From a virus (Duplodnaviria > Caudoviricetes), in the IMG/VR virus record IMGVR_UViG_3300006893_000274, positions 1-41,461 of that record: a DNA stretch of 41,461 bases. The stretch is one strand, 5' to 3'. Numbering within the stretch: the first letter of the stretch is position 1; the number at the start of each line of letters is the position of its first letter. The notes below the pieces were generated by a model that worked only from the letters and a program-made list of their open reading frames with translations, searched no databases and was not told the DNA's origin. Made by a program: the position numbers and the translations under genes. Shown piece after piece: positions 1 to 41,461 of the stretch.

Positions 1-1152
1 CCTCAGACGAGGCGTCGCACCGGGCGTCATGTGCCCGTAGGTGTCGGCCGTGATCTGAATGGAACGGTGGCCAAGCCACCGGCTCACTTCCAGGATGGGC
101 ACCCCGTCAGCAATCGCCGTAGACGCGAAGTAGTGCCTTAGGTCGTGCGGAGAGAACGCGGGCTTACCGTCCTTGTCAACGAGTTCAAGCTTGATGAGCG
201 TCCGGCTGAAGTTCGCGTTGAATGTAGCTGGGTGGGGCATGTCCCCCACGTACCGCCCACGGGGCGAGAAGTAGACCTTCACGCCCTTCGCCACGACCAC
301 CGGGAAGCGCTCAACGTGCGCGGCCCGCTCCTCCGCAAGGAAGTCCGCCAACGGGACGTCTCGATAGTCGCCCTTAACGCGGTGCTTCAAAGGCGCGAAG
401 CTCGGCTTCGTCTCGCCAGGCGTCATGTAGACGCTGATCTGATGGCGAAGCCTGGCGAACGTCTCTCGGTCCTCTGACGGACCGTAAGCCAGCATCTCCC
501 CCGGCCGCATCCCCGCCCCGCTCATGCAGTACACCCCGAGCCGGTAGTGAGGCGCGATACAGGCCGCGATGTCGTGAACCTGGCCCGTCGTCGGTATCTC
601 GTCAGGGTCAACCGCCTTGGCCGCCGTCTTCAGCGGCTCAACCTCGGCACACGGGTTCTCTCGGATCCGCTTCTCGGCAACGGCCGCGTTGAACATGCCG
701 GAAAGGGCGATACCGATACGAGCGTTGATCGTGCTGGGCGCCAGACCAGCGGCCGACATCTCCCCCTGAAGCTTCTTCACGTCCCCGGCCGTCACGCCCG
801 CAAGCGTCTTCCGTCCGATGATCGGCACCACCCAAATGGTGATGAAGCTCGTGTAGTTGCGACGCGTGGACTCCGCGCACGCATGTCCCTCGATCCACTT
901 GGGCGCGTAGACCTTGATCAGAACCTTCCCGCGCGACGGATCAAGGTACACACCTTCCCGCTTGTCGTTCTCGACCTTCGTAGCGAAGTCGTCGGCTTCG
1001 CCCTTCAAGGGGAACGACTTCTCGCGCTGGGAACCCTGCTTCCCGCCAGGCTCCCGGTACCGAACCGTCCAGATGTGCCCGCAACGCGTCTTCTCGCACG
1101 GGTAGAAGCGGTTCTTCTCCTCCGTCTTGCACGGCTGAAACACGGTTGCCAC
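1..1152 (-). CDS. int: Tyrosine integrase (3' end runs off the window edge)
   Basis: Both ends translated by hand in the same frame. GTG at 1152 after AAGGAG gives MATVFQPCKTEEKNRFYPCEKTRCGHIWTVRYREPGG...; the C-terminus FSPHDLRHYFAS...VSRWLGHRSIQITADTYGH carries the HxLRH, LGH and catalytic Tyr motifs. No stop before base 1, so it is absent from the ORF track. Confidence 0.95.
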   Translation of the reverse strand, partial: MATVFQPCKTEEKNRFYPCEKTRCGHIWTVRYREPGGKQGSQREKSFPLKGEADDFATKVENDKREGVYLDPSRGKVLIKVYAPKWIEGHACAESTRRNYTSFITIWVVPIIGRKTLAGVTAGDVKKLQGEMSAAGLAPSTINARIGIALSGMFNAAVAEKRIRENPCAEVEPLKTAAKAVDPDEIPTTGQVHDIAACIAPHYRLGVYCMSGAGMRPGEMLAYGPSEDRETFARLRHQISVYMTPGETKPSFAPLKHRVKGDYRDVPLADFLAEERAAHVERFPVVVAKGVKVYFSPRGRYVGDMPHPATFNANFSRTLIKLELVDKDGKPAFSPHDLRHYFASTAIADGVPILEVSRWLGHRSIQITADTYGHMTPGATPRLR

Positions 1153-1214
1153 TTACCGACTCCTTTAAAGCGTCTAGTGAACCCTTAACGGGCCATCCAG
1201 CAGTGTGCCACAGG

Positions 1215-1388
1215 CTAGGCATCGTACGAGTTGTCTTCCACCCAGCGCGCCACGCGCGACGGGTAGAACTTGACCGACTTGCCCACCTTGACATGAGGGA
1301 TGCCTAACGACTTGTAGTTGTCATAGACCCACCCCTTCTTCTGATCCAGCACCTCAGCAAGCCAGTCAACGCCCCTCAAGCCCTCCAT
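1215..1388 (-). CDS. xis: Excisionase / recombination directionality factor (HTH_17-like), 57 aa
   Basis: MEGLRGVDWLAEVLDQKKGWVYDNYKSLGIPHVKVGKSVKFYPSRVARWVE: small winged-HTH pattern, G-rich RBS, directly upstream of int. Confidence 0.8.
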   Translation of the reverse strand: MEGLRGVDWLAEVLDQKKGWVYDNYKSLGIPHVKVGKSVKFYPSRVARWVEDNSYDA

Positions 1389-1422
1389 CGTCCCCCCGTC
1401 CCTCGCAGCTCTACCACCACGA

Positions 1423-1451
1423 AGAATAAGCTCGTAGGATACGCTTTGCAA
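1423..1451 (-). promoter_or_regulatory. Putative sigma70-type promoter for xis-int
   Basis: Minus strand TTGCAA-N17-TATTCT, overlapping a copy of the operator-like repeat. Confidence 0.5.
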
Positions 1452-1511
1452 GCATATAGTGAACGCTTGCCATGCCCCGCTCGGGGCGCCCGAGCTAGAA
1501 AGGGGGACGCT

Positions 1512-1691
1512 TTGCGCTTCGCGCCCAAAAACGTTCAGAGGATCCTGGAAGCCGTCGAAGCCATGCAGCGGGAGCAGCCCGATCCGCACCGCCATACGCG
1601 AGACTGGGCGGAAGAGGTCTTCATGAACGACGTGCCGCGCCTGGTAGACGCTTACTGTGCCGCGACCGGCCTAGAACTCCCCGTCTCGTGA
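1512..1691 (+). CDS. Small hypothetical protein (59 aa)
   Basis: TTG after AGGGGG RBS, within track ORF 1446..1691; ends before the 1744 hairpin. Confidence 0.4.
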   Translation: MRFAPKNVQRILEAVEAMQREQPDPHRHTRDWAEEVFMNDVPRLVDAYCAATGLELPVS

Positions 1692-1741
1692 GGGGCGCTC
1701 GTGTCGCACTCGTCATCGTGGACGAGCTAGCCGAAACGCAG

Positions 1742-1769
1742 AAAACCCCCCGGCCGAAGCCGGGGGGTT
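1742..1769 (-). terminator. Intrinsic terminator ending the late/lysis transcript
   Basis: AACCCCCCGGC-CGAA-GCCGGGGGGTT stem (UUCG loop on the minus strand) with a T-run on the minus strand. Confidence 0.8.
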
Positions 1770-1782
1770 GCTATCTGTGCGA

Positions 1783-2076
1783 TCACTTCGCGAGGGAGGT
1801 AACCGCCTCGGCCGCAGCGTCCACGACCTTCACGGCCGCCGGATCCACCTTGGCAACGACGTTGGTCACCACCGGGGCAACCTTCTCCGCGTCGGCCGCG
1901 ACCTTCGCCGCGTCCGCCTCCAACTCCGGGAGCGGAAGACCGAGGACACCGGCCACGATCGGGAGAATGATGGTGCCAGCCTGGCCCGGGACGTAGCGAG
2001 CCGCCACGATCGCCAGGGCGACCGCGAGGGCGTAGGTACGGGCTGAGTGAGTCTTGGCGAGAATGGTCTTGATCAA
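1783..2076 (-). CDS. Putative holin
   Basis: Two hydrophobic segments then a charged Ala-rich tail; directly downstream of the endolysin; TTG start after GAAAGG. Confidence 0.6.
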   Translation of the reverse strand: MIKTILAKTHSARTYALAVALAIVAARYVPGQAGTIILPIVAGVLGLPLPELEADAAKVAADAEKVAPVVTNVVAKVDPAAVKVVDAAAEAVTSLAK

Positions 2077-2172
2077 CGGAACGCCTTTCGTAGAACACGA
2101 AGGGAGACCCTTTCGGGGGCCTCCCACAAGGAACGATTACCGTGCGCACAGGCCGGCGCGCACGGTCGGTAG

Positions 2173-3195
2173 TCAGGCTGCGAGAGCCGTGAGCTTGGCG
2201 TCAGTGAGCGGACCCGCCTGGCCGTCCGTCTTGAGACCGTGCGCGGCCTGGAAGTCGAGAACGGCCGTCTTCGTCTTCGGGCCGAAGTCCGAATCCGTCG
2301 CGATGTTCGCGCCGAAGACGTTCAGCGCGGCCTGGAGCACGCGCACCGCGTAGCCCGTGTTGCCCTCGACCAGGTTCGTACCGGCGAGGGCGTTCTTCAG
2401 GGCCGTATCGGTGTGCTGGCCCTTGATGCCATCCACGAGCAGACCGGCGCCCCGCTCGTTCAGGATCTCCTGAAGCGCGATCACCCGAGCGTTGGCGTGA
2501 ACCGGAACCGGCGGCACGGGCGACTTGGGCGGGTTGCCGCCGGACTCCGTGACCGTGATACCGAACAGCGCTGCGAGGGCCGCAGCATCGCCCTTGAAGG
2601 CGGAGTAATCAGCCTTCATCCCCTGGTCCGTCGCGGCGTTCGTGAACTGCCACAGAACCGGGGCCGCGTTGCCGTACGACGTCCAGCCCTCGCCCGCGTC
2701 GCCCTTGCCCGCCGTGTAGATCTCCGCCGGGGAACCGCCGGGAGACTCCGGGTAGGCGGAACTCATCAGGTGGACGCCACGCTGAGCGAAGCCGGACAGG
2801 TCCGGCTTACCGAGCTGGATCCAGTACCAGCGCGGCAGGTACGCGAATCGCACCGTGAGGCCCTGCGCCTTGGCCTCGTCGATGTACGCGAACGCCTCGG
2901 CGAGGGTCGGCTTGAACGAGCCCTCAGGCTCAATGTCCACCATGCCGACGTACTTGGAGCTGACGACGCGCTTGGTGTTCGCCACCTGCTCCGCCGCGCT
3001 GGCGGAACTCAGGAAGTGGTACCAGCCGAACGGCTTGGACGGGACGGTACCCGCCTCGGTCTGCCAACCCGCGTACTCCGGATTGACGTACGTGCTGCCC
3101 TCGGTCGCCTTGGCGAACACGGCCGCCGCCGTGGTCTTGGCGACGCTGTAGCCCTTCTGATACGACGCGATGTCTACGACGAACTGATCCGTCAT
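2173..3195 (-). CDS. Endolysin: GH25 muramidase with C-terminal peptidoglycan-binding domains
   Basis: VDIASYQ, KATEG and DIE catalytic motifs; Pro-rich linker; PG_binding_1-like repeats (LQxxLN...DG..G..T, FQAAHGLKTDGQAGPLT). Confidence 0.92.
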   Translation of the reverse strand: MTDQFVVDIASYQKGYSVAKTTAAAVFAKATEGSTYVNPEYAGWQTEAGTVPSKPFGWYHFLSSASAAEQVANTKRVVSSKYVGMVDIEPEGSFKPTLAEAFAYIDEAKAQGLTVRFAYLPRWYWIQLGKPDLSGFAQRGVHLMSSAYPESPGGSPAEIYTAGKGDAGEGWTSYGNAAPVLWQFTNAATDQGMKADYSAFKGDAAALAALFGITVTESGGNPPKSPVPPVPVHANARVIALQEILNERGAGLLVDGIKGQHTDTALKNALAGTNLVEGNTGYAVRVLQAALNVFGANIATDSDFGPKTKTAVLDFQAAHGLKTDGQAGPLTDAKLTALAA

Positions 3196-3537
3196 TTACC
3201 CCTCCCCCGGGCCGCGAAGTGCGGCCATGATTTCGGCGTGGTTGCCCTCGATAGCCTGGCTGAGAGCACGAATAGCAGTCTCGCCGCTGGCGAGACTGCG
3301 AAGAACTTGGTTTTCCGCTTCGACCTTCTGAACGCGGATTGTGAGGTCTTCGACCTTCAGCTCTAGCCGGTCGGCCCGAGCCTTCTCCGCTTCGGCGTTC
3401 TCACGCCAGGTCTTTGCCGCTTCCCGATCTGCGTCGGATCGGTTCTTAGCGACTGTCAGGTAAGTAACGGCACCGGTCGAAAGGACCGTGCCGATACTCC
3501 CTAGGATAGCCAGAAGGCTTGTCAACTGTCCCCCCAT
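3196..3537 (-). CDS. Lysis-cassette membrane protein (N-terminal TM plus coiled coil)
   Basis: One TM helix followed by a heptad-rich region, between the tail gene and endolysin. Start is ATG 3537 or TTG 3525. Confidence 0.65.
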   Translation of the reverse strand: MGGQLTSLLAILGSIGTVLSTGAVTYLTVAKNRSDADREAAKTWRENAEAEKARADRLELKVEDLTIRVQKVEAENQVLRSLASGETAIRALSQAIEGNHAEIMAALRGPGEG

Positions 3538-3539
3538 TT

Positions 3540-6500
3540 TTACGACGAAGCCAAGTCCGGCGACATCTCCACAGCGACGACGGGAACCGTGGTCCCGCCG
3601 TCGATCTCCCCCGTGATGGATACCGACTGGACGATGAAGTTCATAGACGGCGATGGCGCCGAGTCCGGCAGTTCGTTGAACGTGATGCGGGAGCCGACGT
3701 CCAGGCCGAGAGCCTGAACCGCCATCGTCGGATTCACGCATGTGAAGCTCGCCCCGTACACGCGTGTGACCGGCTTCCCGTGGTACTGGACGAGCCAGTT
3801 CGCAATGCTCTGCGCCACGCTCGAAGTCGAGTAGGACGCGGTGATGGACAGCGGGAAGGTTCCCCGCTGATCGATCGAAGTACGCGAGTACGCGTAATAG
3901 ACCGTGCCGTCCGTCGTGGTGATCGTCACAAAGTTGATGATGTGGTCGCCGTCTATGGAGAACTGCAACCCGTCATCAACGCTCGTCCCTAGAGAGTCCT
4001 GGAAGACTCGGCGTATCGGCGCGTGGGTGTAGTTGTTGTAACACGCTGCGCCGGAACGGCCCATGAAGAACCGTCCCCCGACTTCGGTAGCGGCAGACTT
4101 TAAAGCATCCGTGAGCACGGTCCCCGAACTCCACGAGGGCCAAGCCTCGGTCATGAGGCCCGGGTCCAGGCAGTCCGTGAACGTGTCGCTAGCGCCCACG
4201 TCCAGGAGCAGGGCCATGTGACCTGCCTCGTTGGAGCCGTAACTGCCGTGCCCCATCTTCGCGCGTGCCGCAAAGTTCAGCGTCGCGGAGTCCGTGAGAA
4301 CGACGTCAGAGATACGTCCGATCCACGGGCTGTAGATGAGCGAACTGCCCGCCGCGTAGTCAGCGCCGACCATGTTGCTACGCGTCGGCCTCGTCGAGTA
4401 TGCGACCGTGTTCGTGACCGCGGACACGATCGAGCCGTCCACGTAGAAATTCCACGTTAGGCTTCCCGCCGCCGTAATCGTCCACGTAAGGGCAAGGTGA
4501 TGCGATGCACCGTTGAAGATATTGGGAATGGTTACCTGTGATGAGGCTGCCCCGTTGAACGAAATCTGACAGCCCGCCGTGCTAGTGCTGGTGTTGTAGA
4601 CCAGCGCAACCCAGAAACCCGGCTGCCCGCTCGACGTCCCGTCGTTGCCGAGTAGGTTGCACTGCCAACCGGCCGACGTCGGCACGTCCAACTCAATCCA
4701 GCAGTCAAACGATCCTTGACCGGCCGAGCCGACCGCGGGCATGTTCGCGTTGATTCGCGACGTCACCGGAAACTGCGACTTGTCGCTAGCGGCGCCGCAG
4801 TTACCGGCATTGCCGGAAGCCCACTTGAACGAGGTCCCAGACTGAGGCGTGCTCGAATACGTCTGGTATCCGATCACGTAGTTCGGGTGGACCACTCCCC
4901 CGCTGCCCGTGCTGATCGTGCCCGAGGCGACAGTCAGAATCGAAGTCGCACCCGCCGTGATGCCGAACGACGTGCCGCCGTCGCTAGCCTGCGAGGTAAG
5001 CGACATGGGGTAGGGAATGAAGTTCGTTGAGTCCGCAACGCTGCTGAGCGTCGTAGACGCGGCATCGTTGAACGTCCAGTAGTTCAGGGTGTGCGGGTCG
5101 TTCAGAATCATCGACTCATACGCGTTGTCCACGTTGAGGTTACCGAGCCGCCGGAACTGGTCGGTACAGTCAAGCTCGATATCGGAGCGCCCCGACGCGC
5201 TCATGGTCGTTGTGATCCACGTATCGACCCAACCCGCGAATATGGGCATGTAGCAGTCGCCCTCAGTGAAGGCGGGAACGACCGTTCCTGAGATCAGTTG
5301 GAACTGAGACACCGTGACCTTAGAGACCGTGGACGAGACCATGGGAAGGGATAGCACGATCTCAAGGCCAGTAAGTCCTGACGAAGACTGAGGAATGGTC
5401 ACCGTCGCGGTAACCGTCTGAGCCGTGGTCGTCAGGGCCGTGCTGGTCGTGTTCGTCGTGACGAGCGTCGGGGCGGACTGCGAATTCGCGTAGTTCAGGA
5501 CGTTCACGATCGTGTTGGCGACCGCGCCCGAGCCGAACGAGACGCCCGTAAGCGCGTATTGCAGCGTGTACGTTCCGGGCGCCAGGTAGGTGATGCGGCT
5601 GTTCGACGCGTTCACCAGGTAGGCGAGAGCGCCGTTACCGGCCCCGGAACTGGAGTGCCCGAACTGGAGTCCGCCCGCAGTCGCGCTGTAGCTCGGTGCC
5701 GTGGACGTGTTGTTGGTGTTCGCGTAGTTGGTATAGGCGCCCCCGAGACTCCATAGCCCGACCGACTCGACGTCGCCCGTAGTGCTGTCGTTCCAGTGGT
5801 CCACGTTGGCCAACTGGTAGGGCAGCATGTTGCCGCCCTGGACCGCGCCCACCCTCAGCGGCACACCGTTCGTGGTCTGGTTCGGGTACGGCGTCGTCTG
5901 TGTGATCGAGAGGCTGTCGCAGAACGCGATGCCCGTTGCCGACATGTTCGCGCGGTTCACCAAGACGAACTGCGCCCACACTGCGCCTGTGGGGACGAGG
6001 GCGCTCCACGAAAGGGCGTGCCAGCCGTCACCAACAGCCATGGTCACCTGAGCCTCGGACCAACTGTTGACCGCCAGCGTGTTCCGGTTCGCATCAACGA
6101 AGTGACACGACAGGCCGAACGTCAAAGACGGGTAGCCCGAGGTGACCGTGTTGCGGAGCGCACCGGACAGATAGGCCGTCTGGCCTACGGACACGGGCAC
6201 GAAGTCCGTCACGAACAGGAATTGACCGTTCGTCATGGTGCTGGGCATCGTCATCTTCAGCGCGTTGACACCCGCATAGGGATTGCTGGTCGAGGACTGG
6301 AGAATGGTCCCGCTCTGCCCCGGGGTGAAGCCCGCGGTCGTGCCCAGGGTGTCCGTGCCCGTGGCCACGTTCGCGGGCAAGAGGTTCTGCGAATAGGTCT
6401 TGCCGGGAGTGAAGAACCCGTGGTCGTTGTCCAGGGTCAGCGTGAGCGTGCCCGCCTGGACGTCGTCCAGCTCGGTAGACGCTCCGCGCTTCGTCTCGAC

Positions 6501-6632
6501 CTTCTTCACGTACTGGCTGAAGTCGGTCCACGGCACGCACGCCGAGATGGACGGGGCAGGACCCATAACCGCGCAGTAGGCAAGCGACATAAGAAAACGG
6601 GCCGAGCCCGTAGGCCCGGCCCTTCCCCCCAT
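3540..6632 (-). CDS. Large minor tail / tail-tip protein with inserted carbohydrate-binding-like and LamG-like domains
   Basis: Follows the tape measure gene; N-terminal WTDFSQYV...RG...AGTLTLTLDNDHGFFTP pattern typical of actinophage minor tails; HHLALTW...FYVDG...GRISDV is LamG-like. Start may be 6590. Confidence 0.8.
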   Translation of the reverse strand: MGGRAGPTGSARFLMSLAYCAVMGPAPSISACVPWTDFSQYVKKVETKRGASTELDDVQAGTLTLTLDNDHGFFTPGKTYSQNLLPANVATGTDTLGTTAGFTPGQSGTILQSSTSNPYAGVNALKMTMPSTMTNGQFLFVTDFVPVSVGQTAYLSGALRNTVTSGYPSLTFGLSCHFVDANRNTLAVNSWSEAQVTMAVGDGWHALSWSALVPTGAVWAQFVLVNRANMSATGIAFCDSLSITQTTPYPNQTTNGVPLRVGAVQGGNMLPYQLANVDHWNDSTTGDVESVGLWSLGGAYTNYANTNNTSTAPSYSATAGGLQFGHSSSGAGNGALAYLVNASNSRITYLAPGTYTLQYALTGVSFGSGAVANTIVNVLNYANSQSAPTLVTTNTTSTALTTTAQTVTATVTIPQSSSGLTGLEIVLSLPMVSSTVSKVTVSQFQLISGTVVPAFTEGDCYMPIFAGWVDTWITTTMSASGRSDIELDCTDQFRRLGNLNVDNAYESMILNDPHTLNYWTFNDAASTTLSSVADSTNFIPYPMSLTSQASDGGTSFGITAGATSILTVASGTISTGSGGVVHPNYVIGYQTYSSTPQSGTSFKWASGNAGNCGAASDKSQFPVTSRINANMPAVGSAGQGSFDCWIELDVPTSAGWQCNLLGNDGTSSGQPGFWVALVYNTSTSTAGCQISFNGAASSQVTIPNIFNGASHHLALTWTITAAGSLTWNFYVDGSIVSAVTNTVAYSTRPTRSNMVGADYAAGSSLIYSPWIGRISDVVLTDSATLNFAARAKMGHGSYGSNEAGHMALLLDVGASDTFTDCLDPGLMTEAWPSWSSGTVLTDALKSAATEVGGRFFMGRSGAACYNNYTHAPIRRVFQDSLGTSVDDGLQFSIDGDHIINFVTITTTDGTVYYAYSRTSIDQRGTFPLSITASYSTSSVAQSIANWLVQYHGKPVTRVYGASFTCVNPTMAVQALGLDVGSRITFNELPDSAPSPSMNFIVQSVSITGEIDGGTTVPVVAVEMSPDLASS

Positions 6633-6638
6633 TCCGTA

Positions 6639-9527
6639 CTAGTTGAGTCCCGTCGATCCGCCGTTCTTCCGCGCAATCTGCCGGATCTGGTCGCGAACCG
6701 TGGTGGCGATCGACTTGGCCAAGTCCTTCTCTGTGGTGACGTGACCGGCGACATTGACCGTGACGTTGGGCATGCCGCTAGCGGACCCGTACGCGCCCGC
6801 CAGGGCGCTTCCGGACGTCAGGCCAGGGACGGACGAGACGTTGAGTCCAACGCTCCCCAGGGCCGCCTGTAGCGACTTGTGACCGGACACGTTCGGCAGA
6901 ATGGCGCCCATCTTGTTCATGGCCGCCTGGACCTTCGACGTCATCGACACAACACCCTGGTTGTAGCCCTCCATGGTGTTGACACCGAAGTCCGAAAACA
7001 CCCGCGACGGAGAGAAGATACCCATCACCTTCTTAAACCCGCTTACGATCTTCGAGCCGACTCCGGTAATCGCCTTAACGGCAGAATCGGCCTTAGACTC
7101 GATGCCCTTTACGAGTCCATCGATAATGTCTCCACCGGCCGAGATCAGCCAAGAGCCCGCATCGCGCAACGCGCCGAGAATTACGCCCGGCAGGCGGCCA
7201 AACCACGTAAGTATCTTTTCGCCGCCATTCACAACCGCCTCTAAGAAATCGGCCATCTTCACGACCACGGTCGAGACCAGTTCGTTAAATGCCTTTGTTC
7301 CCTCAGCGATCAGGTTTCGACCGAACGAGACCGTATCGGAAACGACATCACGCCAGCCGCCGGCCACGAAATTAATAACAGCCTTTATGCCGGTCGATAC
7401 GGCGTCGGCCAAAAGCTTCCAACCATCAACGATGATCTTAAGCTGATCCTTCGTCTCGGCCTTGAAAAAGTTGAGGATAAACTTGCCGAGTCCTTCTAGC
7501 CCGTCTTCCAGCAACTTGCCGCCAGCCGAAAAGGCGTCACCTATCGCGGCAAAGCCGTCAATGAATATCTTTAGGAACTTGCCGAATATCAGCACCTTAG
7601 CGGCGCCGATCAGCACATTAAGCAAGCCCGAAAAGATCTCGGTGATTCCGTGCCACGCCTTAGACCAGTTGCCCGTGAATACGCCAGTCAGAAAATCGAG
7701 GACACCCTTCAGTATGGTGAGCAATCCGGAGATCACGCGGACCACGCCGTTAAAGAATCCCTTCACCGCAGAAATCGCGGGGCCAGCCAGAATATTGACC
7801 AGCCATTCTATGATCGGTGTCAAAAGGCGGACGAATGGAGCCAGGAAATCTAGCAGGCTCGATATCACGCCGCCCAGTTCGACAAAGACCGGCTTCAGCT
7901 GAGTTATCGCCCACGAGATCAGCGGCACTAGCTTTCCAGCTATAAACGACTCCGCGAATGCGACTAGCGGCTTTAAAGCGTCTAACACGGTGCGCACCTT
8001 GGGAACCAGAGTCCCTGAGATGAATTCCGCGAACGCCTTCACGGCCGGTAGAATCTTGTGCTCGAAGATGTCAACGGCGGGGGGTTCAATGTCCTTCACT
8101 ATGAACCCAATGAACTGACGGAAGGCCGGAAGCACGGTGCCATCAATCAAGCCGACAACCGACTTCAGCGCCGCACCTATCGCCTGAAAGACGCCCTGAG
8201 CCTTAGCCGAGTCGAAGATGCTGTTAAGGCTGGACATCTCCGACTTAAGCAGCGGACCGACGTCCTTAAACGCGTCCGTCAGTGTCCTGCCTATTATCGA
8301 GAGGCCCCCGCCTCCACCGATGTTATGGAAAACGCCCGAGATGATCGAAGACGCCTTAGAGGCCAATCCCCCGAGCTTAGGCAAGTCGTCCGCGAATCCG
8401 TTGACTATCTTCGTAAAGACCGGCGCAACCTTCAGGTATAGAGCCTGGCCCATGCTCTCGAACTGGGCACCCGTCCGCGCGATAGCGCCGGACAGTCCGC
8501 CGGACTTAGCAGCGGCGATATCCGCCGCCTCACCCGTGCGGGACACGAGAGCCAAGTACTTCTGATAGGCGGGAAGCCCACCCTTGATGATCGTGAGAGC
8601 GGACTCCATCGGGATCTTCCCGAAGATGTCCTTCACGTACATGGCTTCCTGCTGCTCCGAGAGCCCAGAGAGCTTGTCGTGAAGCATCCCCAGGATGGAC
8701 CCGAAGTCCTTCATCTTGCCCTGAGAGTTGAAGACGTCGATGCCGAGAGACTTCATCGCCTTGGACGCTGCGGAGGTGGGAACCTCCATGTTGACGAGGA
8801 TGTCCTTCAGCGCCGTACCGGCCTTAGAACCCTGGACGCCAGCGTTGGCGACTTCCGCCAGGAACGCGGCAGTCTGCTGATACGAGAGGCCCGCCTTAGC
8901 CGCTGCTGCGGCCGAGAAGGACAGGGAGTTACCCAAGTCCTCGACGGACGCGGTAGAGCTGTGAGACGCCCCAACGAGGGCGTTGGAAATCATCGTCACG
9001 TCCGAGGCCTTCAGGCCCCAGACGTTCATAGCCTCGGCCACGAAGTTAGCCGCGGCGCCCGCGTCGATCATGCCCGCCTTAGCGAGCGTCAACGTCGGCA
9101 AGACTGCGGCTTGCGCCTCGTTGAGAGACAGGCCCGCCTTAGTCAGCTTCGCCACGGCATCCGCCGCGTCCTCCGACGTAAGACCGTACTTCGCAAGCTG
9201 CGGACTGATCTGATACAGGTAGCTGGAAAGCGACTGGATCTGAGCGTTGGACGAGTGCGTGAACGCCTGAATCTGGTTCAAAAGCTGTTCGTACGGCGCG
9301 CCCATCTTGTACAGCTCATCTGCGATGACGGCCGCGCTAATACCAGCGCCGACAGCGACCATCGCAATCTTCGCCGCAGCTCCCGCGAACGCGGACGCGA
9401 TTCCCCCGCCGTGCTCTGTGGCCTGTGCGTGAGCCTTCTCAAGGGAGCTGTCCAGCATCTCTAGCGAACCAATAGCGCTGTCAGCGTTACCGGCGATGAT
9501 GATTCGAAGAATCCGATCACCAGCCAA
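6639..9527 (-). CDS. Tape measure protein (TP901-like core)
   Basis: 962 aa, Ala/Gly-rich helical; core motif LANAGVQGSKAGTALK-like; C-terminal GIFSPSRVF; follows the tail chaperones. Confidence 0.93.
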   Translation of the reverse strand: MAGDRILRIIIAGNADSAIGSLEMLDSSLEKAHAQATEHGGGIASAFAGAAAKIAMVAVGAGISAAVIADELYKMGAPYEQLLNQIQAFTHSSNAQIQSLSSYLYQISPQLAKYGLTSEDAADAVAKLTKAGLSLNEAQAAVLPTLTLAKAGMIDAGAAANFVAEAMNVWGLKASDVTMISNALVGASHSSTASVEDLGNSLSFSAAAAAKAGLSYQQTAAFLAEVANAGVQGSKAGTALKDILVNMEVPTSAASKAMKSLGIDVFNSQGKMKDFGSILGMLHDKLSGLSEQQEAMYVKDIFGKIPMESALTIIKGGLPAYQKYLALVSRTGEAADIAAAKSGGLSGAIARTGAQFESMGQALYLKVAPVFTKIVNGFADDLPKLGGLASKASSIISGVFHNIGGGGGLSIIGRTLTDAFKDVGPLLKSEMSSLNSIFDSAKAQGVFQAIGAALKSVVGLIDGTVLPAFRQFIGFIVKDIEPPAVDIFEHKILPAVKAFAEFISGTLVPKVRTVLDALKPLVAFAESFIAGKLVPLISWAITQLKPVFVELGGVISSLLDFLAPFVRLLTPIIEWLVNILAGPAISAVKGFFNGVVRVISGLLTILKGVLDFLTGVFTGNWSKAWHGITEIFSGLLNVLIGAAKVLIFGKFLKIFIDGFAAIGDAFSAGGKLLEDGLEGLGKFILNFFKAETKDQLKIIVDGWKLLADAVSTGIKAVINFVAGGWRDVVSDTVSFGRNLIAEGTKAFNELVSTVVVKMADFLEAVVNGGEKILTWFGRLPGVILGALRDAGSWLISAGGDIIDGLVKGIESKADSAVKAITGVGSKIVSGFKKVMGIFSPSRVFSDFGVNTMEGYNQGVVSMTSKVQAAMNKMGAILPNVSGHKSLQAALGSVGLNVSSVPGLTSGSALAGAYGSASGMPNVTVNVAGHVTTEKDLAKSIATTVRDQIRQIARKNGGSTGLN

Positions 9528-9989
9528 GGTGCGCCTCCCCCAAGGTCCCCGTGTGGTCGTGCATGTATTCCGCGTAAGCGTTGAACTCGCTTAGCGTTAA
9601 CCCCCGGATTTCGGCGGGCGTGAAGCCATAGAACCGGCTAAATGCCGCCCACTGGCTAAGCTTCGCCCGCCTTAGGCGTTTCCCTCGGAGTCCTCGTCCT
9701 CGTCCTCGACGAACACGAGTTCGGTCACCTTCACGCGCCGAGCCTCGGCAAGGGTGAAGTCCGGGTTACCGTTCGCCCGGTGAGCCAGCCACACCAGCGC
9801 GGTAAGAACCTTCGCGGTCACGTTCGCCTCGGAAAGCGGACGGCCCTTCTCGTCGAACTGCCTCGTCACGCCGTCGTCCTCGTACAGCGGAACCGGCTTA
9901 AGGGCATCCTTCAGAGTCTTGCCGGTCACCTCCTCGAAATCTTCCATGTCGCCGAGGGTGAACGAGTCCGGGTTGATAGAGAACTTCAT
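9517..9989 (-). CDS. Tail assembly chaperone G (9672..9989) and -1 frameshift product G-T (ends 9517)
   Basis: Slippery G GGA AAC at 9678-9684 just before the G stop; the -1 frame stays open to TGA at 9517 and reads RLRRAKLSQWAAFSRFYGFTPAEIRGLTLSEFNAYAEYMHDH.... Confidence 0.85.
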
Positions 9990-10004
9990 GGATTCCACTC
10001 CTAA

Positions 10005-10469
10005 TCACTCGGGAAACGAGGTCCGCATAACCTCGTCAATGGTCTTGAGATACGTTTCACGGGCTTCCGGCCATGACTCACGCACGGCGGGGTGAAGGTA
10101 GTAGCCAACGCCGGTGTCAAAGCCGACCCACTGATTCCCGCGCCACGCGGCGAATTGCTTGTACCGCTTTGCGCCAAACTCGGTCCCCAGCGCGAACGGA
10201 GCGCGCTTACCACCGAGCCGAACCATCGCGTTCTTAGCGGACTTAGACGACCCCAGCGTCTTAGCGGCTAGCTGCGCCGATCCGGGCCAACCAATCGAGT
10301 TCGCCTTAGCCTTGGCGTCCACGACGATTGCCTTGCCGACCGCCTGATTCGCTAGCGCAATCTGGACAACGAGATCAGGGTTAGCCTTCTTCATCGCGAC
10401 GATGAATTCGGCTAACCCCTCGATCACTACTGAGGCGCTGTCCTTCTCGACAATCGCCCTCTTGGCCAC
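10005..10469 (-). CDS. HK97 gp10-like neck/tail completion protein
   Basis: VIEGL..F, EFG and YLHPAV motifs; lies in the tail module. Confidence 0.65.
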   Translation of the reverse strand: MAKRAIVEKDSASVVIEGLAEFIVAMKKANPDLVVQIALANQAVGKAIVVDAKAKANSIGWPGSAQLAAKTLGSSKSAKNAMVRLGGKRAPFALGTEFGAKRYKQFAAWRGNQWVGFDTGVGYYLHPAVRESWPEARETYLKTIDEVMRTSFPE

Positions 10470-11447
10470 TTACGGAGCCGCGTCCTTCGTCGTGTAGACG
10501 ACCGCGATCGGGCCGGACGTGCCGTCGTCCAGAGCCTTGCCGGAAAGGGTGACCTCGGGAGTCTTCAGCGCGGCCTGAACCGGGCCGGTGTCGAAACGGG
10601 CGTTCGGCAAAGTGACCGAGAGCCCGCCGCCCTGCGGCGAAACCCAGTTGAGGACGATCGCGGCCAGCGCGCCCGCGTTCGTGGCCGAGCTGACGCGCTT
10701 AACCTGCGTCATGCTGTCGAATTCGCCCTTCAGGCTCCACGTGAGCGCCCGATACTCGTTCTCGATCGGTTCCTTCTTGATGCCGCCGTTGTTGATGAAG
10801 TACCGGGAGACGTCAAGCTTGTTGTCACCCTTGACCGACGCGTTGTTGATGGCGAACGCGGTGCCCGCCACAGTGCACGTGCCGCCAATGAAGGTGAGCA
10901 ACTGCGAACCGGTCGGATAGGTCGGAGTCGAAACCGCGTACTGACCCGCCCCGGCGCCCATGGTTTCCTTGGCGAAGTCCACCGACAGGTCGAGATTCAG
11001 CACACCGTCAAGGGCGTTGCTGATCTCCCACGTCTTCACCTTTCCGCCCTCGTACGTGAACGGGTTCAGGTTCCCGGACGTGTCCACGCGCCCTACCTGC
11101 CAGGTCGTAGAGAGACCCAACAGCGTGCCCATGGTGTACGTGTACGGCGTGAAGCCGCCGGACGCGGTGCCCGCGCTGAACGCGCCTAGGGCGTGCTGGA
11201 GCAGCAGACCAAAGCCCGAGTCCAGAACCTCGAACTTCAGGTCACCATCGGCGCCCTTCGGGTTCGGCGCCCATCGGTCCGTGCGCTCCACGCGGGAACC
11301 GGCCCGAATGCCCGCGGCCTCGACGCGCTGGTACTTGCCGGAAATCGTCTCGGACGAGAACTCGAAGAACCGCGCCACGGCCGCGCCGGTCGCGTAAGTC
11401 CCCTCCGCGACGCACCCTATGTACTCGTCATGAAGCGTGTAAGTCAT
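10470..11447 (-). CDS. Major tail (tube) protein
   Basis: 325 aa beta-rich Gly/Thr protein with N-terminal IGCVAEGTY; upstream of the chaperones. Confidence 0.8.
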   Translation of the reverse strand: MTYTLHDEYIGCVAEGTYATGAAVARFFEFSSETISGKYQRVEAAGIRAGSRVERTDRWAPNPKGADGDLKFEVLDSGFGLLLQHALGAFSAGTASGGFTPYTYTMGTLLGLSTTWQVGRVDTSGNLNPFTYEGGKVKTWEISNALDGVLNLDLSVDFAKETMGAGAGQYAVSTPTYPTGSQLLTFIGGTCTVAGTAFAINNASVKGDNKLDVSRYFINNGGIKKEPIENEYRALTWSLKGEFDSMTQVKRVSSATNAGALAAIVLNWVSPQGGGLSVTLPNARFDTGPVQAALKTPEVTLSGKALDDGTSGPIAVVYTTKDAAP

Positions 11448-11459
11448 TGACTACCCCCC

Positions 11460-11714
11460 TTAGTTGTCCGGCGTCGGGTCCGCGATGGGAGCCGTCGTCA
11501 CCGTCGCGTCGGTCGCCGTGTCCGCGTCCGACTGAGAACCCGAATTGGCCGAAGCCTGCTGCGCGGCGTAATCCGCAGCGCTCAGAAAGCAGGACTGAGT
11601 GAGAAGAGACGCGGCAAGGTCGTCATCCACACTCACCGACTGGCCCAACGGAAACGCGGTCCCGTCCGGCGCTTCCACACCCGGGCACGGCCCGGTATAG
11701 ACAATGCTCTGCAA
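11460..11714 (-). CDS. Small virion-associated hypothetical protein
   Basis: GGGGG RBS; packed between the tail terminator and major tail genes. Confidence 0.6.
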   Translation of the reverse strand: MQSIVYTGPCPGVEAPDGTAFPLGQSVSVDDDLAASLLTQSCFLSAADYAAQQASANSGSQSDADTATDATVTTAPIADPTPDN

Positions 11715-11724
11715 GAGATCCCCC

Positions 11725-12156
11725 CTAGAAACGCGCCGTTACGGTCAACTCCCCGTGAACCTGCGCCGCGTAATGTGTCTCATCCATAGGCCACGAGATC
11801 AGCGCGCCCGGTGAATAGTCAGAAATGACAAGGTTGCCGAGACCGAAGGTCGGCGAAGTCGCGAAGAAGTCTTCGACGATGCCGTTAAGCATCGCCACTT
11901 CGGTTTCCGCGTCCATCGCGGAACCGCCCAAGATTTGGACTTCCGACAGGACGTCGATCCGGAACGTCTCTTCACGCCCCCGGTTGGTCTTCCATTCGGA
12001 CTTATCCCACTTGACGTTTCCGACGATGACAGAAGACGGGCTAGGCTCCGCCCGGCCCGGAAGCCCGTAGGAAACCCGCGTGTTCTGAAGCCCTGCCTCG
12101 GCTTCCAGGGCGTTGAAGACGTACGCCTTGACCGTGAGAGCCTGAGTCGTTTTCAC
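11725..12156 (-). CDS. Putative tail terminator
   Basis: Size and position; GTGA overlap with the upstream adaptor gene. Confidence 0.6.
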   Translation of the reverse strand: MKTTQALTVKAYVFNALEAEAGLQNTRVSYGLPGRAEPSPSSVIVGNVKWDKSEWKTNRGREETFRIDVLSEVQILGGSAMDAETEVAMLNGIVEDFFATSPTFGLGNLVISDYSPGALISWPMDETHYAAQVHGELTVTARF

Positions 12157-13028
12157 GCGGCCGTCACGCCCTTAGAGCGGATCGTGTACCGCGTCAGAAC
12201 CGCGTCCACGTCGGGAATACCGGTCTGCCACGGACCGGCGCCCGCAGTCGCGAGCGTGAACGTCCCGCCGGACTCGGCCTGATAGCTCGTCGCCCGATCG
12301 GGGATGCCGCTCGTGTTGGCCGCCAGGACCCACCGGGCGCGCAGGATGGCCGCGCGGTAGACGTCCGAGGGCACCACCGGGAATCCGTAGGTGTACGTCA
12401 CCACGAACACGCCCGGCGTCGGAATGAGGGACGAGATTGCCCCGTCCCAGTACTGCCCGAACTGCGCCCCGGCGGGCGTCGGAACGCCCGTCAGCAGCCC
12501 TGTCCGGTCCACCGAAAGCGTTGTGACGTCCACGGCCGCGCCGTCCAGCGTGGCCGAGTTGACCGAAACAATGTCCGTATCCGGAAGCAGCATCGAACCG
12601 GTCTGGTCGATGACGTCTGTAAAGCTCCCGCCCCGCAGGATGAACGAGCGCCCGGTGATCCGGCCGAACTCGTCCGTCACCTCGTCCCGGGCCGCGCTGA
12701 GCGCGGACGTGGGCCAACGGGTCGTGTTGCTGAATTGCTGGTCGCTCGCCCGTAGGTCGGCAAGCGAGATGAGCTGTCCCCCGACCACTTCCGGGTAGGT
12801 CGTCACCGTGGCGGAGCCTGCCCACACGGCCGTAAGCGGCCCTAGCGTGGACTGAGCCGGGAGAGCATACGAGTACTCCCCTACCGCTGTCTGCGTCGCT
12901 ACCCCGGTCGATGCCGTGGCCCCGGACGCGTCAGTCACGGTCACGGTCACGGCGCCCGCGTCTACGGGCGTTTCGTCGATGACGAATGAAGCTGTGAGCG
13001 TCGCAGGGAACGCCACAAGAACGCGCAT
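12153..13028 (-). CDS. Head-to-tail adaptor with N-terminal Ig/BppU-like domain
   Basis: VTYTYGF..VP.DV..A and GIPDVDAVL.RY motifs typical of actinophage adaptors. Confidence 0.7.
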   Translation of the reverse strand: MRVLVAFPATLTASFVIDETPVDAGAVTVTVTDASGATASTGVATQTAVGEYSYALPAQSTLGPLTAVWAGSATVTTYPEVVGGQLISLADLRASDQQFSNTTRWPTSALSAARDEVTDEFGRITGRSFILRGGSFTDVIDQTGSMLLPDTDIVSVNSATLDGAAVDVTTLSVDRTGLLTGVPTPAGAQFGQYWDGAISSLIPTPGVFVVTYTYGFPVVPSDVYRAAILRARWVLAANTSGIPDRATSYQAESGGTFTLATAGAGPWQTGIPDVDAVLTRYTIRSKGVTAA

Positions 13029-13076
13029 GTCACTCCCCCCTGGTTACTGTGCGCTCACGCCGGCCAGCACGTTCCG

Positions 13077-13256
13077 TTACGCCCCGCTGGCCTCCGCCTC
13101 GGGATTGGCTGTCTGCGGCTTGTCGGCCGCCTCGGCGATACCGGCTCGAATCAGGTCGGCCGCCTCGTCCTCCGCCAGGTCCACGACCTCACCGACAGCG
13201 GGCCATCGCTTCCAATCCCTTGAGCCGGACACCTGAACCAGGAACTTGACTTTCAC
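13077..13256 (-). CDS. Small capsid-associated protein (59 aa)
   Basis: MKVKFLVQVSG...GEVVDLAEDEAADLIRAGIAE, a pattern common just after HK97-type capsid genes; GTG after GGAAGGGG. Confidence 0.65.
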   Translation of the reverse strand: MKVKFLVQVSGSRDWKRWPAVGEVVDLAEDEAADLIRAGIAEAADKPQTANPEAEASGA

Positions 13257-13276
13257 CCCGAACCCCCTTCCGGGTA

Positions 13277-13317
13277 AGAAGAAAGGCCCGCCCCCCGGAG
13301 TGGAATGGGGGCGGGCC
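13277..13317 (-). terminator. Terminator after the major capsid gene
   Basis: GGCCCGCCCCC/GGGGGCGGGCC stem followed by TTTCTTCTT on the minus strand. Confidence 0.7.
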
Positions 13318-13328
13318 AAGAACACGGC

Positions 13329-14579
13329 TCAGGAAGCCGGGGTGATCAGGTGCTTGATAGCGCCCGTGGTGTCGCTCAGGTTGCCGTCACCGCGCCAGGT
13401 GACCTTGTAGGACACGAGGTCGCTGCCCCACCCGTACTCGAACGACAGCTCAACCTGAATGCCGTTGACCTGGCGGACGAAGTACTTCGAGAAGTCGCCG
13501 AACGCGATCACCTTGGAACTCACGGCCAGCTCGGGCATGTTGGTGTCGGAGATGACCGGCTTGCCGAGCAGGATGTCCGGCTCACCGAGGACCAGGCCCG
13601 GCTGCCAGAGGTACTGGCCGTAGTCGTCCTTCACGCCGCGCAGCTTGCCTACGGTCATGTCGTTCATCAGCCACTTGCCGTTTGCGCGGTAGGGCTTGAT
13701 GACCGAGTAGAACAGGCCCATCACATCGTCACCCGTGAGCGCGGTCGCGCTCGCCGAAGTTGCGCCCGCCGTGGTGAGCGTCAGGAACCCCGTCGGGGTG
13801 CCCGAACCGGTGCCGCTGATCAGGTCGGCCGCGATCTGACGGCCGAGCATCTGTCCGGCCTGGCCCGCCACGTAGCCCGCGATGTCGATCAGGGAGTCCT
13901 GGACCATTTCCTTGGACACCTGGACGATGGCGCCGTACTTGTGCGCGCCCATGGAGAACTGATTGAACGCCGCGTCCGTGGTCGGGAACTGAGTGTTCTC
14001 CGCCACCGCACCGACAGACGGCCGGTTGGTCAGTCGCGGGAAGATCATGGACTCGCCGCCGGACGTGGTGAAGATCTCCGGACCGGCCTGCCACACGCCG
14101 ATCTCGGGCAGCGCGTTCTCCAGCACCTTCGCAACGAAAGTAGTCGGGACGGTCGCGCCCGCGTTCGCCGCGTTTGTGGTCACGGCCGTCCGGTACTCAG
14201 CCGCCACGGCCGCCGCGTTGCGGGAGTCGATCAGCCGATCCGGGGTGACGTTCACGACCTGGCCCGGCAGGGTCAGAGCCCGAATCTCGTCGTTCAGGTT
14301 CCGCGCGCCGGGCTGGCCGAGCTGACCGGCCGGAGCGCCACCGTGAACCAGCGCGCCCGCGCGGGAGCGAAGCTCCGAGGCCTGAGCCTCCCGCTCGCCC
14401 TCCTCGACGATGGACCGCGCCTCGTCGTACAGCGAGCGAATGTCCTCGTCCATCCGATCGAGCTGCGCCCGCTGCTCTGCGGTCGCCTCCCCCGTGATGC
14501 CGTCAGTCAGCGCCCGGCGCTGCTCCACGACGTTAGCCCGATTGTCCAGGACGGTCTGAGCCTGGCCCTTGTAATCCAT
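13329..14579 (-). CDS. Major capsid protein, HK97 family
   Basis: N-terminal coiled-coil delta domain; SKEMVQDS, GTGSGTPTG, KDDYGQYLWQP, LLGKPV and FGDFS motifs. Confidence 0.97.
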   Translation of the reverse strand: MDYKGQAQTVLDNRANVVEQRRALTDGITGEATAEQRAQLDRMDEDIRSLYDEARSIVEEGEREAQASELRSRAGALVHGGAPAGQLGQPGARNLNDEIRALTLPGQVVNVTPDRLIDSRNAAAVAAEYRTAVTTNAANAGATVPTTFVAKVLENALPEIGVWQAGPEIFTTSGGESMIFPRLTNRPSVGAVAENTQFPTTDAAFNQFSMGAHKYGAIVQVSKEMVQDSLIDIAGYVAGQAGQMLGRQIAADLISGTGSGTPTGFLTLTTAGATSASATALTGDDVMGLFYSVIKPYRANGKWLMNDMTVGKLRGVKDDYGQYLWQPGLVLGEPDILLGKPVISDTNMPELAVSSKVIAFGDFSKYFVRQVNGIQVELSFEYGWGSDLVSYKVTWRGDGNLSDTTGAIKHLITPAS

Positions 14580-14670
14580 CTAGCAATCCCCCCTTTTAGG
14601 AAGCCGGAGAAATCCGGCAAGCAAAAAGGGCGCCAGCCAATCGGCCAGCGCCCTAAGGCAATCCGGGTAG

Positions 14671-15303
14671 TTAGTCCCGGCTCCCCAGCATTCGAGCCCG
14701 CAGAACGAGCCCGTAAGCGTCTTCGACGTCCGGCGCTGTAAAGCGCGCGGGCGGAATGGTCGGCTCGGTACTCCGAGCCTCGTAAGCGGCAAGCACTGCG
14801 GAAGGCGTAAGAGAGCGCGTCCCGAGCCCGCTGTAGGTATCGAGGTAAGCCGGATAGGTAACCGGGCTCACGTCGAGTAGTTCGAACTGGACCAGCGTCC
14901 GCAGCAGCGAACGCCCCTCGTTGGCCCAGTCGTCTTCGATCGTCTTGAAGCCGAAGGACGATTGCGTGACGTCCCCCCGCTCGATCGAGACGGCCAAGTC
15001 ACGCGCATAGCTCGTGTCCGGCATGTCGATCTGATAGGGGATGCCCGTGGAGTCCTCCGAGACGCGAAGCGTGTTAGCGCCGCGCCTGCCAAGGATCAAG
15101 TTAGGGTCGTGGTTGAACAGCGCCCGGGTATCGACCCCGGCCGCCAGAGACGCGGCGGAAGCGCCCGCCGCGATCGTCTCAATAAACCCGCCCAAGTCCT
15201 GACTGCGCGTGTTCCACTTGGCCGCGTAGCCCTCGACCTGGAAGCCGTTGCCGACCGTACGCACCTCGAACTCTGAGGCGGTTAGCCGCATCTCATATTG
15301 CAT
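14671..15303 (-). CDS. Prohead protease, HK97 family (S78)
   Basis: GYAAKWN, LFNHD, SSFGF and DVSPVTYPAY motifs. Confidence 0.95.
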   Translation of the reverse strand: MQYEMRLTASEFEVRTVGNGFQVEGYAAKWNTRSQDLGGFIETIAAGASAASLAAGVDTRALFNHDPNLILGRRGANTLRVSEDSTGIPYQIDMPDTSYARDLAVSIERGDVTQSSFGFKTIEDDWANEGRSLLRTLVQFELLDVSPVTYPAYLDTYSGLGTRSLTPSAVLAAYEARSTEPTIPPARFTAPDVEDAYGLVLRARMLGSRD

Positions 15304-16654
15304 TGGGATCCTTCCCCCCTCCTGCCTGGTCGCCCTCTTCCTCGTCGGGATCCTCGGCGCCCCCGGAGCCCTCCGAACCGTCCGGCCCGATAACCGGCGG
15401 CAAGTACATCTGTCCGCCGTCTACCAAGCTGGGCATCTTCGCCGTGGACGTCGTGGGCAAGTCCTCGTCAATGCCGATCCAGTGGACCGGCCGGAAGTAC
15501 TTAGCGCCCGCACCGCCAGGGATAGGCGGCAAACCCTCTTCAGCCCGAGCATCGTCCGGACTCTTGATGCCGGACCCGATGGCCAACTGGTGAGCCTGGA
15601 ACCTCTCCGAGAGCTTCGCGCGAAGCCGAGCATCCAAGTTGAAGCGCATCTTTTGGAAGCCGGGAAGCAGGAACGTACTGAAGGCCTGTTCAATGCGGAC
15701 AACCCACGGATAGAGCGTGTCCTGAACCATCGCGTAGTTCTGTTCCTCGACGCCCCGGCCCCAAGAACTCGTAACCTGCGGATCCACGCGGAACGCGGGC
15801 ACGCGGTAGAACAGCGCGATATCAGCTTTAGTGAAGTTCCTCGTTTCGAGGAACTGAGACTGTTCCGGCGTAATCGTGATCTGCTTCCACTGGGCACCAC
15901 CCGTGAGGACGCCAGCCGCCCAAGAGTTAGCCGTCGTGCTGTGCCGCTTCTGAAACTCGTTCTTGAGCCGAGTCGCCTCGTCCGGCGCAAGGTTCTTAGG
16001 AACCTCGATCACGCCGCTAAGAGTCATGCCCTGCGCGTAGAAGCGCGCTGCGGTCTCCTCGGCCGCCATGGAAACGCCGATAGCCTGTCGCGCCGCTTCC
16101 AACGGGCTAAGGCCAGTCAGGTAACCCGGCATCGCGAGGGCCGGAATGTGGAGCATCTGCGTCTGATCGAGCTTGATGCCGTTCACATCAAAGAAGATCT
16201 CGTTCGTGTCCTCGTCCGGGTAGACGTACACCCACGACGGGTGAATCGGCCACAGCTCTACGACGTTGCCCTTGCCGTCGCGCATGACGTAGATGTACGC
16301 GTTACCGGCCAAGAGAAGGCTCATCATGACCCGCGTCCAGAAGTCCATAAGGGTCATGCGGAAGTTGGGCTTAATGAGCCAACTCGGCACGTTCACAGCC
16401 TGAGGCGTCCCGCCCGGCGGTTCCCGGAAGACGCCGATCGGCAGGGCCGCGATAGCCTCGGTAATCAAGCCGACGCAGTAGTACACGGCGCTGACGCACA
16501 TGGCCGACTGCTCGTTCACGGACTTGCCCGTGTAGACGCCATCCCCGGACAAGAACGCGTTACGAACCCAGTCCGTAGGCGGTTGAGACGCCAGCCAGTT
16601 CCCGGACATCGGTCCGCCGAGACTGCGCTTAGCCATTCGACCGGTGAGGCCCAT
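15293..16654 (-). CDS. Portal protein, HK97 family
   Basis: SAVYYCV..I...IAALP, LLAGNAY, GLSPL and QFLETRNF motifs. Confidence 0.96.
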   Translation of the reverse strand: MGLTGRMAKRSLGGPMSGNWLASQPPTDWVRNAFLSGDGVYTGKSVNEQSAMCVSAVYYCVGLITEAIAALPIGVFREPPGGTPQAVNVPSWLIKPNFRMTLMDFWTRVMMSLLLAGNAYIYVMRDGKGNVVELWPIHPSWVYVYPDEDTNEIFFDVNGIKLDQTQMLHIPALAMPGYLTGLSPLEAARQAIGVSMAAEETAARFYAQGMTLSGVIEVPKNLAPDEATRLKNEFQKRHSTTANSWAAGVLTGGAQWKQITITPEQSQFLETRNFTKADIALFYRVPAFRVDPQVTSSWGRGVEEQNYAMVQDTLYPWVVRIEQAFSTFLLPGFQKMRFNLDARLRAKLSERFQAHQLAIGSGIKSPDDARAEEGLPPIPGGAGAKYFRPVHWIGIDEDLPTTSTAKMPSLVDGGQMYLPPVIGPDGSEGSGGAEDPDEEEGDQAGGGKDPNAI

Positions 16655-16908
16655 CAGGCACCACCGGGCCTGTTAGCGTCTTCGTCCGGCTCGTCTTCCG
16701 GCTGGAGCCCGTTGCCGAGCCACACCAGCAGCACACCGCCGACGAACAGGCCGAGCGGCCGAAAGACCATCCACCCGGCAAACGCGACCAGATACAGGCC
16801 GATCACCTGCATTGCCACCGTCGAAACGGTCGCGGCAAGGCGGAGATTCCACGCCCTCCGCACACCCTCTCGGGCAACACGGAGAAACCCCGTGACAATC
16901 CTTAGCAT
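16654..16908 (-). CDS. Small membrane protein between terminase and portal
   Basis: Two hydrophobic helices; its stop overlaps the portal start. Confidence 0.65.
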   Translation of the reverse strand: MLRIVTGFLRVAREGVRRAWNLRLAATVSTVAMQVIGLYLVAFAGWMVFRPLGLFVGGVLLVWLGNGLQPEDEPDEDANRPGGA

Positions 16909-16917
16909 CCGCCCCCC

Positions 16918-18549
16918 TCAGAACGAAATGAACGAGACGGACCCCGATCCGTCGTCAACATCCGCGACAAAGAGAGCGTTAACCAGTGCGGCTATGCCGT
17001 CGATCTTCTCGCCGCTCTTAGCCTTGTTCGGCTTAATCAAGCCGTCCCCCGTGGCTATCGTCTGCACGTTGTCCGCCATCCACCGAAGGACAGGGTTACC
17101 ACCGTGGTATAGCTGCGTCTCCGCTAACAGCGTCTCCAGCCGCTTACACGGGTCATTCAGGCGGGCCGCGGTCTGCGGGACTTTCACACCGTCTAACCCG
17201 CCGTCTTCCAATTCCATGACCAAGTTCGTGGCGTTCCACGGGTCATAGCCGAAGCAGCGGATCCGGAACTCCTCAGCGTCCGCACTGATGTCCGCCTGAA
17301 CCTGCCGGTAATCAGTGACCTCACTCGCGGTCACCTTCACAAAGCCCTCGCGCTCCCAAATCTGGAAGCTTTCAAGCATCGCGCTACGTCGCTCGACGGC
17401 CGCCTTAGGGATCCAGAAACGCGGAAGCACTGTAAAGCCGTCCGCGTCCTCGTCCGTGGGAGAGCCGGGGAACAGAAGGACCCATGCCGTGAAGTCGCTC
17501 GTGCTGGCCAAGTCCAGGCCCGCGATGCACTCTCGGCCCTTCAGGGCGTCCCTGAGCACCAAATCGCGGCCGTTGCGGTCCCAGGTCTGCATAGACAGCC
17601 AGCGCTTAGCTTGGGACGTCCACTGATTCAGCCGGAAGACACGGAACGCGTTCTCAGCCGTGGGCTTCTGCGCGGCCTCGCGCGCCTCGGCGCGAAGGTT
17701 CTCGATCGAAAGGAAGTCCCCGAGGGCCGGATTCGAGTAGTACCAGCCGGTTGCCTCTCGACCCGTCGCAGGGTCGGCCGGTTCGCCCTCGTTGCGCCAG
17801 TCCCACGCCTTAGGCGTGTTGCGCATGTAGACGAAGCGGTTCGGGTCAATCATGCGGTCAGCCATGACCCGCTCGCCGTATTCGTGCTCTTCCAAAGCGA
17901 ACCGGGCCGACGTGTACGCGGCCGTCGTGGTCGCGATCAGGAGCGGCTGACGCCGGGTACCGAAGCCCTGACGCATCGAGTCCCAAAGGCCTCGGTCGCG
18001 TTGAGTCAGAACCTCGTCAAAGAGCACCATCGACGGGTTAGTACCGAGGGCACCGTTAGCGTCGCCCGGAAGAACCTGATAGAAGCTGTTGGTCTTCTCG
18101 TCGATGATCCGCTTTTTCGAGTCAACGATCTTAAGCCGCTTCGACAACAGCGGAGACAACTCCACCATGCGCTTAGCGACGTCGAAGACCAGCGACGCCT
18201 GATCGCGGTCACACGCGACCGAATAGACCTCGGCCGACTCCTCGTCGTCCGCACAGAGCCCGAGCAACGCGAAGCCCGAGGCAAGCTCAGACTTACCGTT
18301 CTTGCGGGCCATCTCGATCCACGCAATTCGGTACTGACGCACGTACTCGTCAAGCTGAGCGTCATACATGACCGTGCCGAACAGCGGACTAACGATGTCC
18401 GCCTTCTGCCATGGAGTCAGCAAGAACGGCTTACGGGCGTGGCGGCCCTTCGTGTGGACTAGGACCTTCTCGAAGAAGTCCACGGCGCGGTTAGCCCGCG
18501 CCTCGTCGTAATAGAAGAGTCCATCATCATCCGGCGCGAGGATGCCCAC
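16918..18549 (-). CDS. terL: Terminase large subunit
   Basis: Walker A ARKNGKS, Walker B VLFDE, TTA coupling motif, nuclease GLDLAS and KIDGIAA. Confidence 0.97.
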   Translation of the reverse strand: MGILAPDDDGLFYYDEARANRAVDFFEKVLVHTKGRHARKPFLLTPWQKADIVSPLFGTVMYDAQLDEYVRQYRIAWIEMARKNGKSELASGFALLGLCADDEESAEVYSVACDRDQASLVFDVAKRMVELSPLLSKRLKIVDSKKRIIDEKTNSFYQVLPGDANGALGTNPSMVLFDEVLTQRDRGLWDSMRQGFGTRRQPLLIATTTAAYTSARFALEEHEYGERVMADRMIDPNRFVYMRNTPKAWDWRNEGEPADPATGREATGWYYSNPALGDFLSIENLRAEAREAAQKPTAENAFRVFRLNQWTSQAKRWLSMQTWDRNGRDLVLRDALKGRECIAGLDLASTSDFTAWVLLFPGSPTDEDADGFTVLPRFWIPKAAVERRSAMLESFQIWEREGFVKVTASEVTDYRQVQADISADAEEFRIRCFGYDPWNATNLVMELEDGGLDGVKVPQTAARLNDPCKRLETLLAETQLYHGGNPVLRWMADNVQTIATGDGLIKPNKAKSGEKIDGIAALVNALFVADVDDGSGSVSFISF

Positions 18550-19164
18550 AGGTTCACCCGCCTTTCCTCGTTAGCGGGTGAAGGCCTTAGCCGCGCCTGT
18601 GCATGGTTACTCGCCGCTTTGGCTTCCGGGCGCTTACTGCCGCGCGAACCTGCTTTCCGGGCGCTGAGCGCCCTCCAGGCAGAACCGCTTGCCACCAATA
18701 GCCGTGGTCGCCCTCCGTCGTGGCCGGGGAAGCGGTCGCGTCGGCTGCCAAGCTTGGAATCCGTCGTGGTCGGGGCCGTGGTTGCGGTCCTTGGCTCGAA
18801 CGCAAAGTGTCTACTGTGGTCAAAACCGGGCACCGACAGCGAGGAAAGCGGCGCCCACGCCTGCCCCGCGGACCCCAAGTGCCTCAGCAAGCCCCACAGG
18901 GCCGCGCTGACGGCTTGTCCAAGGGGGGCGGGGGTCCGGAGGAGCCCCCCTTGGCCCCGCGCCCATACAGCGCTGTAGACGCTTGCGCTGGAGGTAGGCG
19001 CGTACTGCCGGAACGGGCGGAGCCCGTTGGGGGTAACCCGCAGCGTGCCCGCTCTATATAGCTAAGGGCTACGCTCACCGGTGCCTCTGACCTGCAGCTT
19101 AGCGGCCCGGAACGTTGCTCATCTCGGCAACAGTATTACCGATCTCGGCAACTTTAGGATACGC

Positions 19165-19211
19165 TTGACATATCGAGAGCTTCGGGCCTAACGTTGCCGA
19201 CGTCAGCAAGG
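19165..19211 (+). promoter_or_regulatory. Phage promoter, family copy 1
   Basis: TTGACA-N18-TAACGT-N7-GTCAGCAAGG. Confidence 0.75.
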
Positions 19212-19232
19212 TTGCCGAAACGGAGAACTATC

Positions 19233-19688
19233 GTGACCGCGAAGCCGCGCCCACGCTTTACAGTCGTCAATACCGACACCGGGGAAGAACTGGAGCAAGG
19301 TCCCCGGCGCCGGTACGGCTTCCGGAGAGGTCACGTCAACGTCGGCATACACGAAGCCGCAAGCTTGGCCGAATTGGACCTCAGCGCCCTTGAGTGGCGC
19401 CTGCTCTGGCGGATCGTCAGCCTGTGCTGCGACGAAGGATGGACACCGCTCGTCGCGGCCGACCTGGCGAAGACGATGCGCAGCTCGGCGCCCAGCATCT
19501 CCCGCGCCCTGAAGGCGCTCACCGAGGCCCGCGTGATCCTCCGGTCCGAGGTCAAAGAGGGGAAGCTTCACCGGTACCGGCTCAACCCGGCCCACTTCTT
19601 CAAGGGCTCGGCGATCGACCATCACGCGGCCCTGGTGGAGACCAGCGCGTACCCGGTGAGCGGCCGTCACCTCACGGTGGTTGCGTAG
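19233..19688 (+). CDS. RepL-like winged-HTH protein (plasmid replication family), inserted as a moron
   Basis: VNTDTGE near the N-terminus, HTH (DLAKTMRSSAPSISRALKAL) and YRLNPAHFFKG resemble RepL proteins; own promoter and terminator; opposite strand to the late operon; GTG after GGAG. Confidence 0.65.
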   Translation: MTAKPRPRFTVVNTDTGEELEQGPRRRYGFRRGHVNVGIHEAASLAELDLSALEWRLLWRIVSLCCDEGWTPLVAADLAKTMRSSAPSISRALKALTEARVILRSEVKEGKLHRYRLNPAHFFKGSAIDHHAALVETSAYPVSGRHLTVVA

Positions 19689-19721
19689 AGTAAACGCCGG
19701 CGTCAGCGCAGAGTAACGACT

Positions 19722-19749
19722 AGGCCCGGCGGGGAACCGCCGGGCTTTC
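19722..19749 (+). terminator. Terminator of the RepL-like moron
   Basis: GCCCGGCGG-GGAA-CCGCCGGGC followed by TTT. Confidence 0.7.
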
Positions 19750-19750
19750 G

Positions 19751-20212
19751 TCATGACAGGATGCCCGCCGCATCCCCCATGCCCCCGTCGTCTTCTGGCG
19801 TGACCGCCAGCCTTACGCGATCCGCGGGTGAGAGCCCGAACCGGCTCCCGTAGCGAAGCATGATGTCTGCCTGGTCCCGAGCGACCTGGGCAGCAGGGTT
19901 CTTCACGTACTGCCCGTCATCCCGAGCAGACTTCACTAGTGGTCCCTGCTCCGCCAGGATCCCCGCAGCAACGCGGTAGGCGGCCCACGCCTCGACGAAC
20001 ACGACCAGGAACGGCCGGTCAGCGACCGTGAGCAGGCCAAGCCTGGACAGCTCGGGCGCAAGCCGCTTCCACTCCGCCAGCGCTTCCCCATTCAGGTGCG
20101 GCGGCGGATCAACAGATGCGGCTACAGGCTTAGGCTCGTCCGTCCGTATGGGACGCTTCCCCGGATTCCCCGACAAGACTTTAAGTTGGGTCGGGTTTGG
20201 GATCCTGCCCAC
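19751..20212 (-). CDS. terS: Terminase small subunit, P27 family
   Basis: MGRIPNPTQLKVLSGNPGKRP, PPPHL, KNPA and FGLSPADR motifs. Confidence 0.93.
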   Translation of the reverse strand: MGRIPNPTQLKVLSGNPGKRPIRTDEPKPVAASVDPPPHLNGEALAEWKRLAPELSRLGLLTVADRPFLVVFVEAWAAYRVAAGILAEQGPLVKSARDDGQYVKNPAAQVARDQADIMLRYGSRFGLSPADRVRLAVTPEDDGGMGDAAGILS

Positions 20213-20288
20213 GAACGAAACACCCCCCCGTACCTGGATGGTCGAGCCCGCCTAGCGGCGGACCTCGCGGTGTGAGAAGTCTTGGAAT

Positions 20289-20579
20289 ATGGCTGCCCCA
20301 GAGAAGACCGCCAGAGCTTCGCGTGCTGTGGTGCGCATCGAAACCGCGGACCACGAGGAAACCGGCGATCCTATTCACAAGTTGTTTGCCGGAAACGGTT
20401 CGGAGATCGGCTTTATCGAGATTGGAGGATTTCCTGACAACTGTCTTGCGTGGGGAATAGACCACGAAACGGGCTATTGGCGACCCTACGACTACGCTCG
20501 CGAGTACAGTCGGGCGTTCAATCTGGTTGTTGCCGACGTGTTCCACTTGCCTATAGACCCTAGCGACCGCGACCTGTAG
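20289..20579 (+). CDS. Hypothetical moron protein (96 aa)
   Basis: Fills the terS-HNH gap on the opposite strand; visibly more AT-rich than its neighbours. Confidence 0.45.
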   Translation: MAAPEKTARASRAVVRIETADHEETGDPIHKLFAGNGSEIGFIEIGGFPDNCLAWGIDHETGYWRPYDYAREYSRAFNLVVADVFHLPIDPSDRDL

Positions 20580-20844
20580 CGCCCTTACTGCTATTGCACG
20601 GGCGACAGAGCACCCGAAGGTTAGACGGATCATTCGTGCCGCCCTTTGAGCGGGGAACGATATGATCCGTGGTCAAGTCGGATTCGGCTCCGCACTCGAC
20701 ACACCATGGAGCCGCAGCGATGACCGCGCGGCTAATGAGATCCCAATCGGCACCGAGCCCGCGAAAGGCTCGGTTATGCACGGGGCAATACGACTTGCCC
20801 AATGGGATTAGCGTCTTGCAGACGCGGCACGTGGAACGCGGCAT
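20560..20844 (-). CDS. HNH endonuclease (HK97 gp74-like packaging cofactor)
   Basis: CxxC...DHIVPRSKGGTNDPSNLRVLCRPCNSSKG; located near terS. Confidence 0.9.
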   Translation of the reverse strand: MPRSTCRVCKTLIPLGKSYCPVHNRAFRGLGADWDLISRAVIAAAPWCVECGAESDLTTDHIVPRSKGGTNDPSNLRVLCRPCNSSKGATGRGR

Positions 20845-20861
20845 ACACGCCCCCTTTAAAG

Positions 20862-20940
20862 CCCTTCGAGCCGGAATCGAACCGACGTGACCGCCGCTTG
20901 CTGAAGGCGGCGGCATCCTAGGCCGCTAGATGACCGAAGG
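20862..20940 (-). tRNA. tRNA-like RNA on a tRNA-Glu-type scaffold with an enlarged anticodon arm; no encoded CCA
   Basis: CCTTCGG/TCGAAGG acceptor stem, D arm ATC-TAGCGGCCTAG-GAT, T arm GTCGG-TTCGATT-CCGGC; anticodon arm CCGCCGC-CTTCAGCAA-GCGGCGG. Confidence 0.75.
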
Positions 20941-21454
20941 AAGAGGCACCCCAAGCTAGGGGTGCGTCTGTGAACCTGCTTCCGGGCCGCCCTGCGTCGT
21001 CGGGCGGACTGTCCGGACCGCTGTATCAGCACTTCCCGGAAGCTTGCTTAGTAAGGCGCGCCTAACGCGCGCCCTTAGCCATCAGTTCCGCCCGCTTCGA
21101 CGGGCGGTAGGTCGCTTCGGCGACCGGTTCAGCTCGCTAACGGGCGCTCTGTGCGCGCCCTCACTAGTAATAGAACCTGTCAGAACCAAGCTGGACGGAC
21201 GTCAGCCCGTCCAGCGTTACTCAAGCGTTACTAACTAGGTAACTTACCTGACCAGAGGGCCTAACAGCCCTCAGCTAGTTAGTTCTATAAGTAAGAGAAC
21301 CTGTCAGAGCGGCGGCCAACCGACGCGCTTCCAGCTTTCGTTACCCAACCGTGACGACAGTGGACGCTTGACAGGCCTCGGGAGGGGTGAAAAAGTGCCC
21401 CCGAACAGCGGATTTTCATGGAACCCCAGGTCAAAGGCCTGGGGTTCTGCCCGT

Positions 21455-21560
21455 TTTGGTGACATTTTTTCGAAAATTCTGCGCACGCAAAAGTAAAACC
21501 GGCGGGTCCGAAGAGAAACGGACATCTAGACTTTTAGGACCCCAATACGGCCCCCTAAGA
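21455..21560 (-). other. Putative cos / genome-end region
   Basis: Lies in the non-coding gap where late and early transcription diverge. Minus strand reads GGGGG..AAAAGTCT..GACCCGCCGG-TTTTACTTTTGCGTGCGCAGAATTTTCGAAAAAA, resembling cos surroundings of HK97-type phages. Exact cut site not determinable. Confidence 0.4.
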
Positions 21561-22027
21561 ATATTTGCGACACACCTCATTTGACCTGCGGCTAAGCTGC
21601 ATTGATTACTCTGTGCTCAGGCCGGCGGGCACGTTCTGTAATCGCGGCTGGCTTTGCCGCTAGCAGCAGGGCAACCCTTGACAGCTAGGCCCGTGTCACT
21701 CCCGGGCTAACCACCTCGGCCGTTCAATGAACCTCGGCCGCCTAGTTTCGTGAGAGCCAACGAGAGCCGAGTCACTGTGTGCCTGGCATCGTCGCTATGA
21801 GCCGTGCTGTGCCGCCGTAGCGGCTCGTGTGGGCATCGCTTAGCCGACGTCTACAGGGGCGCCGGAACACTGCCTAGAACCGCCGTAGAACCGCGTGGCT
21901 AACCACATGGCCGGTTGTCCGGCCGATGATTGCTAGGCCTCGTTTGCTCGACCGCAGCTAGCTAGCTCGTCGTACCTCGTCGCCGTCGTGCGACTCGTCG
22001 TCTTCGCAACTCGCATCGGCGCGCGGC

Positions 22028-22074
22028 TTGACTTAGTATACGCTTTACAGGTACCGTCTTCCTTGTCAGCAAGG
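22028..22074 (+). promoter_or_regulatory. Phage promoter, family copy 2 (early rightward operon)
   Basis: TTGACT-N18-TACCGT-N7-GTCAGCAAGG; the spacer holds the operator-like TAGTATACGCTTTACAGG. Confidence 0.8.
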
Positions 22075-22098
22075 CAGTACTAACCGAACGGATTAGGC

Positions 22099-22341
22099 AT
22101 GTTTACCAAGCTTGCCGAGTACAAGAGCAGCGCCGGTTTCATCACTGACGTGATGCTGTGCTGGTTGCCGGAAGGCGCCGAACCGGTTCAGTTCACTTTC
22201 CGCGTCATCACGGGTGAGGTCATGTGGTCTAACGACTGGGCTCGTCTCCACGACGTTCCCGGCATCGTTCAGGGCAAGTGCGAGCACCTTAGCGAGGCTT
22301 GCGACGGACACACGGTTTGGACCGGCAAGACGCCCGAGTAA
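22099..22341 (+). CDS. Hypothetical protein
   Basis: First ORF after promoter copy 2. Confidence 0.6.
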   Translation: MFTKLAEYKSSAGFITDVMLCWLPEGAEPVQFTFRVITGEVMWSNDWARLHDVPGIVQGKCEHLSEACDGHTVWTGKTPE

Positions 22342-22426
22342 CTTGCCGCTCTAGTGGCGGGCGCGCTAAGGCGCGTTCGCTGCTATGGCAGTAAGTCAAC
22401 TGCCCTCACGAAACGAAGGATGCGCG

Positions 22427-22600
22427 ATGTACTACGTCAAGGACATGGCTAAGCGCTTGCGGTACTGGTACATGTTTCTTTCGGACGCCCAAGCCAGGGC
22501 GGATGCGACCCCGGATCACCTCATGGGGTACTTGCACATGACTCACCCCGAAATCCGTAGCGCCGAGTTCCGTTACGACGGACAGTGTGAGGAGTTCTAA
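22427..22600 (+). CDS. Hypothetical protein (57 aa)
   Basis: ATG after GAAGGA, within track ORF 22385..22600. Confidence 0.55.
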   Translation: MYYVKDMAKRLRYWYMFLSDAQARADATPDHLMGYLHMTHPEIRSAEFRYDGQCEEF

Positions 22601-22603
22601 GCC

Positions 22604-22741
22604 ATGACGCGCTACTACAACGGGTGGGCAAAGCTCTACATGACGACCCACCTAAGCAAGGTCACTCGGCACAACGCTAGGGCCTATCACCAGCTCGGCC
22701 GTAACGTGCGCGTGTCGGACGTTCGTAACGGCGTCTTCTAG
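22604..22741 (+). CDS. Hypothetical protein (45 aa, not in ORF track)
   Basis: GAGGAG RBS; MTRYYNGWAKLYMTTHLSKVTRHNARAYHQLGRNVRVSDVRNGVF; fills the gap in the operon. Confidence 0.5.
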   Translation: MTRYYNGWAKLYMTTHLSKVTRHNARAYHQLGRNVRVSDVRNGVF

Positions 22742-22775
22742 ACCACCACCAACCGCTTTAAAGGAGACGCGTCGC

Positions 22776-23045
22776 ATGTACGTGGTTATTCGCACCACTC
22801 ACGAGGTGAACGAGCTGTGCCTTGCCGCACTGCTCTGGGATGCGGTCATGGTTGACTGCGATGACGCAGAAGAGGCTTACGAGGTGGTGACGTCGCTTAC
22901 TGCGGCCAAGGTCAAGGCTTTGGTTCGTCAGCATCTCACACAGCACGGAACCGCTTCGGTCGAGTGCGGACCGCAGCACCCTTACCCGTCAGACCACGCT
23001 GAGGCGGCCGTTCGCTGCCGGATCTCCAACGTCTACGGCAACTGA
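22776..23045 (+). CDS. Hypothetical protein
   Basis: AAGGAG RBS, co-oriented with neighbours. Confidence 0.65.
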   Translation: MYVVIRTTHEVNELCLAALLWDAVMVDCDDAEEAYEVVTSLTAAKVKALVRQHLTQHGTASVECGPQHPYPSDHAEAAVRCRISNVYGN

Positions 23046-23128
23046 CTGACCAGCTAGAGCCTGTCCCCCGCTTCGGCGGGGGCAGGTAGGCTCTGTGAGA
23101 GACGATTTGAGACGGGAGATCCTGCGCG

Positions 23129-23572
23129 ATGACCAGCAACGACGTTCCCGAGGGCCGTGTGAGGATTCCGGGCCTCGGCCGAACTGTTCCGGCGCGCAAG
23201 GCCGAGCCGATGCCCGAGCCAGTGAAGCAGCCCAAGCCGACGATGACGAGCTACGGCATTCCGGCCGGACGCTACGCGGTCACGCTGCCAAGCTGGAATA
23301 CGGAAGAGTTCTTCTGGTTCAAGATCGGTCCCGCGCCCATGTTCCGGACCGACGTCAAGCGGCTGAACGACTCGGGTAAGTGGGAGTCGTATTACGGCGG
23401 CATCCGCGAAGTCGTCGCGGCCATCAAAACGGTTGGTTGGGATGCTGCGGACCGCTACGGAGTCTTGCGGCATGTCTGCGCTCTCTGCGGCCAGCCGCTC
23501 ACGAAATCCGCCCTTAAGGGCATCGGGCCTGAGTGTGAGGCCCAACTAGACGCGCCGTTTACGGAAGGCTGA
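23129..23572 (+). CDS. DUF6011-like zinc-ribbon protein
   Basis: C-terminal CALCGQPLTKSALKGIGPEC. Confidence 0.75.
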   Translation: MTSNDVPEGRVRIPGLGRTVPARKAEPMPEPVKQPKPTMTSYGIPAGRYAVTLPSWNTEEFFWFKIGPAPMFRTDVKRLNDSGKWESYYGGIREVVAAIKTVGWDAADRYGVLRHVCALCGQPLTKSALKGIGPECEAQLDAPFTEG

Positions 23573-23576
23573 GCAC

Positions 23577-23831
23577 ATGTCCGAGCTTGGTTACTGGGCA
23601 GTCCTGTTCATCAAGGATGGGGACGGGTCCGGAACGGTCGTTATCACGGATGGCGACCGGTCGCCGCACGACGAAGAGACCGTGCGGAAGATCATCGAGT
23701 TCAATTACGGCAAGCCCGACCGTGTGTCGGCCGTTGGACCGATGACTACCAAAGACCTCGCAGAGCAGTACTTGCGCGACGCGACGTCCACCCCGGAGGG
23801 CCTGAACTACTGGCACGAGCAGATGAAGTAG
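23577..23831 (+). CDS. Hypothetical protein
   Basis: Co-oriented; followed by a terminator-like hairpin at about 23846-23875. Confidence 0.65.
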   Translation: MSELGYWAVLFIKDGDGSGTVVITDGDRSPHDEETVRKIIEFNYGKPDRVSAVGPMTTKDLAEQYLRDATSTPEGLNYWHEQMK

Positions 23832-23896
23832 CACGCCCCACCCAGCGCCCTCCGACTCTGGTCGGGGGGCGTTTTGCTTGCCGCTTTAGTATACGC

Positions 23897-23943
23897 TTGA
23901 CAGGTCGGGCCGTGGACGACGAGAATTGATCTCGTCAGCAAGG
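23897..23943 (+). promoter_or_regulatory. Phage promoter, family copy 3
   Basis: TTGACA-N18-GAGAAT-N7-GTCAGCAAGG. Confidence 0.7.
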
Positions 23944-23959
23944 CACCACGGGAAGGACA

Positions 23960-24163
23960 ATGACCATGGCGTTTGGCTTGTTCGAAGCTGTCGGAGCGCT
24001 CGAAGAGTTCCGGGGAATGCCGCATCATGACACGGCCGTACGAGAGGTCTACTCGGCCGCAAGCCACATGAAGGGACTTCCGCTCCGTCGTGAGGTTCGG
24101 CGGATCACGCGGGCATTCAAGGACTACCGCGCCGAAGTCGCGTTCTGCGGGGAGGTCTGGTGA
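23960..24163 (+). CDS. Hypothetical protein
   Basis: GGAAGGA RBS just after promoter copy 3. Confidence 0.65.
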   Translation: MTMAFGLFEAVGALEEFRGMPHHDTAVREVYSAASHMKGLPLRREVRRITRAFKDYRAEVAFCGEVW

Positions 24164-24387
24164 GTGTTCCCCTGAAGGTCGATGATCCGGCCCGTTGGAT
24201 GCTGGAAGACGGCTTCACGACGACACCCGGTGTGCACCGTGCGGGTTGCTACATCTGCGAAGACCCCGAGTTCGCTCAGATGGGCCTGCCGTTGTGTCGG
24301 CCGTGCCCGAAGTGCTCGGGTCACGTTCCGGCCGACGACTCGATCTGTGATGACTGCGGCCATGACGAGACAGAGCACATCGCCTGA
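24160..24387 (+). CDS. Small Cys-rich zinc-binding protein
   Basis: CYIC...CRPCPKC...CDDC; GTGA overlap with the upstream gene; terminator-like hairpin at about 24403-24433. Confidence 0.7.
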   Translation: MSVPLKVDDPARWMLEDGFTTTPGVHRAGCYICEDPEFAQMGLPLCRPCPKCSGHVPADDSICDDCGHDETEHIA

Positions 24388-24453
24388 ACGTAAGCCGTTA
24401 GAGACGGGCCAGCCTTACCGGCTGGCCCGTTTTCCCGTTCTAGGGAGGGATGA

Positions 24454-25104
24454 TTGACCGAGCCGCTAGCGTCGTTCTCAACCGGCGCAGACGACCTATC
24501 GCGGGTCCTGGCGAACGTGTCGCTAGTCGCCAAGAAAGCACCCGCATATCCAACGACGCGGATCCGGCTCTATGCAGGCACGGGAGAGCGCTACACGGGC
24601 CGACTGGAAGTCTCGGGCACGGATGGCTACTGCGCGGCCGTAGACGGCTGTCTCGGCGACTACAGCGGGCCGCCGGAAGGCGTGACGATCGAGATACCTC
24701 GGGACGGCTTGGACGCGCTGGAGAAAGCCGCGCGGCCGGACCGGAAGGCGCTCGTCGCTCTCGACTGGTTCCCTCGGGATGGCCTGATCCTTCACTCGTC
24801 CACGGGCCGTGAATCAGCTCGGGACGCGGGCGCCAATCCGCGGATTTGGGCCATGGTGGACGAGCTGTTCGCGCTGAAGGAAGACGGCCCGTTCGAGCTA
24901 CCCGACGCGGCGGCCGTGGACATGCGTCTACTCGCGCGGTTCTGGCGGGTGAGGTCCAGCAACGGGGAGCACGTAGCAGACCTGATGTTCACCGGGACGG
25001 AATCGCCGATCCTGGTCAAGATGGGCACGGACTTTAAAGCGCTCGTGATGCCGATCAAGCGGGAACGGTTCGCCGCGAACGTGGATCCTGAAGGACTCTG
25101 GTAG
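24454..25104 (+). CDS. DNA polymerase III beta-clamp-like protein
   Basis: GTDGY and C-terminal ALVMPIK motifs, as in actinophage clamp-like proteins; GGGAGG RBS. Confidence 0.6.
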   Translation: MTEPLASFSTGADDLSRVLANVSLVAKKAPAYPTTRIRLYAGTGERYTGRLEVSGTDGYCAAVDGCLGDYSGPPEGVTIEIPRDGLDALEKAARPDRKALVALDWFPRDGLILHSSTGRESARDAGANPRIWAMVDELFALKEDGPFELPDAAAVDMRLLARFWRVRSSNGEHVADLMFTGTESPILVKMGTDFKALVMPIKRERFAANVDPEGLW

Positions 25105-25240
25105 CTGGAAAGAAGACGGGACGTCCCGGTTCGAGCCCGAGACGTCCCGCCCTACCCGAGCGTGGGCCGCCGCTCGCCTGAGCCCTCGCAAGCGTCGTTG
25201 TCATGTGCCACTCCCACAAGGGGCGACCCCACGATACGCG

Positions 25241-25268
25241 AAAGCCCCCGCCGTAGCGGGGGCTTTTT
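25241..25268. terminator. Bidirectional terminator
   Basis: AAAGCCCCCGC-CGTA-GCGGGGGCTTTTT between convergent genes. Confidence 0.8.
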
Positions 25269-25306
25269 CGTCACTCTGCGCTCAGGCCGGCGTGAGCGGA
25301 GCGTGA

Positions 25307-25672
25307 CTAGCGGGGTGAACCGGCCGTCCGCCACGCGTCCACCACGGTCCCAGGAATGCGGCCACGATCGTTGAACGCGGGCAGTTCGTACTTCGCCCGG
25401 TTCTCCTCGACGCCCCAGAACGCACGCTGCGCCAGAACGTCCGTGCGGCTGGTGACGATCGGAGCCGCCTTACGGCCGCCCTTGCCAGCCTTAGCCGCCT
25501 CCACAACCGTTGCATGCTGGATGAACTCAGCGAGAGCCTTACGCAGCTTCGCCGCGTTCTTCTCCCCCAGGTCAATCGTGTAGTCCACTCCATCGACCGA
25601 GAATTCCACGGTGTCCGCGCCCTCCGAACCGTCGATGTCGTCGCGGACGATGGTCACGAATTCCTTAGCCAT
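25307..25672 (-). CDS. lsr2: Lsr2-family nucleoid-associated protein
   Basis: DDIDGSEGADTVEFSVDGVDYTIDL...NAAKLRKALAEFI dimerisation domain and RGRIP AT-hook motif. Confidence 0.92.
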   Translation of the reverse strand: MAKEFVTIVRDDIDGSEGADTVEFSVDGVDYTIDLGEKNAAKLRKALAEFIQHATVVEAAKAGKGGRKAAPIVTSRTDVLAQRAFWGVEENRAKYELPAFNDRGRIPGTVVDAWRTAGSPR

Positions 25673-25776
25673 GACGGCCACTCCCCTAACAGGCTTATCG
25701 ATACGGGCTAACGAGGCCAGTTAAGCAGAACGGCGGATCGGTTAGCAACCGATCCGCCTAACGCGCCCGCTAAGGG

Positions 25777-26517
25777 CTAAAAGAGAGTCTGAGCAACCGG
25801 GCCGTTGCCCAAGCCGTCCGCCATGCTTAGCCAGTAAAGACGCGCCTTCTCATCCTTTGCCCTCTCCGCCATGCGGAGAAAGTTGGACTGTCCGCGAAGC
25901 TGCGGTGCGGGCTGAGCCGGGAGGGCCTGAATCCCCGGACGAGGCGCGGGCACGGGAACCGGCTCAGGCTCGGGCTCAACCGTGGCCACCACGTCCACGG
26001 GAGCCGGATCCAGCTGAACCGACCACGCCTCTTGTATCTTCCCGACCGTCAACGCGTCTGGCATAGCCGTATCTGGCTTCGCCGAGCGCTTCCGCCCCTC
26101 GCCCTCGAACGTGCGGATCAGGAGATGCACCGAACCCGCCAGGATCAGAACCGGCAGGGCGCTAGCCGAACCGGACTCGATCGGCGCCAGGACGAGCGGG
26201 CCGCCGTGGTGAGTGTGGACCCTGACGTTCATGTACCCGGATACGGAAAGCAGCGCGGAGAACAAGACCGCCGGGTACATCGTGGATCCGCCGCGCTTGC
26301 GGATGATGCTGCCCGTGTAGACCACGAGGGCTAGGAATCCTTCGATCAGCCAGGGCCAGAGACGGCCGAGAGCGATGCGGTAGCCGACCGCCAAGGCGAA
26401 CTCCCGTCCCGCGTCGTACACGAACAGGAACGCCAGAACTGCGATCGCCAGCACACCCACGCGGGCAATCCACACGTGCGCGGGGTGCAGCTCCCCGCCG
26501 TCGTACTCCTCGGTCAC
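25777..26517 (-). CDS. DUF2637-like multi-pass membrane protein
   Basis: Four TM segments with WPWLIEG, S..MN and ALPVL....VHLL; Pro-rich tail. Confidence 0.65.
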   Translation of the reverse strand: MTEEYDGGELHPAHVWIARVGVLAIAVLAFLFVYDAGREFALAVGYRIALGRLWPWLIEGFLALVVYTGSIIRKRGGSTMYPAVLFSALLSVSGYMNVRVHTHHGGPLVLAPIESGSASALPVLILAGSVHLLIRTFEGEGRKRSAKPDTAMPDALTVGKIQEAWSVQLDPAPVDVVATVEPEPEPVPVPAPRPGIQALPAQPAPQLRGQSNFLRMAERAKDEKARLYWLSMADGLGNGPVAQTLF

Positions 26518-26648
26518 TGCTCGTTCTCCATCTCACCGTCGTTCGGGTTGGTCGTGCGCCGTGCTTGTCGGTTGCGCCGGAACTCCCGGTCGTACCGGCC
26601 GGAAACCCTGCGGTCCATGTCATCCGAGTTGCGGAACGTGCGAGACAA
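26514..26648 (-). CDS. Small Arg-rich hypothetical protein (44 aa, not in ORF track)
   Basis: AAGGGGAGG RBS, TTG start, GTGA overlap with the DUF2637-like gene. Confidence 0.5.
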   Translation of the reverse strand: MSRTFRNSDDMDRRVSGRYDREFRRNRQARRTTNPNDGEMENEQ

Positions 26649-26770
26649 CTTGAAGCCTCCCCTTAGGCCGAACGGTTAACACATGGCCCAAAGCTATCAG
26701 ATACGCTTTACGAGAGCAATGGACTAACACGAAAGCGGGCACCCTTTCGGGCGCCCGCTTTAAAGGCTTC

Positions 26771-27445
26771 CTAATCCTCGTGCATGACCTGCCCGCACGG
26801 GCAAGACGGATAGCCAATCGCCAGCATCTTCGCCGTAGTCCGGACGCTGAAGCCATCCCCTGAAGGGCAAACGAGCTTCAGCATGTAGGTCTTCTGAGAA
26901 GACCGGCCGGAGTGTACGCGCGGCGTGCGCTCCAGCGTCGGCGTGGATCCGACCGGAACCTTGCGCTCGGTCGGGATCGGATTCTTCTTGGCCGCGTCGA
27001 GAACTTCGAAGATCATCGTCCGCTTGTGCGGGTAGTCGCCCAGCGTCTCACAGATCGTGATCAGCTCGGCTTCCAGGCCAACGCTCGGAACCGTCGCGGT
27101 CATCTTGCCGGTCAGGCCGAGCCGCGTTGCCGCCTCGGCAAACGCGCCCTTGTGGCCCGACTTGTTGTCGTCGGCCGCGTGAATCAGTTCGTGGATCAGG
27201 ACGCCCAGCACGGTAACCGCGTGGTCGTACTCGGGCGAGATGAAGACCTCGTTGACGTCGCCCGTGGAGGCGAACCGGGCGAGCGTGATAGCCATCACTT
27301 GCTTGGACTCGGCGCCGAAGCCGTCCGGGAAACCGACGCTGACGTGGACCTTCTCCGGAAGCGGCAACCCAACCTCTTCGAACCGGGGGCGGAACACTTC
27401 GACAGCCTTGTTAAGCCACTCTTCGCGGGTGATCTGCTCGCTCAT
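26771..27445 (-). CDS. SprT-like zinc metalloprotease
   Basis: HELIH...GH zincin motif plus C-terminal C..G..VR...CPCG zinc ribbon. Confidence 0.8.
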   Translation of the reverse strand: MSEQITREEWLNKAVEVFRPRFEEVGLPLPEKVHVSVGFPDGFGAESKQVMAITLARFASTGDVNEVFISPEYDHAVTVLGVLIHELIHAADDNKSGHKGAFAEAATRLGLTGKMTATVPSVGLEAELITICETLGDYPHKRTMIFEVLDAAKKNPIPTERKVPVGSTPTLERTPRVHSGRSSQKTYMLKLVCPSGDGFSVRTTAKMLAIGYPSCPCGQVMHED

Positions 27446-27467
27446 GGTCTTGCCCTTCACTGCGGTT

Positions 27468-27514
27468 CCTTGCTGACAAGACTCACAGTAGACGCTTTAC
27501 AGCTTACATGTCAA
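27468..27514 (-). promoter_or_regulatory. Phage promoter, family copy 4
   Basis: Minus strand TTGACA-N18-TACTGT-N7-GTCAGCAAGG, carrying two oppositely oriented operator-like copies. Confidence 0.8.
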
Positions 27515-27823
27515 GCGTAGCCTAAAGGGGCGGAAAGAAACCCCCTCGCAGGGTGTCACGAGGGGGTTTCCCGGTAGCACGCGGCCGAGTGTCAGCAAGG
27601 CACCGTCCACCAAACCAGGAGCCTAGCAGTGGGCTCGCGCACCGCACTACCACGCGTTTCAGGGGCCGCAGCCCTTCAGCCCGTGCCTCAGAAACAGGAA
27701 CGGCTGGCTCTCTCGGGGCGCACGGCTCGGGTTCGTACGCCAGCCCTGCGCCGTTGACGCGCCTGGGCTGCACGGGCAAGCTTGCTGCAAGACTCTGCAA
27801 GCGACTAGGACAGGAGGCAGGCT

Positions 27824-28102
27824 ATGCGCCTAAAGTTCATCGGCATCGATCCGCCTACCGGCACGGAGGGCTCTCCTACGGTGTGGGTCGATGAAGACGC
27901 GGCCGAACTCGTCATTCAGGGCTGGCGCCCGGAAGGCGAGCTGCACGACGCGGTAGAGGCCTGGGAAGTCCCCGGGCACGCCGTAGGCATCCCTGCGCAC
28001 GAGGCTGTAATTAGGATTCCGGCACGAATGGTGTCGATGGTGAGGGAGGCTTGCGATGTCGCAGAGGCGGCAGAGCTTCGCGGAACGGCTGGCAACAGCT
28101 GA
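27824..28102 (+). CDS. Conserved small protein that accompanies DUF6879/XRE modules
   Basis: LKFIGIDP.TG...SPTVWVDE...ELVIQGW...IPAHEAVIRIPARM; AGGAGG RBS. Confidence 0.75.
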   Translation: MRLKFIGIDPPTGTEGSPTVWVDEDAAELVIQGWRPEGELHDAVEAWEVPGHAVGIPAHEAVIRIPARMVSMVREACDVAEAAELRGTAGNS

Positions 28103-28577
28103 ACGATGGGCGCTCCACTTGGAGCTACGCGACTCGTACGGGGTCGAGAACGAGGCCGATGCGTTCGCCGCGTTCCGGCGCGGCGAGTGGACCGAAGCGC
28201 TTGAACTGGAAGACCGGCAAGAGTGGGTCGAACTGATCGGGGCGGCGAACTCTCGGGGTGTCGAGGTCAGACGCGCCCGCATCGTCTCCATGCCCGTGAC
28301 GGAGTACATCCGCTATGAGCACGCCGGTACGCAACTCAACGTCGATGCTGGCGAACAAGTCCGCTGGCTTGAGCGACGGCAGGCGTCCGACCTGCGGCTC
28401 CCGGGTAATGACTTCTGGCTCTTTGACGAGACATTGATTCAGTTCAACGTCTTCGACGGACCCGGCAACTGGGCGCACACTGATTTCAGTGAGGACGCGA
28501 ACGTGATCGCGTTCTGCCTCGCCGCGTTCGAAGAGGTCTGGGCGCGTGCCGTGCCGCACGCCGAGTTCAAGATCTAG
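28056..28577 (+). CDS. DUF6879-family protein
   Basis: HLELRDSY, RRARIVSMPVTEYIRYE, GEQVRWL, LPGNDFWLFD and FEEVWARAVPH motifs. Confidence 0.85.
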   Translation: MSQRRQSFAERLATAERWALHLELRDSYGVENEADAFAAFRRGEWTEALELEDRQEWVELIGAANSRGVEVRRARIVSMPVTEYIRYEHAGTQLNVDAGEQVRWLERRQASDLRLPGNDFWLFDETLIQFNVFDGPGNWAHTDFSEDANVIAFCLAAFEEVWARAVPHAEFKI

Positions 28578-28589
28578 CGCAACCTGCAC

Positions 28590-29438
28590 ATGCCGACTTC
28601 CCCACTCTCGTCCGCCCAAGAGGCGCGCCGCAGGGTCGCCCGTGACCTTGAGTCAGTCCGGCTTGATGCCGGACTCAACAAGCGGGAACTTGCGGCGCGC
28701 TGCGGCTGGCACGAATCGAAGTCGAGCCGGATCGAGGGCGCCCGCACCGCGCCATCAGACGATGATATTCGCGTTTGGTGCCGTGCGTGCGGCGTCCCCG
28801 ATCGCGCCGCTGACATCATCGCGGCGAACCGCTCCGCGGGCTCTATGTACGTGCAATGGCGGAAGCGCCACGGCAGCGGAATGCGCCAGGCGCAAGAGGG
28901 CGCGCTACCGCGCTACGAGAGCACGTCAGCTTTCCGCATCTACTGCTCTAACGTCATGCCTGGCGTACTCCAGACGCCGGGCTACGCAACCGAGCTCATG
29001 AGCCTGATCACGGAGTTTCAGGGCACACCGAACGATGTCGAGACGGCCGTGCAAGCGCGCATGGAGCGCAGCAAGGCACTCCATCAGGCAGGCCACACGT
29101 TCGCCATCCTGCTAGAGCAGAGCGTCCTGTACTACCAGCCTGGCAAGCCCGAAACCATGGCTGGCCAACTCGGATGGCTGCTAGAAGCGATGTCGCTTCC
29201 CGCCGTGGCCCTCGGCGTAGTCCCCTGGTCAGCGAAGCGCGCCGTATGGCCACTCGAAGCGTTCTACGTGTTCGATGATCGCCTAGTCGTGACCGAGACG
29301 CTGACGGCAGAGATCAACGTGCAGCAGCCGGGCGAGATCAGCGACTACCTACGCGCATTCACCGAGCTGTCCAAAGCGGCCGTGTACGGCGCTTCCGCGC
29401 GCGCGCTGGTCACTGCGGCCATCAACTCCATCGGGTAG
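28590..29438 (+). CDS. XRE-family HTH regulator with DUF5753 domain
   Basis: N-terminal HTH (ELAARCGWHESKSSRIE); PGVLQTPGYA, R.ER, GQL..L and Y...F..L...A motifs. Confidence 0.9.
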   Translation: MPTSPLSSAQEARRRVARDLESVRLDAGLNKRELAARCGWHESKSSRIEGARTAPSDDDIRVWCRACGVPDRAADIIAANRSAGSMYVQWRKRHGSGMRQAQEGALPRYESTSAFRIYCSNVMPGVLQTPGYATELMSLITEFQGTPNDVETAVQARMERSKALHQAGHTFAILLEQSVLYYQPGKPETMAGQLGWLLEAMSLPAVALGVVPWSAKRAVWPLEAFYVFDDRLVVTETLTAEINVQQPGEISDYLRAFTELSKAAVYGASARALVTAAINSIG

Positions 29439-29535
29439 TTCCGTGCAAGTTCGTGCACGCGCATGGCCGTAGCGGTGCACCGGTTCTTACGCTGCTTTTC
29501 AGTGTCAGCATGCAAGGCAGCCTCAGGGGTGACCG

Positions 29536-29769
29536 ATGGCCGTTCAGACGTTCGATTCTCGCCAACCCGTAGCACTTACCGACCCGAGCGAGATCAAGCC
29601 GGGTGACTGGCTTGAAGACCTCGCGACATTGCGTCAGGTCGAGTCAGTGGACTCGATCGGAACGCTTCATGTCGTGCACTTCCTCTACCAAGACGGCATC
29701 CCGACTCTCGCGCGCGGCATTGCGAGCGGGACGGCGCTCACGGTGTGGAGGGACCTGCCCAGTGGCTGA
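29536..29769 (+). CDS. Hypothetical protein
   Basis: AGGGG RBS; SH3-like IKPGDWL...VESV pattern. Confidence 0.55.
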   Translation: MAVQTFDSRQPVALTDPSEIKPGDWLEDLATLRQVESVDSIGTLHVVHFLYQDGIPTLARGIASGTALTVWRDLPSG

Positions 29770-29961
29770 AGCGCTATTACGCGGGCGCCGTGATACCCCG
29801 ACTCGCCTGGGATGACCTCGGGGACGACCTGGCCCACTACGTCCGTGACCCAAGATTCCGTCTGCCATGGCGTCCCGTTCCCCTGTGGCCCACTGAGGTG
29901 AAGCGCATCCAGGAAGTCCTGAAGCTACTCGACCGACGCCCCCGACCCTGGGAGTCAGCAC

Positions 29962-30231
29962 GTGTTCAGCCTGATTGTGGAGATCAACGACTACCAGGTT
30001 GCTGGGTTCCCCTGTGCCGAACTTCCCGACGTCCGTGCACGCATTGAGCGGACGCTACGCGACCGGGGGCGAATGCCCGCTAAGGACGACTTCGATCGGC
30101 TCATGGAGGCCATGACGCGGACGCTTGAAAGCGCTTCGCGCTGGCAGTACGAAGCCCGCCGCGTCTCCATCATCGTGCGCCGGTATGAGCGGACCGCCGG
30201 CATAAGGTCTACCCCATCTGACCAGCACTAA
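29962..30231 (+). CDS. Hypothetical protein
   Basis: GGGAG RBS with GTG start. Confidence 0.55.
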   Translation: MFSLIVEINDYQVAGFPCAELPDVRARIERTLRDRGRMPAKDDFDRLMEAMTRTLESASRWQYEARRVSIIVRRYERTAGIRSTPSDQH

Positions 30232-30359
30232 CGCATTGGAGAACACCCGCGATGCGGGCAGGTTCACGATGCGCCCAAGCGCCCCCGACCCGTCGCGCCC
30301 GCACGCCTGGCGGGTTGGGGGGATTCCAACCCAACTCACGAAGCAGAAGGACACGGGCA

Positions 30360-30551
30360 ATGACGAATGAGAGGCCGCAGAGACCGGTGTCCACGGAGAC
30401 GAAGCAGCTGATCGCGGCGAACTTGGATGCGGACGCCGAATGGGCCGACTCGCACGGCTACCCGGAGGGTGCGGAGAACCTCAGGGGGCAGGCCACCAGG
30501 CATCGCGAAAGGAACGGCCTGCCAGCGAACGGGCAGCAACAGACCACCTGA
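30360..30551 (+). CDS. Hypothetical protein (63 aa)
   Basis: ATG after GAAGGA, within track ORF 30252..30551. Confidence 0.55.
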   Translation: MTNERPQRPVSTETKQLIAANLDADAEWADSHGYPEGAENLRGQATRHRERNGLPANGQQQTT

Positions 30552-30635
30552 CAGCACGCAAAGCGTCCCCGCCGGACAGTTGACCGCTTCCCCACCGCTG
30601 TCCGGCGGGGGCATCCACCACGAAGGAGAGAGACA

Positions 30636-31736
30636 GTGGACTCTCAGCTCATAGCTAGCCCGTTCCCGGACGGCTACGTCATCGTCCGGCCCGGCCGTGA
30701 CGGCGGAGTGCGTATCGGCTCCGCCCTCTACGCCGAGCTGCGCGACGCGCCCGCGGATGCCGCTGTCCCGGGGTGGCTTGCCGAAGCCGCAAGCAAGGGC
30801 CTCGGCGTGGACGTGGCGGGAAGCACGGTCGGCGACGCCGTCATGGTGCGCCCGGATACTCCGTACGGCTACGCCCGTGCGAGCTACGAACTCAACCTCG
30901 GGTGTAACTTCGATTGCGATCACTGCTACCTCGGGGAAAAGCGGTTCGATGGCCTGGAGTGGCCCGACCGCGAACGCCTCTTGCACACCTTCGCGGAATC
31001 GGGCGTTCTGTGGCTTCAGCTCACGGGCGGGGAACCCCTGATCGATTCGCTGTTCGAGGAGACGCACACCTACGCGTGGGGCCTCGGCATGATGATTCAG
31101 ATCTCTTCCAACGGATCGACGCTCTACCGGCCGAAGACGCTTGCCGTTCTGACGCGGTATCCGCCCTACCGCGTTACCCTCAGCATCTACGGCGGGACCG
31201 AAGCGTCATACGACGCCATGACCCGGCGCCGGGGTGCCTTCAAGAACTTCATGCGCGGCCTGGCCGCCGCCCACGAAGCCGGGCTCAATCTCCGGCTCAA
31301 CGTCATAGTGTCGCGGCACAACTCCCATGAGATCCCGCTCATGCATGAAATCGCCGAACGGTACGGCGCGTCCGCGCACGACTATCACCAGATCTCTCCC
31401 ACGATCCATGGCGGCGCAGAAGTTCTGCCGAGCCAGGCGAACGAGGTCAAGCGCGACAGGACGCACTACACCGGATGCAACGCGGGCATCACCCACTACC
31501 ACGCCGACCCGCACGGCCAAGCGTCCATCTGCAAGATCGGCCGACAGAACCAAATCGACCTGATCACGGAAGGGACGGCCGGGCTGTCCCGTCTCGCCGA
31601 GTTCGCCGCTGTCCAGAACACGCGGCATGGTGGTTGCGCGGGGTGCGGGCTTCAGAAGACGTGCAGCACCTGTATGCCGCTGGTGACCCTCTACCGGCAG
31701 GCAAAGGCGCCGCTCGAAAGGTACTGCCAACACTAG
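30636..31736 (+). CDS. Radical SAM/SPASM enzyme, probable RiPP maturase with N-terminal RRE-like domain
   Basis: CNFDCDHC (CX3CX2C), LTGGEP, SNG; C-terminal CX12GX4C...CX2CX5CX2CX17C seven-Cys SPASM-type motif; about 75-aa N-terminal extension. Confidence 0.92.
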   Translation: MDSQLIASPFPDGYVIVRPGRDGGVRIGSALYAELRDAPADAAVPGWLAEAASKGLGVDVAGSTVGDAVMVRPDTPYGYARASYELNLGCNFDCDHCYLGEKRFDGLEWPDRERLLHTFAESGVLWLQLTGGEPLIDSLFEETHTYAWGLGMMIQISSNGSTLYRPKTLAVLTRYPPYRVTLSIYGGTEASYDAMTRRRGAFKNFMRGLAAAHEAGLNLRLNVIVSRHNSHEIPLMHEIAERYGASAHDYHQISPTIHGGAEVLPSQANEVKRDRTHYTGCNAGITHYHADPHGQASICKIGRQNQIDLITEGTAGLSRLAEFAAVQNTRHGGCAGCGLQKTCSTCMPLVTLYRQAKAPLERYCQH

Positions 31737-31752
31737 AGAAAGTGAGGAACGC

Positions 31753-31941
31753 ATGGCCGCAGTCGCCGTAGCCCTGCTGACGCGCCCGCCTTCGGACCTG
31801 GCCGAGCTCCCTGGGTACCTGGTGCCCGAGAGCACGCTTGAGGAGATCAGCGCGGACGCGTTCGAGATCGTCACCGACACCGATAAGCTCCTGACGGCGT
31901 GCTCGTGCACGGCCAGCAGTGACCAGGTGTACAACAACTAG
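31753..31941 (+). CDS. Putative RiPP precursor peptide (62 aa)
   Basis: GAGGA RBS; starts 16 nt after the rSAM stop; acidic leader-like N-terminus and Cys/Ser/Thr-rich C-terminus TACSCTASSDQVYNN; followed by a stem-loop. Confidence 0.75.
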   Translation: MAAVAVALLTRPPSDLAELPGYLVPESTLEEISADAFEIVTDTDKLLTACSCTASSDQVYNN

Positions 31942-31948
31942 GCCAGCC

Positions 31949-31982
31949 GCCCAGGGGGCCGGGGCAACCCGGTCCCCTGGGC
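31949..31982 (+). promoter_or_regulatory. Stem-loop after the precursor gene
   Basis: GCCCAGGGGGCCGGG-GCAA-CCCGGTCCCCTGGGC with no U-tract. Confidence 0.65.
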
Positions 31983-32000
31983 TCGTCACAGGGGAACGCT

Positions 32001-32837
32001 GTGCAGCGCATTTCATGGGACGACGTGCCCGCTGAACTCGCCGAACTGATCGAGTCGCGTACCGGGCCGATCCTTGGCACATACACGGCCGCGTCCGGCC
32101 ACAACTCGCCGGTTGCCGCAACCGTGGTGACGGCCGAAGGAAAGACGTTCGTTAAGGGCTTGCCCAACGACAACCACGGCGTCAAGGGCCAGTTGAGGGA
32201 AATCGCGGTGGCGCCGCTCGTCGCCCACATCTCTCCGTGCCTGCGATGGCACTTCGACGCGGCCGGATGGACCGTCCTCGGTTACGAGCACATCGACGGG
32301 CGGCACGCCGACTACAGTCCGAACTCGCCGGACCCGGATGCCCTCCTGCCGGTGATCGAAGCACTCGGGCAGATCGAGGTAACAAAGCCAAGTCCGCTGT
32401 TCAAGCGTGCCGAAGACCGCTGGAAGACGTACGTCGAAGATGCAAGCGAGCTAGAAGCGTTCCGCGGATCTACCCTGCAACACACTGATTGGATCCCCCA
32501 GAATGTTCTAATCGCTCAGGGACGCGCTTACCTGGTCGATTGGGCGTGGCCGACCCTCGGTGCGGCATGGATGGACCCCGCCTATATGGTCATCCGACTG
32601 ATGGCATCCGGGCACAAGATCGGCGACGCTGAGGCATTCGCGGGCCGGATCCCCGCGTACGCCGATGCTGATCCGACGCACCTCGATTCGTTCGCCGCCG
32701 CCAACCTGCGGATGTGGGAAGAGATCGAGCGGCAAGCCATAGGCCACACAACAACGCCGTGGATGCGCTCCGTCGCCCTCGCCGCGCAGGAGTGGGCCGA
32801 GCATCGCCGGAACAGGACGCGGGTCTTCGCCCTCTAG
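32001..32837 (+). CDS. APH/choline-kinase-like phosphotransferase
   Basis: FVKG ATP-binding lysine, catalytic HTDWIPQN (HxDxxxxN) and LVDWA metal-binding motif. Confidence 0.88.
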   Translation: MQRISWDDVPAELAELIESRTGPILGTYTAASGHNSPVAATVVTAEGKTFVKGLPNDNHGVKGQLREIAVAPLVAHISPCLRWHFDAAGWTVLGYEHIDGRHADYSPNSPDPDALLPVIEALGQIEVTKPSPLFKRAEDRWKTYVEDASELEAFRGSTLQHTDWIPQNVLIAQGRAYLVDWAWPTLGAAWMDPAYMVIRLMASGHKIGDAEAFAGRIPAYADADPTHLDSFAAANLRMWEEIERQAIGHTTTPWMRSVALAAQEWAEHRRNRTRVFAL

Positions 32838-32897
32838 CACCCGCACCCGATTACGCTCCGCTCACGCCGGCCTGCACTCAGCGTGAGCGGACGGCAA

Positions 32898-32925
32898 AGA
32901 GCCCCCGGCAGTAGCCGGGGGCTCT
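32898..32925. terminator. Terminator between the cargo island and the replication arm
   Basis: AGAGCCCCCGGC-AGTA-GCCGGGGGCTCT between convergent genes. Confidence 0.75.
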
Positions 32926-32938
32926 GGCTTTACAGCGG

Positions 32939-33154
32939 CTATCGGAACAGGCGGAACACCATGTGGAGCGTGAGCCACACGCAGAATGCCCCGATGAAGA
33001 ATCGGGCGAACGTGGAGCCGCTTCCCTCTAAGTGCCACACCTGATCTGAGAGCGTGTATTGCGGCTGACGCGTCCACAACGCCCACAGTTCGAGCGGCAG
33101 AAAGCCCACGCAGATCCAGACGAGCCAGTAGACGCTAGCCCAGTTCCATCTCAA
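32939..33154 (-). CDS. Small membrane protein
   Basis: TTG start after GGGAGG; two TM helices; E.WAL......TLS..VW pattern. Confidence 0.65.
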   Translation of the reverse strand: MRWNWASVYWLVWICVGFLPLELWALWTRQPQYTLSDQVWHLEGSGSTFARFFIGAFCVWLTLHMVFRLFR

Positions 33155-33405
33155 TTCGGACCCTCCCTGAAAACGGTGACGTTGCGCGGGTCCACACCCC
33201 GCGCCTTCCCCGTGCTCGGCAACCCGTACGACTCTTCCGACCACTCGATATCGAGTAGGTCTCCCGGCTTGATCTCCGTTACCGTGCCGATCTTCCACTC
33301 GGCGTAGGACGACTTACCGTTGCGGTAAATCACCTTGGTAAAGACGCCGATCTCGTTGCCGCGCCAATCCCTCGGGCGCTCGTCAATCGCAGTACTCACG
33401 CTCAT
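33151..33405 (-). CDS. Hypothetical protein
   Basis: Overlap-coupled with neighbours on both sides. Confidence 0.65.
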   Translation of the reverse strand: MSVSTAIDERPRDWRGNEIGVFTKVIYRNGKSSYAEWKIGTVTEIKPGDLLDIEWSEESYGLPSTGKARGVDPRNVTVFREGPN

Positions 33406-33949
33406 TCCGCCCCCGTCCCTCGGTCCGCCAGTTCAGTTGCCGCGTCGCGGCTTCGATCGCGCGGCTAAGCCGCTTCTCCTCCGCGTCGGTCAGCGTCACG
33501 CCGAACAGATAGCGCCCCTCGATCACGGAGCGCTGGGAGTCCGTCAGCTTCTCGTAAACCGCGTCCAGGTCCCAGATGCCGCACGCGACGCCACCCGCAT
33601 ACACGGTGTCGTGGTGGTCCGGCAGAGCCTCCCGAGCGCCCTCGTCAAAGAAGCACTCACGGAACAGCGCCCGAACTTCCTGCGGCGTGTAGACGTATTC
33701 GCTGGACGCCATCATGAAGTCGTATCGCTCTTTGATGCAGTGCACACGGGCCACCCGTTCGGCCGCCGCCTTCATTAGCCGGTCATCCCCGGTGAGCGAA
33801 CCCCACTTTGGAAGTAGTTCAACCCAGATGTGTTGTTCGAGGTCTTCCACCTCGAAGCCGGGCCACGCCCGCGCCGTCCGGCGCGCAACGTCATTGAACA
33901 GCGGCCCGTACCGCTCCATGTCCGAAGCAGTAACCATCCCCGTACTCAT
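33383..33949 (-). CDS. Sigma-factor-like DNA-binding protein
   Basis: EVEDLEQHIWVELL (region-2-like) and DL..VYEKL...QR.VI..RY (region-4-like); follows the phosphoesterase as in cluster A actinophages. Confidence 0.7.
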   Translation of the reverse strand: MSTGMVTASDMERYGPLFNDVARRTARAWPGFEVEDLEQHIWVELLPKWGSLTGDDRLMKAAAERVARVHCIKERYDFMMASSEYVYTPQEVRALFRECFFDEGAREALPDHHDTVYAGGVACGIWDLDAVYEKLTDSQRSVIEGRYLFGVTLTDAEEKRLSRAIEAATRQLNWRTEGRGRNEREYCD

Positions 33950-34719
33950 TAGCGCCCCGCCTTTCCGAACCACTCGCCCCCGAAGTAGAACCCGCCGCCC
34001 CGTACGTACACGACTTCCGGAATGGTCTCCGAGCCGCGAACGCGGAGAACGCCGAAAGCCTGTTGCCAGTTAGCCGCGCCCTTGCGGAGATACGCGTTAC
34101 CCGGCCCGTACTTCATAGCGTTGCCGACCTCAAGGCCGTAGAGCGGCCGTGTGCGGCCGTTGTAGCCGTAGCTCTTGGCCAGTAGCGCGGCGCGGTGCGT
34201 GTGGCCGCACACGACGCTCTTACCGATGCTGTCGGCAAGCTTCATCGCGGTCTCTCCCGCCCTACTGGAGAATCCGCCCTCGTCCCCGTGCGCGCACACC
34301 CAACCGGGCGCCACGTCGAAGATGTCGTGCTCTACCCGGACGTCGTACTCGTCGGCCCGGAGCAGCCTCTCTAGCTTCAGCTCATCGAAGCAATCGAGCG
34401 CCGGGGCGTAACGCCTGATGTACTCCTGGACGCGCCGGTCGTGGTTGCCGACCTTCAGATGGAACGGGCCGTCATACACGGCCCGAAGGTCACGGAGCCA
34501 CTGGCGGGTAGTCTCGAACGAGTCCGCCAGCGTGCCCGCGTACTCACCGGCCGCGCCCCTGTTCCAGCGCGACGGCTCGGGCTCGTCGATCAGGTCCCCT
34601 ACGTGGATCACCTTGTCCGGCTGAACTTCCCCAATGAACCGGACCATCAGGCGCGTGAGCGCCGGATCGTGAAACGGGACCTGAAAGTCCGGCAGGGCGA
34701 TGATGAGTTGGTCAGTCAA
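33949..34719 (-). CDS. Calcineurin-like metallophosphoesterase
   Basis: PDFQ, GDLID, GNHD, HGD and GHTH motifs. Confidence 0.9.
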   Translation of the reverse strand: MTDQLIIALPDFQVPFHDPALTRLMVRFIGEVQPDKVIHVGDLIDEPEPSRWNRGAAGEYAGTLADSFETTRQWLRDLRAVYDGPFHLKVGNHDRRVQEYIRRYAPALDCFDELKLERLLRADEYDVRVEHDIFDVAPGWVCAHGDEGGFSSRAGETAMKLADSIGKSVVCGHTHRAALLAKSYGYNGRTRPLYGLEVGNAMKYGPGNAYLRKGAANWQQAFGVLRVRGSETIPEVVYVRGGGFYFGGEWFGKAGR

Positions 34720-35035
34720 GGTCGGTTCCCCCCTCGTCGGCCGCGTCGGCGCCGTGGCCGAGTGCGGGCATGGCGCGCCCGATGATGAGGGCGACTTCCA
34801 CGGAGCCGGGGAACTCCTCGTCCCGGAAGACCGCGACGCGGCCGAGCTGCGCGAAGCTGGCTTCCGGCTGCTCCAACATCAGACCGACAAGGTTGTCTAT
34901 GTTCGCGCCGATCTCCTCGGGCAGCGGGTAGACACCGGCCGTATCGGCCAGTTGCCAGCCCTTCGCCGTGAAGACCCCGGCAAGCTCGTCAACCGACAGG
35001 TCAAGCTCAAAGTCCATCTCGTCAACAGTGGTCAC
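34712..35035 (-). CDS. Hypothetical acidic protein
   Basis: Overlap-coupled within the operon. Confidence 0.65.
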   Translation of the reverse strand: MTTVDEMDFELDLSVDELAGVFTAKGWQLADTAGVYPLPEEIGANIDNLVGLMLEQPEASFAQLGRVAVFRDEEFPGSVEVALIIGRAMPALGHGADAADEGGTDLD

Positions 35036-35496
35036 AGGATGCCCCCGTTCTTCTCGGCCGCGTCCAGCGCGGAAAGGATTCGCTGAAGCCGGATGTGCAG
35101 CATTCCGGCATACACCCCGAGGTCTTCGACCTCTTCCATGGCCGCCACGAGGATTTCGCGCGGCGCCATGTCTTCGAACTTCTGAGACTCCCCGTTCGAG
35201 TAGGCCCGGCCCACCGTGACGATGCGCCGGTAAGCCCGCTTGATGAAGGCTGTAAAGCCATCCCCGAGCTGTTCCGGCGTCATGCCGTACCGCAGCACGT
35301 CCACCGGGGAATTCAACGGCTCTAGCTCGGTCTCGTCGTAGTCGTAGACGAGTACTGACTTCAGCCGATCCCCGTTCGGGTCCGTGTCCACTGTCACGAT
35401 GTAGAACGGCCGTCCGGGAGACGGCTCCAACTGAATCGACCCCGTGTAGCCGGAAGCGATGATGCGGATGCGCTCACCCCTCAGGTACTTAGGCAT
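35032..35496 (-). CDS. Hypothetical protein; C-terminus resembles all-alpha NTP pyrophosphatases
   Basis: GRAYS....QKFE...AMEEVEDLGVYA (EExxD). Confidence 0.55.
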   Translation of the reverse strand: MPKYLRGERIRIIASGYTGSIQLEPSPGRPFYIVTVDTDPNGDRLKSVLVYDYDETELEPLNSPVDVLRYGMTPEQLGDGFTAFIKRAYRRIVTVGRAYSNGESQKFEDMAPREILVAAMEEVEDLGVYAGMLHIRLQRILSALDAAEKNGGIL

Positions 35497-36142
35497 GTTC
35501 AACCCCAATCAGCTTGTATAGGGCGTTACGCCCGTTCTCCAGTAGGAACGAATTCGCGTCGTGCTCCCCCGGCATGGGCGCGATTCGCGCGCCCTCGACC
35601 TGTTCCGCGACCTTTTCCGCCAGGCCCATACCGGCGCCCTTGTCGTCTGTGTCCGCCAGGATGAACACGGCGTCATAGCCCTGGAAGCAAAAGGCAAACC
35701 ACCTTTGCCAGCCCTCAGCGCCAGGAATACCCACGGCCGGTAATCCGGCCTGAGTGACAGCGATCGTGTCTAGTTCGCCCTCGCACACGCACAGGAAGGG
35801 CTCAGGGCGGCCGAACGCGGCCACGTTGAACAGCCGTAGCCCGTCCCCCGGCTCAGACAGGTACTTGGGTTGCGCCGTGGATCCGTCCGGCCCGGGGAGT
35901 CTCCGGAAGCGGATAGCGACCGGCCCCGCCGGGGTCACATACGGGACGGCCAGCATCCCCCGATAGCGCTCATGACCCGGCAAAGGGTCGGCGACGTGGC
36001 CGAGCCGAAAATAGGTCTGGCTGTCCGGCGTGAGGCCCCTCGTCCTCAAATACTCGTCTGCGGCGCTGTTTGGCATTACCGCCGCGTACCTCGCGGTAGC
36101 TTCCGCCAAATACTCTCTCCGCGAAGTCGAGAGCTTCGGCAA
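35489..36142 (-). CDS. DNA primase, TOPRIM part
   Basis: YL..RGL, PKY, CEGELD and ADTDDKGAG motifs; TTG start after GGAGGGG. Confidence 0.9.
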   Translation of the reverse strand: MPKLSTSRREYLAEATARYAAVMPNSAADEYLRTRGLTPDSQTYFRLGHVADPLPGHERYRGMLAVPYVTPAGPVAIRFRRLPGPDGSTAQPKYLSEPGDGLRLFNVAAFGRPEPFLCVCEGELDTIAVTQAGLPAVGIPGAEGWQRWFAFCFQGYDAVFILADTDDKGAGMGLAEKVAEQVEGARIAPMPGEHDANSFLLENGRNALYKLIGVEHA

Positions 36143-36359
36143 ACGTGATCCCCTCCCTCAGCATGATTAAGGCGATCGAGTCGCCAGCAACACCGCATGT
36201 GAAGCAGTGAAAAAGGTTCTTGTCGAAGTGCACCGAGGCGGACGCGTTGCGGTCGTCCCCATGGAAAGGGCAGCGCACCTTGCGCTGCCCCCCGTTCTCG
36301 AACACGTCGGCCCCGTAGTACGTGAGTACTTCCGCGATGCGCGGCTGAGCCTGAGGCAT
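35970..36359 (-). CDS. DNA primase, CHC2 zinc-finger part
   Basis: CPFHGDDRNAS...FHCFTCG...GD.I.L....EG..F.EA. Confidence 0.88.
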   Translation of the reverse strand: MPQAQPRIAEVLTYYGADVFENGGQRKVRCPFHGDDRNASASVHFDKNLFHCFTCGVAGDSIALIMLREGITFAEALDFAERVFGGSYREVRGGNAKQRRRRVFEDEGPHAGQPDLFSARPRRRPFAGS

Positions 36360-36362
36360 TGG

Positions 36363-36764
36363 CTACTTCACGGCTGTGACCGTGACGCGCTCCCAGTTCT
36401 TCAGGTCGTGGGGCGCCTTGTCGTGCCACTTCACGACCCGCGTACTGCCGGGCACCTTGTAGCGGTAGAAGTCCGGGACGAACGGCTTCGGGTAGTCGTT
36501 GAAGCCGATGGTTCCCGCATCGCCGAACGGCTTGGAGAAGGTGGGCGCTTCGCGCTTCAGAAGCTTGTACGCCTCGGCGTACTGGAAGAAGTAGCCCACG
36601 CTCTCCAGCGCGGACCGCATCCCCTCCATGTGCTTGCGCGGGGAGTTGTCGGAGCCGTTGACGCGGCACAGGATTGCCGTCAGCGTGTCCGCCTCGTCAT
36701 GCGACAGGGTGAGCGTCACGCCGCCCTTACCGTCGATGCTGTAACGCTTCTCTGCCTTAGCCAT
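36363..36764 (-). CDS. Hypothetical protein
   Basis: Co-oriented with RBS. Confidence 0.65.
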   Translation of the reverse strand: MAKAEKRYSIDGKGGVTLTLSHDEADTLTAILCRVNGSDNSPRKHMEGMRSALESVGYFFQYAEAYKLLKREAPTFSKPFGDAGTIGFNDYPKPFVPDFYRYKVPGSTRVVKWHDKAPHDLKNWERVTVTAVK

Positions 36765-36766
36765 GG

Positions 36767-37162
36767 TTAGTGACTCCCCTCTTCGGCCTTACGCCGGTAG
36801 AACTTCACGTCTTCTTCCAGCTCTGCGACGTAGCGCAGCAACTCGAAGAACTTGGACATGGGCATGAGCCACGCGCCCTCGCGCATGTGCTTGCCCGTGA
36901 GCTTTAAAGCAAGCCCGTACCATCGGGTCCGGCCGTTCTCGGCCTGTTCCTTCGCATCCCTCAGCCATTCCGGAATGCTGTAGCGGGCAACGCTCTTGAC
37001 TTGGATCGTCCAGTCAGGCACCCCCGCAATGTCTCCCCGATCCTTGGATCCGTAACGGCTCCCGTTACGCTCCGCCAAGGGGAAACCGCCCTCGTGCGCG
37101 GCTTCGACGAATTCTGTTTCACCCCGATACCCCTTCGCCTTAGAGGCCCGCCCGTTAGTCAT
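36767..37162 (-). CDS. Holliday junction resolvase (Hjc-like PD-(D/E)xK)
   Basis: SKAKG..GE, DRGDI and IQVK motifs. Confidence 0.75.
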   Translation of the reverse strand: MTNGRASKAKGYRGETEFVEAAHEGGFPLAERNGSRYGSKDRGDIAGVPDWTIQVKSVARYSIPEWLRDAKEQAENGRTRWYGLALKLTGKHMREGAWLMPMSKFFELLRYVAELEEDVKFYRRKAEEGSH

Positions 37163-37222
37163 CCGGAAGCAACCCCACGAACCACCACGCGAACAGGAAG
37201 GCGCAGAGCACTTCAACTGCGG

Positions 37223-37435
37223 TCACTCGGCCACGTCCTTCCAGTCGATCACGGCTTCCTGGACCTTGCCGGTAACCTCGCGGTTCCGGTTGTAGTACCA
37301 GTTCTTTTCGGTCGTGATCTGACCCTTAGCCGTCGCTTCCCTCGTGTACGGCCCGCGATGGGACGTGATGCCATCAATCGTGATGACGGCCCGGTAGAGC
37401 TTGCCGGACTCGTCCGGGCTAATGCACCGTGCCAT
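37223..37435 (-). CDS. Hypothetical protein (70 aa)
   Basis: GGGAGG RBS; YRAVI...GPY.....AKG pattern seen in actinophage small proteins. Confidence 0.65.
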   Translation of the reverse strand: MARCISPDESGKLYRAVITIDGITSHRGPYTREATAKGQITTEKNWYYNRNREVTGKVQEAVIDWKDVAE

Positions 37436-37528
37436 TTCAGAACCTCCCGTCAAACCACAGGGCCGACCCGCCCCCCTGCAAGCGGATCGACCCTGCAACA
37501 TCTATTCGGTTAGCGCCCTACGGGCGTG

Positions 37529-37810
37529 TCAGAGTTCGTCGTCCCCCGGCTCGTCGTCCAGCTCGTCCGCCGCGCCCAGCGTGGACGCCAAGTCCTTCAG
37601 CGCGCCCAACGTGGTGAACTCCCGGATCCTCTTGGCGTGATCCGCCAGGCCCCGGAGGCTCAGGAAGCCGGTCACGGTGCGAACCTCGCCCGTCTCCGCG
37701 TCCTTGCCGGTCATCGACACGGCGTAGGACCCCCGGCCCTCACGGGCGAACTCCAGCGTCCCGCCCTCGGCGTTGGCCTCGATCTCGTTCACGGTCGCAG
37801 TCTCAGTCAT
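37529..37810 (-). CDS. Hypothetical protein
   Basis: ATGA overlap with the helicase stop. Confidence 0.65.
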   Translation of the reverse strand: MTETATVNEIEANAEGGTLEFAREGRGSYAVSMTGKDAETGEVRTVTGFLSLRGLADHAKRIREFTTLGALKDLASTLGAADELDDEPGDDEL

Positions 37811-38604
37811 CCGCGTACTCCCATCCGCTCAAGGTCCACGTCCACCGTCAGGAACCAATATCCGGACGGGTCACTCTTCCCGGTGCGGTTCTTCACCGGG
37901 CTAATACCTAGGCGCCGGACACCTGTCTCCGAATCACCCTCGATACGGTGAAGAGTCAGGATCAATTCCGGAACCTTGCTCACCTTGCCTCGGAGACCAG
38001 ACAACGGAACCGGCTTGGTCCCGTCGTCATACTCACCCGTGACGTGGTGAAGCAGCACGACAGCCGCGCCCGTATCACGGGCTAACTGGTGTAGAAAGTC
38101 GAAGCTGTATTCGAGCGACGGGTTACCACCCTCGCCCGACTCGTTATCGACGTTCGTCACGTTGTCGATGACGACCAGCGCAGGAAACTCCCCATACACC
38201 ATTTCGAACGCCTTCAAGTTGCCTTCAAGGTGTGTCAGGGACGGGCTAGCCTCGAAGTCCATTCGGACGTGCACAACCTTGTCCAGCTGTGCGTTAATCG
38301 TCTCGGTCAAGCCCTGTTGCTTGGCTTGCTCGATGTCCTGGACGCGCCATTGGGTCACCATCGCGGCGGCCCGATTCGTCATCGTGTCCTGGTCAGTGTC
38401 CGCACTGAAATAGAGAGCCGGAACGCCCGCCTTCACGGCCAGAGTCAATGAGATGAGGCTCTTGCCGACGCCAGGCGCGGCAGCGATCAGCGTCAACTGT
38501 CCGCGTCGCACGTGAACGCCCTCACGGGCGAGGCAGTGAAACACCGTTGGCAACGGCTCACCCGCCGTTCCCTTAGCCCGCATCGCGCGAGACAGTGTGA
38601 ACAC
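37807..38604 (-). CDS. DnaB-like replicative helicase (RecA-fold ATPase domain)
   Basis: Walker A AAPGVGKS, YFSAD, Walker B VVIDN, LHH and VKNRTG motifs. Confidence 0.88.
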   Translation of the reverse strand: MFTLSRAMRAKGTAGEPLPTVFHCLAREGVHVRRGQLTLIAAAPGVGKSLISLTLAVKAGVPALYFSADTDQDTMTNRAAAMVTQWRVQDIEQAKQQGLTETINAQLDKVVHVRMDFEASPSLTHLEGNLKAFEMVYGEFPALVVIDNVTNVDNESGEGGNPSLEYSFDFLHQLARDTGAAVVLLHHVTGEYDDGTKPVPLSGLRGKVSKVPELILTLHRIEGDSETGVRRLGISPVKNRTGKSDPSGYWFLTVDVDLERMGVRG

Positions 38605-38711
38605 CCAACCCCCTTTCTCGACTTAGAAGGATCAGCCGGAAGCCCCTCGTCATCTTCCGGCCGACCCACTTCTAAAGCGTATCCTATAGCGGCATGAAGA
38701 CAACAGGTTTT

Positions 38712-39188
38712 TTAGCGGCGGGGGTATTCCGGCGGGCACTGGTTCTGACGGTCGGGCGAACTGCACATCCACCCGCCGTAGGGCTTGCCCTGGCGGGAGA
38801 CGCCCGCCTTCCAGAACTTCCCGCCGTGCGGGCACGGCCTCACCTCGGGCTCCCCCGGCGGGAGCTGCGGGACGTTCTGAGCCTGGCCGTTGTAGCCGCC
38901 CTGCGGCTGGCCGTACTGCTGCCCGTAGGCGCCCTGCGGCGCCCCGTAAGACTGCTGAGGCGGCGCGGCCTGGTAGCCCGGAGTCGGCTCGGAGCCGACC
39001 GGAACGGCGCCGAGATGCTGACCCAACAGCGCACGGGTACGGATGGCCTCAGTGCCTCGGCCCGCCGCTTCGTACACGCCAGCGTCAACGGCCGCATCCA
39101 TCATGGCGACCAATTCCTTCGGTTCGGCCGCGTGGAACACGACCCACGGTTCGCCGGTCGGCTTGACCGTGACGACGACTTCACCCAT
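38712..39188 (-). CDS. Hypothetical protein with Gln/Gly/Pro linker and C-terminal Cys/His motif
   Basis: CPHG...KAGVS..GKPY..W.C.....QC; sits between nuclease and helicase, as in cluster A actinophages. Confidence 0.7.
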   Translation of the reverse strand: MGEVVVTVKPTGEPWVVFHAAEPKELVAMMDAAVDAGVYEAAGRGTEAIRTRALLGQHLGAVPVGSEPTPGYQAAPPQQSYGAPQGAYGQQYGQPQGGYNGQAQNVPQLPPGEPEVRPCPHGGKFWKAGVSRQGKPYGGWMCSSPDRQNQCPPEYPRR

Positions 39189-39192
39189 TGAG

Positions 39193-39999
39193 TTACCTCC
39201 CAGGTTGATACTGGGCGCGACGCGGCCCCACCGCGTCACACCATTGATAAACGGAGCACACCCGGCACGAATCGCCAGGCGAAGCCAGGTAGACACCGGC
39301 CGACTCGGCACGGTCCATGTCGTAGAACCAGCGCGTCACGCGCTCCCGCGTGAACTCCGCCAGGTCGTAGGCGGTCGTCGGGCCGCCGTTCTTGAACATG
39401 TAGAAGTCCCCGTGCGTCGGCCGGACCCCGTACGCGTCCTCTACCGCCAGGGCGTACACGCCGAGCTGTAGCGGCGTGCTGGGAAGCTTGGTTCCGGTCT
39501 TCAAGTCCCGGACGAGTAGGCGCCCCTCGGCGTCTTCAAGCACCTGGTCTATGAAGCCCTTCACCAGGACTTCCCCTAGCTGAAGCTCGAACGGAAGCTC
39601 AACCGCCAGGTAGTCCGGCATGACCTCCCAGACCGTGAACGGGCTCCCCGGCATGGCCGCGATGTAGTCGCGGACCTGTTCCCTCCCGACGCCTTCCCGC
39701 CGAGCGATATCGACGGAACCCTTCGTCTTCACGTTGCCCGTGAGCCAGCGGTCCGGATCCGGCTCGGTCTCCATGAGGGCAGCAATGCCCTCCTCGTACT
39801 TCTCTTCGAAGACCTTCAGGGCCTCGTCGGCCGTGAGAGCCCGATAGGACAGCTCGTAAGCCTCGATCGCGGCATGTACCGCCGTGCCTTGCACGAACCA
39901 CGCCGCGGGTGTCTGAGGGGCCTTAGCGACCCGCTCTAGCCGGTACTGCTCCCCGCACTGCACGTACGTCGTGAACTGGCTAACCGACCGATGACCCAT
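39193..39999 (-). CDS. RecB/Cas4-like PD-(D/E)xK exonuclease
   Basis: SVSQ...Y..C, GTAVH, GFIDQV...DLKTG, QL.VY and C..C.....C motifs. Confidence 0.9.
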   Translation of the reverse strand: MGHRSVSQFTTYVQCGEQYRLERVAKAPQTPAAWFVQGTAVHAAIEAYELSYRALTADEALKVFEEKYEEGIAALMETEPDPDRWLTGNVKTKGSVDIARREGVGREQVRDYIAAMPGSPFTVWEVMPDYLAVELPFELQLGEVLVKGFIDQVLEDAEGRLLVRDLKTGTKLPSTPLQLGVYALAVEDAYGVRPTHGDFYMFKNGGPTTAYDLAEFTRERVTRWFYDMDRAESAGVYLASPGDSCRVCSVYQWCDAVGPRRAQYQPGR

Positions 40000-40048
40000 C
40001 CATCCCCCTTTCCCGTTACTCTGCGCTCACGCCGGCCGTCACCTACCG

Positions 40049-40252
40049 TCATTTCGGCAGGTCCCGCATGGCGCGCTTCAGCGCCTTCCGCAGCTTGCGA
40101 ACGCCCACCCGACCCAGGTTCAGCGTCACGTGCTCGTCGCCCTCCCAAGCCGTCACCATGACGACCGGCTGATCTTTCGCGCGGTCGCGCGTCGCCTCTA
40201 TCTCGAACTCGTCGCCCCAGACGTCCTTTACAGTCGTCGTGAACAGACCAAC
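40049..40252 (-). pseudogene. Probable disrupted small gene
   Basis: After GGGAGG, the frame GLFTTTVKDVWGDEFE joins IEATRDRAKDQPVV...VRKLRKALKRAMRDLPK only if one extra base near 40200 is removed; no intact start-to-stop reading. Confidence 0.35.
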
Positions 40253-40337
40253 CGCCTCCCTTGCAAAGCGTGTCCTATAAGAGCAAAAAGAAGACGGCCC
40301 GAGGGCCGCCTTCCAAATGCCTAGCGTTCAGTTATCG

Positions 40338-40673
40338 CTACGGGCGCAGCACTCCGTAGAAGTGCATCCGACTCGTGGTCGGGCCGCTGGCTGTCCACAT
40401 GTCCACCGCGTCAAACGCCACGTCCGCCAGGCTATCCAAGTGATTCGCCTCGGCTTCAGTCAGCGGCTTGCCCCCGTAGACCATGGCCCAAATCGTCCCT
40501 CGCTCGTACTCCGTCAAGACTACTGTCAGCCCGTCCGTCCGCCAACCGATTTCCACCAACCGGAACTTGCCGTACCGGCCGCACATACACCCCTTGTGCG
40601 GACTCCATGCGCAGTCTTCCGGCCCGTTGCACTGCCCGTGCTCGGTTGCGGCAGCTCCCCCAGGAGAGTCCAA
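40338..40673 (-). CDS. Hypothetical protein
   Basis: AAGGAGG RBS; followed by a terminator-like hairpin at 40285-40313. Confidence 0.6.
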   Translation of the reverse strand: MDSPGGAAATEHGQCNGPEDCAWSPHKGCMCGRYGKFRLVEIGWRTDGLTVVLTEYERGTIWAMVYGGKPLTEAEANHLDSLADVAFDAVDMWTASGPTTSRMHFYGVLRP

Positions 40674-40954
40674 CGCAACACCTCCTTACCGACGACCGTT
40701 CACTGTTTCCGTGCGGGTGCAGTCTCGCGAATGACTATGGTTCCCCCGTGTGGCGGGCCACGCTTAAGAGCTCGTGTGAACGGTCCCACCAAGCGTGCAT
40801 CGACACTAGTAGAACCATCAACCTGTGCGCAACCCTTGCCCCACAGTAACCACCCGCCACTCCGCAGATGTGTAACCAAGGGTGACCTTAAGAAAATTCA
40901 TGCACCAAAAGCGGCTACTTAGGCAACCCTTCTAAGTGCTGGTCAAGCAAAGCA

Positions 40955-40987
40955 ATAGGCGCCCGGCGGAGTCCGCCGGGCGCCTAT
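40955..40987 (-). terminator. Terminator after the repressor gene
   Basis: Perfect inverted repeat ATAGGCGCCCGGCGGA-G-TCCGCCGGGCGCCTAT followed by TGCTTTG on the minus strand. Confidence 0.7.
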
Positions 40988-41011
40988 CACCCTCCCCAAA
41001 GGCACAGATAG

Positions 41012-41461
41012 TTACGCCGGATCGTAGGCCGTGATCCTCCCCGGCTCCATGCCCTCGGGACGCTTTACGTAGTACCACCCGCCGTGCGTCGGTGACGCCG
41101 GGTTGGCCTCATGGTCGGGGTCGTAGGCCACGACGTAATCCGACTCCTCCAGCATGGCCAACCAGTTGTTCAGACTGACCTCTTCGGCTTCCCGCAGCGG
41201 ACGAACCCCCAGTTCCCCGGCGCGCTCACGCCGGGAAAGCTCTCTCAGATGGCGCGCTGCGGGCGCGTGCCAGTGATCGGGCAGAAGACCAGCAGGCATG
41301 TACCCGGAAGCCTCAGAGCGGGCTTCACCACCGGCACGATAGACAGCCCTGCCGACAGCGGCCTTGCCAGTGTCGTACATGGCCGCGATCGCCGAATAGC
41401 TCAGACCACCTTCATACATCGCCTTGACCTCATGGTCCGGCGGAAGCTTACGAGTAGGCAT
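41012..41461 (-). CDS. Immunity repressor, L5 gp71-like
   Basis: N-terminal HTH (GLSYSAIAAMYDTGKAAV); C-terminal L..WL.ML...D.V..YDP........GG..YV.R pattern matches what I recall of cluster A repressors. Confidence 0.75.
   Translation of the reverse strand: MPTRKLPPDHEVKAMYEGGLSYSAIAAMYDTGKAAVGRAVYRAGGEARSEASGYMPAGLLPDHWHAPAARHLRELSRRERAGELGVRPLREAEEVSLNNWLAMLEESDYVVAYDPDHEANPASPTHGGWYYVKRPEGMEPGRITAYDPA

Follow-up and report, generated by a model that had tools for sequence, protein, structure and literature searches.

The three-gene cassette on the plus strand at positions 30636-32837 of the window (the whole 41,461-nt stretch of viral DNA analysed, IMG/VR record IMGVR_UViG_3300006893_000274) may encode a small intracellular RiPP in which a radical SAM (rSAM) enzyme cross-links cysteine and an APH-fold kinase phosphorylates a conserved tyrosine, probably as self-protection. 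We assign this reading a probability of about 0.42. The evidence consists of the conservation of a Cys-containing peptide beside the rSAM gene, the occurrence of the kinase almost exclusively with peptides that carry Tyr at the terminal core position, the exchange of the kinase for a GNAT acyltransferase in related lineages, and the unequal loss of maturase and kinase genes.

The window is the nearly complete genome of a temperate actinophage. On the minus strand lie genes for terminase, portal, capsid, tape measure, endolysin and replication, together with a tyrosine integrase cut by the contig end (1-1152); the integrase marks the phage as temperate, in agreement with the lysogen setting assumed in the original prediction. 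The three cassette genes were intact and co-oriented on the plus strand as described there, and we add that they belong to a larger plus-strand island (27824-32837) composed of a small ORF, a DUF6879 protein, an Xre-DUF5753 regulator, orphan ORFs, the rSAM enzyme, the peptide and the kinase. No boundary repeats were found for this island. Each of the three cassette ORFs was preceded by a ribosome-binding-like purine run. Promoters of the sigma-70-like kind were looked for without success, and no terminator exceeded the chance level. The Xre-type HTH and DUF5753 regulator (28590-29438, plus strand) likely belongs to the cassette module, with an Xre-type regulator upstream in 125 of 149 loci (a raw count within 3.5 kb upstream, obtained with HMMs built from those same loci). 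The DUF6879 protein (28056-28577, plus strand; Pfam E 2.4e-54) occurred upstream with Xre-DUF5753 in 14/149 loci, and the trio that includes the small conserved ORF ahead of it (27824-28102, plus strand) in 13/149. Three to four short ORFs between the regulator and the maturase (29536-30551, plus strand) are uncertain members of the module; the three that were checked had no Pfam match, and relatives of these ORFs were absent from every fetched locus.

The maturase (30636-31736, plus strand, 366 aa) consists of an RRE-like N-terminus, an rSAM core and a seven-Cys SPASM-type C-terminus. The CX3CX2C motif (C90, C94 and C97) and the seven C-terminal cysteines (281, 299, 334, 337, 343, 346 and 364) were present as the original prediction had described, and all ten were invariant in a 35-sequence rSAM alignment. 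The spacing of the C-terminal cysteines was conserved in 174 of 179 family members, with seven cysteines in 166 and eight in 8. Seven auxiliary cysteines would leave one open iron, as described for sacti- and ranthisynthases (PMC8326336); the invariant H289 and D291 are possible non-Cys ligands, the auxiliary-domain model being weak. The enzyme matched Pfam Radical_SAM (E 2.7e-14) but gave no hit to the Pfam SPASM model at E<=0.1, so the SPASM label is drawn from the fold match together with the arrangement of the cysteines. Pfam PqqD gave no match in the N-terminus, where the predicted model places three strands followed by three helices (residues 1-75, approximately), and an Atlas cluster with 11% PqqD members (score 0.88) was taken as a lead only. 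The model had a pLDDT of 78, low in the Cys-rich SPASM-type tail. Its top fold match was SkfB (VIA-align Z 23.5, model residues 4-349, rmsd 4.8, 311 aligned), followed by SuiB (Z 22.0, model residues 4-366, rmsd 5.1, 309 aligned), the RRE being included in both.

Among curated models, only the generic Radical_SAM passed its cut-off for the rSAM enzyme, none did so for the kinase or the peptide, and no NCBIfam model names any gene of the family. The enzyme fell far below the cut-offs of the SkfB, AlbA, StsB, MftC and PqqE maturase models and below that of every other named maturase family, which agrees with the original prediction, where no class could be named for the product. Full-text literature, searched among others for the motif DNPY with radical SAM, returned no name or description, with thin coverage of subscription journals; published rSAM-RiPP atlases may list this family.

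The precursor peptide (31753-31941, plus strand, 62 aa) was present with the sequence given by the original prediction. It has an acidic leader-like motif, a GC content of 0.89 at third codon positions and the core C50-S-C52-T-A-S-S-D57-Q-V-Y60-N-N. A related peptide followed the rSAM gene in 230 of 232 homologous loci that had 300 nt or more of following DNA, so the cassette is not a chance arrangement, and the neighbourhood check proposed earlier came out in favour of a precursor; the two loci lacking a peptide look disrupted. On this basis the peptide is very probably the substrate of the rSAM enzyme. Two core forms were distinguished among 213 unique peptides. In 170 the core reads C-x-C-x-x-x-D-D-[NQ]-P-X, with both cysteines always present since the pair defines the form, and in 42, plus one irregular peptide, a single-Cys form is found, mostly GCG[DN]DNPY or G-C-[GN]-D-D-N-P-Y, with one Cys six residues ahead of the terminal position in 42/43. 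In all 213 peptides a Cys lay within the final 11 residues of the core (the search pattern itself included Cys, and just 2/232 loci have no peptide), and Cys was the sole residue never lost from the core. The Cys-Ser-Cys codons (31900-31908, plus strand) therefore mark the predicted thioether donors, as had been proposed, and that the rSAM enzyme forms a Cys thioether is reasonably likely. The proposal of a triceptide crosslink at the terminal Y-N-N has been abandoned: the N-N tail occurred in none of the 170 related CxC peptides, 164 of which stop at the aromatic position, Tyr was Phe, His or Asn in 73/170, and Asn stood there in 12. The V-Y-N-N ending of the window is a local variant of the family core.

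The cassette is common in soil actinobacteria. The rSAM gene was detected in 57 of 301 sampled Streptomyces genomes (about one fifth) and in 14/201 genomes from the family of Winogradskya humida, and 1195 protein clusters, many of them close, were matched at E<=0.001. The phage-borne character stressed by the original prediction has to be toned down, as most copies lie in bacterial genome assemblies and phages carry the cassette only sometimes. The closest named relative of the unit was in Actinocrinis puniceicyclus, where the rSAM is 81% identical and the DNA corresponding to about 30616-32871 is 75% identical. Loci were collected from 80 of 275 genome matches, 12 viral contigs, two annotated phage records and taxon samples, with further loci from 80 of 116 GNAT-selected metagenome matches; short duplicates were dropped where longer fetches were used (L176-182, L183-212), as were L110 (a spurious peptide match) and L318. 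A single-protein scan of viral contigs gave no other locus. Among 64 of 96 cluster representatives of recurrent neighbours that were scanned, no transporter, peptidase or lyase was found, in line with the earlier observation on the unit itself, and these 64 families held no lyase and cyclase partners for the kinase. The only widely recurring neighbours were Xre-type regulators and HATPase. Mobile-element genes lay near 22/56 Streptomyces loci and 15/52 other genome loci, as judged by narrow home-made profiles, and PADLOC 2023 gave no match for the kinase, GNAT or DUF6879 and, for the rSAM enzyme, only pVip matches that were partial and confined to the barrel.

The kinase (32001-32837, plus strand, 278 aa) has the APH/choline-kinase fold. 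Its catalytic residues (K52, E67, H161-x-D163-x4-N168 and D180) were invariant in 25 sequences, which agrees with the intact motifs reported before. The model (pLDDT 95.5) matched LicA, a choline kinase, APH(2'') and homoserine kinase at E of about 1e-8 and 11-18% identity. We found that the kinase followed 130 of 135 unique peptides with Tyr at the terminal position and none of the 65 in which this residue is Phe, His or Asn (window excluded; none within 2.5 kb downstream was scored as no kinase). Thirteen further unique peptides had too little downstream DNA to be scored, and five Tyr-peptide loci had no kinase. Kinase relatives were present elsewhere in some genomes with non-Tyr loci (e.g. 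G074, G067, G120 and G059), and at one locus, L040, a fragment of a kinase lay some 4 kb upstream. A GNAT acyltransferase of about 290 aa, with a C-terminal GNAT domain, followed the non-Tyr peptides in 64 of 65 cases, and in the remaining case it lay 2.4 kb downstream. Within GNAT-bearing loci, the kinase was present with 17/20 Tyr peptides and 0/64 non-Tyr peptides. The original prediction had suggested a Ser/Thr target by analogy with LanK. Since the kinase tracks Tyr, and since 40 of the 42 single-Cys cores with a kinase had no Ser or Thr from the residue before Cys to the end, Tyr rather than Ser/Thr is the likely target, with Tyr60 (codon 31930-31932, plus strand) as the predicted site in the window, whose own core does contain Ser and Thr. 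A Ser/Thr kinase working with a lyase, as in class V lanthipeptides, was rejected on the same cores and on the lack of a lyase among the recurrent neighbours scanned.

The strength of this covariation depends on relatedness, and raw Fisher p-values for Tyr versus kinase, which ignore it, were set aside. Trees were built from 184 rSAM rows and 83 GNAT rows with proteins long enough. Changes of Tyr were few (3-6 independent events; parsimony counts of 5 with the rSAM tree and 6 with the GNAT tree), and close pairs differed in both Tyr and kinase (L167 versus L134; L315 and L280 versus L316). Four to five supported independent pairs were available and none was opposite in direction, the sign test being not significant (p 0.25). 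All three reconstructed Tyr losses fell on the 8/266 kinase-less branches (p about 2e-5, from a rough, reconstruction-dependent concentrated-changes count). We infer from the four states (kinase only, kinase and GNAT, GNAT with Tyr, GNAT without Tyr) that replacement of the kinase was staged. No residue clearly covaried with GNAT across 83 GNAT-linked cores except the invariant D-N-P (83/83), and Lys occurred in the last 16 residues of only 39/83. D-P-Y graspimiditides were tried as independent support for the Tyr link and discarded, as only 1/12 D-P-Y loci had the kinase; the 29 graspimiditide loci lacking D-P-Y had none. That one locus, L332, combines a D-P-Y precursor and this kinase with an rSAM fragment, and is probably a remnant because of the fragment.

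In the tree, the clade of the window kinase had as its sister group (support 76) kinases that neighbour another rSAM, one with a fused Cys-rich tail containing no conserved Tyr, and another kinase subclade sits after a CSQCH-tailed protein; because of these other partners, the wider kinase family is not Tyr-specific. Orphan kinases nested among the cassette kinases, with only 11/20 passing a strict motif check, and could be decaying remnants.

The loss of genes from the cassette was asymmetric. Of 60 maturase loci examined in the 301 Streptomyces genomes, 59 had a kinase or GNAT and one had neither, and 15 of 56 high-scoring kinases (E <= 4e-88) had no full maturase (p 7e-5 against 1/60); among these 15, three still have the peptide and one has no more than an rSAM fragment. 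Over all loci, both kinase and GNAT were missing from 2/164 rSAM-selected loci and the rSAM from 16/61 GNAT-selected loci. Toxin-antidote pairs usually lose the toxin first, and enzymes of APH and GNAT fold are the classic agents of self-resistance. At the level of gene content, the asymmetry is an antidote-like pattern, and we lean slightly towards a kinase that protects rather than decorates. A strong rival, somewhat improbable in our estimate, keeps the same RiPP and makes the kinase a tailoring enzyme, with phospho-Tyr in the active product and GNAT acylation as an alternative decoration. Tyr-kinase covariation fits it equally, and acylation by GNAT enzymes is described in RiPPs (goadsporin GodH, albusnodin and selidamides; PMC10373908). 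It leaves unexplained, however, why kinases and GNATs persist without a maturase while the maturase almost never occurs without both, and Phe, His and Asn variants are kept under the same conserved core. Against the reading that we prefer we count the reported lack of host toxicity of lanthiphages (10.1101/2024.06.26.600839), the nearest functional analogue.

The remaining alternatives concern the chemistry or the substrate. An rSAM that forms no thioether is unlikely; it would close the D-x-P-aromatic end through a C-C or C-O bond, epimerise, or decarboxylate Tyr as MftC does, leaving Cys to a metal or disulfide. SuiB, a C-C cyclase, scored close to SkfB (Z 22.0 vs 23.5), Asp at -3 and Pro at -1 are near-invariant (207 and 209 of 213 peptides), and the mycofactocin maturase model gave 67.8 bits. 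That score is nevertheless far under its cut-off of 265, as with all named maturase models; the terminal residue is the non-aromatic Asn in 12/213 peptides, 43 extend past it, and Cys differs in number and position between the two forms yet is never lost. Decarboxylation of the mycofactocin type was rejected on the MftC score and on the replaceable Tyr (74/213 unique peptides). A kinase acting on a small molecule or another protein, with the Tyr link reflecting binding or shared ancestry, is a little less likely again: its fold neighbours are small-molecule kinases, many genomes have it on its own, it also adjoins unrelated Cys-rich partners, and the independent-pair test was not significant, but the 65 non-Tyr peptides fall in several lineages with zero exceptions and close sister pairs shift both traits. 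Very improbable is a viperin-like rSAM that makes an antiviral nucleotide with the kinase, the small ORF being accessory. The weak matches to pVip in PADLOC (E 2e-12, over the core only) and the viperin fold match (Z 20.9) point that way; they are limited to the shared barrel, the NCBIfam viperin score was 40 against a cut-off of 180, the enzyme has additional RRE-like N-terminal and seven-Cys domains, and a peptide is almost universal beside it. The viperin reading was rejected on the barrel-only matches, the extra domains and the near-universal peptide.

The self-protected thioether RiPP that we prefer would work as follows. The Xre module would turn the operon on, and the RRE-like domain would bind the acidic leader. 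The rSAM enzyme would abstract hydrogen from a core residue and link the sulfur of Cys50 or Cys52 there, in the manner of a sactipeptide or ranthipeptide; under an i to i+4 rule the acceptor would be Asp or Asn in most relatives and Ala54 and Ser56 in the window. The product may then remain in the cell and inhibit a target of the host or of an incoming phage, and O-phosphorylation of Tyr60 would disarm it. In related lineages, GNAT acylation may have replaced the role of the kinase, freeing Tyr to become Phe, His or Asn. An intracellular product is favoured because the conserved set has no transporter or protease; action inside the cell is a plausible prediction, and anti-phage action would be an analogy to lanthiphages. 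A more specific version, which we regard as rather doubtful, is a RiPP toxin-antidote module for addiction or superinfection defence, in which the rSAM enzyme would arm a thioether peptide and the APH-fold tyrosine kinase, or an interchangeable GNAT, would disarm it.

That an APH-fold kinase modifies the tyrosine of a peptide is a prediction at the level of a single residue and is cheap to test; no description of such a kinase acting on a RiPP tyrosine was found in the literature searched. If real, the toxin-antidote module would amount to a ribosomal natural product switched by tyrosine phosphorylation, carried by temperate phages and by roughly one in five Streptomyces genomes. The kinase/GNAT swap and the orphan kinases suggest that many actinobacterial genes labelled aminoglycoside phosphotransferase are peptide-immunity genes. 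The cassette is carried by the cultured phage Success, which grows on S. lividans, so what it does during the phage life cycle is accessible to direct experiment.

Compared with known systems, the cassette resembles a sacti- or ranthipeptide cluster yet falls within no named family by that family's own test. SkfB, CteB, freyrasin/PapB, NxxcB and StsB join an RRE, an rSAM core and a Cys-ligated auxiliary domain, as the maturase is predicted to do, and in sacti- and ranthipeptide systems the Cys-containing precursor adjoins its enzyme as it does here. The window rSAM has 18% identity to SkfB, with 36 bits against 300 for the SkfB model and 52 against 625 for the StsB model, and the cassette differs from those systems in its own core motif, its kinase or GNAT partner and its lack of a transporter or protease. 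Mycofactocin MftA/MftC also pairs an actinobacterial rSAM-SPASM enzyme with an acidic peptide, MftA having Val-Tyr near its end; in the cassette, Tyr is replaceable and often not terminal, and the recurrent neighbours include no Mft accessory genes. LanK and LanY are the kinase-lyase pair of class V lanthipeptides, and thioamitides have such pairs as well. The corresponding pair of kintamdin is described as KinD/KinC (PMC10373908). In these systems, as in the cassette, a RiPP precursor of Actinomycetota has an APH-fold kinase as its neighbour; the cassette differs in having no lyase among its recurrent neighbours, many Ser/Thr-free cores, a kinase that tracks Tyr and predicted radical ring formation. 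Lanthiphages are reported to be anti-phage class I lanthipeptides from minimal actinobacterial clusters, often on prophages or plasmids, mostly transporter-less and intracellular (10.1101/2024.06.26.600839). They are made by LanB/LanC chemistry, and the main text of that report mentions no radical SAM and no phosphotransferase. Graspimiditides and cysimiditides are described as minimal actinobacterial RiPPs with HTH-DUF5753, DUF397 and HATPase nearby (PMC8939145, PMC13097080, 10.1101/2024.10.02.616296); they share the regulatory module with the cassette, and their enzymes are ATP-grasp and PIMT rather than rSAM and kinase. The same three-gene unit was found in Streptomyces phage Success (gp3-gp2-gp1, NC_073472; 44% rSAM identity) and in phiDSM40276 (NZ_CP114204; 51% rSAM identity), where automatic annotation calls the rSAM an oxidoreductase or radical SAM protein, the peptide hypothetical and the third gene a kinase or aminoglycoside phosphotransferase. 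The peptide of both phages is of the single-Cys GCG form, unlike the CxC form of the window.

The rSAM cassette was accompanied at several of the collected loci by further proteins. Immediately 5' of the rSAM gene, a second, distinct protein of 295 aa was encoded at L008:4133-5020 and at 13 more loci; it carried kinase-like motifs (H-x-D-x4-N followed by D), and a Pfam search with it returned no match. An uncharacterized protein of 159 aa, located mostly immediately 3' of the kinase gene, recurred at L087:10167-10646 and about 10 more loci, and it was likewise without a match in Pfam. The genome of the carrier phage also contained a tRNA-Leu(CAG) gene (window 20861-20940, minus strand) and an Lsr2-like ORF at window 25307-25681 (minus strand), for which an NCBIfam search gave no match.

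Kinases related to that of the cassette were found beside other Cys-rich partners. At L345, L348, and L350-L356, a separate cassette consisted of an rSAM gene directly followed by a related kinase gene, and this rSAM bore a fused, acidic C-terminal tail with Cys-Pro repeats; the enzyme may have its own substrate attached. At L357-L360, L362, L365, and L366, the related kinase was preceded by a protein of about 150-180 aa ending in a conserved CSQCHANC motif.

The Tyr/kinase and non-Tyr/GNAT cassettes were both present in each of genomes G059, G168, and G228. The kinase adjoined the GNAT at L324 and L326, with neither rSAM nor peptide within 1.5 kb upstream of the pair.

In two genomes, the rSAM cassette was directly adjoined by a graspimiditide ATP-grasp gene (G178:C78 4877-9209 and G254:C2 4789231-4792970). 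Some of the graspimiditide precursors of group 13 (L370-L380 and L332) carried a C-terminal D-P-Y extension, which resembled the ending of the rSAM-cassette peptides.
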